Source: an uncultured Actinomycetota bacterium (GTDB lineage Bacteria > Actinomycetota > Actinomycetes > Actinomycetales > CAWJMD01). From it: a stretch of DNA of 64,000 bases. A program made the translations under genes and the position numbers. The notes below the pieces were generated by a model. That model saw only the letters and a program-made list of their open reading frames with translations, had not been told where the DNA came from and ran no database searches. Position 1 is the stretch's first letter, and each line of letters opens with the position of its first letter. The stretch covers positions 254,603-318,602 of the forward strand of contig CAWIED010000002.1 in NCBI GenBank assembly GCA_963835085.1, written 5' to 3'. Positions 1 through 64,000 of this stretch are shown piece after piece.

Positions 1-793
1 CGAACTGGGCGACGGCGATCACGGCGCCGGCCGCGGCGGGGTTCCAACCGAGACCGCTGATGAGCCAGACGAGTCCAAACGTCGACAGGGTGAACTGAGG
101 CACGACGAGCAGCAGCGAGAGCACGTGGATGCGGGTCAGGAACAGGTTTGTGCGATACGGGCTCACCGGTCGAGAGTCGTCCGGTGCCGCCGGGGCAGGC
201 CTCGGCGGATTGACGATGCCGAACGCGCAGGCCACAGCCAGCACGACGAGCGCGACGGCACAGACGAGCAGTGGCGCGCCGATACCGAATTGGCTTGCCA
301 GGGCCGGGACGCACAACGCGGCTACGGCGACCCCAAGGGGCTGCGACATCTGGCGGATGCCCATCGCCAGGCCCCGTCGAGAACGCGGAAACCACCCGGC
401 GACCACCCTGCCGGAGGCGGCGTTGGTGCTAGCGGCGGACGCCCCACCGAGGAAGAGCAGGACGCCGATGCCGACATAGCCCGACACGACCACTGCGCCG
501 GCTGCGAAGAATGCCGTGAGCGCAAGACCGCCGGCGATAACCCAGCGCTCGCCGTAGCGGTCTGCGAGTGCGCCCCACGCCACCAGGGTGAGGACCATTC
601 CGAAGGTCGGGGCCGCGGCCAGAAGGCCGGCCTGCGAGAGGGAGAAACCGTGATGCAAGTGCAGCAGCGGAATCAGGTACGCAGGGGTGCTCACCAACAT
701 CGCGCCGGCGGATTGCGCGCCGACACCGAGCGCCAGCATCCGCCAGGCGGGCGTCGGTATCGATTCGCGGGTGCCGGCCGCGGGATCGCTCAT
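1..793 (-). CDS. MFS transporter (runs off the window start)
   Basis: Read manually from ATG at 793: MSDPAAGTRESIPTPAWRMLALGVGAQSAGAMLVSTPAYLIPLLHLHHGFSLSQAGLLA...; hydrophobic helices; divergent from the GntR gene. Confidence 0.8.
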   Translation of the reverse strand, partial: MSDPAAGTRESIPTPAWRMLALGVGAQSAGAMLVSTPAYLIPLLHLHHGFSLSQAGLLAAAPTFGMVLTLVAWGALADRYGERWVIAGGLALTAFFAAGAVVVSGYVGIGVLLFLGGASAASTNAASGRVVAGWFPRSRRGLAMGIRQMSQPLGVAVAALCVPALASQFGIGAPLLVCAVALVVLAVACAFGIVNPPRPAPAAPDDSRPVSPYRTNLFLTRIHVLSLLLVVPQFTLSTFGLVWLISGLGWNPAAAGAVIAVAQF

Positions 794-804
794 GTCGTCC
801 TCCA

Positions 805-837
805 TCCTGTGGTATACCATCTTGGTATACCACAGGA
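805..837. promoter_or_regulatory. GntR-type operator: perfect 15-bp inverted repeat holding two TGGTATACCA palindromes
   Basis: TCCTGTGGTATACCA-TCT-TGGTATACCACAGGA in the 50-bp gap between divergent MFS and GntR genes. Confidence 0.8.
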
Positions 838-843
838 GGCCAC

Positions 844-1545
844 ATGCATCTGACCCACGAGGACAAGGCGTGTGCCCGGCTGCGCAGCGCCGTCCTGGCC
901 TTCGAACTCCTGCCGGGGGAGCGGCTCAGTGAGCGCGCGCTGGAGTCGATGCTGGGCGCATCGCGCACCCCGATCCGTGCGGCGCTGATGCGTCTGGAGA
1001 ACGAAGGACTCGTCCGCAAGGACGAGCGAGGCTGGCAGGTTGCGCCTATCGACGTGGCGGAGGTGCGTGCCGTGATGGAGTACCGCGAAGCGCTGGAGAC
1101 GGCCGTCGTCGTCCGAGCGATCGCTCGGGCCGGAGCTGAGGACGTGGCGGTGCTGCGTGCGATCGCGCAGGCGAGCCGCGACCAGGACGACGAGGAGAAC
1201 GGGCTGCGCGACGGGACGGACTTTCATGTGGCGCTTGCGCGGCTGGCCGGCAACCCATTTCTGACGGATGGGGTGGCAGGTGCCATGACGCGGCTGTTCC
1301 GCACCCGCTGGCTGGGAGTGCGCACACCCGACTCGCGAGCCCGGGCGCGCGCCGAGCATCTGGCGATCGCGGACGCCGTCGCTGCGCGGGACGCGGACGG
1401 AGCCACCGCCCTGGTCGTATCGCATCTGCAAGGAACCGCCGAGCGACTGCTCGACCTGCTCTCGGCGCAGCGGCTTGGGCCGCGGGGACGTGGCCTCGTG
1501 GTCGTGGAATCAGCACCCGCAGCCGGAGGCCATGCCGCCGGCTGA
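844..1545 (+). CDS. GntR family transcriptional regulator (FCD type)
   Basis: wHTH PGERLSERALESMLGASRTPIRAAL; FCD-like DFHVALARLAGN...EHLAIADA; RBS AGGAGG. Confidence 0.92.
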   Translation: MHLTHEDKACARLRSAVLAFELLPGERLSERALESMLGASRTPIRAALMRLENEGLVRKDERGWQVAPIDVAEVRAVMEYREALETAVVVRAIARAGAEDVAVLRAIAQASRDQDDEENGLRDGTDFHVALARLAGNPFLTDGVAGAMTRLFRTRWLGVRTPDSRARARAEHLAIADAVAARDADGATALVVSHLQGTAERLLDLLSAQRLGPRGRGLVVVESAPAAGGHAAG

Positions 1546-1609
1546 GAATCGCCTCTCGAGCTCACACCGGCGGCCCGCGCACTTGGCCTAGGTCTTCCCG
1601 GCGCCCACC

Positions 1610-1692
1610 TTCACACGCAACCGGTCTCACGTGTGCGCAGCTATTTGCGGACCCGAAACATGACGATCCCTGGCCGAAACACGCGACTCCTA
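1610..1692 (+). promoter_or_regulatory. Putative NnaR site and GlnR boxes upstream of narK
   Basis: TTCACA-N16-TGTGCG (1610-1637), then GAAAC..GAAAC about 21 bp apart; similar layout upstream of nirB. Confidence 0.55.
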
Positions 1693-1786
1693 GTTTCTGC
1701 GCATCGGGCTGGGGCGAAGAACCCTGCACTCTGCGGCCCGTTCGCCTCGCTCCGTCCGAGCGTCAGACTCCCAGCTAGGAGCACCT

Positions 1787-3172
1787 ATGACCGAATCGGT
1801 TGCCAAGACCTCCACCGGTGGTGAGACCGCGACGCGCACTGTGGCCGCACCTCGCCGGACCGGTCGGTGGATCACCACCTGGGACCCGGAGGACGAGACC
1901 TTCTGGGACGGTGGCGGCCGTCAGGTGGCTCGCCGCAATCTCATCGTCTCCATCATCGCCGAGCACATCGGCTTCAGCGTCTGGATGCTGTGGAGCATCG
2001 TGGCCGTGCACCTGAACAAGGTGGGCTTCGCCTTCTCCGACTCAGAACTGTTCTGGCTCGTCGCGATCCCCAGTCTGGTGGGTGCGACTCTGCGGATCCC
2101 TTACACGTTCGCGGTGCCGCTGGTAGGCGGGCGAAACTGGACGGTCATCTCGGCCTCGCTGCTCCTGATCCCTGTCTGTCTGCTCGCCTGGGCGGTCAGC
2201 AATCCCGGTACCTCGTTCACCGTGATGATGGTCGTCGCCGCCACAGCGGGCTTCGGAGGGGGCAACTTCGCCTCCTCGATGTCGAACATCTCGTACTTCT
2301 TCCCAGAGCGCGAAAAAGGTTGGGCCCTAGGCCTCAACGCTGCCGGCGGCAACATCGGCGTCGCCGTGGTGCAGGCTCCCGTCGTCGTCACCGCGATCGT
2401 CCTGGCAGGTGGCGGCATCCATCTGGAGCGCGCCGGTCTGATGTGGATTCCGCTCATCATCATCGCCGCCGTGCTGGGTTGGCGCTTCATGGACAACCTG
2501 GCTCCGGCCAGCGTCGACCTCAAGTCGTCGGCGGGGGCAGCCAAGCACGCTCACACCTGGGTGATGTCGTTGCTCTACGTGGGCACGTTCGGCTCCTTCA
2601 TCGGTTACTCCGCCGCGTTCCCGCTGCTCATCACGACGCAGTTCCCCGGCGTCGCGGCCACAAACTACGCCTTCCTCGGCGCGCTGGTGGGCTCGCTCGC
2701 GCGGCCTTTCGGAGGCAAGATCGCCGACCGACTCGGTGGCGCCCGCGTGACGGCCGGGTCATTCGTCGTCATGGGGCTGGGCGTGCTCGGCGCCGTCTAT
2801 GCCGTGTCGCTCGGGAGTTTCGGGCTCTTCCTGATGAGCTTCACGATCCTTTTCGTCGCTACGGGCGTGGGCAACGGGGCGACCTACCGAATGATCCCCG
2901 CCATCTTTCGCAGCCTGGCCGGCGAAGCGGGCGGTTCTGCTCCGGTGCTGACCCGGTTCAGGGCGGAGGCGGCCGCGGCCATCGGCATCATCGCGGCCAT
3001 CGGTGCCTACGGGGGCTTCCTCGTGCCGCGCACCTACGCGTGGTCGACTGCCAGCTTCGGCTCGATCGTGCCCGCCCTCTATCTCTCTGTCGGCGTCTAC
3101 GTGCTGATGTGTCTGCTCACCTGGGCCTGCTACCTCCGGCCCGGAGCCCGGATGGCGGCCGCCAGAGTATGA
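1787..3172 (+). CDS. narK: Nitrate/nitrite MFS transporter
   Basis: WDPEDETFW, AGFGGGNFASSMSNIS nitrate signature, GVGNGATY. Confidence 0.95.
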   Translation: MTESVAKTSTGGETATRTVAAPRRTGRWITTWDPEDETFWDGGGRQVARRNLIVSIIAEHIGFSVWMLWSIVAVHLNKVGFAFSDSELFWLVAIPSLVGATLRIPYTFAVPLVGGRNWTVISASLLLIPVCLLAWAVSNPGTSFTVMMVVAATAGFGGGNFASSMSNISYFFPEREKGWALGLNAAGGNIGVAVVQAPVVVTAIVLAGGGIHLERAGLMWIPLIIIAAVLGWRFMDNLAPASVDLKSSAGAAKHAHTWVMSLLYVGTFGSFIGYSAAFPLLITTQFPGVAATNYAFLGALVGSLARPFGGKIADRLGGARVTAGSFVVMGLGVLGAVYAVSLGSFGLFLMSFTILFVATGVGNGATYRMIPAIFRSLAGEAGGSAPVLTRFRAEAAAAIGIIAAIGAYGGFLVPRTYAWSTASFGSIVPALYLSVGVYVLMCLLTWACYLRPGARMAAARV

Positions 3173-5391
3173 CGATCCCTCGGCCGGGGAGCGATACGCA
3201 CTGCCCATACTGTGCCCTGCAGTGCGCTATGCGTCTCGACCCGCCCGCCACAGTTTCGACGACCTCGGGCGCGGTCCGATCGCCGACGCCCGGCGCGCCG
3301 GCCTCGATGCCGATAGTGGGGCCGATCGGCCCGCCGGTAGTGGTCACCGGTCGCGACTTTCCCACCAACCGAAAGGGCCTCTGCCAGAAGGGGTGGACGA
3401 GTGCCGACGTGCTGCGCGCTGCCGACCGGCTCACCACTCCGCTGATCCGCTCGGGGCGCGGCTGGCTCGAGCCGGCAAGCTGGGACGAAGCCCTCGACAA
3501 GATCGCTCACACGTTGCAACGGATCTCGTCCGAGACCGGCCCGGAGTCGTTGGCAGTCTTCGGCAGCGGCGGCCTTACCAACGAAAAGGCTTATGCCCTA
3601 GGTAAGTTCGCCCGCATCATACTCAAGACGCCGTTCATCGACTACAACGGCCGGTTCTGCATGTCGTCGGCAGCGGCCGCTGCCAACCGGGCCTTCGGGC
3701 TCGACCGCGGCCTGCCGTTTCCCTTGGCCGACCTCGACGACGCCGATGCCGTGCTCCTGCTGGGCAGCAATGTCTCCGAGACGATGCCTCCCTTCGTGCA
3801 ACATCTGGCACGCGTGCGCGACAAAGGCGGCCTTGTGGTCGTGGACCCACGGCGCTCGCCCACGGCAGCACTCACCGACGACGGCTGTGGCTTCCATCTG
3901 CAGCCCGTGCCGGGCACTGACCTCGTCGTGCTGCAGGGGCTGTTGCATGTGCTGTTCGCCGAGAACCTCTGCGACGATGCCTATCTCGCGACCAGAGTGG
4001 ACGGCGTGCAAGAGGTCATGGCCTCCGTCACCACCTGGTGGCCCGAGCGGGTCGAGCAGGTCAGTGGAGTGCCGGCGGGAGATCTGCGCAGGGTCGCAAG
4101 ACTGTTCGCGGCCCGTTCGCCGCGCCACGGTCGAGGTGGGGTGGTGCTCACCGGCCGCGGCGTGGAACAGAGCAGCCAAGGCACGGCAACCGTGGCAGCC
4201 GCCATCAATCTCACCCTGGCGCTCGGCCTGCCGGGCCGTCCACACAGCGGTTATGGTGCCATCACCGGCCAGGGCAACGGTCAGGGCGGACGAGAGCACG
4301 GGCAGAAGGCAGACCAGCTTCCCGGCTACCGCTCCATCTGCGATCCGGCCGCGCGCCGGCAGGTGGCCAAGGTCTGGGGCGTGGACCCCGAGTCGCTCCC
4401 CGGCCCGGGCGTGCCAGCCATGGCATTGCTTGACAGGGTGGGCCGTCCGGGGGGAGTCAGGTCTCTGCTCGTACACGGCAGCAATCTTGTGGTCAGCGTG
4501 CCCAATAGCGAGCGGCTCCGGCAGCGGTTGAGAGCGCTCGACCTCTTCGTCGTCTGCGATGTGGTGCCGTCTGAGACCGCGCTGCTCGCGGATGTGGTTC
4601 TCCCCGTGACCCAATGGGCCGAGGAGGAAGGCACGATGACTTCTCTCGAAGGGCGCATCATCCGCCGCCGGAAGGCGATCGACCCACCGCAGGGCGTGCG
4701 CACCGAGCTGCAGATCTTGCACGACCTCGCCGAACGGCTCGGCGTGCCAACCGGTTTCGACACCGACCCCAGCGCGGTGTTCGACGAGTTGGCGCGAGCC
4801 AGCCAAGGCGGCGTGGCCGACTATTCGGGGGTGTCCTATGCGCGTCTGGACGCCGGGGACGAGCTGTTCTGGCCCGTGCCCTCCCCTGACAGCAACGGCA
4901 CGCCGCGGGTCTTCACGGAGTCTTTCGCCACCCCGAACGGCCGAGCCCAGATGGCGGTCACCGAGCATCACGGCCCGAGTGACGACCTGCGCGTCGACGC
5001 GCCCGTCTATCTGCTGACCGGCCGGGTGCTGCAGCACTATCAGTCAGGCGCTCAGACCCGGCGGGTGCCGGCCCTGGCCGAAGCCGTCGGAGAGCCGTTC
5101 GGGGAGATCCACCCACTGCTTGCCGCACGGCATGGCATCGACGAAGGGACCCCGATGCGTCTGGTGACCGGTCGCGGCGAGGTCGTGGTGACCTGTCGGT
5201 TCAGCGTGGGGATCCGGCCGGACTGCGTCTTCGTGCCCTTCCACTGGAGCGGGGAGGGCAGCGTCAATCGCGCCACAAGCGATGTCACCGACCCCACCTC
5301 GGGGATGCCCGAGCTCAAGGTCTGCGCCGTGTCGGTGCACCCGGCTGCGAGTACGCCGACCACAGCGTACGAACCGTCCGCCCGAGCATGA
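3169..5391 (+). CDS. nasA: Assimilatory nitrate reductase catalytic subunit (molybdopterin oxidoreductase)
   Basis: THCPYCALQC...LCQKG 4Fe-4S motif, DYNGRFCMSSA, GQGNGQGGREHG; ATGA overlap with narK stop. Confidence 0.9.
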   Translation: MTIPRPGSDTHCPYCALQCAMRLDPPATVSTTSGAVRSPTPGAPASMPIVGPIGPPVVVTGRDFPTNRKGLCQKGWTSADVLRAADRLTTPLIRSGRGWLEPASWDEALDKIAHTLQRISSETGPESLAVFGSGGLTNEKAYALGKFARIILKTPFIDYNGRFCMSSAAAAANRAFGLDRGLPFPLADLDDADAVLLLGSNVSETMPPFVQHLARVRDKGGLVVVDPRRSPTAALTDDGCGFHLQPVPGTDLVVLQGLLHVLFAENLCDDAYLATRVDGVQEVMASVTTWWPERVEQVSGVPAGDLRRVARLFAARSPRHGRGGVVLTGRGVEQSSQGTATVAAAINLTLALGLPGRPHSGYGAITGQGNGQGGREHGQKADQLPGYRSICDPAARRQVAKVWGVDPESLPGPGVPAMALLDRVGRPGGVRSLLVHGSNLVVSVPNSERLRQRLRALDLFVVCDVVPSETALLADVVLPVTQWAEEEGTMTSLEGRIIRRRKAIDPPQGVRTELQILHDLAERLGVPTGFDTDPSAVFDELARASQGGVADYSGVSYARLDAGDELFWPVPSPDSNGTPRVFTESFATPNGRAQMAVTEHHGPSDDLRVDAPVYLLTGRVLQHYQSGAQTRRVPALAEAVGEPFGEIHPLLAARHGIDEGTPMRLVTGRGEVVVTCRFSVGIRPDCVFVPFHWSGEGSVNRATSDVTDPTSGMPELKVCAVSVHPAASTPTTAYEPSARA

Positions 5392-5404
5392 CGGGAGCCA
5401 GCAG

Positions 5405-6985
5405 ATGAGGGTCGTAGTGATCGGCAACGGCATGGTCGGCTCGCGACTCGTGGAGGATCTGCTGCGGCACGATCCCGACGGTTCGCGGTTCGCTGTCACG
5501 GTGCTGGGGGCCGAGCCCTACCAGCCCTACAACCGCGTGTTGCTCACCGAGGTGGTCGCCGGCCGGGCCGACGTCGCCTCGATCGGCTTGCCCGCGCAGC
5601 AGGAGCAGGAGGGCCGGCTCGCGGTGCTCACGGGGGTGGGTGCGCTGCGACTCGACCGTGACGCCAAGCAGCTGCTCGACTCCGACGGCCACGTCCACGA
5701 CTACGACGTCGTGGTATTCGCCACTGGGGCCGCCGCCAGCCGTCCGAGCCTGTCCGGGCTTCAGGATTGTTCGAGCGGAGTGCACGTGCTGCGCGATCTC
5801 GACGACACTCGAGGTCTGCTGGCCGCCGCCCGTAACGCCGGCACGGCGGTCGTGCTGGGCTCGGGTGTGCTCGGAGTGGAGGTCGCCTGCGGACTCGCCG
5901 GCAGAGGACTCGGCGTCACCCTGCTCGGCCGGGGCCGAGTGATGGACCGGCAGTTCGGCGACGCGGCCTCGCAGGCATTGAGCACCGGCCTTGCCACCGC
6001 CGGGGTCGCCACCGTGCACGGCCGCACCGTCGAGGTCGCCGCCGGGCACGATGGCAGGTTCGCGGGGGTCACGGTGGACGGGCAGCCCGTCTGGGCCGAC
6101 CTGCTCGTGCTCAGCTGCGGAACCGCGCCGCGTGTCGGCCTGGCTGTCGCCGCAGGCCTGCCCACCCGTCGCGGCATCGTCACCGACGCCGGGTTCGCCA
6201 GCCCGGACGACCCGTCGGTCTTCGCCATCGGCGACTGCGCAGAGCCACCCGAGGGCGCCAGCGGACTCATAGCGCAGGGCTGGGATCAGGCCCGGCTGCT
6301 CGCCAGGCGGCTCACCGAGGTGGCCGACACCGGCTGGCCGGGACGATCCCGAAGCGCTCTGTCCGAACGCAGCAACCCCAGCCAGGTCGACGCGGGGCCC
6401 GCGGCGGCTTCAACCGTGGTCAAGGTCAAGTCGGACCGAGTCGCGGCGGTGGCCATGGGCGAGGCCGGACCGGCCCGGCGCTCCGGCGACCGCCGCCTGG
6501 TGCTGGCCGATCCCGAGGCCGGTCGCCATGTCGAAGTGGTGGTCCGGGGCGACACCCTGGTGGGAGCGATCTGCATCGGCGACGCCGCTCTGGCCGCAGA
6601 CCTCACGGCCACCTTCGGTCGGCGCACACCCATTCCCGTCGATCCGGCACTCTCGCTTGTGCGTCAGGTGCCAGGCCTGGCCACAGCCCAGCCGAGCACG
6701 ACGTCGCTCACCAGATTGCCCGGCCGGGCCACCATCTGCCGCTGCAACGGCGTCAGCAAGGGCGACATCGTGGCGTGTTGGCGCGAGGGCGCCCGAACGG
6801 TCGAGGAAGTCGCGGGCAGAACCAGGGCGACCACCGGATGCGGAACCTGCACGCGCACCGTGGGCGACGTGCTCGACTGGGTGGCCGCCGCTGAGGGCGT
6901 GCCGGACGACGAGCGTCCCCAGCGGGCCGGGCACCACTGTCCATCGGGCTCACAGTCGCCGGGCCCGGCGGAGAGAGTCTCTTAG
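5405..6985 (+). CDS. FAD/NAD(P)H oxidoreductase with C-terminal BFD-like 2Fe-2S domain (nitrate reductase electron-transfer subunit)
   Basis: VVVIGNGMVG, PYNRVLL, FAIGDCAE, ICRCNGV...TGCGTC. Confidence 0.85.
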   Translation: MRVVVIGNGMVGSRLVEDLLRHDPDGSRFAVTVLGAEPYQPYNRVLLTEVVAGRADVASIGLPAQQEQEGRLAVLTGVGALRLDRDAKQLLDSDGHVHDYDVVVFATGAAASRPSLSGLQDCSSGVHVLRDLDDTRGLLAAARNAGTAVVLGSGVLGVEVACGLAGRGLGVTLLGRGRVMDRQFGDAASQALSTGLATAGVATVHGRTVEVAAGHDGRFAGVTVDGQPVWADLLVLSCGTAPRVGLAVAAGLPTRRGIVTDAGFASPDDPSVFAIGDCAEPPEGASGLIAQGWDQARLLARRLTEVADTGWPGRSRSALSERSNPSQVDAGPAAASTVVKVKSDRVAAVAMGEAGPARRSGDRRLVLADPEAGRHVEVVVRGDTLVGAICIGDAALAADLTATFGRRTPIPVDPALSLVRQVPGLATAQPSTTSLTRLPGRATICRCNGVSKGDIVACWREGARTVEEVAGRTRATTGCGTCTRTVGDVLDWVAAAEGVPDDERPQRAGHHCPSGSQSPGPAERVS

Positions 6986-7032
6986 CACTGCCGAAACATC
7001 AGCGGTGCAGCGGCGTAACACGCGTTTTCTAC
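6949..7032 (+). promoter_or_regulatory. Putative NnaR/GlnR sites upstream of nirB
   Basis: CTCACA at 6949, GAAAC at 6993, then GTAACACGCG; spacing parallels the narK promoter. Confidence 0.5.
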
Positions 7033-7177
7033 GGTCGTCGACAGATCAGCATCCCCGGCGGGCCTTGCGCCCGTGGAGCGGGTGCCGCGGGGTTCCGAAC
7101 GCGGTACAGCCGCTTCCTACGGCTCGCAGCTGCCGGCGCCGACGCGGGAAAGTCTCGACCCCGGAAGAAGGTGACAG

Positions 7178-9775
7178 ATGGCTTTGCAACCCTCCAGGCA
7201 CGTCGTCGTGGTCGGTGGCGGCATGGTGGCCCATCGCTTCGTGGAGGCGATGCTCGATCGCGACATCGACACGACCTGGCGCATCACTGTGCTGGCCGAG
7301 GAGCCCCGTGCTCCCTATGACCGGGTGGCGCTGACCAGTTACTTCACGGGTCGTGACCCCGAAGACCTCGCGCTGGGTGGTGCAGAACTGTGGCAGCACC
7401 CGCACGTCTCGCTCCTGCGCGGGCAGACGGTGACCCGCATCGACCGCGAGGCCAAGCAGGTACACACCGCCCGCGGAATGAGCCTCGACTACGACGAGCT
7501 CGTGCTCGCCACGGGCTCGTCCGCCTTCCTGCCGCCGGTGCCCGGCAACGACCTGCCGGGAGTGTTCGTCTATCGCACCATCGACGACGTGGCGGCCCTG
7601 CGGATCTGGGTGGAACGGCGTGCCGCCGACGTCGGTCGGCAGGTGCGCGGCGTGGTGGTAGGCGGCGGCCTGCTGGGGCTTGAGGCGGCCGGTGCCCTGC
7701 AGGCCCTGGGTGCCCAGAGCACGGTGGTGGAATTCGCGCCGCGGCTCATGCCCTTGCAGGTCGACGCCGGCGGAGGTGAGGCTCTGGCACGACTCGTCCG
7801 CGGGCTGGGTGTGCAGGTGCGCACCGCGACGGCGACTTCCAAGCTGCTGCCGGACAAAGCCGGCCGGGTCGCACGCGTCGAGCTGAGTGAGGGCGACCCG
7901 CTCGCCACCGACGTCGTGCTGTTCGCCACCGGGGTGCGTCCTCGCGACGATCTGGCCAGGCAGTCGGGACTGGCGGTGGGCGAGCGCGGCGGTATGGTCG
8001 TCGACGACCACTGCCAGAGCCCGGACGACGAGAACGTCTGGGCGATCGGCGAGGTCGCGTGCATCGGGGGCCGCTGCCTGGGGCTGGTGGCCCCGGGCTA
8101 CTCCATGGCCGAGGTCGTGGTCGACCGGCTGCTCGGCGGTCGCGCGACCTTCCCCGGCGCAGACCTGTCGACCAAGCTCAAGCTGCTCGGGGTCGACGTC
8201 GCCTCCTTCGGCGACGCCTTCGCCACCAGCGAGGGCGCGCTCGAGGTGGTCTACGCCGACCCGGTGGCGGGCGTCTACTCGAAGGTCGTGCTCTCCAACG
8301 ACGCCAAGGTGCTGCTCGGCGGCATCCTCGTGGGTGACGCGTCGGCCTATGCGTCGTTGCGTCCCATGGTGGGTCGCGAGCTGGGCTGCGACCCGGTGAC
8401 CTACCTGGTGGGTGAGGCGCGGCTCGGCGCGGGAGCAGCCTCGCCCGAACTGCCCGACGACGCCTCGGTCTGCTCATGCAACAACGTCTCGGCCGGCCGC
8501 ATCCGGCAGGCGGTGAGCGACGGTGGGTGCGCCGACGTGGCCATCGTGAAGGCGTGTACCAAGGCGGGCACCAGCTGTGGATCGTGTCTGCCCCTGGTGA
8601 AGAAGCTCGTCACGACCGAGCTGACCAAGGCCGGGGTGGCCGTCTCCACCGCGATGTGCGAGCACTTCGAGCTGTCGCGAGCCCAGCTGTACGACGCGGT
8701 CCGGGTCAGTGGCGTCACGACCTTCGATGAGATCGTCGTCCGGTTCGCCAGCTCGAAGGACGCTCGCGGCTGCGACATCTGCAAGCCCGCGATCGCCTCG
8801 ATCCTGTCGACCACCGCGCCGGGCCACGTGCTCGACGGCGGCCGCGCCGCCCTGCAGGACACCAACGACCATGTGATGGCCAACCTGCAGAAGGACGGCA
8901 CGTACTCGGTGGTGCCCCGCATCCCCGGTGGAGAGGTCACGCCGGCCGGACTCATCGCCATCGGGCAGGTGGCAGCAGACTTCGGCCTGTACACAAAGAT
9001 CACCGGCGGCCAACGCATCGACCTGTTCGGAGCGCGCATCGAACAGCTGCCCCAGATCTGGAGGAGGCTGGTAGACGCGGGCTTCGAGTCAGGTCACGCC
9101 TACGGAAAGTCGCTGCGGACGGTGAAATCGTGTGTTGGCTCCACGTGGTGCCGGTTCGGCGTCCAGGACTCTGTGGGGTTGGCCGTGATGCTCGAGCTGC
9201 GCTATCGCGGGTTGCGCTCGCCGCACAAGCTCAAGCTGGGCGTCTCGGGGTGCGCGCGCGAATGCGCGGAGGCCCGCGGCAAGGACGTGGGAGTCATCGC
9301 CACCGAGAACGGCTGGAACGTGTACGTAGGCGGCAACGGTGGCTTCACCCCGCGGCACGCGCAACTGCTCGCTGAAGACCTCGACACCGAGACGCTCGTG
9401 CGCACGATCGACCGCTTTCTCATGTACTACATCCGCACAGCCGACCGGTTGCAGCGCAGCGCACCGTGGCTGGAAGACCTGGAAGGTGGGCTCGACACCC
9501 TGCGGGCAGTGGTACTGGACGATTCCCTCGGCATCGCCGCGGACCTGGACGACGCGATGCGCAAGCACGTAGACAGCTACTCCGATGAATGGCGCGACAC
9601 TCTCGAAGATCCCGACAAGCTGCGTCGGTTCGCCTCATTCGTCAACGCCCCCGACACCCCCGACCCGTCGCTGGCCTATGTGGTGGAGCGAGGTCAGCCG
9701 CGCCCGGCGACAGCCGCCGAGCGCTCATCGGGCACTCTGGTAGCCGGCCCCGTGCTGCCGGTGCGTAGCTCATGA
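7178..9775 (+). CDS. nirB: Nitrite reductase (NADH) large subunit
   Basis: GGGMVAHRF, VCSCNNV, KSCVGSTWCRFG, GVSGCARECAE siroheme/Fe-S motifs. Confidence 0.96.
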   Translation: MALQPSRHVVVVGGGMVAHRFVEAMLDRDIDTTWRITVLAEEPRAPYDRVALTSYFTGRDPEDLALGGAELWQHPHVSLLRGQTVTRIDREAKQVHTARGMSLDYDELVLATGSSAFLPPVPGNDLPGVFVYRTIDDVAALRIWVERRAADVGRQVRGVVVGGGLLGLEAAGALQALGAQSTVVEFAPRLMPLQVDAGGGEALARLVRGLGVQVRTATATSKLLPDKAGRVARVELSEGDPLATDVVLFATGVRPRDDLARQSGLAVGERGGMVVDDHCQSPDDENVWAIGEVACIGGRCLGLVAPGYSMAEVVVDRLLGGRATFPGADLSTKLKLLGVDVASFGDAFATSEGALEVVYADPVAGVYSKVVLSNDAKVLLGGILVGDASAYASLRPMVGRELGCDPVTYLVGEARLGAGAASPELPDDASVCSCNNVSAGRIRQAVSDGGCADVAIVKACTKAGTSCGSCLPLVKKLVTTELTKAGVAVSTAMCEHFELSRAQLYDAVRVSGVTTFDEIVVRFASSKDARGCDICKPAIASILSTTAPGHVLDGGRAALQDTNDHVMANLQKDGTYSVVPRIPGGEVTPAGLIAIGQVAADFGLYTKITGGQRIDLFGARIEQLPQIWRRLVDAGFESGHAYGKSLRTVKSCVGSTWCRFGVQDSVGLAVMLELRYRGLRSPHKLKLGVSGCARECAEARGKDVGVIATENGWNVYVGGNGGFTPRHAQLLAEDLDTETLVRTIDRFLMYYIRTADRLQRSAPWLEDLEGGLDTLRAVVLDDSLGIAADLDDAMRKHVDSYSDEWRDTLEDPDKLRRFASFVNAPDTPDPSLAYVVERGQPRPATAAERSSGTLVAGPVLPVRSS

Positions 9776-9833
9776 CACCCGACAGCCGGACGCCGATCCA
9801 GGCACCCGGATCGTGCTCGACGAGGGAGAGAAG

Positions 9834-10223
9834 ATGACCGCCCACTGGACAGACGTGTGTCACGTCGACGACCTCGATGTTGAACGCGGGGTCGCCGCTC
9901 TCATCGACGGAGAGCAGGTGGCCCTGTTCAAGCTGGTCGACTCCTGTGTGCACGCGGTGCAGCACCTCGACCCGGTCAGCGGCGCCCACGTGCTGGCCCG
10001 CGGCATCGTGGGCTCGCGTGCCGGTCGGCCCACCATCTGTTCGCCCGTCTACAAGCAGGTGTATGACCTGCAGACCGGTGAATGCCTCGAGGCCTTAGGG
10101 GCCAGCCCGCAACCACTTCGATGCTGGCCGTGCAGGGTGGCGCATGGTCGGGTCTGGGTGCGCATCGACGATGCTGAGCTGGCGAGCCCGGCGCTTGGCG
10201 AGCGACACCCCGTTGCCTCGTGA
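9834..10223 (+). CDS. nirD: Nitrite reductase small subunit
   Basis: ERGVAAL..QVALF..DPVSGAHVLARGIVG..SPVYKQVYDL; follows nirB. Confidence 0.93.
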   Translation: MTAHWTDVCHVDDLDVERGVAALIDGEQVALFKLVDSCVHAVQHLDPVSGAHVLARGIVGSRAGRPTICSPVYKQVYDLQTGECLEALGASPQPLRCWPCRVAHGRVWVRIDDAELASPALGERHPVAS

Positions 10224-11365
10224 GCCGTACTCAGCACCAGACTCTCGCCGGCTGCACCCTGGCGATCACGGCTGATCGGCGCTCCGGTGAGCTGGCCGCG
10301 GCGCTGCAACGCCGCGGCGCAGCGGTGCGGCATGCGCCGGCCCTGAGCATCGTCCCGCACGTGAACGACGCTGAGCTGGTCGAACGGACCAGAGACCTGC
10401 TCGCGGACCCTCCCGACATTGTGGTGGTCACGACCGGCATCGGCCTGCGCGGCTGGGTGGAGGCGGCCGACGCCGCTGGCCTGGCGGAACGGCTGCTCGG
10501 CGCGCTGTCTCGCGCCCGCTTGGTGGCCCGTGGGCCCAAGGCGCGAGGGGCCTTGCAGGCCAACGGACTTCAGCCAGACTGGGTGGCCGAGTCGGAGACC
10601 TCGGCCGAGATCATCGACGTGCTCGTCGACGAAGGGGTCGAGCGCCTGTCGATCGCCGTCCAACACCATGGCGCCGGCGACGACGGGCTGCACGAGGCGC
10701 TCACCCAGGCGGGTGCGCGAGTGCGCGATCTGGTCGTCTACCGATGGGGCCCGCCACCGGACGAACAGCTGGTGGCGGCGTCCACCCGGTGGGCCGCCAC
10801 GGGCGAGGTGGACGGCGTCGTCTACACCTCCGCCCCCGGGGTGGCAGCGTGGCTGTCGGTCGCGCAGCGGGAGGGGTTGCTCGACGACATCCGGCAGCGG
10901 GCCCGGGAGGGCGGCGTCGTACATGCCTGCGTTGGACCGGTGGCGGCAGCACCCTTGAAAGCCGTCGGAGTGCCGACTCTTCAGCCCGAACGCAGCCGGA
11001 TGGGTGCGCTCGTGCGCACCATCATCGCCCATTTCGAGGCCGAGGCCGAGGCATCCACCCTCACCCAGGGTGGTCGGCTCACGGTTCGTTCGGGGGGCGC
11101 CCTGCTCGACGGACGGTACGTCGCTCTGTCGCCGGGGCCCCTCGCTGTGCTGCGAGAACTGACTCGGGCCAACGGAGACGTGGTCGCGCGCGAACGTCTG
11201 TTGGCCGTGTTGCCGGGCGAATCCACCGACCCGCATGCGGCAGAAGTGGCGGTTGCCCGGTTGCGTGAAGGGCTGGCCGTCCCAGGAATCGTCGGCACGG
11301 TGGTGAAACGGGGCTATCGGCTGGGCATCGCCGCCTCTGGCGGCGAAGACTCCGCTGTGATGTGA
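10220..11365 (+). CDS. nnaR: NnaR-type regulator (HemD-like domain + C-terminal winged helix)
   Basis: ITADRRSGEL..TTGIGLRGW; C-terminal AVARLR..TVVKRGYRL; lies in the nitrate cluster. Confidence 0.88.
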   Translation: MSRTQHQTLAGCTLAITADRRSGELAAALQRRGAAVRHAPALSIVPHVNDAELVERTRDLLADPPDIVVVTTGIGLRGWVEAADAAGLAERLLGALSRARLVARGPKARGALQANGLQPDWVAESETSAEIIDVLVDEGVERLSIAVQHHGAGDDGLHEALTQAGARVRDLVVYRWGPPPDEQLVAASTRWAATGEVDGVVYTSAPGVAAWLSVAQREGLLDDIRQRAREGGVVHACVGPVAAAPLKAVGVPTLQPERSRMGALVRTIIAHFEAEAEASTLTQGGRLTVRSGGALLDGRYVALSPGPLAVLRELTRANGDVVARERLLAVLPGESTDPHAAEVAVARLREGLAVPGIVGTVVKRGYRLGIAASGGEDSAVM

Positions 11366-11372
11366 TCTGTTC

Positions 11373-11870
11373 GTGACCAAACCGGATGACTTAGGGCCGA
11401 CGCCGATCAAGGGTGACTACGAGGCCAGCCCCACCGACTGGGTACGGGCTCAAGTTGAGCAGATCGAGGCAGCCGGCGACACGACTCAGGTGCAGCATCC
11501 CTTGGGGCTGCAGGTCGTGCTGCTCACCATGCGCGGGGCCAAGAGCGGCAAGGTGCGCAAGGTGCCGTTGATGCGGGTGGAGCACGACGGCGCCTACTTG
11601 GCGGTGGCGAGCAAGGGCGGCGCTCCCGATCACCCCCAGTGGTATTACAACCTGGTGGCCGACCCTGACCTCGACCTGATGGACGGCCGGGTAAACCGCC
11701 CTTTCCGGGCGCACCTGGCCGAGGGGCCCGAGCGGGCGCTGTGGTGGGAGCGCGCCGTCGCGGCCTTTCCTCCCTACGCCGACTATGCAGAGCGCACCGA
11801 GCGCCAGATTCCCGTGTTCGTTCTCGAGCCGCGCGATGACGGGTCGGCCAGGGCTCGTTCCAACCAGTGA
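11373..11870 (+). CDS. F420-dependent (deazaflavin) nitroreductase family protein
   Basis: GAKSGKVRKVPLMRV..VASKGGAPDHPQWYYNL..RQIPVFVLE. Confidence 0.92.
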   Translation: MTKPDDLGPTPIKGDYEASPTDWVRAQVEQIEAAGDTTQVQHPLGLQVVLLTMRGAKSGKVRKVPLMRVEHDGAYLAVASKGGAPDHPQWYYNLVADPDLDLMDGRVNRPFRAHLAEGPERALWWERAVAAFPPYADYAERTERQIPVFVLEPRDDGSARARSNQ

Positions 11871-13060
11871 CTCAGCCACAGGTGGTGGTGGTCGGCGGCG
11901 GATTGGTGGGCCTGGCCACCGCCTACGCCCTCGTGCAGCGCGGGGTACGCGTCTGTGTGGTGGAGAAGGAGACTGTCTGCGGACTGCATCAGTCCGGGCA
12001 CACGTCAGGGGTGGTGCAGTCAGGGGTGTACTGCAGGCCGGGGAGCCTGAAGCTGCGGCTGACGTTGGAGGGTTCCGCCGCCTTGGAGCGGTTCTGTGCC
12101 GAACGCGGCATCGGGTTTCGCCGCACCGGTCAGTTGGTGGTGGCCACGAACGCGGCGGAGCTGAAGCGGCTCGCCGACCTGGCCCGGCGCGCCGACGCCA
12201 ACCAGGTATCCGTCCAGCCCTTGAGCCTGGCGCAGGTGCGGCAACGTGAGCCGCACCTGCTGGCCGTCGCCGGGTTGTGGGTGGAGCAGTCCGGGTTGTG
12301 TGACTACCCGGGGGTGGTGACGGCCCTGAGCGAGGAGCTGGCCGCCCGCGGAGTCGAGTTCCTGATGGACACCAGGGCCCTGCGCGTCTATGAGCGCTCG
12401 GGTCGCGCCCACGTGCTGGTGCAGGACGACGAGCGCACCCGGGCCGTGACTGCGAACCAGGCGGTGGTGTGCGCCGGGCTGTTTGCCGACCGGCTCTATC
12501 CGAGCCGTCCCGGATCGCGAAATGGCATCCAGATCGCACCTTTTCGCAGCGAGTACGCAGAGCTGGTGCAGCCTGCGGCAGACCTGGTGCACGGGCTGGT
12601 GCATCCGGTGCCCGATCCGGCGTCACCGTTCGTCGACCTGGAGATCGTCCGCGGTCTCGACGGCCGGGTGCGGGTGGCCTCCACGGTCGTGCCGGCGTTG
12701 TCGCGAGAGGGTTACCGTCGCCGCGACGTGAACCTGGCCGACCTGCGGGAGTCGATGGCCTTCGCCGGCACCTGGCGCCTGGCGCGGCGCAACCTGCGGT
12801 TCGCGTTGGGCCAGGCGACCCGGTCGGTGGTCAAGCCTGCTCTCGTGCATTCGGTGCGCCGGCTGCTGCCCGGGGTGTCCGCGCGTGACCTGGTGTCATC
12901 CGGGTCAGGAGTGCGTGCCCACGCGGTGCGCGACGACGGAACCCTGGTGGACGACTTCGAGATCCGCCGGGTCGGCCCGGTGCTGCATGTGCTCAATGCT
13001 CCGTCGCCGGCGGCCACTGCGTGCCTGGCGCTGGGGGAACATCTGGCCCAGCAGCTTTAA
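11867..13060 (+). CDS. lhgO: L-2-hydroxyglutarate oxidase-like FAD oxidoreductase
   Basis: GGGLVGLA, HQSGHTSGVV..YCRPGSLK, HVLNAPSPAAT. Confidence 0.85.
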   Translation: MTQPQVVVVGGGLVGLATAYALVQRGVRVCVVEKETVCGLHQSGHTSGVVQSGVYCRPGSLKLRLTLEGSAALERFCAERGIGFRRTGQLVVATNAAELKRLADLARRADANQVSVQPLSLAQVRQREPHLLAVAGLWVEQSGLCDYPGVVTALSEELAARGVEFLMDTRALRVYERSGRAHVLVQDDERTRAVTANQAVVCAGLFADRLYPSRPGSRNGIQIAPFRSEYAELVQPAADLVHGLVHPVPDPASPFVDLEIVRGLDGRVRVASTVVPALSREGYRRRDVNLADLRESMAFAGTWRLARRNLRFALGQATRSVVKPALVHSVRRLLPGVSARDLVSSGSGVRAHAVRDDGTLVDDFEIRRVGPVLHVLNAPSPAATACLALGEHLAQQL

Positions 13061-13123
13061 GGGCCCGCCGACAAGTAACCGCTTATTTCCCGGTGCGCCC
13101 TAAGCCGTCGATACCCTCCCGGA

Positions 13124-13939
13124 ATGGACGCAGCAATGGCCGCCGAACGCGACCGGTACCTCACCGCCTGGCGCCAGGGAGTCGATGACTTGCTTCTGGT
13201 CATGGACGAGCTAGTCCCGGAAGACCTGGCGAAGCCCACCGACTGCCCGGGCTGGACGGTGCACGACGTGGTGGCCCATCTCGCGGCGATCGAGTCGGAT
13301 TTGGCCAACGGGACCAGATCGCTGGCCGGCCCGTCGGCCGGGGCTCGAGCGATCTCGGCGGAGTACACGCAGGCGGGAGTAGCTGCCCGCGCAGGACGTA
13401 CTCTCGCCGAATTGCGAGCGGAATTCGCGCGCTCGGCCGACCGGCGTGCGGCGGCGCTCGCGGCGGATCCGCCGGACGATCTCGACGCACCCGCGTGGCT
13501 GTCGCCCAGCGACGTGAACTGGGATTGGCGCACTCTGTTGCGAAACCGCGTGGTCGACGTGTGGGTGCATGAGCAGGACATTCGTCGCGCCGTGGGCAGG
13601 CCGGGCAACCTCGACTCCCCGGCCGCCGAGGTGGTGGTGCGCACCTTCGCCGGCGCGTTGCCGTTCGTCGTGGGGCGCAAGGTGCGTCCGCCGGTGGGCA
13701 CGGTGATCGAGCTGGACGTCGACGGCTTGCCCCTGCAGCGGTTGGTCATCGACGACTCCGGCCGCTGCGTGATGGCACCGGCGGATGAGCGTGCCGTCGC
13801 GGTCACAGTGCGGCTGAGCCGGGAGGCATTGACCCTTCTCGGGGCCGGCCGCCGAAGGCCAGGCGATGTGGCTGCATCGGTGGCCGGGGATGTCGAGCTG
13901 GGCGAGCGGATTCTCGCCAGCCTTGCGGTGACGCCCTGA
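13124..13939 (+). CDS. Mycothiol-dependent maleylpyruvate isomerase family protein
   Basis: PTDCPGWTVHDVVAHL, DVWVHEQDIRRA. Confidence 0.88.
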   Translation: MDAAMAAERDRYLTAWRQGVDDLLLVMDELVPEDLAKPTDCPGWTVHDVVAHLAAIESDLANGTRSLAGPSAGARAISAEYTQAGVAARAGRTLAELRAEFARSADRRAAALAADPPDDLDAPAWLSPSDVNWDWRTLLRNRVVDVWVHEQDIRRAVGRPGNLDSPAAEVVVRTFAGALPFVVGRKVRPPVGTVIELDVDGLPLQRLVIDDSGRCVMAPADERAVAVTVRLSREALTLLGAGRRRPGDVAASVAGDVELGERILASLAVTP

Positions 13940-13950
13940 CCTACCCGGCG

Positions 13951-14060
13951 CGCCTGAACTCCCCGTCCGCCTGAACTACCGGGCCGCCTGAACTACCGGA
14001 TTGGCTGGACTACCGGCCCGCCTGAACTACCGGCCCGCCTGAACTGCCGGCCTGCCTGGC
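13951..14060. repeat. 17-bp tandem repeat, about 6.5 copies (CGCCTGAACTACCGGCC)
   Basis: Units start at 13951, 13968, 13985, 14002, 14019, 14036, between convergent genes. Confidence 0.9.
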
Positions 14061-14098
14061 GAGCCGTTACCCGCGAGCCAGCGCCCTGGCCCTCCGCG

Positions 14099-14569
14099 TC
14101 AGGCTTCGAGACGGGGGAGGTGCCGCTGATCGATGTCGACCACCTTGCCCACCCGGCGGGCGTACTTAGGCTCGTCGGTGCCGAGGTAGCTGGTGTCCAT
14201 CCAGGCCTCCACGCAGGCCAGCGCGATGGCCGAGCCGATGATCTTGCCGCCCAGGCACAGCACGTTGGTGTCGGAGTGCGAGCGGGCCAGCCCGGCGCAG
14301 AACGGGTCTTGAGCCACGGCGGCGAAGACGGCCGGCACCTTGTTGGCGATCATGGCGCTGCCGTAGCCCACGCCGTCGACGAACAGGCCCCGTTCGGCTT
14401 CGCCGCGGGCCACCGCCAATGCTGCCGGGTAAACGTAATCGGGTAGGTCGCAAGCGGTTTCGTCATCGGGCCCGAAATCGTGTACGTCGTGGCCGCGGGC
14501 TTCCAGCCAGCCGGCGATCTCGCGTTTGAGGGCGTAGCCGGCGTGGTCGGAGGCCATGGCGATGCGCAT
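14099..14569 (-). CDS. rpiB: RpiB/LacA/LacB family sugar-phosphate isomerase
   Basis: ASDHAG..LK, ANKVP, ARSHSDTNVLCLG; the usual CGTG motif reads DGVG here. Confidence 0.8.
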   Translation of the reverse strand: MRIAMASDHAGYALKREIAGWLEARGHDVHDFGPDDETACDLPDYVYPAALAVARGEAERGLFVDGVGYGSAMIANKVPAVFAAVAQDPFCAGLARSHSDTNVLCLGGKIIGSAIALACVEAWMDTSYLGTDEPKYARRVGKVVDIDQRHLPRLEA

Positions 14570-14662
14570 GGCCCGACGTTACGCCGCTCGGTTGCTCAGT
14601 GGTGGAGCGTGTCGGGCTCGCGTACCCGCTTGATGCCGTACCGGGCCGTCTAGCCGAACTAG

Positions 14663-14852
14663 GTGCCAACCGCGGCGAATGCGCCGCGTGCGGCACCACC
14701 TAACGACCCCAACCCCGGCCCGGGCCCTCAATCGGGTGCCAACCGCGGCGAATGCACCGCGTACAACACCACCTAACGACCCCAACCCCGGCTCCGGCCC
14801 TCAGCCCAGTGCCAACCGCGGCAACTTCACCGCGAACGGCACCACCCAACGA
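14663..14852. repeat. 73-bp tandem repeat, about 2.6 copies
   Basis: GTGCCAACCGCGGC..CACCACCTAACGACCCCAACCCCGGC at 14663, 14736, 14809. Confidence 0.85.
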
Positions 14853-15079
14853 TTCCGGACAGTGATGCGTCGAGTCTGGTTTCGGCAGGGCTTGAAGGAG
14901 GGCGGTTTCGGACGCTATGGCGATCCCCGCCGGACGGGGCATCGCCATAGCGCAGGAAACCCTCCGGTCTGCGACTCTCGAAACCACCCTTTACGGAAGA
15001 CCTGGACAGGTCGCGGCTTACCACCTCCCGGCTCCGTCCACCTGTCGCCCGGCTCTGCTCCTTCGCCTCTAGGCTGCCC

Positions 15080-15295
15080 GTGCGTCGCTGAACTGGCCCA
15101 CCTGTTACAGCACCTCACCAGCGGCGTGCAGGCCCTGGCCTACCGGGCGCCGACAACGGGCTGCCCGTCCGTCGCTGCGCCACCTGGGTAAGGGCAGGGG
15201 CGCTTTAAACCCAGCCCTACCCCCACCGAACCTGCCTCGCGACACTCCACCACAGAGCTCGACACCCACATCAGGCGACTAACCGAACGGCATCG
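15080..15295 (+). mobile_element. Degenerate 3' end of an older IS4-like element
   Basis: TAACCGAACGGCATCG (15280-15295) resembles the neighbouring IS end TAACTGAACGGTATTG; left boundary approximate. Confidence 0.45.
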
Positions 15296-15305
15296 GGCCT
15301 AGTCC

Positions 15306-16772
15306 CAATACCGTTCAGTTAGCGATGGCTGACTTTGATGGTTGTCTGCTGGTCGGGTTGGGGGCAGGTGGCGTGGGCGGCGCGTTTGACGTGCCATTTG
15401 GTGTATTTCCGCTTGATCACGCGCGGGGCTGAGCGGCGCCGCCGGGCGGGGTTGAGCCGTCGCAGGAGTCGGCGGAGGAAGTCGAGCCAGCTTGGGCTGT
15501 CGGTGGGGTTGTGGTCAGGGGGAAAAGACGCCCGGGTGGGCGAGGGTCTGGCGGGTGATGCGTAGCGCGGCGACGAAGCTGACCCGGTCGGGGTCGTGCC
15601 CGGAATGGGTCGCGGCCTCGGCCATCAGGGAACGGATCGCGAAGTGGCAGCACAGATGGCCCCAGATCTCTTGGAGCACCAGGTCGGGTGACTTGCTGCG
15701 TAGCACGGTGCGTGGCCCGCGTTGGTGGGTCTTGAGCTCGTCGAAGATCGACTCGATCTCCCAACGTTGCGCGTAGGCCGCAGCGAGATCGGTCGCGCTG
15801 GCCTGGCCGGGATCTAAGACGGTGGTGAAAAGCCGATAGCTGTGGGGGTTCTCGCGGCCGTCGTCGAGGGTGTAGTCGATCACGCGCACTCGCATCGGAT
15901 CCGCGGAACGGGCCTCGGCGGAGTGAGTCTGGCGCAGGTCTGCCAGCCAGGAGCCGTCAGGAAGGTCCTCGAGATGGACCGGCTTGGGTCCGGACTTGTC
16001 GGTGCGGATACGCCACAACAGGTCCGCGCCGCTGCCCGATCGCCTTGCGCCACAGGGCATAGGAGAAGAACCCGCGGTCCGCGGTCAGCAGCATCCCCGG
16101 CGCCAGCCGGTCCAGGAGACGATCAGCCAAGACGGCCTCGGACTCGGGGTAGCTGCCGACCTGAGCTGCGAAGACCGCGTGCGTGCCACACTCGGCCAGC
16201 GCGACAACCCGGGCCTGAGGGAAGGCCGCCCGCTCGCCCTTGTTCACCCCCGGCCGGCCGAAGTACTCGGCATTCACCGTGGTGTCGGCGACATCGAGAC
16301 ACGTCCCATCGACCGCGACCAGCCGCCGCCCGGCCAGCCACACCCCCGCCGTCTCGTCGGTACCGATCGGTCTGGCGACCCTCTCGAACAACACTGCCAG
16401 CGGCTGCGCACCCAACCGTGCTCGGGCCTGGAAAATCGCCGACTTGCTCGGCGGACTGTACGTCTCAGTCCACCCCGAGGCCCACGACAGCCCATCAGTC
16501 AACTGCGCCAACACATCCTCATAAGAGCCCTCCGAGTACAAAGCCATCCCGATCGAGAAATACGCCATCACCCGCGCCGGCAACGACCGATGACGCTGCT
16601 CAGTCCTACCGACCTGCGCGATCACCTCATCAACCAGCTCCGCCGGGAACACCCGCGTCAACACCCCCACCGACACCAGATCGGACAAGCGGCGCTCAGT
16701 CTCCGGCTTCTTCCATCCAGCACGCGGCATACCACCAAACTACACCGCTGTAACCTTAACTGAACGGTATTG
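15306..16772 (-). mobile_element. IS4 family insertion sequence
   Basis: Perfect 16-bp IRs CAATACCGTTCAGTTA; 10-bp target duplication GGCCTAGTCC at 15296-15305 and 16773-16782. Confidence 0.93.
15515..16730 (-). pseudogene. IS4 transposase with a frameshift near 16036
   Basis: VAVDGT, ADRGF, YAQRWEIESIFDELK (YREK motif) split over two frames by one extra G. Confidence 0.85.
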
Positions 16773-16775
16773 GGC

Positions 16776-17546
16776 CTAGTCCAGGGCTGGCACGTGATCG
16801 AGCAGCCGGCGGCCCTGAGGGTAGGCAGCCACCGCTGCCGGCAGCTGGCCGGGGCGTCCGCTGAGCACCACGTCGATCCGCCCGCTGCCGGTGAGCGGCC
16901 GGCCGAGCGCGGCGATCCGGCGCAGCGTCTGCCGGGCGACGGCCGGGGCGCTGTCGACGAGGGTGACCTGGGGCAGTCGGGCCAGGATGCGGTCGGCCAC
17001 TAACGGGTAGTGCGTGCAGCCGAGCACGATGGCCGGACAGTCGGGCGGCGTGGCCGCCACCGCCGCGTCGAGCGCCGGCTCGATGAGCTCGTCCCGGCCG
17101 GAGTCGATGGCCTCCGCGAGCGCGTGGCAGGCCACCGGGGTCACCGCACGATCGGCCGCGAACGCCTCGATGAGGCTCTGCTGGTAGGCGCTCGCCGTGG
17201 TGGTGGCGGTGGCCCAGACGGCGAACCGGTCGAAGGCTGCCGCAGCGGGCTTGATCGCGGGAACCGTTGCAATCACGGGAATCTCAGGTTCGAGCTCGGC
17301 GCGAAGGGCGTCGAGCGCCACGACGCTGGCCGTGTTGCAGGGCACCACCACGGCCTGCACCGACAGCTCGCGCGCCGCCTCGACGGCCACGAAGACCCGC
17401 TCGATCACGCTCTCGCGCGAGCGGGGGCCCCAGGGGGCGCAGTCGGGGTCCATGCACAGCAGCAGGTCGAGGTCGGGCGACGACTCGGCCAGCAGGCTGG
17501 CCGTCGGAATCATGCCCAGGCCGGAATCGATCAGCGCCACACGCAT
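16776..17546 (-). CDS. murI: Glutamate racemase
   Basis: LIDSGLG, PWG, PCNTAS, VPAIKPA, LGCTHYP. Confidence 0.92.
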   Translation of the reverse strand: MRVALIDSGLGMIPTASLLAESSPDLDLLLCMDPDCAPWGPRSRESVIERVFVAVEAARELSVQAVVVPCNTASVVALDALRAELEPEIPVIATVPAIKPAAAAFDRFAVWATATTTASAYQQSLIEAFAADRAVTPVACHALAEAIDSGRDELIEPALDAAVAATPPDCPAIVLGCTHYPLVADRILARLPQVTLVDSAPAVARQTLRRIAALGRPLTGSGRIDVVLSGRPGQLPAAVAAYPQGRRLLDHVPALD

Positions 17547-17569
17547 GGGTCCATCTTGGCCCACCGCGC

Positions 17570-18835
17570 TCAGACCAAGAACCGGAACAGCGGACTGTCG
17601 GTGGGCACGGGCTCGATCCGCAGCCGGGCGGCGGCCATCCGTTGCAGCAGGGGCACCAGGTCGTCGGGGTGGGCGATCTCGATGCCCACCAGGGCGGGGC
17701 CCACCTCGCGATTGTTGCGTTTGACGTACTCGAAGAGCGTGATGTCGTCGTCGGGGCCGAGCACCTGGTCGAGAAAGCGGCGCAACGCACCGGGCTCCTG
17801 AGGGAACTCCACGAGGAAGTAGTACTTGCGACCCTCGAAGATCAGTGCCCGTTCCACCACCTCGGCGTAGCGGCTGACGTCGTTGTTGCCACCGGAGAGC
17901 ACGCACACCACGCGCTGGCCGGGCTCGACCCGCACGGTGTCGCCGAGAGAGGCCGAGGCGAGGGCTCCGGCGGGCTCGGCGATGATGCCGTCTACCTGGT
18001 AGAGCTCGAGCATCTCGGCGCAGACCTTGCCCTCGTCGACCGGGCCTACGGCCACGCCGGCTGCCTGGATGAGCGGGAACGTCAGGCTGCCCACCTTGCC
18101 GACGGCCGCTCCGTCGACGAAGGTGTCGAGCTCGGCCAGTTGCACGGGCTCGCCCGCCTCCAGCGCGGCCGCCAGGCACGCGGCTCCGGCAGGCTCCACG
18201 CCGGCGATCTGCACATCGGGATAGCGCGCCCGCAACCAGGTGGCGCAGCCGGCGAGCAGGCCCCCGCCGCCCACAGGAACGACGAGCACGTCGGGCTCGA
18301 ACCCGGTCTGCTCCAGCAGCTGATCCATCAGCTCGATGGCGACGCTGCCCTGTCCGGCGATCGTGGCCGGGTGATCGAAGGCCGGGACGATGCTCGCGCC
18401 GGTGTGCTGCGCGTCCTGCTGGGCCATGCCGGCGGCCTCGTCGTAACTGTCGCCGAACAGAACGATCTCGATCGCCTTGCCTCCCAGGGAGGCGATCCGG
18501 TCGCGCTTCTGCCGCGGGGTGTTGCGGGGCAGGTAGACGCGGCCCTGGATGCCCAGTTGAGCGCATGCGTAGGCCACGCCTTGGGCATGATTTCCGGCGC
18601 TGGCGCACACCACGCCCCGGGCCCGCTCGAGCTCTGATAGCCCCCACATGAGGTTGAACGCGCCGCGCAGTTTGTAGGAGCGCACCGGTTGCAGGTCTTC
18701 GCGCTTGAGCCATACCTCGGCATCGAACAGCTCCGAGAGCCGCCGGCTCTGCTGCAGCGGCGTCTGCACCACGGTGCCCTCGAGCGCCCGGGCGGCGTCT
18801 TCGACCGCGTCGGCGTTCACTGCAAGGTTCTTCAC
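17570..18835 (-). CDS. ilvA: Threonine dehydratase, biosynthetic
   Basis: LKREDLQPVRSYKLRGA, SAGNHAQG, C-terminal ACT FPQEPGAL. Confidence 0.96.
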   Translation of the reverse strand: MKNLAVNADAVEDAARALEGTVVQTPLQQSRRLSELFDAEVWLKREDLQPVRSYKLRGAFNLMWGLSELERARGVVCASAGNHAQGVAYACAQLGIQGRVYLPRNTPRQKRDRIASLGGKAIEIVLFGDSYDEAAGMAQQDAQHTGASIVPAFDHPATIAGQGSVAIELMDQLLEQTGFEPDVLVVPVGGGGLLAGCATWLRARYPDVQIAGVEPAGAACLAAALEAGEPVQLAELDTFVDGAAVGKVGSLTFPLIQAAGVAVGPVDEGKVCAEMLELYQVDGIIAEPAGALASASLGDTVRVEPGQRVVCVLSGGNNDVSRYAEVVERALIFEGRKYYFLVEFPQEPGALRRFLDQVLGPDDDITLFEYVKRNNREVGPALVGIEIAHPDDLVPLLQRMAAARLRIEPVPTDSPLFRFLV

Positions 18836-18944
18836 GTCGTCTGATTCCTGTCCACAAGGTCGCGGCCCGATGCGCCCACGCTACGGCGCAAGCCGGCCAG
18901 GCCGTCGGGCGGACCACCGGCGTGGCACAAAAGGGGCCGGGCCC

Positions 18945-18986
18945 AAAACGCCCGGCCCTCCCGACAGGGTCGGAGAGGGCCGGGCG
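18945..18986 (-). terminator. Intrinsic terminator after ptsI
   Basis: GC hairpin CGCCCGGCCCTC...GAGGGCCGGGCG followed by TTTT on the minus strand. Confidence 0.75.
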
Positions 18987-18999
18987 GGTGGATCGTCGA

Positions 19000-20664
19000 T
19001 CAGCCGAGTACTGCCCGGGCAGCCGCACGCGCAGCCTGGGGGTCGTCGCAGTTGAGCACTGCGGTGGCAGCCTTCTGACACTGCTTGAGCGTCACCTGCG
19101 ACAGCTTGGCCCCCACGCCGCGCACGGCGGCGGCCGCACACGACAGCGACGTGATGCCCATGCCCACGAGCACACAGGCCAGCAGCGGGTCGGCCGCGGC
19201 CTCGCCGCAGACGCCCACCGGCTTCTCGGCCTTCTTGCCGGCCGCGGCAGTCATCGCCACGAGCTGCAGCAGCGCGGGCTGCCACGGGTCGGTCAGCTTG
19301 GCCAGGTCGGCCGACAGCCGGTCGGCGGCCATCGTGTACTGGGTGAGGTCGTTGGTGCCGATGGAGAGGAACTCGACGACTTTGAGCATCTTCTCGGCGT
19401 GCAGCGCGGCGGCCGGAATCTCGATCATGATCCCGGGCTTGAGGCCCCGCTTGCGCACCTTCTCCGCGAAGTAGGTGGCCTCGGCGACCGTGGCCACCAT
19501 CGGTGCCATCACCCAGGGGGAGTAGCTGACGCCGGCAGCAGCCTTGGCCACCGCGTCGAGCTGATTGTCGAGCAGTCTCGGGTCGTCGAGGGAGATCCGC
19601 AGCCCGCGCACGCCGAGCGCCGGGTTCTCCTCATCCTCCATGCTGGCGAACTTGAGTGGCTTGTCCGAGCCGGCGTCCAGGGTGCGGATGACGACCTTCT
19701 TGCCGTCGAACGCCTGCAGGACCTCGGCGTAGATCTTGGCCTGCTCGTCGACGGACGGCTCGGTGTCGGCGTCGAGGAACGCGAGCTCGGTGCGGAACAG
19801 CCCGACGCCTTCGGCTGGGGTCTCGGCCGCCTTGCGGGCTCCGTTGCCGTCCTGCACGTTGGCCAGCAGATCGACCGCGTGGCCGTCGGACGTCTGCGCG
19901 GGGCCCGCCCAGTGCGCCACCGCGTCGAGCGTGGCCTTGGCCTCCTTGGCGCGCGCTTCGGCGACCACCGGGTCGGGATCGAGCACGACCTCGCCGCTCG
20001 TGCCGTCGACGAGCACGGACGCGCCCACGACGATGTCGTCGAGGCCGCCCACCGCCACCACGCAGGGGATGCCGAGCTGGCGGGCGATGATCGCGGTGTG
20101 CGAGGTGGGCCCGCCGAGCTTGGTGCCGATCGCCAGCACCTTCTCGGGGTCGAGACCCGCGGTATCGGCCGGCGCCAGGTCTTCGGCCAGCAGCACCGAG
20201 GGCACCTCCGGGTTCGGGATGCCCGGCTCGGGCTGACCCGTGAGCTCGGCGATCACCCGGTCGCGGATGTCGTAGAGGTCGGTGACGCGCTCAGCCATCA
20301 GGCCGCCGAGCTGAGTGAACATGGCCGAGAACTGCTCGGCCGCCTTCTGCATGGCGTGGGCGGCGTCTACCCCGGCCTTGATCTGGGCCGAGACGGCACC
20401 CTGAAGTCCGCGGTCTTGGGCCAGGCCGGCGGTGGCCTGCAGCACCTCGGCCGCGGCGCCGGAGGCGTTGCTGGCGCGCTGGATGAGTCGCTGGGCGACC
20501 ACCGTGACCGCTGAATTGAACAGCTCCAGGGCTGAAGCGCGTTCTGTCTCAGCGAGTTCTACCGCGGCCGGGAGCTTGGGCCGCGGAGCCGGCCGGACGA
20601 CGGGCCCGAAGCCGACGCCCGGGACGACGGGTGTGCCAGTAAAGGTCTTGGACTGAGTGCTCAA
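19000..20664 (-). CDS. ptsI: PEP-protein phosphotransferase (PTS enzyme I)
   Basis: GGPTSHTAIIAR phospho-His motif, GVGLFRTE, SIGTNDLTQY, GVCGE. Confidence 0.96.
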   Translation of the reverse strand: MSTQSKTFTGTPVVPGVGFGPVVRPAPRPKLPAAVELAETERASALELFNSAVTVVAQRLIQRASNASGAAAEVLQATAGLAQDRGLQGAVSAQIKAGVDAAHAMQKAAEQFSAMFTQLGGLMAERVTDLYDIRDRVIAELTGQPEPGIPNPEVPSVLLAEDLAPADTAGLDPEKVLAIGTKLGGPTSHTAIIARQLGIPCVVAVGGLDDIVVGASVLVDGTSGEVVLDPDPVVAEARAKEAKATLDAVAHWAGPAQTSDGHAVDLLANVQDGNGARKAAETPAEGVGLFRTELAFLDADTEPSVDEQAKIYAEVLQAFDGKKVVIRTLDAGSDKPLKFASMEDEENPALGVRGLRISLDDPRLLDNQLDAVAKAAAGVSYSPWVMAPMVATVAEATYFAEKVRKRGLKPGIMIEIPAAALHAEKMLKVVEFLSIGTNDLTQYTMAADRLSADLAKLTDPWQPALLQLVAMTAAAGKKAEKPVGVCGEAAADPLLACVLVGMGITSLSCAAAAVRGVGAKLSQVTLKQCQKAATAVLNCDDPQAARAAARAVLG

Positions 20665-21050
20665 CGCTGAATCCTCCGTGCTGCCTGCGGAACGTCCTGA
20701 CTAAACGTCCTGACTGTCTGTGGAAGGGCTGTCTTGGGATGGCTCTGGCTGACAGTGAGGCCCGGCCAAACAACAAGCCCCCAGTCAACCAGCACCCAGG
20801 AAACACCTCAGGTGAACTTGACCACACCCAGGGGGGCTCTTGACAAGTCAAGATGTTCGGGCGCAAGATCATGCAAACGCAGGTTGAAACACAGCCAAAG
20901 ACACATTGTGGTTGAGGTTGGGTCACGAATAGGTTCTGGCTGCGATCCGAGCCCACATCAGGCAACGGTTCAGTGCTGGGATTGCCCACGTGATCCGCTG
21001 GCCCGGGTGGTCTGCAGGTGAGCGGGATGGGTCACGTCGAGGAGGACGCG

Positions 21051-21818
21051 ATGTACGCCGAGGAGCGGCATGAGGCGATCGCCGCGCTGGTCAGCCAGCG
21101 CGGGCGGGCCTCCGTCAGCGACCTTGCCGGCATCTTCGACGTGACCACCGAAACCGTGCGCCGCGATCTCGACACGCTGGAGCGCAGCGGCCTGGTGCGG
21201 CGGGTGCATGGGGGCGCCGTCCCCGCCGCGGCGCTGTCGAGCCGCGAGCGCAGCCTCGCCGAACGGCACGAGACCCGCGCCAAGCACAAGGAACGCATCG
21301 CCAAGGCCGCGCTTGCCCTACTGCCCGACACGGGGGGCAGCGTGCTGCTCGACGGCGGCACTACCACCGCGCGGCTCGCGGCGCGGCTGCCCCTCGACCT
21401 CGACCTCACCGTCGTCACCAACTCGCTGCCGGTGGCCTACACCCTCAGCGGGGTGAGCGGGCTGCGGCTGGAGATGCTGGGCGGCCGACTGCGCGGCACC
21501 ACGCAAGCGTGTGTGGGCGACGAGACCGTGCGGGCCCTTGGCCGGTTGCGGGTCGACGTCGCATTCCTCGGCACCAACGGGCTCTCGCTCGAAGGCGGCC
21601 TCACCACCCCTGACTTCGACGAGGCCGCGGTCAAGTCGGCCATGGTCGCCTGCGCTCGCCGCACGGTGCTCGTGGCCGATTCGTCCAAGGCCGAGCACGA
21701 CTATCTGGTTCGGTTCGCCCCCCTGTCAGCCATCGACGTGCTCGTCACAGACGACGAGTTCGCGCAAGACCTGCTCGGTCCGATCGAGGCCGCAGGTGTG
21801 GAGGTACTACTCGGATGA
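21051..21818 (+). CDS. fruR: DeoR/GlpR family regulator of the fructose operon
   Basis: MYAEERH..VTTETVRRDL..RVHGGA; start could be 21018. Confidence 0.88.
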   Translation: MYAEERHEAIAALVSQRGRASVSDLAGIFDVTTETVRRDLDTLERSGLVRRVHGGAVPAAALSSRERSLAERHETRAKHKERIAKAALALLPDTGGSVLLDGGTTTARLAARLPLDLDLTVVTNSLPVAYTLSGVSGLRLEMLGGRLRGTTQACVGDETVRALGRLRVDVAFLGTNGLSLEGGLTTPDFDEAAVKSAMVACARRTVLVADSSKAEHDYLVRFAPLSAIDVLVTDDEFAQDLLGPIEAAGVEVLLG

Positions 21819-22753
21819 TTGTCACGCTCACCGCAAACCCCAGCATCGACCGCACGATCGAGCTGTCGGCTGCGCTGCAACCCGGCGAGGTGCAACGCGC
21901 CGTCAAGGTCGTCGATCAGGCCGGGGGCAAGGGGGTCAATGTCACCCGAGCGGTCGAGACTGCCGGAAAGCTCTGTGTCGCACTGTTTCCCGCGCAGAAC
22001 GGCGACCCGTTCGTGTCGCTGCTGCGGGAGGCGCACCTGACCTACCGTCCGGTGCACTTCGACGGGCGGGTGCGCACGAACATCGCCCTCGTCGACCCGG
22101 ACGGGGTGACCACCAAGGTCAATGAGGCCGGCGACCCACTCGGCGCCGATGTGCTCTCGGCGCTCACCCAGGCGCTGCGCCGCGAGTGTCAGGCCGCCAA
22201 GTGGGCCGTGCTCGCGGGCTCACTGCCCAGCGGGGTGGACGCCGCCTGGTACGGCGAGCTGGTGGCCGCACTCGCCGACACCGGCGCCAAGGTCGCCATC
22301 GACACCTCCGGTGCCCCGCTCACCGCGAGCGCCGGGGCCGCCGTCAAGCCGCACCTGCTCAAGCCCAACGGGCCCGAGCTCGCTGAGCTCGTGGGCACCA
22401 CCGACGATCTCGAAGCCGACGTGGACGCTGCCGCTGCAGCGGCCAAGACCCTCGTGTCCACCGGGGTGGAGTCGCTGCTCGTCACTCTGGGCGGAGCCGG
22501 TGCCCTGCTGGTCAACGGCGAGGGCGTGTGGTTCGCCAAGAACAAGGCGCCGGTCTCGGTGAAGTCGACGGTGGGGGCCGGCGACTCGACCTTGTCGGGC
22601 TACCTGCTGGCCGATCTGGACGGGCTCGACCCGGCCGACCGGCTACGTCGTGCAGTGGCGTACGGCACCGCGGCCGTGCAACTGCCCGGCACCACGATCC
22701 CGACCCCCGCGGACACGAACGAGGAGGCCGTCACTGTCACTGCGCTCGGCTGA
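21815..22753 (+). CDS. fruK: 1-phosphofructokinase (PfkB family)
   Basis: TLTANPSID, GGKGVNV, KPN, STVGAGDS. Confidence 0.93.
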   Translation: MIVTLTANPSIDRTIELSAALQPGEVQRAVKVVDQAGGKGVNVTRAVETAGKLCVALFPAQNGDPFVSLLREAHLTYRPVHFDGRVRTNIALVDPDGVTTKVNEAGDPLGADVLSALTQALRRECQAAKWAVLAGSLPSGVDAAWYGELVAALADTGAKVAIDTSGAPLTASAGAAVKPHLLKPNGPELAELVGTTDDLEADVDAAAAAAKTLVSTGVESLLVTLGGAGALLVNGEGVWFAKNKAPVSVKSTVGAGDSTLSGYLLADLDGLDPADRLRRAVAYGTAAVQLPGTTIPTPADTNEEAVTVTALG

Positions 22754-22822
22754 CCCAGAGCTCATCCCCCACCACCCAAACCACCTTTCCCCCGAGAGGC
22801 TTTTCCACCCGAGAGGATCACG

Positions 22823-24955
22823 ATGAATCAACCGATCATCACCGAAGACCTCGTCTCGCTCGACGCCAACATCGGCGCGACCAAAGACGAGGTCATCGCC
22901 CACCTGGCCGGCTTGATCGCCGCCAGCGGTCGGGCGAGCAGCGCCGAAGGGCTGATCAAGTCAGCCATGGAGCGCGAGGCCCAGTCGGCCACCGGCCTGC
23001 CCGGCGGCATCGGCATTCCGCACTGCCGCTCCGAGGCCGTCAACACCGCCTCGCTCGGCTTCGCCCGGCTCAACCCGAAGGTCGACTTCGGAGCCCCGGA
23101 CGGCGGCGCCGACCTGGTCTTCCTCATCGCCGCACCCGCCGGGGGAGGCCAGGAGCACCTGCAGTTGCTCACCAAGCTGGCCCGCTCGCTGGTGCGCAAG
23201 GAGTTCACCCAGTCGCTGCGTGACGCCAAGTCGAAGAGCGAGCTCGTCGAGATCGTCATGAACGTTGTGCAGCCGCCGGCCGAGGTCGCCCCGGCCGCGC
23301 CCGCTGCTGCCGCCGCTGCTGCTCCGCCGGCGGCTGCTGCCGCCTCGGGTGGCGGGGAGAAGTACCTCGTCGCCATCACCGCCTGCCCCACGGGCATCGC
23401 GCACACCTACATGGCGGCGGATTCGCTCACCCAGGCCGGCGACGAGATGGGCGTGCCGGTCAAGGTCGAGACGCAGGGCTCCTCGGCCACCACGCCGCTG
23501 GCGCCCGACGTCATCAAGAACGCCACGGCCGTCATCTTCGCCACCGATGTCGGCGTCAAGGGCCGGGAGCGGTTCGGCGGGCTTCCGGTGGTTGCCTCCG
23601 GCGTCAAGCGGGCCATCAACGAGCCCAAGAAGATGATCGAAGAGGCGTTGGCGCACGCTCAGAACCCGAACGGCCCCCGGGTCGAGGCGGGTGCGGCGGG
23701 CGCGAGTGCCGATACCGGTGGCGGCGGAGACGTCGGGTTCGGCACCAAGCTGCGTCAGGTGCTGATGACCGGTGTGTCGTACATGATCCCGTTCGTGGCG
23801 GCCGGCGGTCTGCTGATCGCGCTCGGCTTCCTCGCCGGCGGGTATTCGATCGCCAACTGCGCCGACTACATCATCGGGAACTTCTCGCCGACCCACCTGC
23901 CGTCGGTCGCAGCCATCGCCAGCGCCTACTCGGGCAGCGGAACCCCGGATGCCAGCGGTGTGATCCACGCCAGCAAGCTGCTCAGCCCGGATGCGCTGAA
24001 GGCGTTGCCCGACAACGGCTTCCTGCTGTACCTGGGTGCGGCATTGTTCAAGCTCGGCAACCTGGCCTTCCAGTTCCTGGTGCCGGCCCTTGCCGGTTAC
24101 ATCGCGTTCGGCATCGCCGACCGTCCGGGTATCGCCCCCGGTTTCACCATGGGCGCCCTGGCTGTGTACACCGGCGGTGGCTTCATCGGCGGTCTCATCG
24201 GCGGTCTGCTCGCCGGCGTGGTGGCTCTGTGGATCAGCCAGCGCAAGCTGCCGAAGTGGGTGCGCGGCCTCATGCCGGTGGTCGTCATCCCGCTCGGTAC
24301 GACGCTTATCGTCGGTCTGGTCTACGTGTATCTGCTGGCCCAGCCGACGGCCTGGGTGCAGTCGAGCCTGACCAACGGACTCAAGGGCATGTCGGGCACC
24401 TCCGCGATCGTGCTCGGCGTCATCCTCGGCCTGATGATGTGCTTCGACCTCGGTGGCCCGGTCAACAAGGCGGCCTACGCCTTCGCCACTGCCGGGCTCG
24501 ACATCAGCAACGTGAACTCGCTGAAGATCATGGCGGCCGTGATGGCTGCCGGCATGGTGCCGCCGCTGGCCCTGGCCCTGGCCACCCAGTTGCGTCCCAA
24601 GCTGTTCACCGAGCCGGAGCGCGAGAACGGCAAGGCCGCCTGGCTGCTGGGTGCCTCGTTCATCTCCGAGGGTGCCATCCCGTTCGCCGCTGCCGACCCG
24701 CTGCGGGTGATCCCGCCGAACATGGTCGGTGGTGCCGTCACCGGTGCCATGATCATGGCCACCGGGGTGACGCTGAAGGCTCCGCACGGTGGCATCTTCG
24801 TGTTCTTCGCGATGGGCAACCCGATCATGTTCTTCGTCTCGCTGATCGTCGGGTTCGTCGTGGCGGGCTTCGGCGTGATCTTGCTCAAGAGCATGCGTAG
24901 GGCGCCTGCCGACAAGTCGGCCGATGAGCCGGTCAAGGAGCCGGTCGCCGCCTGA
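22823..24955 (+). CDS. fruA: Fructose-specific PTS EIIABC
   Basis: IPH in EIIA, ACPTGIAHTYMAA in EIIB, FDLGGPVNKAA in EIIC. Confidence 0.95.
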   Translation: MNQPIITEDLVSLDANIGATKDEVIAHLAGLIAASGRASSAEGLIKSAMEREAQSATGLPGGIGIPHCRSEAVNTASLGFARLNPKVDFGAPDGGADLVFLIAAPAGGGQEHLQLLTKLARSLVRKEFTQSLRDAKSKSELVEIVMNVVQPPAEVAPAAPAAAAAAAPPAAAAASGGGEKYLVAITACPTGIAHTYMAADSLTQAGDEMGVPVKVETQGSSATTPLAPDVIKNATAVIFATDVGVKGRERFGGLPVVASGVKRAINEPKKMIEEALAHAQNPNGPRVEAGAAGASADTGGGGDVGFGTKLRQVLMTGVSYMIPFVAAGGLLIALGFLAGGYSIANCADYIIGNFSPTHLPSVAAIASAYSGSGTPDASGVIHASKLLSPDALKALPDNGFLLYLGAALFKLGNLAFQFLVPALAGYIAFGIADRPGIAPGFTMGALAVYTGGGFIGGLIGGLLAGVVALWISQRKLPKWVRGLMPVVVIPLGTTLIVGLVYVYLLAQPTAWVQSSLTNGLKGMSGTSAIVLGVILGLMMCFDLGGPVNKAAYAFATAGLDISNVNSLKIMAAVMAAGMVPPLALALATQLRPKLFTEPERENGKAAWLLGASFISEGAIPFAAADPLRVIPPNMVGGAVTGAMIMATGVTLKAPHGGIFVFFAMGNPIMFFVSLIVGFVVAGFGVILLKSMRRAPADKSADEPVKEPVAA

Positions 24956-25021
24956 TCGTGACGCACGCCACCATTCGGCACTAGCATCACCCTCGGTAAG
25001 TCCCCACTTCGAAGGAGAACC

Positions 25022-25282
25022 ATGGCCAGCAAGACCGTCACCGTCGGCTCGTCCGTCGGTCTGCACGCCCGTCCCGCCGCGATCATCGCCCAGGCCGCGA
25101 CCGAGGCCGGCGTGCCGGTTACCCTCGCGACCGACGGTGGCGAGCCTGTCGACGCAGGTTCGGCGCTGCTCATCATGACCCTTGGCGCCAAGTGCGGCGA
25201 CTCGGTCACCGTGGAGAGCGACGACGACGCCGCTCTGGCCAAGATCGCCGACCTGGTGGCTCAGGACCTCGACGCGTCCTGA
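25022..25282 (+). CDS. ptsH: HPr phosphocarrier protein
   Basis: GLHARPAA. Confidence 0.95.
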   Translation: MASKTVTVGSSVGLHARPAAIIAQAATEAGVPVTLATDGGEPVDAGSALLIMTLGAKCGDSVTVESDDDAALAKIADLVAQDLDAS

Positions 25283-25296
25283 TTGCCGAGACCCTC

Positions 25297-25334
25297 AAAG
25301 GGCCGCACCCCGAAACGACGGGGTGCGGTCCTTT
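25297..25334. terminator. Bidirectional-type terminator after ptsH
   Basis: AAAGGGCCGCACCCCG-loop-CGGGGTGCGGTCCTTT. Confidence 0.8.
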
Positions 25335-25451
25335 GCTCGTTGCCCAGCCAGATTTCTCCGGGGAGTGAACACGTCTCCGCCAACGCGGCCCTCCGGTTTG
25401 ATCGTGGCCACTGCTACGCGGGCGTTGCCCGGCGCCACATAGGGTTACCGC

Positions 25452-26267
25452 GTGACCACTGGCGCGCATCTGGTTGCCCTAGACATCGACGGCACCCTGG
25501 TGCACTACGACGGATCGGTGTCGCCGCCTGTCCAGTATGAAGTGCGGCGGGCGGTCGATGCCGGCCATCACCTCGTCATCGCCACCGGCCGTTCCATCGC
25601 GGGCACGGTGCAGGTGCTCCAGGAGTTCGGCATCGAGCGCGGTTTTGCGGTCTGCTCCAACGGCGCCGTCACCGTTGAGCTAGACCCCGCAGCGCGGGAC
25701 GACTATCGAGTGGCTGAGGCCGTCACCTTCGACCCGAACCCGGTGGTGGCCCTGGTGCGCGCCCAGTTGCCCGACGCTCTCTTCGCCGTGGAGGCGGTGG
25801 GCCACGGCATCCGGGTGAACCGCCCCTGGCCGGAGGACGAGCTGAACGGCTTGGTGACGATCGTGCCGTTGGAGGAGATGCTGCGGGAGGAGACCACGCG
25901 CGTCATCGTCCGCAGCACCAACCACACCGCGGAGGAGTTCGCCGACCTGGTGCGCCGGATGGGTCTGCACCGGGTGGCGTACTCCATCGGCTACAGCGCC
26001 TGGCTCGACCTGGCTCCTGAAGGCGTCACGAAAGCCAGTGCGCTGGAGCAGGTGCGCCGGCAGCTAGCGGTCTCGCCGGAGGACACGATTGCCATCGGCG
26101 ACGGCCGAAACGACCTCGAGATGATTCGCTGGGCCGCTCGCGGCATCGCCATGGGGAATGCCCATGACGATCTCAAGGCGGTAGCCGACGAGATCTGCCC
26201 CGATATTCGCGAGGACGGGGTGGCTGTGGTGCTGGCGGGGTTGGCGTCGCCGGAGTTGGCTGACTGA
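25452..26267 (+). CDS. Cof-type HAD hydrolase
   Basis: LDIDGTL, ATGR, TKASAL, GDGRNDLEM. Confidence 0.92.
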   Translation: MTTGAHLVALDIDGTLVHYDGSVSPPVQYEVRRAVDAGHHLVIATGRSIAGTVQVLQEFGIERGFAVCSNGAVTVELDPAARDDYRVAEAVTFDPNPVVALVRAQLPDALFAVEAVGHGIRVNRPWPEDELNGLVTIVPLEEMLREETTRVIVRSTNHTAEEFADLVRRMGLHRVAYSIGYSAWLDLAPEGVTKASALEQVRRQLAVSPEDTIAIGDGRNDLEMIRWAARGIAMGNAHDDLKAVADEICPDIREDGVAVVLAGLASPELAD

Positions 26268-26308
26268 CGGACTGTGCGGCTCGAACTTCCCGGGCCTGGC
26301 TCGAGCGA

Positions 26309-26397
26309 TGTCCCTTTTCCGACACGATTAGACACCAGCGATCCTGGCTGAGCACGAAACCTGAACCTGGTGCAGTAGTCGTGTCGGAAAAGGGACA
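26309..26397. repeat. 89-bp palindromic REP/MITE-like element, copy 1
   Basis: TGTCCCTTTTCCGACACGATTA...TAGTCGTGTCGGAAAAGGGACA; second copy at 56416. Confidence 0.85.
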
Positions 26398-26662
26398 CGC
26401 CAGAGCTGTAAGCCGTGAGCGGCCCAGTGCCCAACGACGCCAGACTGCCGGCAACCCCAGCAACGTCGGCGACGGTGCCAGCGTTGGTGCTGGCGCAACA
26501 CCGGTTGCGAAGGTCAGTGCGGCTCAGTTGCTTGCTGCTCTTGGGAGTGAGATCGAAGAAGAGAACCGCGGGCCTGCTGGATCGGGCGACTAGGCAAGAA
26601 ACCTTGCCACAAGCAACCTTGTTCTCATGAAGGAGAGTGAGCCGTGGGCAACCAGTAGCCTG

Positions 26663-26800
26663 ATGAAGGCCCCGGACGAGATCGAGGAGCCGGTCATCGT
26701 CGAGTCGGCGCATCGCCACGGCGTCACCGAGGCCGACAAGCTGGATGCCCTTCGCTTCACCATCGCCCACGTCCGGCAAGACGACGACATGGTCATGTTC
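26663..26800 (+). pseudogene. Truncated small toxin-like gene interrupted by the IS3 fragment
   Basis: IVESAHRHGVTEAD.LDALR...QDDDMVMF resembles small actinobacterial TA toxins (from memory), then switches abruptly to IS sequence. Confidence 0.4.
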
Positions 26801-27129
26801 CAGACCCGGATCTCGACCGCGGCCTCACCGAGTGCCTGGCTCAGATCAGCGACCTCAGCCTCGAGCTGCTCCTCCCGGGTCGACGGACCGGACTTCCCAG
26901 CCGCCAACGCTGTCTTGCCGGCCTCGAGAAAGTCGGCCTTCCACCGCCCGATCGACTGCTCGCTGACCTTCTCCCGACGCGCCGCCTCAGCGATCGTGAG
27001 CTCGCCGGCGATCACGCTGAGCACGATCCGCGTCTTCTTCTCAGCAGGAATGGATGGGGGTCTGCCCATGTGTCTGACTCTCCTTCAGGACTGACTCAAT
27101 CGTCCTGCCACAAAGTCTGACGCGCGACA
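26800..27129 (-). mobile_element. IS3-family fragment (left end + orfA, no orfB)
   Basis: End TGTCGCGCGTCAGACTTTGTGG at 27129; orfA from 27069 MGRPPSIPAEKKTRIVLSV..TIAEAARREKVSEQSIGRWK, breaking at EIRVW. Confidence 0.75.
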
Positions 27130-27435
27130 TTGCGAAGTACTCCGATCCCGAAGGTGGCCCCGTCCGGCGCCCACCTTCCTCGCAAGAGAGCCAACGAATC
27201 GTCAACAAGCATTGCCACAACTAGGCGCTCATCGCCACACCCGGATTCCGCTCATCGTGCGGTTGAGTTGAGGGAGGTTGTCGGCGTACCGGGCTGGGCG
27301 TCGGGGGCAACTTGCTGAATGGCGGGGAGGGGTCTGTAGTGACCACGAGAGTTCCAACGTCTGTTGCGGACCAGATGATGCCTCGTCACCAAAGCCAAGC
27401 TCCGCCTCATCACCGGCGGCGCCGGCTGACTCGGA

Positions 27436-27933
27436 TCACACGAACGAGGCGTGCACTACCTCGAACTCTGACGTCCATGACGCCAGCCCAGCCCGAATCT
27501 CTGCATCCGAAGCGGAGGTGAAGTCGGGTGGCGGCTCGTCTCCGCCGGGGATGTCACCGACGTAGAACTCGGCAGCCGAACCGGCCACCTGGAGTCTGCT
27601 GCCCGACGTGAGATCCGCGATGCACGAGAACCCTTCACCAGACGCAGCAGGCTGCCAACCCATGACCGCCCGCCACATTCGTTGCGCTCGCGGTTCCGTG
27701 CGCCACTGAAGGTCCCTGACGCCGTGGACCACGACGACTGCGGTGTTGCCCATCTCCAACTGCAGAGCACCTCGACAATCGAACAAGAGCCAGACCGAGG
27801 ACGTTGTCGCATCCATCTTGACGTCGAGCAGCGCTGCTTCCAGCAGCGCATCAGGCTCGGCAAGTGCGTCAGCCTCGGGCATCGCAGCGAGCGATCGGCG
27901 CTCGGGCCATGCCAGGAGTTCCTCGATGATCAC
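27436..27933 (-). CDS. Putative immunity protein for the upstream small toxin
   Basis: Acidic ~165-aa ORF; GTG start overlaps the toxin TGA (GTGA). Confidence 0.65.
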   Translation of the reverse strand: MIIEELLAWPERRSLAAMPEADALAEPDALLEAALLDVKMDATTSSVWLLFDCRGALQLEMGNTAVVVVHGVRDLQWRTEPRAQRMWRAVMGWQPAASGEGFSCIADLTSGSRLQVAGSAAEFYVGDIPGGDEPPPDFTSASDAEIRAGLASWTSEFEVVHASFV

Positions 27934-28655
27934 GGCAGGAACTCCCAGTGCCACCACAGGCTGGACTTGCCGACAGTCTGCCCAGTGAACGGATTGATCG
28001 TCTGACCGCCACCGTTGAGGTACGAGGCGTACCCGTTGGGCTTGGGGTACTTGCCGCCGGTGACTGGATCCATGATCCGGACGTCGGAGGCGGAGTCGTT
28101 GAGACCGTGGCCGCCGCTGCCGCCGCGGAACATGAAGCCCCTGCCGCTCTCGACCGGGAACGGCCCCTCCGCGCCCTTGGGAACGATCACAGTCTCGCCG
28201 TTGGGCTTGACGATGAAGCTCGGAGACCGGGCAACGCCCGACCCGACGTCCTCTGCTGCGTTTGCGGCAACGATCGCACCTGAAGTGGGGCGTGCTTGTC
28301 CGACGGCGCCCCCAGCAGCGGCCAGGTTCGCCGCGCCGCTGCTGTCGATCCGCAGAAGCTGAACGCTGGGGTCGTAGGTGGTGGGGTAGTGACCTGTGAC
28401 GGTGCTCGGGCGCGCCAAGTAGCCGTCCGACGCCGCGTCGACGGCCAATTGTGGCGCGGTGTAGTCGTAGGTGATCGCAGGCGGACCGCGCTCAAATGCC
28501 CCGTCAACGACCGAGGGCGAAGCCGCAGGGCTGGTGTACGCGTGAGGCGTGATGGCCGGAGACAGCCCGCCAGCGACGGCGCTTGGCGACGATCCGACCA
28601 GCAGCGCGAGAACTGCCGCGAGCAGAGCGGCGGCGAGTGCACCGATCCTATTCAT
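27930..28655 (-). CDS. Signal-peptide-bearing polymorphic toxin without RHS repeats; nuclease-like C-terminal tip
   Basis: MNRIGALAAALLAAVLALLVGSSPSAVA signal; linker with ERGPP; VAAN junction; tip VRIMDP..YPKPNGY..Y.N..GQTINP.TG..WH. Confidence 0.65.
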   Translation of the reverse strand: MNRIGALAAALLAAVLALLVGSSPSAVAGGLSPAITPHAYTSPAASPSVVDGAFERGPPAITYDYTAPQLAVDAASDGYLARPSTVTGHYPTTYDPSVQLLRIDSSGAANLAAAGGAVGQARPTSGAIVAANAAEDVGSGVARSPSFIVKPNGETVIVPKGAEGPFPVESGRGFMFRGGSGGHGLNDSASDVRIMDPVTGGKYPKPNGYASYLNGGGQTINPFTGQTVGKSSLWWHWEFLP

Positions 28656-28929
28656 CCAGTGCGTCCCTGATCAGTGCGCGGAGCTCGTCCAGACGGAAGA
28701 CGGCAGCCGGGACCTGTTCATCGAGCAACGTCGTGAACTGGATCTCCTCGAGATCGGCTTCCGCCAGGCGGACAGCGTTCGGCACACCCGTGCCGTCGTT
28801 CTCGAATCGCGGGATCGCGCTCTGCAGCACAGCTTGCACTTCGCCAAGCATGGCGGTCCCCGCTTCGAGCGCAGCGATCACTGCTAGAACATCCTGGGCG
28901 ACCGCGGCGTTGTAGTCGTTGAGTTTCAT
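28648..28929 (-). CDS. Putative immunity protein of the RHS toxin
   Basis: 93-aa acidic helical ORF, ATGA-coupled to the RHS stop. Confidence 0.7.
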   Translation of the reverse strand: MKLNDYNAAVAQDVLAVIAALEAGTAMLGEVQAVLQSAIPRFENDGTGVPNAVRLAEADLEEIQFTTLLDEQVPAAVFRLDELRALIRDALDE

Positions 28930-31900
28930 CGAGTGATCACCGTGATGACGATGTTGTTCTCGGTGATGACCTGAACCGTGCCGCTGGTGTAGGACAGCCG
29001 AGGCTCTCCGTTCGGACCTTTGACCGGGCTTCCCTTCGTGCTACCTAGGACGTCCTCGATGTAGTTGGGCGAAATGCTCCGACCGGGGCCGGACGCTCCG
29101 GCAGGTGCGCCGAGCCCGCTCGGTTGCATGCGGTCGACGGCGTGTCTCGTGTACAGCCGATCCCCGACCTGGGCGTACTCGCGGCCCCCTTGGGTGATCT
29201 TGGGGTAGTTCTGCCAGGAGGTCCATGGAATCTTTCCAGCGCCGTTTGCGGCTTGGGTGGCTTTGGCTGCGGCGGTGGGTGCTTTGGTGAGGGCTCCCCC
29301 GGGGATGCAGAAGCTGAGGAGGAAGTTGTTGGCGTCGTTGAACTTGTCGACTTCGGCTTGGGTGGGGGCGACGTGGTAGCCCTGGGCATCGCATTGGTTG
29401 AGGGTGGCATTCGACATAGCGCAGGCGAAGCCGCCGCCGTCTCCGCCGGCGCAGTTGGCGCTGTTCTGCGCTACTTGTTGGCGGACGGACACGGTCTGGT
29501 TACTGGTCCTGGTGCGGTTATTGGCACTGGAGGACGTGTGCTGCGCCATCCACCCGTTGTTCTTGGCCTTCGTAACCGCCTTGCTGGTAGCCACGACCTT
29601 GTTCACGACAGCACGGCCAACTCTGGTACGGACGACCCGGGCCATGACAGCCGTACCCACCGCCCGACCGCCACTATTCACTGACTTGACCCCGGAGGCG
29701 AAGGCAGACCGGGTCGCGGCGAATCCAGCGCCGAAAGCCTTCTTCGTGGCCCGCCAGGCCTTGGAAACCTTGGACTTGCCCCAGTTCCAGGCTGCGCTGA
29801 AGGGGTTGGCGAACAGCCCGTCGGGGTCGGCTTGGTTGATCGGGTTGTTGTTCGCGTACGCGTACCCGTTCAACTGTTGCGGATCGCTGGGGTTCATGAT
29901 CGGGTCGATGGACAGGAACCGCCCGGTCAGGGGCTGGTACGCCCGGGCACCCAACTGGGTGTACCCGGTCGGGTCCAGGGTGCCCCCGACGAATCCCTTC
30001 GCCCCGACCCACATCCCGGCACTGTTCGTGCGAGGGGCACCGAACGGGTCCAACCGGCGAGCCGCGGTCAACGCCCCGGTACCGGCGTTCACCTCGAAAC
30101 TACCGGTGTTGTGCGGGTCCGTGACGACCACCGACAGGCCCGTACTGTCCCGGACCGCGACCTGGACACCACCGAACGTGTAGTACCTGGTCGAGGCCTT
30201 AACCCCAGTACCCGTCGTCAGATTGATCTCGGTATCACCCACATACAGGGTCGTGACCCCACTGCCCGGGTCCCGGCGCAGCAGCCGTTGCCCGTCCGCG
30301 TCATACACATACGACGACGCTCCGGGCCCGCTCACCGACACCAACCGGTTCTCCTGATCCCAGTCCAGGGTCTGCGTGCCCGCCGCACCGGTCTGGGTGG
30401 TCGTGTTCCCCGCCGCGTCATAGCCGGTGGTCTCGGTCCGTGACCCACCCGGACCCGTCTCCGCGACACTGACCAACTCGTGCGGGCCAGTACCCGCCCC
30501 CTGCCCCGAGGGGGCCTTGTACGTGTATGACCGCGTCGTGTCCCCGGCCCCGCCCACCCCGTGCCGAACCTCACCAACCCGGTTGCCCGTGCTGTCATAG
30601 GAATACGTCGACCAGTACGGGCCCGACCCGCCCAGCACCGACGCCGACGGAGTACTCGCGCAGTCTCCGCCCGTGGCCCCGGGTTGCGCCCATGCCTGGG
30701 TCAACCGTTGCAAATAGTCATAGCTGAAGCACTGCCGGTCACCACCCGCACCGGCCTTGGTATCGGTGATCGAGGTGATCGCCCCCGCCGGGTTATACCC
30801 ATACGTGATATCCGCATCCAAAGCCCCGGCCCCGGACTCACGCGCCACCACCGTGTTCACCAACCGGTTCGTGCCCGGCTCGTACGTCAGATCCACCGTC
30901 GTCAACTTCCCCGACGTGTTCCCCAGCACCGCCTGCACCGTGTTGCCATACACATCCGGCACCACCCCCGGCACGATCACCCCGTGATCCACCGTGTCCA
31001 ACGCAACCGGACGATCCAACGCGTCATACACCGGCGTCTGCACATCAGTCACCAACCCCGGAGCACTCGGCGGAGTATACCGGGCCACCTGCCCCGAGAC
31101 CGTGTACGACACCGACGACGTGTACGTGCCGGCCAACGCCCCCTCACCCGACGGGATCACCACACTCGTACCGGTCGGCAACCCCGCTGCCGAATACCCG
31201 GTCACCGACGACGTGTACTGATTTCCCCCGGCATACCGGGTCGACGAAGCCGCCAAACCCTTACCCCCCGGAACCGTGTCGAACGCCCACGACGCCAACA
31301 ACGTCCCAGCCGCACTGCCCGTACGCAACTGGGTCTGCCGACCCAAAGAGTCATACCCATGCCACAACACCTGACCACGCGGATCACTTGTCGTCACAAC
31401 CCGCCCCAGCGCGTCAAACGACGACGTCGAGGTCCCCCGATCCGGATCCGACGACGACACCCGCCGGCCATGCACGTCATAGGAGTTCGACCACACATTG
31501 CCCGCCGGATCAGTGATCGTGGCAACCTGCCCACCCGGGGTATACGTGTACCGAGTCTCGTCATACCCACTCGCACCCGTAGCACCCGTGTGCTGACGCA
31601 AGGCGGTCGTACGACCCAACGCATCAACCACCGTCGTCGTCACCGTGCCACCCGCCGGTGGAGTCACCGTCGTCGTATCTCCCGTATATGCGGTCGTCGT
31701 CGACCACTTCGGGACATTGTTCACCTTCAACATGTCCTCAGTGACCCTACCCAACCCGTCATAGGTAAACGCATGAATCGTCGGAACCAAACCCAACGAC
31801 GCCGGCGCCACCAATCCCACCCCCGGACTCCCCGTACTCGCGAACGGGCCCACCACCTGCGCAGACAAACCCCGAGTGTCGTAGTCCGTCGTCGTGACCA

Positions 31901-34900
31901 GACGACCACCACCCGCATCCGCAGAGACCGGAGTCTGAGTCTGCCGAGGCCGCAACAACCCGTCGAAAAGCTCCACGCTCGTGGCGTACGTGCCCTGTGA
32001 GACCAGGGTGTTCGTCGTGACCGCATTGGCCGCCGTCGCCGACACCGTGTACGCATACGACACCGACGGGGAGAGGTTCGTAGCCCGACCCGGGCCCCAC
32101 ACCTTCACCACGCGTCCCAACGCGTCATACCCCGCAGCAGCACTCCGCCCGTTCGGATCAACCGCCGCAATCGGACCCACCCCCGGGTCCATGGTCAACG
32201 TCCCGACCTGCCCCGCGGGGTTGGTCGTAGCAACCGACGTTGCGGGCACTGTTGCCGTCGGGGTGTATCCGGTGGTCGTGGTCTGCCCCAGAGCGTCGGC
32301 AACGGTTGTGGTCCGGCCCAATGCGTCGTAGCCGGTCGTGGTGGTCGTGGTGTAAGCCCACGCACCCCCCGCATAGGAATCCGCTTCGGTCTCCCGGGTG
32401 ACCTGACCCTTCGACGGCGCGGCGGTCAGCGACGTCGCACCGTCGTAGAACATTTGAGTCCCTGTAACCAGATCTTGCGGGAACACCGGGGTCACCCCAC
32501 ACGGCTTAGCCACCGCCATCGCCGTAGCCGGGGTGTCCATGATCCAGGAAGTCGTGTTCTGCGTGTACGTGGACGTCGTGCAAATGTCATCACCGGTCGT
32601 CGTGATGTCACCCTCGTCCCAGACCTGGATGTCACGGCCATAGCCGTCATAGCTCGTGCTCGAGCGGGTAGTGCGATACCCACTGCTGACCTTCGTCCGG
32701 GTTGTGGTCTGAGCCTCCTCGACCCGCACGGCGGTGGTGGCCGGGCTGGTAGAGGTGTCGGTTCCGGTGGGTGAGCTGATCCAGGGGCTGGTGATCTCCG
32801 ACTCCTGGACAGTGCCGGTGTCGCCGAGGTAGCTGATCGCCTCGCGGGGGAATCCCGCCAGGGGCGCATCGTCCGCCAGCGTGCCGCCTTGCGAATCGGT
32901 CACAGTGACCGACCGCGTTCCGGTCGGCAAATGGTCGCCATTCATGCCACGCATATACAGCGTCGACGACTTCAGCTTGGGGTCGGTGCCGCTGCCGATC
33001 CGCGTCTCGACCACCCCGTATCCACGCCAGTCACCCCAGGTGCGGTACTTGACCGGGGTCAGCACATTGTCGTCGTAGTGCCAGGCGGGATCACCTACAT
33101 ACGCGTAGGAGGTCGTCTTCGTCGGGGTCCCTGTAGTGGTGTCCGTCTCGGCCACAGCGGTCACGACGTACTTATGGAAGTAATTGATCTCCGGAGTGCT
33201 CGCTCCCGGCCGCAAGTAGAACACTGGAAAACAGCGTCGCGTATTCGATTCCGGGGCAGCGGGTTTGGAGGTCGGCGTGCAGTCCTGGGCGGAGTAGGTG
33301 ACGGCGGTCGTGGCACCCGTGCCAGAGGTGATGCCGCTGACCCGCCACCGCCGCAGCGGTGGCGCCTGGTCGCCAACCGCGTCGACCCGGTTGTCCATGG
33401 CCAATCCGGTGAAGGTGACCGGAGGCATAGTGATGGCCGGTGAGGTGGCCTTGCCGGTCCGGGTGATCGAGTCAAGCCACAACGACTTCGACGTCCCATC
33501 ACCCGGGTCGGCCATCGACTGTGCGAAAGCGAACGAGTCCAGCGGCCGGTCTGCACCGGCCGCAGTCACGGTGCGCGTGTCGATCCCGGTCAATCGGCGG
33601 CGAGTGAAGAAGGTAGGTGAATACTTGCCGGAACACGTTGCCGCGGAACAAATCTGGTCAAACGGCACGTCCGGCCAGTTCGCGGCGTTGGCTGCGGTGA
33701 GCAGCGACGGATCTCATGTGAACGACCCTGTCGGGATGCATCGTTCGGCTGTAGCGAAGGTGACCTGGTAGGGCGCCTTCCCAGTCCAGACTCCGTCTCG
33801 AGTGCCGTACTCGACCCGGTTCAGCACGGCGCCTCGGTCGTAGGGCGTGATCTGCGTGGTGCCGAATCCCGTGCCGGTATTAGCGGTCGAGCCCATGTTC
33901 CGGTTGTAGTAGTTCGTCTCCTTGTCGTAGAAGAGCGACATGGCATTACCGTTGACGTCGACCACGTACGCCAGATTCCATCGGTAAGCCTGTTGGCACC
34001 ACGCGGTGGAAAACGTTGCGGCGTAGCACTGTTCGCCAGGGTGGTTGCCGTAGACCGGGGCTGTCTGGGTCGAGTTCAGGGTGGCCGTGTCACCAGCACC
34101 CCGGCTTTGGCGCCCGAAGTAGTACTTCGTGCCGTCGTCGGTCGTGACCAGCCAGTACTCGCCGTTGTTGTCGCCGTTGCTCTCCCCGGTCAGAAGTTGC
34201 ACCCGAGTGTTGTCGTCGTCCTTGGGGATCCACGCCCCGGTGGCAGTGTCATGCACCAGGTCAGTGCTGTGACCGGCCAACGACATCGTCACCGAGTCCG
34301 GGCCCCAGCAGAGGTCGCCGGTCTTGCGGTTCGCGTTGTTCGCAGCCTGCCCATTCTGCGCTGCCATGTCGTCGGCACACGAGACGTACCGGCGCTCGAC
34401 AAATCCCAGGTTCAGATCGAAGCCATCACCCACCCAGGAAGCCTGGTTATTGGTCGAGGCGGTACGCCCGTCCAGGCTGGCCGAGGAATACGACACGGTG
34501 ACTTCCGGGCTCGGACCGGCACCGGTGTCGGGGACGTCGATCGGATACTGCCAGGAGAAACCGCCAGTGCCCGATCCGGCGCTCCACGCCGCGGACGGAG
34601 ACAACGACGTCGCGGTGAACGAACCGGCGGCACCCGAGGCGTCAGCGGTCAGCGCCAGCGCCACCATCCCGGATGAGAGTTTGCTCGCCGTCGCAGCCGG
34701 CAGCACACCTGAGACGGTCGACCCGTCGGATGTGCTCCCCTGCAAGGGTTCCGCGGTCACCGCGCACCCGGCCTCCGGGGAGGCCACGTCGCAGTCAGGC
34801 ACCTCCACCAGTCGAGCGCGAGAGACCCAGTCGCCGCCGATGGCGTCTGCGAACTGAGACACGTCGACCGAGATCGTCACCGGACCCTTGGCGGATTGAC

Positions 34901-35429
34901 TGGTTGCGCTGTCGTCATCCTGCATTCCGAACACCACGCCGGTGACACCCGCACGCTGACTGGCGGCCCGATCGAGCACCGAGACCCGCATGTCGCGGGA
35001 CGTGCCACGAACACCAACGCCGAGGCCGGCCACGGTGCCGCGCCCGCCAGCACTGATCTTGCCGCTACCGCGTACAGGCCAGGTCACCCGAGACCGGCCG
35101 TGCCCGGGTCGAGTGCCTACTTGGACGGGGGTGCCGGTCACCGGCACGGAACGCACCCGTGGGGTCTGGGCAGGTCGTTTGGGAAGTCCGGGCGAGGCCA
35201 TGAGCTCTGCCGGGCTCGCCCACGGTGCCGCCGCCCACGCGACTTCACCGGACAGCATGGAGATAACCAATGCCAACATCACGACCACACTGACCCGAAG
35301 ACGGATCGGGTTGGCCGGCTCCCATCGGCTACCGGTCATCGCTGTCCCCCAATGTGTTCCACTGCTCTGAGTGCGCCGGATCTGTATTCCGGGGCCTTTG
35401 CCTGGCTTGTGCTGCTCCGGTCGGTTCAT
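28926..35429 (-). CDS. Large secreted SpvB/TcB-like + RHS-repeat polymorphic toxin with one in-frame TGA (33714-33716)
   Basis: Hydrophobic leader; SGTGGFSWQYPI..YSS..DGRT..NNQASWVGDG; many YD repeats; core end LNGYAYANNNPINQADPDG; tip YTRHAVDRM..VITV (BECR-RNase-like). ORFs 33714-35429 and 28926-33668 share one frame. Start may be 35339. Confidence 0.9.
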
Positions 35430-36230
35430 GACGCGAACCGGGTAGGTGCACGAAACGACTGGGTGGTGGTCCCGGTCCAGACGTTCAGGTCATCAATCAC
35501 CCCGGCGTAGGTGCGACCCAGCTGCAGACCACCGGTTGAGGCCACCGCCGTGGCCGAGGGCACGTCAGCGGAGGCGCTCACGAAGGCAGGAGTCAGCTCC
35601 GGAGAGCGCGGGCTCGTCCACAGCCACACCTTGCCCGCTGTGGTGGGGGTCGGTGGTTGGTAGGACGCCACGATCCAGTCCCAGGTACCCGGGTCGGTAC
35701 TGGCCTCGATGGCGGAGTCCACGCTCGTTGATCCCGCGCTGGTAGTTACCGTGAACCGATACGTGCGTACCCCGGCAACCGTGACCGCGTCAACTGTGAA
35801 CGCATCCCCCCCGGTGCGGGTTTGGGACAGCACGGTGCCCGTGCCGGTGCCGCCCTGAAGCTTGAACGCCATCGACAGGCCATTGGCGGTGGTGGTGTCG
35901 GCAACAGGGCTGGCGGTCGTGAACCCCGGCTGTCCGGTCAGGGCCAGCGCCCCGTCGTCACCGCCGCCGTTGCCTGCCACCGTGCCGATCCGGGAAGGCA
36001 CGCTGATTACCGGCATGGTGGGTGTGTTCCAGGCGACCGGGGTTGCGGTCGGCCCGGTTCGCTCCTCGAACGGCCAGCGCGCCATCAACGCCGTGTCCTT
36101 GCCGATCGGGTTGACCGACACCGGTAGCGACTGATCGGAGTTGCTCGTGCGGCCGCGGGCCACCGCCGTGAACGTCACCGGAGTCGTGCCGATCGGGTCG
36201 TACACGATCGTGCCGGAACCCGCCACCCTT
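35426..36230 (-). pseudogene. 5'-truncated LamG/ConA-like domain protein (RHS partner gene)
   Basis: ARWPFEE..G, GTVLSQ, WDWIVASY, LQLGR..YAGVIDDLNVW; stop overlaps RHS ATG; 5' end replaced by helicase sequence. Confidence 0.7.
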
Positions 36231-36234
36231 CCGA

Positions 36235-37205
36235 CGCCTGGCACTGCTCTCCGCGACCATGACCGTTGAGACCCCTGGCGCCGATCCCTGGGCCTACATC
36301 CGCGCACGCCTGGGCCTGGCGGATGCCGAGGTGATCCGTCTGGACGGACCATTCGATTACCGCACGCAGGCCAGGCTGTTCGCCCTGGCCGATTTCCCGT
36401 CCTGGGCGGAACAACCCAAGCAAGCGATGCGCACCGTCGCGCACCAGCTCGCTGGCTACACGCGCGAGGTCACCCAGCGGCTGGAACCAAGCCCCCTGGC
36501 AGACGCAGGCGCAGACGCGTGTGAGGAACCGCCATGGATGCGCGGCGCGATGGTCCTCACCACCAGCCGCAACGCCGCCGCCGGCATCGCCGACGAGCTG
36601 GGTCTGTTGCACGCTGCAGAAGGCCGTACCGTGCCGGTACACAACCAGGTGACCCTCGGAACCTCGCGCGCCGTTGCCGAGTTCACCGGGACCGCCAGTC
36701 ATCAGGGGGGAGTCCTGGTCGGTACCCGTGGGCTGTGGACCGGTGTCGACGTCAGCGAACCAAGTCGAAACCACCTGGTGTGGATCAACAAGCTACCGTT
36801 CCCCGTATTCACCGATCCAGTGATCGCAGCTCGACGCGAAAGCGTCCGCAGGGCAGCGGAACGCCGCGGCGACGACGACCCGGACTTGAGGGCCAACGCC
36901 ACCTATTACCTTCCACTGGCCGCGCTCGACCTGCGCCAGGCCGTCGGCCGCCTGATCCGCAACCACTCCAGCCGCGGCGTGATTATCGTCAGCGACCGCA
37001 AGCTTGCCGGAGACCTCCCGCTTCGCCGGCTGTACCGACAGATCTTCCTCGGCAGCCTCGACCGCGGGCTTCTCCATAATGACCTCGATACCGGCGAGAT
37101 CGCAGGTGGCAACGTCGTCACCATGCGCGACGCTTGGGCGCAGATCTGGCCGTTCCTGGCGGAGGTAGGCGCCCTGCCGGCAGACCGCCTCGGGCCGCTG
37201 ACTGA
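36235..37205 (+). pseudogene. DinG-family helicase C-terminal fragment, interrupted by IS1634
   Basis: LLSAT motif III, GTRGLWTGVDV, INKLPFP, LRQAVGRLIR..RGVIIVSDR; resumes at 40598 (LGPLTDATSLEEHTMLP). Confidence 0.8.
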
Positions 37206-37489
37206 CCTGAGTCGTGCCGGTTTAGTGTGTCGGCCAGGTGGTGCTGGTCGCGGCGATGATTTCGACGGCTTGGTCGGTGAGGCGGTCGGCTGCTAGGAGT
37301 TCTTGGCCGCCGATGTGGACGCGGACTTCTTGTATTGGTCGCAGGGTTCTACGATCTGGCGGATGCTCAGCCCGGTCGCGTCTTGCAGGTAACGGCTGAC
37401 GGCCAAGGCGGCGAACACGATCGTCAGGTGAGCCTCGATCGAGTCACGCACGTGAGGAAACATCGGCCGAGCAGCCAGGTCGGTCTTAG

Positions 37490-39187
37490 CCTCGATCCAC
37501 CGATCGGGTTTGGTGTGTTGAGTGTGCCGTAACAGCGAAGATGCCCTCTGGGCTGGGAGTTTGGGACTTGCGAGGTTCCAAAGGACTCATCCAAGGAGGG
37601 CATCTTCAAGATGCGACTCTCTCATACTCTGGCTCGGACGTCGGTGGCGTTCGATGAGCCGAATCTCGTGTCGTCGGCCGGACTGGTTCCAGTGCTGGCG
37701 TTGGCGGATGCTGCTGGGCTGCGGGAGCTGGCTGATGAGCATCTCTCGGTTCCCACGGACAAGGGTGCGAACGCCGGGTTGAAGGTCGCTTCGCTGGTCG
37801 GCGGGATGGTCGCGGGCGCGGACTCGATTGATGACATGGCCGTGGTGCGGCACGGTGGGATGGGCCGGGTCTTTGCCCGGGTTTATGCGCCCTCGACGCT
37901 GGGGTCGTTCCTGCGGGCGTTCACGTTCGGTCATGTCCGTCAGCTCGATGCGATCGCCTCTCGGTTCCTGATCGCGTTGGCCGGGCTCACCGGCCTGCTG
38001 GGTATCGGGACTCCCCGGGTCGGGGACGACGACGAGGCGGGGTACGCGTTGCTGGATGTCGATGACACGATCATCGAGGTCCACGGCCACGCCAAGCAGG
38101 GCGCCGGGTTCGGCTACTCCAAGGTGCGGGGGCTCAACGCGCTACTGGCCACGCTCACGACCGCGACGGCGGCACCGGTGATCGTGGCTCAACGGCTCCG
38201 CAAAGGTGCGTGTGGGTCGCCGCGTGGCGCCAAGCGGCTGGTCGCCGACGCGGTCAGGACCAGCCGACGACTACTCGGCACAGCTCGACTGGTGCTGGTG
38301 CGGATGGACTCCGCGTTCTACGGCCGCGGGCCCGTGCACGCAGCCCTGGCCGGTGGCGCCGCGGTCTCGGTCACCGCACGGATGACCACCACGATCAAGA
38401 AGGCGATCACCACCATCGACCAGGACGCATGGACGCCGATCGAGTACACCGACGCCATCTTCGAGGAGGAGACACAGACGTGGATCTCCCGTGCCGACGT
38501 CGCCGAGATCGACTTCACGGCCTTCGCCTCGGCCAGGAAGTCCGAGCAGGTTCCCGGCCGGCTGGTCGTGCGCCGGATCCCCGACGTCCACGCCAAGACC
38601 AAGCGCGCCGCCGGGCAAGACACCCTGTTCGACCTGTGGCGGTTCCACGCCTTCTTCACCACCGCCGACCCCGCGATCCTCGACACCGTGGCAGCGGACA
38701 AGACCCACCGCCACCACGCCGTCATCGAGCAGGTCCACGCCGACCTGAAGAACTCCGCCCTGGCACACCTGCCCTCCGGGGTGTTCACCGCCAACGCCGC
38801 CTGGCTGGTGCTCGCCGTCATCGCGTTCAACCTCACCCGAGCGGCAGGCACCCTCGCCGCACCCGACCTGGCACGAGCGAGCACCGCGACCATCCGCCGC
38901 ACACTGATCACCGTGCCCGCACGAATAGCGTCCTCCGCCCGCCGGATCACCCTGCACCTACCCACGTCCTGGCCCTGGCAGACCCCCTGGACCGCGCTGT
39001 TCGACCGGGTCAACGACCCGCCTCCCATGCTCCCGGCCTGACCACCCAGCAGGGACCCCCTGCGCGACCCGAAGACCACGTGGAACACCCCGGACAGCAA
39101 GGTCCGACGAATACGCACGCCCTCGACCACTCACGCCCAGCCAAACGGAATCACCCGCTCAACACCATGCCCATCGGTGGATCGAGG
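37490..39187 (+). mobile_element. IS1380 family insertion sequence
   Basis: IRs CCTCGATCCACCGAT / ATCGGTGGATCGAGG; CTTAG duplicated at 37485-37489 and 39188-39192. Confidence 0.93.
37611..39041 (+). CDS. IS1380 transposase, intact
   Basis: SSAGLVP, APSTLGSFLR, DVDDT, RMDSAFY, IEQVHADLK, FTANAAWL. Confidence 0.93.
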   Translation: MRLSHTLARTSVAFDEPNLVSSAGLVPVLALADAAGLRELADEHLSVPTDKGANAGLKVASLVGGMVAGADSIDDMAVVRHGGMGRVFARVYAPSTLGSFLRAFTFGHVRQLDAIASRFLIALAGLTGLLGIGTPRVGDDDEAGYALLDVDDTIIEVHGHAKQGAGFGYSKVRGLNALLATLTTATAAPVIVAQRLRKGACGSPRGAKRLVADAVRTSRRLLGTARLVLVRMDSAFYGRGPVHAALAGGAAVSVTARMTTTIKKAITTIDQDAWTPIEYTDAIFEEETQTWISRADVAEIDFTAFASARKSEQVPGRLVVRRIPDVHAKTKRAAGQDTLFDLWRFHAFFTTADPAILDTVAADKTHRHHAVIEQVHADLKNSALAHLPSGVFTANAAWLVLAVIAFNLTRAAGTLAAPDLARASTATIRRTLITVPARIASSARRITLHLPTSWPWQTPWTALFDRVNDPPPMLPA

Positions 39188-40685
39188 CTTAGACATCCGA
39201 AACGACTGCTCGACATGCCACAGGTCGTGATACGAGGTGATGACCTCGGCCGCGGGCATCAGGTCGGCGGGCAGGTTTGTGACGTACCCCTTCAACCCGA
39301 CCAGCCGATAGGCGCGGGCCAGGGACGCCTCGTCCAGGACCCGACCGTCCTTACTGGCCTTGACGAATCTGGTGGCGTGCGCGGCCTTGTCGCCCGGCGA
39401 CGATCGCCCTGGCCTTGTCCTCCTGCAAACCCAGGGTTTTGCGGTCACGGACGGCTCGTTTGTGCGAGTACGCCCACACCGCCCGCCACGACAAATCATG
39501 CTGGGCCGGGTCCCACACCGGCTCGGCCTTCAGGTTCGTGTCGTTGTCCTGACGGGCAGCGACGGTCCTCACGCGTGGGGTGATGGTGTCGATGACCTGC
39601 CCGCCGGTGAACGCGTCCCCGTGCCAGCGAAAGTGTGACTCCACGTCGATCGGTGCCTTGGTGGACCGGGAGCCGACGATGAACCGCAACCCCGCCCCAT
39701 CGAGGGCCTTCAGGTTGGCCGCGGACAGCATGCCCGCGTCGGCGACCACGACTAGGTCGGCCAGACTGTGGCGTTCGATGAACTGTTCCACGATCGGCAC
39801 GATGGTGAGCTTCTCTGCCTTGTTTCCCTCGAAACACCCTATCTCTAAAGGGAATCCGTTCCGGTCGACCAACAACCCGACCACGACTTGCGGATCGACG
39901 CAGCGTTCCTTGGAGAACCCGACCTTGCGCAGCGCGTCTTCGTGTTCGGCCTCGAAATACCACGTCGTCACGTCGTACAGGCACAACGAGATATCCCCGG
40001 CCGCGGTCACGTGCTCGAAGCAGCAGGTCGCGACCTGGGATCGGTAATCACGCTCCTGCGCTCGCTTCAAGGACCAGAACACGGTGCGTAGCAAGGCATG
40101 CTCGACGCCGAGCCCGTCCAGCACCCGCAGCGAGTCGGCCTTGGACGTCGGCTCCACGACCCGGGCCAGCACCAACTGCGCGAACGCCTCATCACCGATG
40201 GCGTCGAACCCGAGCCGGGCGTAGGCGTCGGTCAACACCCGCCACAGCAGCATGCTGGCCTTACCAGCGATCACCGCGTGCCCAGCCGGCACCCAGGCCG
40301 AGGACAGGTCGAGCTCGCCCTGACCAGGGAAGACTCTGCGGCGAGCAGCCTCCACCAACGCCGCCAACTCGGCGTCCGTATGCGCAGACCCCAGATGTTC
40401 CAGCACACGATCCCGACCAGCCCGCCGCTCGGCGATCTGCACCGCCGTCGCCCCCGAAGCGGTCTTGACCTTCCGCACGAACACCACGGGCCGACCCTAC
40501 CGAGCCGATTTGTGTGTCAATCCGCCCGAACCCACCTCGCTGACCAACACAAACGCGAACCAAACCCGGAAAGCACGCTCAAGTGGCACGAGTCAGGACC
40601 GCCTCGGGCCGCTGACTGACGCCACATCGCTTGAAGAACACACGATGCTCCCCGACCTTGGCGATCCGCCGGCTGGAGAAACGCG

Positions 40686-40906
40686 GAGACGACCACCCAG
40701 ATCTACCTCCACGCCGACCTCGACCTCAAGGAGAAGGCGCTGTCCCGGACCCGGCCCCCAAACGCGAGGATCGGCCGCTATCGCCCCATCCGACAACCCG
40801 CTGGCCTGGCTCGAAGCCCTCTGATCATGCCGAGCTCGCAGACACCACACCCCGCACTTCAAGGGATCCGCCGACCACATCGGCATAATCCCAAGATCGA
40901 CATAAT
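40686..40906 (+). mobile_element. Relic 3' end of a RIT-type tyrosine recombinase element
   Basis: TTQIYLHADLDLKEKALSRT..GRYRP(frameshift)SDNPLAWLEAL*, then CGGCATAATCCCAAGATCGACATAA. Confidence 0.6.
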
Positions 40907-41070
40907 GCACGATGCAGGTCTGCAACGATCGTGGCCGGCCACACGTCCTGATGCTGTCGGCGCCGGGCCGAGATCCTGCCGGAGGCCAAGAATCCAGCGC
41001 ATAAGTTCGTCCGCTCCGCCTACAGCGCGTGCGAACAATTCGACCCCAACAGGCGGCTTCACCGCATAGC

Positions 41071-41616
41071 TCAACTAGTATTGCGCATTGCCCGCTCTAG
41101 TTCATCCAGATCGTGCGGTCGCAGTGGATCGAGGTCGTAATACTCCCCGCCTATCAGCGTCGAGAAAATGATCCCGTTGAGGTCGGTATCCCTGGCGGCG
41201 AGGGCGATGTCGACGTGAGGGGATTGAACCACTGCGAACGTGAAAGGGTGAGTTGCTGCGGTGAATCCTGACAGAGACTGCTCGTCAAAGATCCATGTTG
41301 CAGGCGTCCACCGCAGTGACTCGGAAAATGTGGTTGGATCGTATCGGTTGTCACCTGCGAGTGCCTCAGATCGGATAGCCAGAACCGCGCAGTCTGTTCG
41401 TACCATCGCCGCGTCGCCGCGGTGACGATAGCTGGCGCACAACATGGTCTTGCCCTTGGCAGAGAAGCCCAAGCTGACCTGTTCCGCAGGCTTACCAGGT
41501 TCACCATCAAATCCAGCGAACCAACGAACAGCAGGGGTAGCGCGCTCATCGGCCAGGCGAACCTCCACGATCGCGTGCTGGGGAGGCACGTACCATGGCG
41601 CGTGGGGCGTACTCAT
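41071..41616 (-). CDS. Hypothetical protein (181 aa), coupled to the upstream secreted protein
   Basis: Clean ORF in a lower-GC patch; ATGA overlap. Confidence 0.65.
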   Translation of the reverse strand: MSTPHAPWYVPPQHAIVEVRLADERATPAVRWFAGFDGEPGKPAEQVSLGFSAKGKTMLCASYRHRGDAAMVRTDCAVLAIRSEALAGDNRYDPTTFSESLRWTPATWIFDEQSLSGFTAATHPFTFAVVQSPHVDIALAARDTDLNGIIFSTLIGGEYYDLDPLRPHDLDELERAMRNTS

Positions 41617-41987
41617 GCTGTATAAGTGCTACTGCAGTAGGTATAGGTTGAGTTGCTGTTGAGCAGGGATACCTGGATTTGGTGGTGAGTTGAATTGGCA
41701 CTAATCCAGAAATTCGCTCCATTATAAGAGCTGGCGTTCACGGTTTGGGTGGTTGACGTTCCGATCACCCCCGCAGACGCAAGGCCGTACCCTGAGAACC
41801 ACCGACTGATGTCGCTGCCAAGCGCGATAATGTGAACTTGGTTTCCTGATCGAGTCAGGTGAAAGGTCGATCCACATGACGGGGGCGGCGCCATCGGGGA
41901 AGCCTCTGCTGACCCGGCCGCGCAGGTTGCACCGAGGACGAGGGAGACCATTACAGTCAGAACTGAAGATCGAAAAGGCGTGTGCAT
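41613..41987 (-). CDS. Small secreted Ser/Thr/Asn-rich protein
   Basis: Signal peptide ..VLTVMVSLVLGATCAAGSAEA; Cys near both ends of the mature part. Confidence 0.65.
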   Translation of the reverse strand: MHTPFRSSVLTVMVSLVLGATCAAGSAEASPMAPPPSCGSTFHLTRSGNQVHIIALGSDISRWFSGYGLASAGVIGTSTTQTVNASSYNGANFWISANSTHHQIQVSLLNSNSTYTYCSSTYTA

Positions 41988-42085
41988 GGATAGAACCTTC
42001 CATGATAGCGAGAACATTGATCCGAGGGACTGTAACCCAATTTTGGGCGCAGCGTCAAGGACTACCTGGCTCTCATTACGCCAAT

Positions 42086-42977
42086 GAGGGTTATTCAGGC
42101 GGTGGCCCAGAAGTGTAGGGCGATGGCTGTGGAGATGGTTTCTGTGAAGGTGTTGAGTGGTCGCCGGTATTCGGTGTGCAGGATTCGCCAGGTTTTGACG
42201 TGGGTGATGACGCGTTCGATGGTGGCGCGGGTGGTGTTGATCTGCTGGTTAAACTCTTTTTCCCAGTCGAGGAGTTCGCGGTGTTCCGGCTTTTTGATTG
42301 GTGTGATGATGCCGCGCCCGACGTAGCCTTTGTCACCGAACCAGTTGGAAGGGTCCATGCCGGTCAGGGCAGCGGAGACGTCCAGACAGTGCACGTCGTG
42401 GCGGGACCCCTCGACGGGGTCGGAGATCCACATCAGGGTCCCGGACAGGGTCGCGGCGACCTGGACGTTCATCCCGGTGGTCTTGTGTTTGCCGGAGTAC
42501 AGTTCGCGGTGCCCGGCCCAGGACCAGCACGGCAACAGTGTCCCGTCGATGAGGTACTGGCCCTTCGCGTGGAGGTCGTCGGCGGTCGGCACACAGTCAC
42601 GCAGGGCGGCCTCGATCTTCGGTGTCATCCGGGTGACGGCCCGGCTAATGGTGGGCTGGGACACCTCGAATGCCTCGGCGATCTCGGCCTGGACGCGGTT
42701 GCGGCGCAGGTAGGTCAACGCCACTTTCACCGACGCGTATAGACCAAGACTGGGCGGCCGGTTCCTCAACCGGCGTGTCCCGCTAGATCATCACGCACAG
42801 TTCCTGGATTTCGTCGCGATACAGTCCGGTGGTATTCGTCATGACAGGTGGCCCGCTCCTGATAGGACTGTTTCTCAACAATCCAATTCTTTCAGGAAAC
42901 GGGTCACCGTCTTATTCGACACGCTACCCGGGAGCGAGCTATTTCACTAGCTCAGTTCCGACCCGTGAATAATTCTC
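42086..42977 (-). mobile_element. IS5-family element with degraded transposase (42095-42842)
   Basis: VSQPTISR HTH, LIDGT, YSGKHK, GDKGY, RATIERVITHVK; early TAG; imperfect ends GAGGGTTATTCA / TGAATAATTCTC. Confidence 0.8.
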
Positions 42978-43166
42978 TATACATTTAAGTAATCCAGTGA
43001 ACAAGAGCGAGGTGGTCATGTTTAAAAGAAATGGCGGCGTACCGGCAGGCGGCATTCATGGTGGCATTTACCTCCGATGCGACGGAATTGGGTCTGCATC
43101 CGACAATCTCGTTGGGGTGAAGGCAGTTGGTGTTGCAGAGAACGTGCGTCGATCGGCGATGGGGCT

Positions 43167-43427
43167 ATGATTGCCCGGTTTCGGCGCGACGGAGTCGATC
43201 TCGAACTCACCATAGCCGAATACGACTTTCTGTACCTCACGCTGACCCATGTGCTCTACGGGATCACTATTGCTGATCACGACTTCGCCAACATCTTGGG
43301 CATGGGCCGCGCGGACGCCGAGGCGTTGATGGACAGCCTCATGGAGACTGAACGGATTGCGCGTTCCCGGGAAGAGCATTGGAATCCCCACCCGCCCGTC
43401 GCGGAGTTCCCGGGCGACCCGAAGTAG
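43167..43427 (+). CDS. Small hypothetical protein (orphan immunity-like)
   Basis: 86-aa acidic ORF in the island; function inferred from context only. Confidence 0.45.
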   Translation: MIARFRRDGVDLELTIAEYDFLYLTLTHVLYGITIADHDFANILGMGRADAEALMDSLMETERIARSREEHWNPHPPVAEFPGDPK

Positions 43428-43955
43428 GGCTTGGATCCGTACTCGAATTACTTCGGAGACCACTGCACGACAAACATGTTCCGTTGGGGGCTGCGTGAAC
43501 GTGCTTTACGTCCTGATATGGTGAGTGGTAACGCCTGTTCCAAGGGGTAGGTAGATGTCGATATCAGTAATAATTCACCCCGAGAGGGGATGGGCATTCG
43601 TCAGCTGGACGTGTTCTATCGGCGGCCAGAGGCTGCGTGAGACGCCGCTCGTAACCCGAGTCAGGAGACCGACCCAGCTCGGTGATGATCTCGGCGACGG
43701 ACAAATTCCTGCTCTGCACAACAAGCTCTGCCCTCAGCATGAGCTGACACGGGTCGGCGTCATAGTTGAGCCATCCTGTCGGAGAGGCGAGCCAGCGCCC
43801 CTGACTCGGATCTCTCGGCCTGGAAACAATGTTCCTCGTCAGCATTGTCCGTGATCGGCAGCCGGTCATCGTCGTGGATGGCGCAACCGCGTGCCAGCAG
43901 GACCTACGTCCCAGCCAACCGCCGGAGGACCAGAGCGAACCGGTACCGTCCTGGG

Positions 43956-45023
43956 GTGTGGTCGGCCTGGTGGGGCGAACGGCTGGCGAGTGGTCTCGTG
44001 GAGACCGTCGATCTCGCTAGCACGCCCGACGTGTTGGATCGGGGCGGCTGGTGGGCGGTGGTGATCGACTTCGAGTATCCCTCGGCCGGCCGCGCGCGGG
44101 CCTGGCGGTTTGCCGACGTGCGCGCCGCGCCGCTTCCGCAGGTGCCGGGCTACCGCGCATCGACCGGCATCTGGTCGAGCTCGCTGCTGCAGCACGAATA
44201 CACCGCGGGCGTGCGGACGATTCGCGAGTTGGTGCGCCAGGGTGAGGTGTACCAGGCCAACCTCTGCCGGGTGCTCAGCTCGCCGCTCGAGCGCGCGGGG
44301 CCGCAACTGCCATGGCAGCTCGCCACCCGGCTCGCGGCAGGGAATCCCGCGCCCTACGCGGGCGTGCTCGACGTGCCCGAGCTCTGTCTGGTCAGCGCCT
44401 CACCGGAGCTCTTCCTGCGGCGAGCCGGCGACCTGCTCACCTCGGGGCCCATCAAGGGCACAGCCACCTCTGCCGAGCTTCTGCTCGAGAAGGACATCGC
44501 CGAGAACGTCATGATCACCGACCTCGTGCGCAACGACCTGCAACGGGTGTGCCGGCCGGGCACGGTCGCCGTCCCGTCGTTGCTCGCCGTGGAGCAGCAT
44601 CCCGGCCTGGTGCATCTGGTGACGACCATCCAGGGCCGGCTCGTGCCGGGAGCGTCGTGGGCGGAGATCTTGCAGGCGCTCTGCCCGCCCGGGTCGGTGT
44701 CCGGGGCGCCGAAAGTGACTGCGCTGCAGGCGATCGAACGGCTCGAATCCGTGCCGCGGGGGCCCTACTGCGGCGCTGTCGGCTGGATCGACGCCGACAC
44801 TGGCACGGCCGAACTGGCGGTCGGCATCAGGACGTTCTGGGTCGACCGCGAGGAGTCTTCCCCAGTGCTGCGGTTCGGCACGGGGGCCGGCATCACGTGG
44901 GGCTCCGACCCCGAGGCGGAGTGGGAGGAGACCGAGCTCAAGGCCCGTCGGTTGGTGGGGTTGGCGTCTGGGCGTCGGCCTCGTGCGAACACGCCCGAAA
45001 GGAGTGGTCATGACCACCGATAG
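43956..45023 (+). CDS. pabB: Chorismate-binding protein (aminodeoxychorismate synthase / anthranilate synthase component I family)
   Basis: GEVYQANL, SASPELFL, PIKGT, AENVMITDLVRNDL, SVSGAPK; start uncertain; next to a PabC-like gene. Confidence 0.82.
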   Translation: MWSAWWGERLASGLVETVDLASTPDVLDRGGWWAVVIDFEYPSAGRARAWRFADVRAAPLPQVPGYRASTGIWSSSLLQHEYTAGVRTIRELVRQGEVYQANLCRVLSSPLERAGPQLPWQLATRLAAGNPAPYAGVLDVPELCLVSASPELFLRRAGDLLTSGPIKGTATSAELLLEKDIAENVMITDLVRNDLQRVCRPGTVAVPSLLAVEQHPGLVHLVTTIQGRLVPGASWAEILQALCPPGSVSGAPKVTALQAIERLESVPRGPYCGAVGWIDADTGTAELAVGIRTFWVDREESSPVLRFGTGAGITWGSDPEAEWEETELKARRLVGLASGRRPRANTPERSGHDHR

Positions 45024-45822
45024 AGCAGTGTCGTGGGTTGACGGAGTGCTGTCCCGCGATCCGCGCGTCTCCGTGCTCGATGCCGGATTCACCTCTGGGC
45101 GTGGAGTTTTCGAGACCCTGAGCGTGATCGACCAGGTTGCCCTGCGGCTCGAGCGCCACCTCGATCGGCTGGCGCTCAGCGCTCCTCGGTTAGGTATCGA
45201 CCTGCCGGAACGGGCTGCGGTGCACGCCGGGGTTCAGGCGGTGCTCTCAGGATGGGGGCCTGCACCGGGCCGGCTTCGGATCACCCTGACTGCGGGCACC
45301 GACCGTCCCACGCTGGCGATCACGCTGGCGCCGGCACCGCCGCCCGTCACTGCCATGAAGGTGGTGACCGCACCCTGGGTTCGCAACGAACGCTCACCTC
45401 TGGCGGGGATCAAGTCGACGTCCTACGCCGAGAACCTGCTCACGCTCGGCTGGGCACACCAGCGGGGAGCAGACGAGGCCCTGCTCGCCGACACCCGGGG
45501 GTACCTCAGCGAGGGCACCTTCACCAACGTGTTCGTCGTCCTCGAAGGCCGTGTGCTCACACCCGCGCTAGCGTGCGGCTGTCTGCCCGGCATCATGCGC
45601 GCCTTGGTGCTGGAGGCGTCTGCCGCAGCGGGCTGCCCGGCCCAGGAGGCGGAGCTGCCGCTGGCAGTGCTGGCCCAGGCGGAGGAGGTCTTCCTTACCA
45701 ATTCGCTGCGTGGGGTCATTCCCGTCGGTTCCCTCGACGGCCGGCCTCTGCCCGTGCTCGGACGACGGACGACAGAGATACAGCACCAGATTTCGGCCAT
45801 GCCGGACTCTTCCACCCAGTAG
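45010..45822 (+). CDS. pabC: Class IV PLP aminotransferase / 4-amino-4-deoxychorismate lyase
   Basis: GRGVFET, KSTSYAEN, EGTFTNVF, CLPGIMR. Confidence 0.82.
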   Translation: MTTDRAVSWVDGVLSRDPRVSVLDAGFTSGRGVFETLSVIDQVALRLERHLDRLALSAPRLGIDLPERAAVHAGVQAVLSGWGPAPGRLRITLTAGTDRPTLAITLAPAPPPVTAMKVVTAPWVRNERSPLAGIKSTSYAENLLTLGWAHQRGADEALLADTRGYLSEGTFTNVFVVLEGRVLTPALACGCLPGIMRALVLEASAAAGCPAQEAELPLAVLAQAEEVFLTNSLRGVIPVGSLDGRPLPVLGRRTTEIQHQISAMPDSSTQ

Positions 45823-45895
45823 CAGCTTGCGGGCTGTCTCGGTATACCTCGCGACAGAGTGGTGGACACGCCCGGGAATCAATAGGAGGAGACGT

Positions 45896-46954
45896 ATGTC
45901 CAAGGTCCGTATTGCCGTCGCCGGCGCCGGTTTGATCGGCCAGCGTCACGCCGAGGAGATCGCCAAGTCTGACGTGGCCGTGCTGGCGTCGTTCGTCGAC
46001 CCCTTCGCGGCTGCCCAGGAGGTGGCTGACCAATATGGCGTGCCCCGCTACGACTCGCTGGCAGAGCTGTTCGCGACCGATCGGCCAGACGGCGTCATCC
46101 TCGCCACGCCCAACCAGCTGCACGTCGAGGGCGGCCTGGAGTGCATCGCCGCCGGCATGCCGGTGATCGTGGAGAAGCCGCTCGGCGACAGCGCCGAAGG
46201 TGCCCGTCGGCTGGTGGAGGCCGCGGCCGAGGCAGGGGTGCCGCTGCTCACCGGACACCACCGCAACTACTCCGCCGTCATGGCCAAGGCCCGCGAGCTC
46301 GTCTCCTCCGGCGTGCTGGGACGGCTGGTGGGCGTCGTGGGGCAAGCCACCTTCTACAAGCCTGACGACTACTACGACGTCGGTGGCGGCTGGCGCCGCA
46401 AGCCAGGCGGCGGCCCGATTTTGCTAAACCTCACCCACGAGGTGAACAACCTGATGGCGTTGTGCGGCGACATCGTGTCGGTGCAGGCCACCACGTCGAA
46501 CGCCACCCGCGGCTTCGAGGTCGAAGACACCGCGGCCATCGTCCTGGAGTTCGCGAGCGGGGCGCTCGGCACCTTCATGCTCTCCGACACTGCCGCCAGC
46601 CCGCGCTCGTGGGAGCAGACCTCGGGCGAGAACAAGTCCTACGCCAGCTACCCCGATGAGGACTGTTACCACCTGTTCGGCACCAAGGGGTCGCTGTCGA
46701 TTCCGACGATGCGGCTGAAGACCTACCCCGGCAAGCAGTCCTGGTGGAGCCCGACCGACGACGCCACGATCGAGCTCACGGTGGAAGACCCGCTGGCCAA
46801 TCAGGTGGTGCACTTCGCCGCGGTGATCAAGGGCGAGGCAACCCCCATCTGCTCGGGTCAGGATGGCTTGAACACCCTGCTGGTGTGTGACGCGGTGGTA
46901 AAGGCGGCGAGCACGGGCGAACGCGTTGAAACGGGCGTGCTGCCCCGCACCTGA
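45896..46954 (+). CDS. Gfo/Idh/MocA family oxidoreductase
   Basis: GAGLIG, ATPNQLH, VEKP, GGGPIL; RBS AGGAGG. Confidence 0.92.
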   Translation: MSKVRIAVAGAGLIGQRHAEEIAKSDVAVLASFVDPFAAAQEVADQYGVPRYDSLAELFATDRPDGVILATPNQLHVEGGLECIAAGMPVIVEKPLGDSAEGARRLVEAAAEAGVPLLTGHHRNYSAVMAKARELVSSGVLGRLVGVVGQATFYKPDDYYDVGGGWRRKPGGGPILLNLTHEVNNLMALCGDIVSVQATTSNATRGFEVEDTAAIVLEFASGALGTFMLSDTAASPRSWEQTSGENKSYASYPDEDCYHLFGTKGSLSIPTMRLKTYPGKQSWWSPTDDATIELTVEDPLANQVVHFAAVIKGEATPICSGQDGLNTLLVCDAVVKAASTGERVETGVLPRT

Positions 46955-47295
46955 CAACCGGGACTTTAGTGTGATCTAAGTCACGCTGAATCGTCCGACT
47001 TGCCCCGGTCGCGCCAGCTATGGAAGTTTCGCTGGCCGGAGGTCGGAATGCTCGCGCGAGCAAAGTTGCCAGCCTCTGATGGCAACGAGTCCGTTGCGAG
47101 ACAAGCGATTCCGTTACAGTCCCGTAACGTTGTCGTGACCTTCGGCCCGCTGTTCTGGGGCCGCGCAACAACCTGAAAACGACTGCATGACAAAGGTGTG
47201 TCGCAAACGCAGGCATTTGGCAGGCGCTGCTAGCCGCCCTAGTGTTTCAGTCGCTCGGCCATCCGGCCGGGTGTGAAACGCACAGAACTGCCGCG

Positions 47296-47470
47296 CCCGC
47301 AGCGCCGAGCCTCACCATTCGCGGGCGTCTCGTCCGGACCGTCCGGAGGCATGGTGAGGACGGAGAACCCAATGGTCGGGCCTTTACGCCCCGATCTGGG
47401 GTGAAGCCGCCCGATGGGCGGCCGGGCACCTGACAGCCCGAACCCGTCAGCTAACTCCGCAGGCGCCAGT
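47296..47470 (+). ncRNA. c-di-AMP riboswitch (ydaO/yuaA class)
   Basis: GCCGAG..GGAGAACCC..GGGGTGAAG..GCCGGGC..CAGCCCGAACCCGTCAGCTAACTCCGCAGGCG directly upstream of rpf. Confidence 0.9.
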
Positions 47471-47491
47471 CAGGAAAGGGTTCTTTCTTCC

Positions 47492-48094
47492 ATGTCTTCA
47501 CGCCTCACTGTCGCACGCCGTTCACTGCGTACCCGCCTCGCCGGCGTGGCTGTCGCCGGACTCGCCGTGATCGGCGCCGGCCTTGCAACCGCTCCTTCCG
47601 CTTCGGCCGCCAGCGTCTGGGACTCCGTCGCCCAGTGTGAGAGCGGCGGCAACTGGTCCATCGCCACCGGCAACGGCTACTACGGCGGCCTTCAGTTCTC
47701 CGCGGGCACCTGGCGTGCCTACGGCGGCGGCGCCTACGCGGCAACCGCCAACAAGGCCTCGCGCGCTCAGCAGATCGCCATTGCGCAGAAGGTGCTCGCC
47801 GGGCAGGGCCCGGGCGCCTGGCCCGCCTGTGGGCGCAAGGCCGGTCTCACCCGGGCCAACGGTGGGGCGGCCGTCGCTGCTCCCGCCCCTGCTGCCAAGG
47901 CTCCCGCTGCCAAGGCCCCCGCTGCCAAGGCTCCTGCTGGCGCGGCCGGTACGTACACCGTTAAGCGCGGCGACACGCTGTCCCACATCGCCAGCAGGTA
48001 CCACGTGGCCGGCGGCTACCGGGCCCTGGCCGCCCACAACGGCATCAGCAACCCGAACGCCATCTCGGTGGGTCAGGTGCTGCGGCTCAGCTGA
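47492..48094 (+). CDS. rpf: Resuscitation-promoting factor with LysM domain
   Basis: Signal peptide; [23 protein letters not shown]; [13 protein letters not shown]. Confidence 0.95.
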
Positions 48095-48109
48095 GCCTGA
48101 TCAGACCCG

Positions 48110-48147
48110 AGACAGGGCCGGACGCGAGATCGCGTCCGGCCCTGTCT
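48110..48147. terminator. Terminator hairpin between convergent genes
   Basis: AGACAGGGCCGGACGCG-AGAT-CGCGTCCGGCCCTGTCT. Confidence 0.8.
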
Positions 48148-48185
48148 GTCTGCAGGACTATGCCCGCCGGGACTTCCCAAGCCCG

Positions 48186-49259
48186 CTAAACCGCCACCGC
48201 CAGCGCCGGATCGCCCACCGGGCGCAGCCGGACACGGTCACCCGGGGCGAACCGGGAGACCGCCGAGGAGGGCACCTGCACGACGACGTCCTGGCCGTCG
48301 AGCGTGCGGGTGATCACCCGCCCGTGTGAGCCGAGGAAGCTGGCGCTGACCACCTCGGCATTGCCCGGGTCAGCAGGTTCCACGGTGATGGCCTCCGGTC
48401 GCACCAAAACTTCAACGACACCGTCGGTGGCCGAGCCGGCCAGCAGCGGCACCGGCACGTCGAGCACGGTCGCAGCTCCCTGCGACGCGTTGCCGCGCAA
48501 CCGGTTGGTCAACCCGACGAAGTCGGCGACGAATGCCGTGGCCGGCCGCGCGTAGAGCTCTTGGGGTGCCGCCAACTGCTCCAGGTTGCCGTCGCGCATC
48601 ACCCCCACCCGGTCGGCGACGGCCAGAGCCTCTTCCTGATCGTGCGTGACGAACAGCGTGGTGGTGCCCACGTCGAGCTGGATCCGGCGGATCTCGTCGC
48701 GCAGCTGCACCCGCACCTTGGCGTCGAGGGCCGACAGCGGCTCGTCCAACAGCAGCACCGCAGGACGGATGGCCAGCGCGCGAGCCAGCGCCACGCGCTG
48801 CTGCTGGCCACCGGACATCTGGTGGGCAAACCGGTCTGCCTGCGCCGACAGGCCCACGAGATCGAGCATGTCGCCGGCCCGCTGCCGTCGCTCCGCCGAG
48901 GCCACCTTGCGCAGCTGAAGCCCGAACTCCACGTTCTGCCGGGCCGTCATGTGTGGAAAGAGCGAGTACGCCTGAAACACCATGCCCATGCCGCGCTTGT
49001 TCGTCGGCACCAGGGTGAGGTCTTTGCCGCCGACCTCGATCGTGCCCGAATCGGCATCCTCCAGCCCGGCCAGGCAGCGCAGCGCAGTGGTCTTGCCGCA
49101 GCCGGACGGCCCGAGCAGGGCCACGAGCTCACCCGGCTTCAGGTGCAGCGTCAGCCCGGCGAGCGCCCGGACGGGACCGTAGGTGCGCACCAGATCGGTC
49201 AGCTCCACGCTGAGACCCTGTGCCGTGGGTGCCTCGCGGGATGCAGCAGTGCTACTCAT
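48186..49259 (-). CDS. ABC transporter ATP-binding protein (PotA/AfuC-like)
   Basis: GPSGCGKT, MSGGQQQR, LLLDEP, TOBE-like C-terminus. Confidence 0.95.
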   Translation of the reverse strand: MSSTAASREAPTAQGLSVELTDLVRTYGPVRALAGLTLHLKPGELVALLGPSGCGKTTALRCLAGLEDADSGTIEVGGKDLTLVPTNKRGMGMVFQAYSLFPHMTARQNVEFGLQLRKVASAERRQRAGDMLDLVGLSAQADRFAHQMSGGQQQRVALARALAIRPAVLLLDEPLSALDAKVRVQLRDEIRRIQLDVGTTTLFVTHDQEEALAVADRVGVMRDGNLEQLAAPQELYARPATAFVADFVGLTNRLRGNASQGAATVLDVPVPLLAGSATDGVVEVLVRPEAITVEPADPGNAEVVSASFLGSHGRVITRTLDGQDVVVQVPSSAVSRFAPGDRVRLRPVGDPALAVAV

Positions 49260-50146
49260 TCAGGACTCCTTGACGTGGCGCTGGAGGTGGCCGACTGCTT
49301 GCCAGAACCGCCTGAGCCTGCCCGGCTGCGCAACCGGGCGAACAGACCGCCGCCGCCGGCGTTGCCGACGAACGACATGGCGAACAAAATGGCGAACGCG
49401 AAGACCAGCGACGTCAGCCCGACGGCGACGGAGATCTGCCCGCTCGCCTGGGCGAGCTGGAACATTGCCACCTGCAGGTTGACGCGGTTGAACAGGTTGG
49501 CGATCGTGAACTCGCCGAGCACGAGCGCCACGGACAGGAAGGACGCCGACAGCACGGCGGTACGCAGGTTGGGCAGGATGATGCGCCACATCACGGTGAA
49601 CCACCCCGCGCCGAGCGAACGGGCGGCCTCCGACAGCGTCTTGACGTCGGTGGCGCGCAGCCCGGCGTCGATGGAGCGGTAGGCATACGGCAGCACGAGG
49701 ATGACGTAGGCGAACGACAGCCAGACCGCCGATTCACCGAGCAGATAGGTCACCCAGGCATAGATCGGGGTGAGCCCCACGACGAGCACGATGGCGGGGA
49801 TCGTCAGCGGCAGCAGACAGATGAACTCCACCGTGCGGCTCAGCTTCGGCAGCCGTAGCCGCACCCAGGTCATCGTCGGCACGAGCAGCACCAGCATGAC
49901 GACGACCGTCAGCACCGCCATCCAGATCGAGGTGACGATGCCCTGCGCGAGAACCGGGTACTGCTGGTTGAGGGCGCTGACGTTGAACAACGTGGCCCAG
50001 GTCTGCATCGTCCGGCCGCCGTCGGGCAGGTGGGTGGTGGCCTCGAGCATCCCGATCAGGGGTGCTGCGAAGAACACCATCACCAGGCCGATCACGATCC
50101 AGCGCAGCGCCGCCTGTTTGCGCCGAAAGCGCGCCCGCGTCTTCAC
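49256..50146 (-). CDS. ABC transporter permease
   Basis: TM helices, EAARSLGA. Confidence 0.92.
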   Translation of the reverse strand: MKTRARFRRKQAALRWIVIGLVMVFFAAPLIGMLEATTHLPDGGRTMQTWATLFNVSALNQQYPVLAQGIVTSIWMAVLTVVVMLVLLVPTMTWVRLRLPKLSRTVEFICLLPLTIPAIVLVVGLTPIYAWVTYLLGESAVWLSFAYVILVLPYAYRSIDAGLRATDVKTLSEAARSLGAGWFTVMWRIILPNLRTAVLSASFLSVALVLGEFTIANLFNRVNLQVAMFQLAQASGQISVAVGLTSLVFAFAILFAMSFVGNAGGGGLFARLRSRAGSGGSGKQSATSSATSRSPE

Positions 50147-51024
50147 CGGGTACCCAGCCAGACCGAGGCGCGGCGGTCGATCACCGCGTAGATGACCATC
50201 ACGACCGCCACCACGACGACCATGGCCAGGGCCATCGCATTGCCGATGTGGGCCTGGCCGAGGATGACCTCGGAGGAGAAGGTGCCGCCGATCTGCAGCG
50301 GCACGAGCGGTGAGGCCTGGGTGATCAGGGCCGCCGCCGTGGCGTAGGCGCTGAACGCATTGGTGAACAGCAGCAGCAGCGCGCCGATGAACGACGGCAT
50401 GAGGATCGGGATGCCGACCCGGCGCCAGTAGGTGAACGTGGAGCCGCCCAGGGTCTCGGTGGCCTCGCGCCACTGCGGCCGCAGGCCCTCCACGGCGGGC
50501 AGGAAGACGATGAGCATGAGCGGGATCTGGAAGTACAGGTAGACGAGCATGAGGCCCTGGTTCCACTCGTACAGCCACAGGGCGCTGTTGGTGTTGACCC
50601 CGGCCTTGACCAGCCACACGTTGAGGTAGCCGGTCATGCCGAACGAGGCCATGAACGCGAACGCCAGGGCCACGCCGCCGAACTGGGCCAGCACCCCGCA
50701 CAGCGAGGTGACGAACCGCTTGAGCACGCCGTCAGGCCTGGCGGTGGACACCGCGTACGCCAGCACGGCACCGACCACCGCGCCAACCACCGACGTCACG
50801 GCCGACAGGATGAGCGAGTGCTGCAAGGCACTGAGAAACGCGGGCTGGGTCAGTGCGCTGAGGTTGGCCAGCGTCGGACGGTTGTTGCCGTCGAGGAAGG
50901 CGCCGATGACCACCACCACGGTCGGGATGAGCAGAAAGACCGTGGTGTAGACGAAGAACGGGACGACCCCGGCAAGGGCGCCTACCTGGCGCCTGGACGC
51001 CCTTGCCGGAGTGGTGGTTGACAC
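50143..51024 (-). CDS. ABC transporter permease
   Basis: TM helices, EATETLGG. Confidence 0.92.
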   Translation of the reverse strand: MSTTTPARASRRQVGALAGVVPFFVYTTVFLLIPTVVVVIGAFLDGNNRPTLANLSALTQPAFLSALQHSLILSAVTSVVGAVVGAVLAYAVSTARPDGVLKRFVTSLCGVLAQFGGVALAFAFMASFGMTGYLNVWLVKAGVNTNSALWLYEWNQGLMLVYLYFQIPLMLIVFLPAVEGLRPQWREATETLGGSTFTYWRRVGIPILMPSFIGALLLLFTNAFSAYATAAALITQASPLVPLQIGGTFSSEVILGQAHIGNAMALAMVVVVAVVMVIYAVIDRRASVWLGTR

Positions 51025-51059
51025 TGAAACCCGGGCTGACTGGGTCGGCTAGCCGCTGG

Positions 51060-52205
51060 CTAGCTGACCGCGTTGGCCCAGTTGGCGGCCAGGTAGGACT
51101 TCGCCTTGGCGTTCTCGTCTTCCGTGGGGATGACGGGCTTGCCGGTGATAGCGGGCAGGAGGTCGGCGTACTGCTTGTCTGCCGTGCCGGCCTTCGTCAT
51201 CGCTTCGAGCCGCACCGGACGCGCTCCGCCCTTGAGCCACAGGTTCTGGCCCGCGTCGGAGTAAAGGAACTCCTCCCAAAGCCGTGCGGCGGCCGGATGC
51301 GGGGCGTCAGCGTTGACGGCCTGCACGTAGTAGCCACCGAGGGTGGCGTTGGAGGGGACGTAGACCTTCCAGTCGATCTTGCCCTTGAGCTTGGCGGCCT
51401 GGGAGGCGTTCAGGTAGTCCCAGTCGAAGACGACAGGGGTCTGGCCCGATTCGATCGTGGCCGGCGTGGGGTCGACCGGCAGGAAGTTGCCGGCTGCCTT
51501 CAGTCGCTTGAAGAACTCGACGCCCTTGCTCACGTCGGCGGCCGTGCCGCCCTCGGCCAGCGAGACCATCTGCACACCGGCGAAGGCCGAGCCGGCCTTG
51601 GTGGGGTCTCCGTTCAGGGCGACTTTGCCCTTGAACTCAGGCTTGAGCAGGTCGTCCACGGAGTTGACGGCCGGCACCTTGGAGGCGTCGTAGCCGATGC
51701 TCATGTAGCCGCCGTAGTCGTTGACCCAGGTGCCGTTCGCGTCCTTGAGGTTGGCGGGGATGTCGGCGAACGTCGCGACCTTGTAGGGCGCGAACATCTT
51801 GGTGTTCGCAGCCGCCACAGTCGAGCCGAGGTCGAACACGTCGGGAGCGCCCGACTGGCCCTTGAGCCGGGTGGCCGCGGTGATCTCGTCGGCGCTGGAG
51901 GCGTCGGGCTGGGAGGAGGTGACCTTGATCTTGGGGTATTTGGCCTGGAAGGCGCTGATGATCTCGCCGTAGTTTGCCCAGTCGGGCGGCAGGGCGATGA
52001 CGTTGAGCGTGCCCTCCTTCTCGGCGGCGGCGACGAGCTTGTCCATGCCGCCGAAGGCCTCTGCCGACGTGGCGGTCTTGGCGTCGCCACCTGAGGAGCT
52101 GGCCGACGACGAACTGCTCGAGGGCGGGGAGCACGCGGCGGCTGCCAGGGCGGTGGCGGTGATGAGCGCGACGCCTGCGGCGCGCCTTGCGAGGGTAGAC
52201 CTCAC
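51060..52205 (-). CDS. ABC transporter substrate-binding lipoprotein (polyamine/AfuA-like)
   Basis: Lipobox LAAAAC, Ser linker, AEKEGTLNVIALPPDWANY. Confidence 0.9.
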   Translation of the reverse strand: MRSTLARRAAGVALITATALAAAACSPPSSSSSSASSSGGDAKTATSAEAFGGMDKLVAAAEKEGTLNVIALPPDWANYGEIISAFQAKYPKIKVTSSQPDASSADEITAATRLKGQSGAPDVFDLGSTVAAANTKMFAPYKVATFADIPANLKDANGTWVNDYGGYMSIGYDASKVPAVNSVDDLLKPEFKGKVALNGDPTKAGSAFAGVQMVSLAEGGTAADVSKGVEFFKRLKAAGNFLPVDPTPATIESGQTPVVFDWDYLNASQAAKLKGKIDWKVYVPSNATLGGYYVQAVNADAPHPAAARLWEEFLYSDAGQNLWLKGGARPVRLEAMTKAGTADKQYADLLPAITGKPVIPTEDENAKAKSYLAANWANAVS

Positions 52206-52491
52206 GGGACCTCCTGTTGCTGGCGACGAATGGCTCGCCGCGTGACCAAAATCCCCGGGTGGGGCTGGCTGCATGCTAGATCGCCGTTCGGCACTTGGCG
52301 ACAGTTACGTGACACCTGTGCAAATCGTTGTCAAGTGTTTGCCTGAGCGACGCTCTCGCCGCCCGTTCCGTGCTTTTCGTGGCCATCTCGTGGTCGGGGC
52401 CTGATTTTGTCCGCCAGGCTCTTTTCTAGGTTGCTGGTCTTCTGGCTCGGGCTGGTCTACCGGGGCCGGCTCCGGATGGGGGGCGAAGCGA

Positions 52492-53286
52492 TCAGGATGC
52501 GAGCCGGGCTTCGAGGATCTGCGCCACGCCGTCGTCCGCACAGGCCGGAGCCACGAGGTCAGCCGCGCGCAGCGCCGCGGGGTGCCCGTCGGCCATCGCC
52601 ACGCCCTCGCCCGCCCACCGCAGCATGGGGATGTCGTTGGGCTGGTCGCCGAAGGCGATCACGTCGGCGGCGGCGAAGCCCAGCCGCTCCACCAGGTACG
52701 CCAGGGTCACCGCCTTGCTCACCCCGGACGGCCCCAACTCGAGCAGGTTGTCCGCGGCATTGGAGTGGGTGGCCTCGACCAGTTCCCCCACCTGCGACCG
52801 GGCGATCCGGAGCAGATCGTCTCCCCGTCCGCCGGCCCGGATCAGTACCTTGATCACGCTGTCACCGGCCCGTTCGAGCAGCTCGGGCAGAGTGGCCCGA
52901 AGCCGGTGGTCGTCGTCGTTGTGCACCGCCCGGTAGCCGGGCTCGCGCAGGTAGCCGGTGGTGGTCTCCAGGGCCACGCTCACCTCGGGCAGGTGCTGGC
53001 GCAGCGTGTCGACGGTGCGCAGCACGACGTCGGTCGGGATCGTCCACGACTGGTGGAGTTCGTGGGTGGCGCAGTCGTAGACGGCCGCGCCGTTGGCGCA
53101 GATGGCCAGGCCGCGGATGCCGGTGGCGGTGATGGCGTCGGGCAGCCACCGGGGTGGACGTCCCGTCACGATCGCCACAGGAATGCCCGCTCGCTCGCAC
53201 GCGCGCAGCGCCTCGACCGTACGGGCGCTCACCGTGAGGTCGGGCCGCACGATGGTGCCGTCGAGATCGGTCGCGACGAACTGCAC
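52492..53286 (-). CDS. Cof-type HAD hydrolase
   Basis: ATDLDGT, TGR, SKA, GDQPND. Confidence 0.92.
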   Translation of the reverse strand: MQFVATDLDGTIVRPDLTVSARTVEALRACERAGIPVAIVTGRPPRWLPDAITATGIRGLAICANGAAVYDCATHELHQSWTIPTDVVLRTVDTLRQHLPEVSVALETTTGYLREPGYRAVHNDDDHRLRATLPELLERAGDSVIKVLIRAGGRGDDLLRIARSQVGELVEATHSNAADNLLELGPSGVSKAVTLAYLVERLGFAAADVIAFGDQPNDIPMLRWAGEGVAMADGHPAALRAADLVAPACADDGVAQILEARLAS

Positions 53287-53314
53287 AGGTCAATCCTCAC
53301 ACGCTGGGTCCGGC

Positions 53315-53389
53315 GAGGTAGTGCCGACAGGTCCTAGAGGTAGTGACGGACAGGTCTTATAGGTACTGGCAGGTCTTATAGGTACTGGC
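53315..53389. repeat. Tandem copies of the bpa 3' end
   Basis: CAGGTCTTATAGGTACTGG twice (53351, 53370) plus two diverged GAGGTAGTG..GACAGGTC copies. Confidence 0.75.
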
Positions 53390-54041
53390 CCGTCCCCTGG
53401 CCGCCTGGGTTCTCTACGTGGCCGACGGGAGCCTCCGGCGCACTTGACGGACCGCCAGGCAGGGCGCGCCGCATCTGCGCGATCTGTTGCTGGGCGGCCA
53501 TCTGCTGGGCGACCAGCGCCGTCTGAATGCCGTGGAACAACCCCTCGAGCCAGCCGACGAGCTGCGCCTGCGCGATCCGCAGTTCCGCGTCGGATGGCGT
53601 CTCCCCGTCGTCGAAGGGCAGAGTGATCCGATGCAGCTCCTGCACCAGTTCCGGCGAAAGGCCCTCCTCGAGCTCGGTCAAGGAGCGTTCGTGCACCTCG
53701 GCCAGCCGGGCCCGGCCCTTGTCGTCGAGGGGCGCGCTACGCACCTCTTCCAAGAGCTGCTTGATCATGTTGCCGATCCGCATGACCTTGGCCGGCTGAC
53801 CGACCAGGTCGAGCGGGTTCGTCTCGTGGCCGCCGGACACACCCATCCCATCTCCTGAGACCACCACCATGGGCTCGCTCTCGTCGTTCGTTCCGTCGGT
53901 GTTGCCAAGTCCCGCTGATCCGGGAGAATTGCCGGGTCGCGATTCACCGAGTCGTGAGTGGGACGGCACTGACCCCGCCGGTCCGGAGTTGCCGGGAGCC
54001 GGCGTACGTCGGTTGTCGGTGCTGTCGGGCTGCTCGCTCAT
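53376..54041 (-). CDS. bpa: Bacterial proteasome activator Bpa/PafE
   Basis: QPAKVMRIG.MIKQLLEEV, ELRIAQAQLVGWLEGLFHGIQ, C-terminal GQYL. Confidence 0.95.
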   Translation of the reverse strand: MSEQPDSTDNRRTPAPGNSGPAGSVPSHSRLGESRPGNSPGSAGLGNTDGTNDESEPMVVVSGDGMGVSGGHETNPLDLVGQPAKVMRIGNMIKQLLEEVRSAPLDDKGRARLAEVHERSLTELEEGLSPELVQELHRITLPFDDGETPSDAELRIAQAQLVGWLEGLFHGIQTALVAQQMAAQQQIAQMRRALPGGPSSAPEAPVGHVENPGGQGTGQYL

Positions 54042-54139
54042 GTCCACCATCCTGCCTGCCGATGTTCAGGGTTGCTGCCTGGCGTCGCAGACTATGCCAA
54101 GCGCAGGGGGGCCATGCGCGGTGACGACATAGAGAGGAG

Positions 54140-56368
54140 GTGGGCTCGATCGACCGCACGGCCGGCTTTTCGCCTTTGCCTGTCTCACCCATCGCTGTCG
54201 CCCTGAGCAGCTTCGTCGTCGTGGTCGTCTCCGCGGCGTTTCGCAGCGTCATCGTCAACGAGATCATGTTCGACCTCTGCCTGGCCGTTGTCATCGTCAT
54301 CACCGCGCGATTGGGTCGCCAAGGCAGGCTGCCTGACGCCGTCTCCGGTGTGATCCTGCCGGTGGCACTCAGCCTCTGGCTCGTCGGACACCTTGCTGAG
54401 ACCTACCAGGTGATCCGCTTCCGCGCGCCGAAGCCCGTCTCACCCTCCGACATCGCCTTCTCCTTGGCACTCGTGGGCCTGGGGTTCATCGCCTCGCGAC
54501 TGTGGGTGCGCACCGCCACCTATTCCGACCGCGGCGCCTTGCTGCGCACCGGCCTCGACACCCTGCTGTGCTCAGCGGGCATCTTTGTTGTCTACTGGAT
54601 CGTCTTCGTGCCCTGGGTGGCCCGTCCGGATGCCTCTATGGAGGGGCTGCTGCTGTCGGGGGTCTACGCGTTCTTCAGTTCCACGGTGGCCGCGTCGCAG
54701 GTGACGCGGGCCTGGCAACGCCGCGATGCGGGAAGCTGGAGTCTGGCCGCCGCGGCCCTCCTGGCGGTGACCGGAGTGCTCATCTGGACCGTCGCCAAGT
54801 TCGGCCCCGATCTGCGCTCGCTCGGCGTCATGTTCATGACCCTGGGCGTGCTGGTGCTGCCGATGGCCATCGCGCACCCGGCCCATCACCGACTCGTGGT
54901 GGTGCAGGAGATCGGCGAGCGCGACCGGATGGGATCCCTCGCGCTGCATCTCGCGTGCTGGGCCGTGGCCTATCTGTCCATGGTCGGGCACCGGGTGACC
55001 GTGGGCGCCGTGGTGATGGCGCTCAGCTCCATCGTCTTGATCTACCTACGAGTCTTCTTGGTCCGTAGCTCCGAGCAGCGACTCGTCCAGCGGCTGCGGG
55101 TGCTGGCCTTCACAGACCCCCTCACCGGCATCGGCAACCGGCGCTCGCTGCTCAGCCTGCTCGAGCGGCTTGGCGAGGGCTGGTTGATCACCATCGACCT
55201 CGACGGCTTCAAAGAGGTCAACGACGAATACGGCCATGACGCAGGCGACGAGGTGCTCCGCGGCTTCGTCGAGCGCACCCAGGCGGCGCTGCCGTCCGAT
55301 GCTCACCTGGCCCGAATCGGCGGCGACGAGTTCGGCGTGCTCTTCACCGGCGATCGCGGCGATGCGGTGCAGTTGGGGGAGCGCATCGTCGAAGTGGCCC
55401 GCGACCCGCATTACGCCCGACTCACTGCGAGCGTCGGCCTCACCTGGCACGCCAGCGGCGCCGATCCCAACAAGACCGTTCGCGACAGCGACATCGCCAT
55501 GCAGGAGGCCAAGCGCGCCGGCAAGAACCGGCTCGCCGTGCTCACCACAGCCATGGTCGACAACCGCCTGCGAGACCTTCGGGTGGGTGCGCGACTGGCC
55601 AACAGTCTTGGCGACCTCACGGTGGTCTATCAGCCGATCGTGGCGCTGTCGCCGGGCTACCCGCTGGTGGCAGTGGAGGCCCTCGCTCGCTGGAACCATC
55701 CCGAGCTCGGGCCGGTCTCACCCGCGGAGTTCATCCCGATCGCCGAGCAGCAGGGAATGGTGGGCGAGGTCGGGCGGGTGGTGCTGGCCAAGGCGATGGC
55801 CCAGCTCAAGACCTGGCTCGACGAGGGCCGGCCCCGCCAGATGAGCCTGAACGTCTCGTGGCTGCAGTTGCGCACTCCGGCCACGGTGGAAAGCCTGGCC
55901 GACGTGATCCGGCAGGAGCCCCGGGCGGCCGAATGGCTCGTGCTCGAGGTCACTGAGACCGTCTTCACCGAGGACGAAGGGGCGGTCGTCGCCATCCAGA
56001 TGCTGCGCGACCTCGGGGTCTGTATCGCGGTGGACGACTTCGGCACCGGAGCCTCGAACCTGCGTCGGTTGCGTTCGTTCCCTATCGACGTGCTCAAGAT
56101 CGACCGATCATTGCTGGAGGGTCTCGGCCGGGACTCGGCTGCCGAGGCCGTGCTGTCGATGGTCAGCCGGTTGGGTGAGGCGCTCGGCATGGCCGTGATC
56201 GCCGAGGGCGTCGAGACCGCCGCCACCGCCCGCACGCTGGGTCAGCTCGGGGTGACCGCGGCGCAGGGCTACCTGTTCGCCAAACCCATGCCCGCCGATC
56301 AAGTGCCCGCACCCATCCAGCTGCCGCAGCCTTGGCTGGGGCGGCGCTCGCGGGCGTCGAAACCGTAG
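54140..56368 (+). CDS. Membrane-bound diguanylate cyclase/phosphodiesterase (GGDEF-EAL)
   Basis: Multiple TM helices; DLDGFK..GHDAGD, GGDEF; EAL, DDFGTG, KIDRS, AEGVE, QGY. Confidence 0.93.
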   Translation: MGSIDRTAGFSPLPVSPIAVALSSFVVVVVSAAFRSVIVNEIMFDLCLAVVIVITARLGRQGRLPDAVSGVILPVALSLWLVGHLAETYQVIRFRAPKPVSPSDIAFSLALVGLGFIASRLWVRTATYSDRGALLRTGLDTLLCSAGIFVVYWIVFVPWVARPDASMEGLLLSGVYAFFSSTVAASQVTRAWQRRDAGSWSLAAAALLAVTGVLIWTVAKFGPDLRSLGVMFMTLGVLVLPMAIAHPAHHRLVVVQEIGERDRMGSLALHLACWAVAYLSMVGHRVTVGAVVMALSSIVLIYLRVFLVRSSEQRLVQRLRVLAFTDPLTGIGNRRSLLSLLERLGEGWLITIDLDGFKEVNDEYGHDAGDEVLRGFVERTQAALPSDAHLARIGGDEFGVLFTGDRGDAVQLGERIVEVARDPHYARLTASVGLTWHASGADPNKTVRDSDIAMQEAKRAGKNRLAVLTTAMVDNRLRDLRVGARLANSLGDLTVVYQPIVALSPGYPLVAVEALARWNHPELGPVSPAEFIPIAEQQGMVGEVGRVVLAKAMAQLKTWLDEGRPRQMSLNVSWLQLRTPATVESLADVIRQEPRAAEWLVLEVTETVFTEDEGAVVAIQMLRDLGVCIAVDDFGTGASNLRRLRSFPIDVLKIDRSLLEGLGRDSAAEAVLSMVSRLGEALGMAVIAEGVETAATARTLGQLGVTAAQGYLFAKPMPADQVPAPIQLPQPWLGRRSRASKP

Positions 56369-56415
56369 CTTGCGCCAGGTGTGCACCCGGTCGGGTGCTC
56401 CTCACCGCCTTCGTG

Positions 56416-56504
56416 TGTCCTTTATCCGACACGATTAGCAGCCAGCCGCGTCCGCTGAGCACAAAATCCGAGGCGGCCGCGCCAATCGTGTCGGATAAAG
56501 GACA
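56416..56504. repeat. 89-bp palindromic REP/MITE-like element, copy 2
   Basis: TGTCCTTTATCCGACACGATT...AATCGTGTCGGATAAAGGACA. Confidence 0.85.
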
Positions 56505-56569
56505 TCGGCTGGGTCTTGATCAGCACCGAGATGCTCTGGGACGGGCCGCGCTGATCCGAGATCCGAGCG

Positions 56570-59500
56570 CTACGACCGTTTGTGGTGCTTGCCGCCGTTC
56601 GGGGTGAACACCTTGAGCAGCTTGGACGACGGGACGCCGAGCCCGGTGCAGGCGTCCCAGCCGGGCCCGGCAGAGAAGGCTCCGTTGTTCCCCGAGGTGA
56701 TATCGCGGAATCCCGGCGAGGTCTTGCCAACCTTGGCGCCCTGATACAGCAGCGGCTGGGCCAGGCCAGCCCGGGTGCCCGTCTTCTGCGCCAGGCGTGC
56801 CAGCAACCCGGCCCACAGCGGTGCCACCGCGCTCGTGCCGCCGTAGACCATGTCCTTGCCGTCGACGTGCACCTTGTACCCGGTCTCGGGGTCGGCGTCG
56901 CCCGCCACGTCGGGAACGCCTCGGCCTCCCGCCGCACTGGGTGCAGCCGGAACCCCCACTCCCTGCTGCCAATTCGGCAACGGAAAGACGTCACTGACAC
57001 CGCCGCCGGTAGCCCCACCGGTGCCGCCGTCGTTCCAGACCGTCTCGGTGGGCTTCTTGCCGCCCGACGTCAACGCCGTACCTCCGCACGCCAGCACGTG
57101 CGGACTTGAGGCGGGGAAGTCGACGTGCTGGCCCGATCCACTCGTGTCGCTGTCGCCTGAGCCGTTGTCACCGGCGGCGGCGGTGACAGTGATCCCCAAG
57201 GCGCAGGCGTCGGCGAAGGCGGCGTCCATGGCCGTTCGGGACTGCCCTGTCCACTGGTCTTCGCTCTGCCCCCAGCTGATGCTGATCGCCACCGGCGTTG
57301 GGGTGGCGTGGGCCGCCTGGGCCACCGCGTCGAGAAAACCGGCGTCCGTGTTCGGGCCGAAGTAGACGACCTGGTGGGCGGCGGGAGCTATGCCACCGGC
57401 CACCTCAATGTCGAGCAGCACCTCACCGTCTGCCCCCGTGGGGTCTTGGCCGGGCGTGTTCGTGGCGCCGTCGACACCCACGGCGCTCACTGTCGGCACC
57501 GGCAGGCTCAGTTGCCCGAAGTAGGCCACCAGATCCGACTGCGCGAAGCCACCGCCCAGTTCGATGATGGCAATGGTCTGTCCGGTGCCGTCAGCATCGG
57601 GCATCCCGTAGATCTTGGCGAGCTGTGGTGGGGTGTAACTCTTTGCGGCAGAGGCCTTCGCGGCCACGACGTGCCGGGTCCGGGCGGCGGGCCGGTTGTC
57701 GAGGCCCAGCACCGCCGTGACGATGCCGTCGAGCGCTGCAGGCACCGACAGTGTTCCGGTGCGCGTCCTGAACTTTCCCGAGGGGCCATGGGCCTGTTGC
57801 AGACTGGTGCCGAACAACGCGCTCAGGGCGCTGACGCTGCCCCGGGCGCGCACCGTTCGCGCGGCCGCGTCGAGGGCCACCACCTGCACGTCTGCCCCGG
57901 CGAGCACGTGCTCCACCGTGGCCAGGTCGTGAGGCGCGGCACCGTAACGAGCTGCAAGCTCTGCCGACGTCAAGGGCGTTGACAGGTCGCCCTCCTCTGG
58001 GAGCGGCTGGCGACGACGCAGCACGATCGTCACCTCGATCTGAGTCTCGGGGTCGACCGGGGCGGCGGCCGCGACCGTCTCCGCACCGATGGCCTCTCGC
58101 TCGCTGCCGGGCAGCAGCGTGCGGCGAGCTTCGACGGCCCCGGGCTGGGAGGGTGTGGCCGAAGGCTTCTTGTCGTCCGCAGGCATGGTTCCTCCAGAGG
58201 TGTGGGCAGGGTCCGGATAGAGATGGGTCGGATCGATGCTGTCGGCTGGTGCCTTCAGCGGTTCGCTGGCGGCGTCGATGTACGCCTGAGCCTCGGAATT
58301 GGTCGCCAGGACCGGCGGTTGCGGTTCGCCGCTGGCATAGGCCGCGAGCTCGGCCTGGACGAGTTGCAGGTGCGACACCTGCTGAGCCAGGGCCGCTGGA
58401 ATCTTGGGCGGGGCGGGGGGACTGACATCAGCGAGCGGGTCGTCGGTGCGGGCAGTCGGCAGCGTCAATACCGGGCCCACGTCGGGAGCGGCGGCGTCGC
58501 GGGCGGTCAGAGCCGTTATGCCCCAACGGCGTTCGACGGTAGCGAGGATGCTCGTGTGATCGAACGGCACGTCGGTCCCCGAACACAGCACTGTGCCGGC
58601 GGCGATGAGCGGACTCACCAGCACGGTGGGCACCCGAACCCCGAAGCGGGTGAAGTCGAAGCCGAACTCGCCCACCGAAGCGTCGGGCGGCGTGGCACCC
58701 CAGGGCGGGCTCACGTGGTCGTAGCAGCCGCCGTGCTCGTCGTAGGTGATGATCAGCAGCGTCGAGTCCCAGCCCGGCCCCGAGCGCAGGGCGCGGTAGG
58801 TGTCGAGCAAGAGCTGCTCGCCGAGCGCGACGTTGTAATTGGGATGCTGGCTGTTGCCGGTGGAGCTCCAGCTCGGCTCCAGGAATGAGTACGCGGGCAA
58901 CCGCCCGGCGGTGGCGTCGGCCTTGAAGTCGGGGAAGCGTCCGAAGTGGTCGGCCGAGGCCTGGGACGTATCCGGGAAATCGAGCTTGGTCAGCGGTTGG
59001 GCGTTGTAGCCGTAGATCTTCCAGGTCACCCCGGCGCCCGACAGGGCTCCGAAGATCGAGGGTGCGGTGAACACCTTGGTGACGTCGTCGAGATGCCCCT
59101 GACTCGTCCCTGCGCAGACGAAGGCGCGATTGGGCATGGTCATCGTGGGAGCAGAGCAGAACCAGCGGTCGCTGACCGCGTAGCCCTTCGCCAGCGCGGA
59201 GAGCACTGGCAGCGCCTCGGGCGTGTAACACCCCATGATCCACTCCGGGACGGTGCCGGGCACGACGTACCACTTGCGCTTCTTGTTCGTGGCGATGGCG
59301 GTGACGTAGTCGGTGACGAATCCCTGCATCGGGGCCGTTGCCCCGTGCGGGGGAGCGGTGGTCGAGCCGTACAACTGGTTGTTGGTGGCGGCGTAACCCT
59401 CGCCCGGGTCGGCTCCCGGCATGAAGTACGCGTTCGGTGTGCTCGCAGTGATCGGGAAGACGGATACCGGCTTACCGTCAGCCCCCGGGCAGCTCTCTGT

Positions 59501-59641
59501 GCCGGTCAGGCCGTCGAAGGGCTGCCCTGTTGGGGAGACGTTGTGCGAATCGGAGTAGAGGTAGCCGAGCATGTGGTCGAGGGAACGATTTTCGAGCATC
59601 AACACGACGAGGTGATCGATCGCTGCGAGCTGGTTCGCCAT
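56570..59641 (-). CDS. Phosphoesterase (phospholipase C / AcpA family) fused in frame to an S53 sedolisin/kumamolisin protease; internal start at 58186
   Basis: IDHLVVLMLENRSLDH, TMPNR, TYDEHGG.YDHV, FDHTS; then pro-domain, EVLLD, AGDNG, GGTSAVAP, GWDACTGLG. Confidence 0.85.
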   Translation of the reverse strand: MANQLAAIDHLVVLMLENRSLDHMLGYLYSDSHNVSPTGQPFDGLTGTESCPGADGKPVSVFPITASTPNAYFMPGADPGEGYAATNNQLYGSTTAPPHGATAPMQGFVTDYVTAIATNKKRKWYVVPGTVPEWIMGCYTPEALPVLSALAKGYAVSDRWFCSAPTMTMPNRAFVCAGTSQGHLDDVTKVFTAPSIFGALSGAGVTWKIYGYNAQPLTKLDFPDTSQASADHFGRFPDFKADATAGRLPAYSFLEPSWSSTGNSQHPNYNVALGEQLLLDTYRALRSGPGWDSTLLIITYDEHGGCYDHVSPPWGATPPDASVGEFGFDFTRFGVRVPTVLVSPLIAAGTVLCSGTDVPFDHTSILATVERRWGITALTARDAAAPDVGPVLTLPTARTDDPLADVSPPAPPKIPAALAQQVSHLQLVQAELAAYASGEPQPPVLATNSEAQAYIDAASEPLKAPADSIDPTHLYPDPAHTSGGTMPADDKKPSATPSQPGAVEARRTLLPGSEREAIGAETVAAAAPVDPETQIEVTIVLRRRQPLPEEGDLSTPLTSAELAARYGAAPHDLATVEHVLAGADVQVVALDAAARTVRARGSVSALSALFGTSLQQAHGPSGKFRTRTGTLSVPAALDGIVTAVLGLDNRPAARTRHVVAAKASAAKSYTPPQLAKIYGMPDADGTGQTIAIIELGGGFAQSDLVAYFGQLSLPVPTVSAVGVDGATNTPGQDPTGADGEVLLDIEVAGGIAPAAHQVVYFGPNTDAGFLDAVAQAAHATPTPVAISISWGQSEDQWTGQSRTAMDAAFADACALGITVTAAAGDNGSGDSDTSGSGQHVDFPASSPHVLACGGTALTSGGKKPTETVWNDGGTGGATGGGVSDVFPLPNWQQGVGVPAAPSAAGGRGVPDVAGDADPETGYKVHVDGKDMVYGGTSAVAPLWAGLLARLAQKTGTRAGLAQPLLYQGAKVGKTSPGFRDITSGNNGAFSAGPGWDACTGLGVPSSKLLKVFTPNGGKHHKRS

Positions 59642-59861
59642 CTGGCACCTCCGCTGTCGTGCAACGGGTCCGACCCTGGGCTCCGGTGAGCGAAGCCCGC
59701 CTGTCACGTCACCCACGGTGGCAACGCGCCAGATATACCGACCATAGCGAGCATGCTCGAATTCGACGCGTTATGCGCGTTCAGATCTGGGGCGAAACCC
59801 GCGTCGCTGACCTCGGTGAAAATCACTAGGCCCTGTGACAGAGGCATGCGACAGTCGGGTG

Positions 59862-60763
59862 GTGAACGATGAAGACGCGCAGGCCAGACTCGCGTGGAAG
59901 CAGGCCCTTGCCGCGTCGCCGATCGCGTGGGAGACGGACACCGACGAGGCATGGGATGGCATCTGGAAGCTCATCCACGCCCTACGCACCCTAGGCCGAG
60001 AGACCTTGCTCGACGATCTGCTCGCCTCGCTTGCGTCGCGGGAGCCGTGGGAACGAATGCTCGGCGCCAGGGTGTTGGCCGAATACGGCTATGAGCAGGG
60101 CCGTCCCTTCGCCCGACGGGTGACCCCCCATCTGGTCGCTGCTGCCAGCACCGAGTCGGATGCCGACGTCCGTGCAAGTCTCGTGATGGCCATCGGATGG
60201 TGCGAGGACGCCTCGTGGGCGCCTGAGCTTCGCGCCTACGCCAGCGACCCGTCTCCCGACGTACGGTTCGAGGTCGCTTGCTGTCTACCGTACGTCTTTG
60301 CCGGCGAAGACATGGACCCCCCGAGCATCGCCACCCTGATCCACCTGACCACCGACGACGACCCCCGCGTCCGCGATTGGGCCACCTTCGCCCTCGGCAC
60401 CCAGAGCGACCTCGACACACCTGACATCCGCGCGGCGCTGCGGGCGCGTCTCGACGATGAAGAGCGTGACGAGGAGATCGTCACCGACGCGGAGGCTCTG
60501 GTCGGTCTCGCGAAACGCCATGACCCGGTTGTGCTCCCCTACCTGCGCACATTGCTTACGGCGGGGCCGGACGTGGTGGGCAATCTGACGATCGAGGCTG
60601 CAGGCCTCTACGGCGACCGGGGTTCCTGCCACGACTGGTGGAGCTGCAGCAGGCCGGCTGGGCTGACGACGACCTCCGTTCGTATGTGATCGACAGGGCC
60701 ATCGAGGAACTTCGATCCGCCGCGAACGGAGCGACAGCCGATCCGAAGCACAAGAACGACTAG
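59862..60763 (+). CDS. HEAT/PBS-lyase repeat protein, probable frameshift near 60620
   Basis: Repeats DVRASLV.A.G, DVRFEVA, VRDWATFALG; another frame continues FLPRLVELQQAGW.. to TAG at 60763; start approximate. Confidence 0.75.
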
Positions 60764-61740
60764 CCGACCCGCAGCAGAAGTTTGCCTACATGGGTGGAGT
60801 CGGCCAGGTGCTGGTGAGCGGCAGCGGCTTCGCCGAGGGGGTACCAGGTGTCGATGATCGGCCTGACCGTGCCGTCGGCCACCAGCGGCCACACGTACTG
60901 CCGCACCTGAGCCACGATGGCCGCCTTCTCGTGCAGTGGCCGGGCCCGCAGAGAGGTGGCCATGACGGCCGCCCGCCTGCCCATCAGAGTCGCGAGGTTG
61001 AGTTCGGCCTTGGTGCCGCCCAGCAGCCCGATCACCACGAGCCGTCCGCCGATGGCGAGGGCCTCTACGTTGCGGGCCAGATACTTGGCTCCGACCACGT
61101 CGAGAATCACGTCGGCGCCGGCGCCGTCGGTAGCCTGCTGGAGAGCCTCGACGAAGTCTGACTCGCGGTAGTTGATCGCGATGTCGGCGCCCAGCTCGCG
61201 ACACGCCTGCAGCTTGGCCGGCGAACCGGCCGTCACCGCCACCCGGGCGCCCAGGGCCTTCGCGAGCTGGATCGCCATGGTGCCGATACCGCTCGAACCG
61301 CCGTGGATGAGGATCGTCTCGCCAGGTTGCAGGCCGGCAGCCATGAACACGTTGGACCACACCGTGCAGGCCACCTCGGGCAGCGCGGCCGCCTCGGCCA
61401 AGCCCACCCCGGCCGGGATCGGGAGGAGCTGGGCCGCCGGCACCGCCACCAACTCGGCGTACCCGCCACCACTGAGCAGCGCGCACACCTCATCGCCCAG
61501 CTGCCAGCCGTCGACTCCCTCACCGAGAGCCACGATGCGCCCCGAGCACTCCAGGCCCGGCCACTCCGGAGCCCCGGGTGGCGGTGGGTAGTACCCCTGG
61601 CGCTGCTGCAGGTCGGCTCGATTGACACCCGCGGCCGCCACCTGCACCAGCACCTGACCCGGGCCGGCCTGGGCATCGGGTACGTCTGAGAGGGTGAGAA
61701 CTTCGGGCCCACCCGGAGTGCTGATCGTGACGGCCTTCAT
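60760..61740 (-). CDS. NAD(P)H-quinone oxidoreductase (PIG3-like MDR)
   Basis: GGPEVL, GVNRADL.QR.G.Y, HGGSSGIG. Confidence 0.93.
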   Translation of the reverse strand: MKAVTISTPGGPEVLTLSDVPDAQAGPGQVLVQVAAAGVNRADLQQRQGYYPPPPGAPEWPGLECSGRIVALGEGVDGWQLGDEVCALLSGGGYAELVAVPAAQLLPIPAGVGLAEAAALPEVACTVWSNVFMAAGLQPGETILIHGGSSGIGTMAIQLAKALGARVAVTAGSPAKLQACRELGADIAINYRESDFVEALQQATDGAGADVILDVVGAKYLARNVEALAIGGRLVVIGLLGGTKAELNLATLMGRRAAVMATSLRARPLHEKAAIVAQVRQYVWPLVADGTVRPIIDTWYPLGEAAAAHQHLADSTHVGKLLLRVG

Positions 61741-61814
61741 GGTCATCAGCCTATTGCGGTCTAATACCGGTGCCGGGTTCGCCCGGTTGTCCGTCCGCTG
61801 CCTCGGAGGTTTCT

Positions 61815-62585
61815 GTGATCGAGCTCGCCAGCCCGCGTGAGGTGGAGCAGATGCGTCCGGTGGGCCGCTTCGTGGCCCAGACTCTGCACGACCTCCGCAG
61901 CCGGGTCACGCCGGGCACCAACCTGCTCGAGATCAACGCCTGGGCCGAGCAGCTCATCCGCGAGGCGGGGGCGGTCTCGTGCTACGTCGACTACGCACCC
62001 TCGTTCGGACGTGGCCCGTTCGGCAAGGTCATCTGCACTTCGGTCAACGACGCGGTGTTGCACGGCCTGCCGTACGACTACACCCTGCGTGACGGCGACC
62101 TGCTCAGCCTCGACTTCGCCGTGAGCCTCAACGGCTGGGTCGCCGACTCGGCGGTGAGCTTCGTGGTGGGCAGCACGGTCGACGCCGACGACCAGGCCAT
62201 GATCGAGACCACCCGCACCGCCCTCGACCACGGCATCGCCGCGGCCGTGCCCGGCAACCGCATCGGTGACATCTCGCATGCGATCGGCACCGTGCTCACG
62301 GGCGGGGGCTATAGCGTCAACACCGAGTTCGGTGGGCACGGCGTGGGCCGCACCATGCATCAAGACCCGCACATCGCCAACCAGGGCAGGGCAGGGAAGG
62401 GTCTGGTGCTTCGCCCCGGCCTCGTCATCGCGATCGAGCCCTGGATCATGCGCGGCACCGACAAGCTCACCGTCGACCCCGACGGCTGGACGCTGCGCAG
62501 CAGCAACGGCCAACGAACCGCTCATAGCGAGCACACCATCGTGGTCACCGCCGGCGGTCCGCAGATCCTGACCCTGGCCGGGTAG
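61815..62585 (+). CDS. map: Type I methionine aminopeptidase
   Basis: CTSVND.VLHG, DSA, GHGVG..MH, AIEP, AHSEHT. Confidence 0.95.
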   Translation: MIELASPREVEQMRPVGRFVAQTLHDLRSRVTPGTNLLEINAWAEQLIREAGAVSCYVDYAPSFGRGPFGKVICTSVNDAVLHGLPYDYTLRDGDLLSLDFAVSLNGWVADSAVSFVVGSTVDADDQAMIETTRTALDHGIAAAVPGNRIGDISHAIGTVLTGGGYSVNTEFGGHGVGRTMHQDPHIANQGRAGKGLVLRPGLVIAIEPWIMRGTDKLTVDPDGWTLRSSNGQRTAHSEHTIVVTAGGPQILTLAG

Positions 62586-62604
62586 GGGCTCAGCCAGCGA
62601 ACCC

Positions 62605-62661
62605 GGCAAAGTTGTGGAGTTCTAGTTACGCCAGGCGATATCAAGACTCCACAACTTTGCC
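62605..62661. repeat. 16-bp perfect inverted repeat with 25-bp spacer
   Basis: GGCAAAGTTGTGGAGT...ACTCCACAACTTTGCC between convergent genes. Confidence 0.8.
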
Positions 62662-62698
62662 CTGGTACCTGGCGTTCAGGCCTCAGCAACAACCCGGA

Positions 62699-63565
62699 TC
62701 AGGACGGGACGTCACCGGCCCTGACCTCGAGCCGGACCACCTCCACCCCGGCGAACCGGATTTGCCCGATAGGCAGCCCCGTCACGATGGTGAGGCGAGA
62801 CCCGCCGGGACCTCGCCGTCCGCTCGGCTCACCCACCCGCACCACCTCGGCGGACAGGTGAACGCGCAGGCTCGCAGCCAGCACTTCGGTGCACTCAGGT
62901 GTGAGATCGGGAGCACTCAGCGCCACCACCAGCGGCGCTCCAGGGGGACGCTCGTCGACGAGTGCTCGTACTGCTGTGGCCGTTCGCAGCACCAGCGGAT
63001 GCCGGCGCTGGTGCCAGCCGTCGAGATCGAGCGGGGTGTCGACGTCGTACAGGCCGGCGGGATCCACCGTCACCGTCACCGGTGCCAGCGGCGTCAGCAA
63101 CGACCTGACCGAGCGCCCGGCGCCGGAGGTCACCGTCGACTCACTCAGCAACCGTGCGGCCGCGGCCGGCGACAAAGCCACAGGAAGAGGCTGGGGGCCC
63201 GACGACCCACGCGCCCAGGCGGCAGCAGCACCTGCCGATAGAGCCGCCAGAAGGGGCTCGATCACGAGGCCGCCGCCGGGCGCATCACCCGGAAGGACGA
63301 CTGCCGGGCCCTGCGCGGAATCCGCGACACACCACCGTAAACCGGTCAGCAGCCCTGCCGCCGGGCCTCCCGCCGCCACCTCGTCGGCAACGACGCGCAC
63401 GCCGGCCCGGCGCGGCAGCTCCCGGTCGGTACCCACCACGACGCATCGATAGTCGGGCGAAACGCCGTCCAAGAGGGTGTCGAGCAGCCCAAGTTGTGCA
63501 GAAAGCTTGTCGGCTCCGAACCGGGTCGAGCGGCCACCGGCGAGTACAACGACAGAGATGCTCAC
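62699..63565 (-). CDS. MobA-like NTP transferase
   Basis: VLAGGRSTRFGADK, GGPAAG, PGD.P, DVDTP. Confidence 0.8.
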   Translation of the reverse strand: MSISVVVLAGGRSTRFGADKLSAQLGLLDTLLDGVSPDYRCVVVGTDRELPRRAGVRVVADEVAAGGPAAGLLTGLRWCVADSAQGPAVVLPGDAPGGGLVIEPLLAALSAGAAAAWARGSSGPQPLPVALSPAAAARLLSESTVTSGAGRSVRSLLTPLAPVTVTVDPAGLYDVDTPLDLDGWHQRRHPLVLRTATAVRALVDERPPGAPLVVALSAPDLTPECTEVLAASLRVHLSAEVVRVGEPSGRRGPGGSRLTIVTGLPIGQIRFAGVEVVRLEVRAGDVPS

Positions 63566-63740
63566 CGCAGCATGCCTCCTCGCACGTGTTCCTGCCGAGG
63601 CGACCCGCCGACGAACGGCTGGGCCGATTGGGTGGAGTCACCTTAGTGGGCGGTCAATATCGGACCATAGCCGTCCGATAGGTCCTCATCGGATGACACC
63701 GATTCCGAAGGTGTCGTCAGACGAGTGGAGGGTCCACCCC

Positions 63741-64000
63741 ATGCTGCGCACTCTCGGCATCAAGTCCAGGATTCTGGCGTTGGCCGTTCCCGTCGCTGTT
63801 GTGACGGCTCTTGCTGTGATTCTTGGTCTGGCCATGGGTGCGCCCGTGTCGGTGGTGCTGCTGATCGGAGCGATCGGCGTCGTGGGTGTGGTGGCCACGG
63901 TGGTGCTGGCGGGCGTGGTTGCGGCGTCCATCGTCGCTCCGTTGGACGAGCTCGGAGCGGCCGCCGACGAGGTGTCCGAGAGCCTGCCCGCCGTCCTGGA
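63741..64000 (+). CDS. Membrane sensor protein with HAMP domain (partial, runs off the window)
   Basis: MLRTLGIKSRILALAVP, two TM segments, then SIVAPLDELGAAADEVSESLP. Confidence 0.65.
   Translation, partial: MLRTLGIKSRILALAVPVAVVTALAVILGLAMGAPVSVVLLIGAIGVVGVVATVVLAGVVAASIVAPLDELGAAADEVSESLPAVL

Follow-up and report, generated by a model that had tools for sequence, protein, structure and literature searches.

A candidate compact, Sec-exported polymorphic toxin with a putatively mobile tip-immunity cassette in an actinobacterial RHS locus

Layout of the locus

We analysed a 64,000-nucleotide stretch of DNA (hereafter, the window) that contains an RHS toxin locus, the features of which are listed in Table 1. 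The first-pass annotation had described at this locus a complete 241-aa gene with its own signal-like N-terminus, a linker of ~100 aa, the residues VAAN and a coupled downstream gene, and all of these were confirmed. It had also held that the gene lacks RHS core sequence; in agreement, we found no RHS_repeat or Rhs_assc_core match in the 241-aa protein, and no RHS, other Pfam or NCBIfam match at E ≤ 0.1. The compact toxin gene and the RHS toxin gene would form one operon-like array, and G000, G049, G289 and G129 each have a same-strand RHS gene upstream.

The RHS reading frame is broken by an in-frame TGA at 33711–33713 and was read across this stop; because of the TGA, the gene appears as an upper ORF (33714–35429) and a lower ORF (28926–33668). 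The RHS homologue of G289 is a single open frame of 2290 aa across the point of the window's TGA, and the RHS partner may be inactive here because of its internal stop. Within the lower ORF, the last residue of the RHS-associated core domain (TIGR03696) is aa 1285, at ..DPDGL and about nt 29814. Of 401 genomes of the order, 6 (the window's own included) had homologues of the RHS tip, and homologues of the 93-aa candidate immunity gene came after the homologous tips in G049, G196 and G061.

At the end of the array, the 49-nt XRE remnant shared 96% identity with the 3′ terminus of the HTH_3 gene that closes the G091 array and is intact there, and the IS3-type OrfA fragment marks the broken end of the island. 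A looser sequence, TGTTGCGGAC (27362–27371), had been proposed earlier as a third site. It is neither at a tip start nor a junction, and because it lies in array-end DNA beside the XRE remnant, the claim was unsupported.

Table 1. Features of the toxin locus, by position in the window
Feature	Position	Strand	Remark
RHS toxin gene	28926..35429	(-)	RHS_repeat, YD_repeat and Rhs_assc_core matches
RHS-side junction GCC GCA AAC (..TQ-AAN-GAGKIPW..)	29244..29252	(-)	three residues ahead of tip
RHS toxin tip, 105 aa (GAGKIPWTSWQNYPK...VITR)	28929..29243	(-)	no Pfam family
Candidate immunity gene of RHS tip, 93 aa	28648..28929	(-)	start overlaps RHS stop
Compact toxin gene, 241 aa (P0002)	27930..28655	(-)	ATG overlaps stop of 93-aa gene
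Signal-peptide-like N-terminus, aa 1-28	28572..28655	(-)	predicted cleavage between AVA and GG
Type-A carrier, aa 29-128, ~100 aa	28272..28571	(-)	predicted disordered; short motifs kept
Junction GTTGCCGCAAA, V129 A130 A131 N132	28261..28271	(-)	with next C, 11-bp palindrome GTTGC-C-GCAAC
Cassette leader (aa 133-140), toxin domain (aa 141-241) and stop	27930..28260	(-)	AF2 model
Candidate immunity gene of compact toxin, 165 aa	27436..27933	(-)	GTG start overlaps toxin TGA
XRE-type HTH gene remnant, last ~15 codons	27381..27429	(+)	converges on array end
IS3-type transposase OrfA fragment	26590..27069	(-)	HTH_Tnp_1 and HTH_28 matches

The compact candidate toxin and its putative immunity partner

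The N-terminus of the 241-aa protein resembles a Sec signal, with R3, a hydrophobic stretch at aa 4–20 and A26-V27-A28 followed by G29; the AlphaFold (AF2) model places a helix at aa 2–20. A similar signal-like N-terminus, as read from sequence, was present in 13 of 13 genome-encoded relatives, and such a signal peptide would carry the compact toxin across the actinobacterial membrane. The type-A carrier that follows retains several conserved motifs (xYxYD, ERGPP, AVD..HG..ARP and TYD; alignments A1 and A6) and was modelled with no secondary structure at pLDDT 50–71 (AF2, 26 sequences). By analogy with the disordered translocation domains of bacteriocins, this carrier may serve in receptor binding or import.

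A profile built from the mature N-terminus (A1, 8 sequences) retrieved 12 proteins, and the 7 that were new all lacked the window's tip. In the carrier family, VAA[KN] is followed by no fewer than 10 distinct tips, and other tips come after VAAx in more than 10 carrier genes read from genomes. The tips with Pfam names were EndoU_bacteria, TNT, PT-HINT with Ntox37, and PT-HINT with unknown domains. Proteins P0165 and P0015 were identical through ..SSMVAA and different beyond it; likewise P0166 and P0014 were nearly identical through GVAAK, after which P0166 continues into an EndoU domain. The profile search thus bore out the earlier proposal of a minimal carrier family with a constant N-terminus and variable tips. 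Of 401 genomes of the order, 12 contained the carrier family, and of 401 of the class, 4 did (the window's genome being counted each time); full-length relatives of the same architecture occurred in several families. We found three of the features by which Zhang et al. (2012) define polymorphic toxins: a trafficking signal (judged heuristically), a constant N-terminus with variable tips, and a candidate immunity gene directly downstream that accompanies the tip. The carrier family is previously undescribed and the toxin domain is unnamed.

The tip had been thought to start at VAAN, but in the AF2 model the folded part begins at about aa 141 (SPSF), ~10 aa past VAAN; it is all-beta, with pLDDT >90 from aa 141. 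Homologues of the tip numbered 679 representative clusters at E ≤ 1e-3 and occurred on many carriers, including RHS proteins of 1600–3100 aa, PT-HINT (with the tip after it) and signal-peptide proteins of ~200 aa. Judged from these homologues, the tip is a widespread polymorphic-toxin C-terminus. Its best fold match was weak, to the PT7(Bc) DNase (PDB 8owu; Z 5.4, rmsd 3.5 Å, 73 of 76 residues aligned at 12% identity), and the next match had a Z of 3.8 (VIA-align wide search). Foldseek returned no match to the tip at E ≤ 1e-3; PT7 was the best-probability row of its list and rank 3 by E-value (0.65). A PDB profile search with the tip gave no match, and no sequence-level match to PT7 was found. 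The activity of the tip is possibly that of a nuclease, for which the weak modelled likeness to the PT7 DNase is the sole hint. In the available text of the preprint (bioRxiv 10.1101/2021.10.19.465003), PT7 is described as a Mg-dependent DNase that an immunity protein encoded downstream neutralises. It differs from the compact toxin in being an LXG fusion with T7SS export.

In 8 of 8 metagenome loci, the gene next after the tip encoded a homologue of the 165-aa gene product (62–80% identity), and an immunity homologue follows the tip on type-A, RHS and PT-HINT carriers alike. The model of the tip-immunity complex had an ipSAE of 0.87, compared with 0.01 for the best control; among solved complexes 58 of 80 attained the ipSAE mark, and among mismatched pairs 2 of 110 did. 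At least 98% of contacts agreed between runs, partner pLDDT was at least 91, and the predicted interface takes in the nearly invariant tip residues N214, Q218 and H236. The complex model supports binding of the downstream gene product to the tip. This product is probably the cognate immunity protein, predicted to cover the conserved tip residues.

Junction DNA and probable cassette exchange

In the 4.47-Mb genome, GTTGCCGCAAA was unique and GCCGCAAA had 90 sites. An 11-bp stretch is short for RecA-dependent exchange.

The first-pass annotation had pointed to a 10-mer, CGTTTGCGGC, common to both tips as a potentially meaningful site. Its occurrence was confirmed: it was found exactly twice in the window (28259–28268 and 29243–29252), both times in frame as GCC GCA AAC G, and shuffled sequences had a mean of 0.23 copies and never 2 in 100 shuffles, in a test made post hoc. 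Its significance alone did not survive the controls. The compact-toxin and RHS-side regions have 8 ten-mers in common, at least one common 10-mer with the gene was present in 101 of 119 control windows, and 1467 of 2000 codon shuffles also gave one; the match at CGTTTGCGGC extends in neither direction. Because a fair test gave no signal, the lone 10-mer is no more than chance, and its meaning comes from the relatives.

We counted codons at the junction, as placed by protein profile, in 16 carrier genes. The alanine codons were GCC in 16/16 and GCA in 15/15, and valine was GTT in 13/14; background usage in carrier genes was 13.6% for GCA and 18% for GTT. ERGPP codons drift in the same genes, and the expectation that the junction is conserved at synonymous positions was therefore upheld, although these counts are not independent events because the carrier sequences are related. 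Other conserved carrier columns were also codon-homogeneous (ACC 10/10, GCC 13/13, GTC 11/11, CGC 10/10, TCG 11/12), mostly with preferred codons, so part of the junction signal may reflect shared descent or gene conversion and not selection on a DNA site. In G049, G061 and G645, homologous tips had the RHS-side junction at the equivalent position, and on four different carriers GCC GCA RAx lay ahead of a homologue of the window's RHS tip. Not all tips of the P0002 type follow VAAx: the one in P0012 comes directly after DPLGL, and those in L038–L041 come after HINT ..HNSC.

Comparison of the window's RHS tip with the tip of a type-B carrier in G049 showed no relation upstream of GCCGCAAAC, and from GCCGCAAAC onward ~90% identity through the tip into the immunity gene. 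The RHS gene of G049 and its orphan had 68 identical nt, stopping just past GCCGCAAACGGCG. A binned comparison of six anchored pairs (five unrelated-carrier or carrier-sharing pairs and one type-A pair) showed that DNA similarity steps on or off at the motif: it begins at GCCGCA in tip-sharing genes with unrelated carriers, and ends there in carrier-sharing genes. A second RHS-to-compact swap was seen between G289 and G091. Together, the breakpoints and the codon conservation support the earlier suggestion that tip-immunity units are exchanged between unrelated carriers at a short DNA site. In the congener G049, 12 same-strand junctions lay within ~14 kb behind the RHS gene, with 13 copies of the 11-mer compared with 0 of a reversed control, and the orphan there consisted of a cassette that lacked a start codon and retained an RHS stub of 19 aa.

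We conclude, with a probability of about three in four, that the 241-aa protein is a compact polymorphic toxin, exported through Sec, with a mobile tip-immunity cassette. The tip and its immunity gene together would be the mobile unit, with a 5′ edge at xAA[NKE], coded (GTT) GCC GCA RAx. This junction would be common to at least three unrelated kinds of carrier: type-A Sec carriers, shorter type-B Sec carriers and RHS C-terminal extensions. Cassettes would have moved between carriers by recombination that resolves at the short conserved junction DNA, and we infer that this occurs by short homology and not through a dedicated enzyme.

It is possible, though on balance we doubt it, that VAA[KN] is mainly a protein feature (a linker or proteolytic maturation site) whose DNA is co-inherited, with exchange by homologous recombination across longer flanks in the neighbouring carrier and immunity genes. 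Cleavage of V-A-A before K would fit the small-residue −3/−1 rule of signal-peptidase-like processing, and conservation runs past the junction codons in many members (R-x-x-V-A-A-K-T-A-D-E). The homogeneous codons of other carrier columns point the same way, and longer homology is on offer in the next carrier gene, the 3′ neighbour of an array cassette. However, the non-preferred GTT and GCA are fixed whereas ERGPP codons are not, GCC GCA is kept on RHS extensions with differing flanks (TQ-AAN, TN-TAAN, EE-AAN, KG-AAK), and similarity begins or ends within a few nt of the motif. This reading is compatible with our best explanation and not exclusive of it.

We consider it improbable that a dedicated site-specific recombinase or gene-conversion nuclease acts on the 9–11-bp palindrome TTGC-C-GCAA, with the arrays as integron-like cassette stores. 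The palindromic core is invariant across unrelated carriers and orders of the class, one orphan begins one codon ahead of the motif (F-VAAK), and a tyrosine recombinase lies ~1.8 kb upstream of the G091 array. That was the sole case among four arrays examined, so recombinase genes, whose linkage the first-pass annotation had proposed to test, were not consistently linked; in or beside the window locus and the G049 and G289 arrays we found no recombinase, only IS transposases and housekeeping genes. Other orphans retain 6–19 aa stubs of a former carrier, as homology-driven displacement would leave, and a second (3′) recombination site was not found. An integron-like or site-specific system was set aside for want of a consistently linked recombinase and a paired 3′ site.

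Least credible, and very improbable, is a reading of the 241-aa gene as a silent, decaying RHS-locus orphan with a coincidental 10-mer: the 10-mer is not significant alone, the RHS gene has a stop, IS remnants break the island and a second, degenerate carrier copy lies at C1:2533717–2533905, but the ORF is unbroken and has a start codon, a signal-like N-terminus, start/stop overlaps on both sides, no RHS core sequence and full-length relatives of the same architecture in several families, and other genomes have the motif at homologous junctions.

A bolder version of the cassette reading, which we regard as doubtful, is that GTTGCCGCAA(C) is a dedicated docking site or universal adaptor in actinobacterial toxin loci, recognised by an enzyme or unusually prone to short-homology exchange. 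Any tip-immunity cassette would then be pluggable onto RHS or minimal Sec carriers, and orphans would be expressed, secreted toxins and not silent spares.

Comparison with known systems

Toxin domains recur on Rhs, CDI and T7SS substrates, and the place and manner of their movement across carriers are poorly defined. The present locus is a concrete case, in which an 8–11-nt junction is conserved down to non-preferred codons, similarity switches there, the junction is common to RHS proteins and two minimal Sec carriers, and natural arrays hold up to 12 modules; cross-carrier cassette exchange thereby becomes directly testable. Our data add a predicted-disordered carrier family that had not been described and, together with its immunity family, a toxin domain that is widespread (679 representative clusters) and has no name.

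Colicin-type bacteriocins are diffusible; their N-terminal translocation region is disordered and bears short conserved motifs, their cytotoxic domain is C-terminal, and their immunity protein binds tightly. They are released by lysis, whereas the compact toxin, by its sequence, would be Sec-exported, and the resemblance is functional only.

The Sec-dependent N-termini of polymorphic toxins named in the available text of Zhang et al. (2012, PMC3482391) are MAFB-N, a Microscilla N-terminal domain and Amoebophilus APD1/APD2. As described there, these toxins likewise have a constant N-terminus after the signal peptide and highly polymorphic C-termini; of the domains named, none is actinobacterial and none matches the type-A carrier.

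Neisseria MafB consists, in the available text of its report (PMC4287609), of a signal peptide, DUF1020, a VSGDF/VKYDT/DWVKN motif and a variable C-terminus, with mafB-CT/mafI cassettes. As far as that text goes, the likeness comprises a Sec signal, a lineage-specific constant N-terminus, a short motif at the switch to a variable toxin, an intein-like/HINT domain sometimes directly past the motif, and a downstream immunity gene; MafB islands also contain alternative cassettes, some of which have start codons and some not. The compact toxin differs in its actinobacterial host and in having no Pfam match to DUF1020 at E ≤ 0.1, on which ground a MafB toxin was rejected. Its carrier is ~100 aa and predicted to be disordered, not a domain of ~300 aa, its junction is common to RHS proteins and a second Sec carrier, and its modules lie inside RHS loci.

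Classical Rhs/CdiA orphans (junctions PxxxxDPxGL and VENN) are likewise cassettes downstream of a main gene that exchange at a conserved junction-coding stretch, and the general logic of such orphan C-terminal/immunity modules is set out in the available text of PMC3482391. A CdiA-CT/PT-VENN module, which would call for a VENN pre-toxin motif or domain and a TPS/FHA carrier, was rejected, since there was no Pfam match and the motif is VAAN. A classical RHS orphan was rejected as well: the window's module is complete, with its own ATG and signal-like N-terminus, and has no RHS core, DPxGL 5′ sequence or PT-VENN. In contrast to classical Rhs, where the junction is at the core end, the RHS-protein junction lies ~190 aa past DPDGL, inside the C-terminal extension. 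On the present evidence, cassettes kept as spares in these RHS loci may be expressed and secreted in their own right.

A probable compact toxin gene inside an RHS island

We estimate at roughly three in four the probability that the product of the 241-aa gene is a compact polymorphic toxin, exported by Sec and paired with an immunity gene of its own; export and toxicity are parts that we infer. The gene lies in an island bordered on one side by a PTS/fructose operon; the other side has a helicase fragment along with several DDE transposases.

Features of the island and of related loci (window coordinates unless a locus, L, is named)
Feature	Position	Strand	Remark
308-aa ORF	35426-36352	-	stop overlaps RHS start (ATGA)
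RHS toxin gene	35429 to 28926	-	one reading frame, interrupted by in-frame TGA 33711-33713
93-aa gene, candidate immunity	28648-28929	-	few-base overlap with each neighbour
241-aa gene (protein P0002)	27930-28655	-	few-base overlap with each neighbour
165-aa gene, candidate immunity	27436-27933	-	GTG start overlaps TGA of 241-aa toxin gene
XRE-type HTH gene remnant	27381-27429	+	last ~15 codons; 96% identity over 49 nt to the XRE-type gene of the G091 array
IS3 OrfA fragment			past the three small genes, with the XRE remnant
Type-B carriers	L029 10174 and 19569; L031 15370		also proteins P0007, P0008
Tyrosine recombinase gene	L031 17208-18329	-	Phage_integrase and SAM-like N domain; ~1.8 kb upstream of G091 array

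In the RHS protein, the YD repeats and RHS-associated core (Pfam/NCBIfam) stopped at ..DPDGL, about nt 29814, and were followed by a linker of ~190 aa, the sequence ..TQ-AAN-GAGKIPW.. and a 105-aa tip (C-terminal toxin domain) with no Pfam family. The in-frame TGA falls between ..CIPTGSFT and DPSLLTAAN..; candidate explanations are a nonsense mutation, a fault in the assembly, or read-through. The homologue in genome G289 is a single open frame of 2290 aa across this point, with ..NASCPS.. in that region. Neither Pfam nor NCBIfam assigns the 308-aa ORF to a family; it may be an accessory gene of the RHS toxin. The C-terminal extensions of the RHS proteins between DPxGL and the junction (28929-29813, minus strand, in the window; also locus L036) are rich in Gly and Ala and are basic or hydrophobic; in L036 they include runs that resemble glycine zippers. 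They may be membrane-translocation segments ahead of the exchangeable tip.

The first-pass annotation had described the 241-aa gene as devoid of RHS core sequence, and this was borne out: Pfam and NCBIfam gave no RHS match for the protein, nor any family for the toxin, its carrier (the constant part before the junction) or the two immunity candidates. Its N-terminus looked Sec-like by eye (R3, hydrophobic aa 4-20, AVA-GG), and AlphaFold modelled aa 2-20 as a helix. With 123 aligned sequences, AlphaFold left aa 28-140 unstructured and predicted an all-beta fold for aa 141-241 (pLDDT >90).

The C-terminal ~100 aa proved to be a widespread toxin C-terminus (679 representative clusters at E<=1e-3, 335 at E<=1e-10), which ends RHS proteins of 1600-3100 aa and is also found after PT-HINT (..VHNxC) and on signal-peptide proteins of ~200 aa. 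Searches of the PDB gave no match to the tip by sequence profile at E<=1 or by Foldseek at E<=1e-3. VIA-align placed PT7(Bc) first, with Z 5.4 and an rmsd of 3.5 A over 73 of 76 residues at 12% identity; the runner-up had Z 3.8. PT7 is a polymorphic toxin described as a Mg-dependent DNase, and we treat the likeness of the modelled tip to it as a lead, not an assignment. The ESM Atlas gave only generic polymorphic-toxin look-alikes (Ntox47/Tox-HNH-EHHH, 0.94) and no specific family.

That the downstream gene is coupled to the toxin, as the first-pass annotation had proposed, was upheld by both linkage and modelling. Homologues of the 165-aa gene (62-80% identity) directly followed the tip in all eight metagenome loci, which came from a single-protein metagenome scan, on type-A, RHS or PT-HINT carriers. 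The complex model of toxin and 165-aa protein scored 0.87, versus 0.01 for the best control. Among solved complexes 58 of 80 attain that mark, as do 2 of 110 mismatched pairs, a calibration that holds only roughly because the model used our own alignments. The runs agreed in at least 98% of contacts with a partner pLDDT of at least 91, and the predicted interface included the near-invariant residues N214, Q218 and H236. The model supports binding of the toxin by the 165-aa protein. Homologues of the 93-aa gene came after RHS-tip homologues in three other genomes (G049, G196 and G061).

The type-A carrier and its variable tips

A search with aa 30-136 recovered P0164, which has the N-terminus of the 241-aa protein followed by CAAN, PT-HINT and a different tip. 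The A1 profile, built on eight mature N-termini of this carrier (type A), found 12 proteins, of which seven were new and none of these seven had the RIMDP..NGY tip; the predicted pattern of a constant N-terminus with variable tips after VAAx was recovered. The tips included EndoU, TNT, PT-HINT with Ntox37, PT-HINT with unknown domains, and several unnamed domains. Protein P0165 matched P0015 up to ..SSMVAA and differed thereafter, and P0166 tracked P0014 with near identity as far as GVAAK before continuing with EndoU. Signal-like N-termini were present in all 13 genome-encoded carrier relatives read. In whole genomes, with the window's own included, A1 had matches in 12 of the 401 from the order, representing 8 of 118 genera; the sample of 401 genomes across the class gave four. 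A degenerate second copy of the carrier was seen in the window's genome (G000:C1:2533717-2533905, L016; E 7e-11), with one internal TAG and the junction gone.

AlphaFold with 26 sequences gave aa 21-139 no secondary structure (pLDDT 50-71), and we accordingly interpret the carrier as a predicted disordered region bearing short motifs (xYxYD, ERGPP, AVD..HG..ARP, TYD and VAA[NK]). A shorter carrier, type B, consists of a signal peptide, ETRV.AS..VV.. and ..VATG-VAA[KN], with the same junction as type A.

The junction shared by unrelated carriers

The 10-mer CGTTTGCGGC, which had been put forward as a junction common to both toxins, does have two copies and no more in the window, one at the claimed start of each tip, but its sharing alone is no more than chance. 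The two regions had eight ten-mers in common, 101 of 119 control windows shared at least one with the gene, and so did 1467 of 2000 codon shuffles; these controls ruled out CGTTTGCGGC as evidence by itself. A looser site at 27362-27371, considered as a third junction, turned out to be array-end DNA beside the XRE-gene remnant, with no tip start.

We examined junction codons in 16 distinct carrier genes, with the junction placed by protein profile alone. Valine was encoded by GTT in 13 and GTG in one, with two Ile as ATT; the first Ala was GCC in 16/16 and the second GCA in 15/15, with one Thr as ACA, counts that overstate independent events because the genes are related. Background usage in a subset of 10 of the 16 genes was 13.6% GCA among Ala and 18% GTT among Val. 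The ERGPP codons varied among the same genes, but other conserved columns were likewise homogeneous (ACC 10/10, GCC 13/13, GTC 11/11, CGC 10/10, TCG 11/12), mostly with preferred codons. This homogeneity counts against a DNA-level constraint unique to the junction.

Homologues of the window's RHS tip had the same junction, three residues ahead of the tip, on four different carriers: the window's RHS carrier (TQ-AAN, CAA GCC GCA AAC), a type-B Sec carrier in G049, of the same genus (GV-AAN, tip frameshifted), an RHS carrier in G061, of another family (GV-AAE, GTT GCC GCA GAA), and another protein in G645, of a different family (EE-AAN, GAA GCC GCA AAC). Compared with the window's RHS tip, the G049 homologue (L029 10177-10470) had 94% aa identity and had lost a single base at two places, and is either a pseudogene or the product of sequencing error. 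The window and G049 genes were unlike upstream and ~90% identical from GCCGCAAAC through the tip, with a more weakly similar immunity gene. Within G049, the RHS gene and its downstream orphan shared 68 identical nt that stopped just after GCCGCAAACGGCG. In a motif-anchored ungapped comparison this step recurred in six pairs. Where the tip was shared, bins held 3-9 identities out of 15 upstream of the motif and mostly 9-15 of 15 downstream; the carrier-sharing pair had the reverse pattern. A second RHS-to-compact case paired ..PRGV-AAN-SGIGFAEGLGK.. of the G289 RHS protein with ..VATGV-AAN-PAIGFAGGLGK.. of a G091 type-B protein. Tips of the P0002 type followed GTT GCC GCA GAT in a type-A protein, GGT GCC GCA AAG where the carrier was of another kind, and GCT GCT GCA AAG in an RHS protein. 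Some tip fusions had no motif and came directly after DPLGL or after a HINT domain.

G049 carried 12 same-strand junctions in ~14 kb, one in the RHS gene, seven in carrier genes and four in orphans or fragments; the 11-mer had 13 copies there versus none of its reversed control, and 0-3 copies in most of 401 genomes. G000 (the window's genome), G049, G289 and G129 each had a same-strand RHS gene upstream, and none was seen within ~4 kb of the G091 array. IS elements were near two of four arrays, and an XRE HTH gene or remnant was at three. The G091 array ends against a convergent XRE-type gene (L031 9208-9813), and another sits inside the G049 array (L029 13218-13892); such genes may be regulators of these loci.

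Exchange at the junction could proceed by short homology, by longer flanks or by an enzyme. The junction core, TTGC-C-GCAA, is a palindrome; in the 4.47-Mb genome GTTGCCGCAAA has a single site and GCCGCAAA 90 sites on both strands. Linkage to a recombinase was not consistent: a tyrosine recombinase was near one of four arrays examined, that of G091, and may belong to an integrated element. A Chi-like hotspot was rejected, GCCGCAAA not being over-represented (90 sites versus a median of 188 for same-letter permutations). The integron core site is GTTRRRY, which the junction motif does not match.

Public contigs hinted that relatives branch at the junction and are transcribed; these are no more than hints, since a contig can establish neither a breakpoint nor transcription. 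A wastewater-metagenome contig (96% identical, 32 differences in 723 nt) covered 27533-28255 and ended a few nt from the junction, and a contig of 331 nt from RNA libraries of activated sludge (97% identical, 9 differences, 27681-28010) spanned the tip/immunity boundary. Soil-run contigs identical to the window are not independent because they possibly derive from the source sample.

Relation to known toxin systems

We regard the carrier as an undescribed family. No description of carrier or junction was found in Pfam, NCBIfam or the literature searched, which included passages of PMC3482391 (Zhang et al. 2012); the additional files of that paper could list the tip or carrier under another name. 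With the carrier's role, secretion and toxicity as presumed here, the toxin would work most like MafB of Neisseria, which likewise combines a signal peptide, a constant N-terminus, a junction motif, an optional intein-like domain, a variable tip and cassettes. Unlike the known kinds, however, the carrier described here is minimal and predicted to be disordered, its modules are whole genes, presumably expressed, that sit within RHS loci, and the junction recurs in carrier classes unrelated to one another, with even its non-preferred codons conserved.
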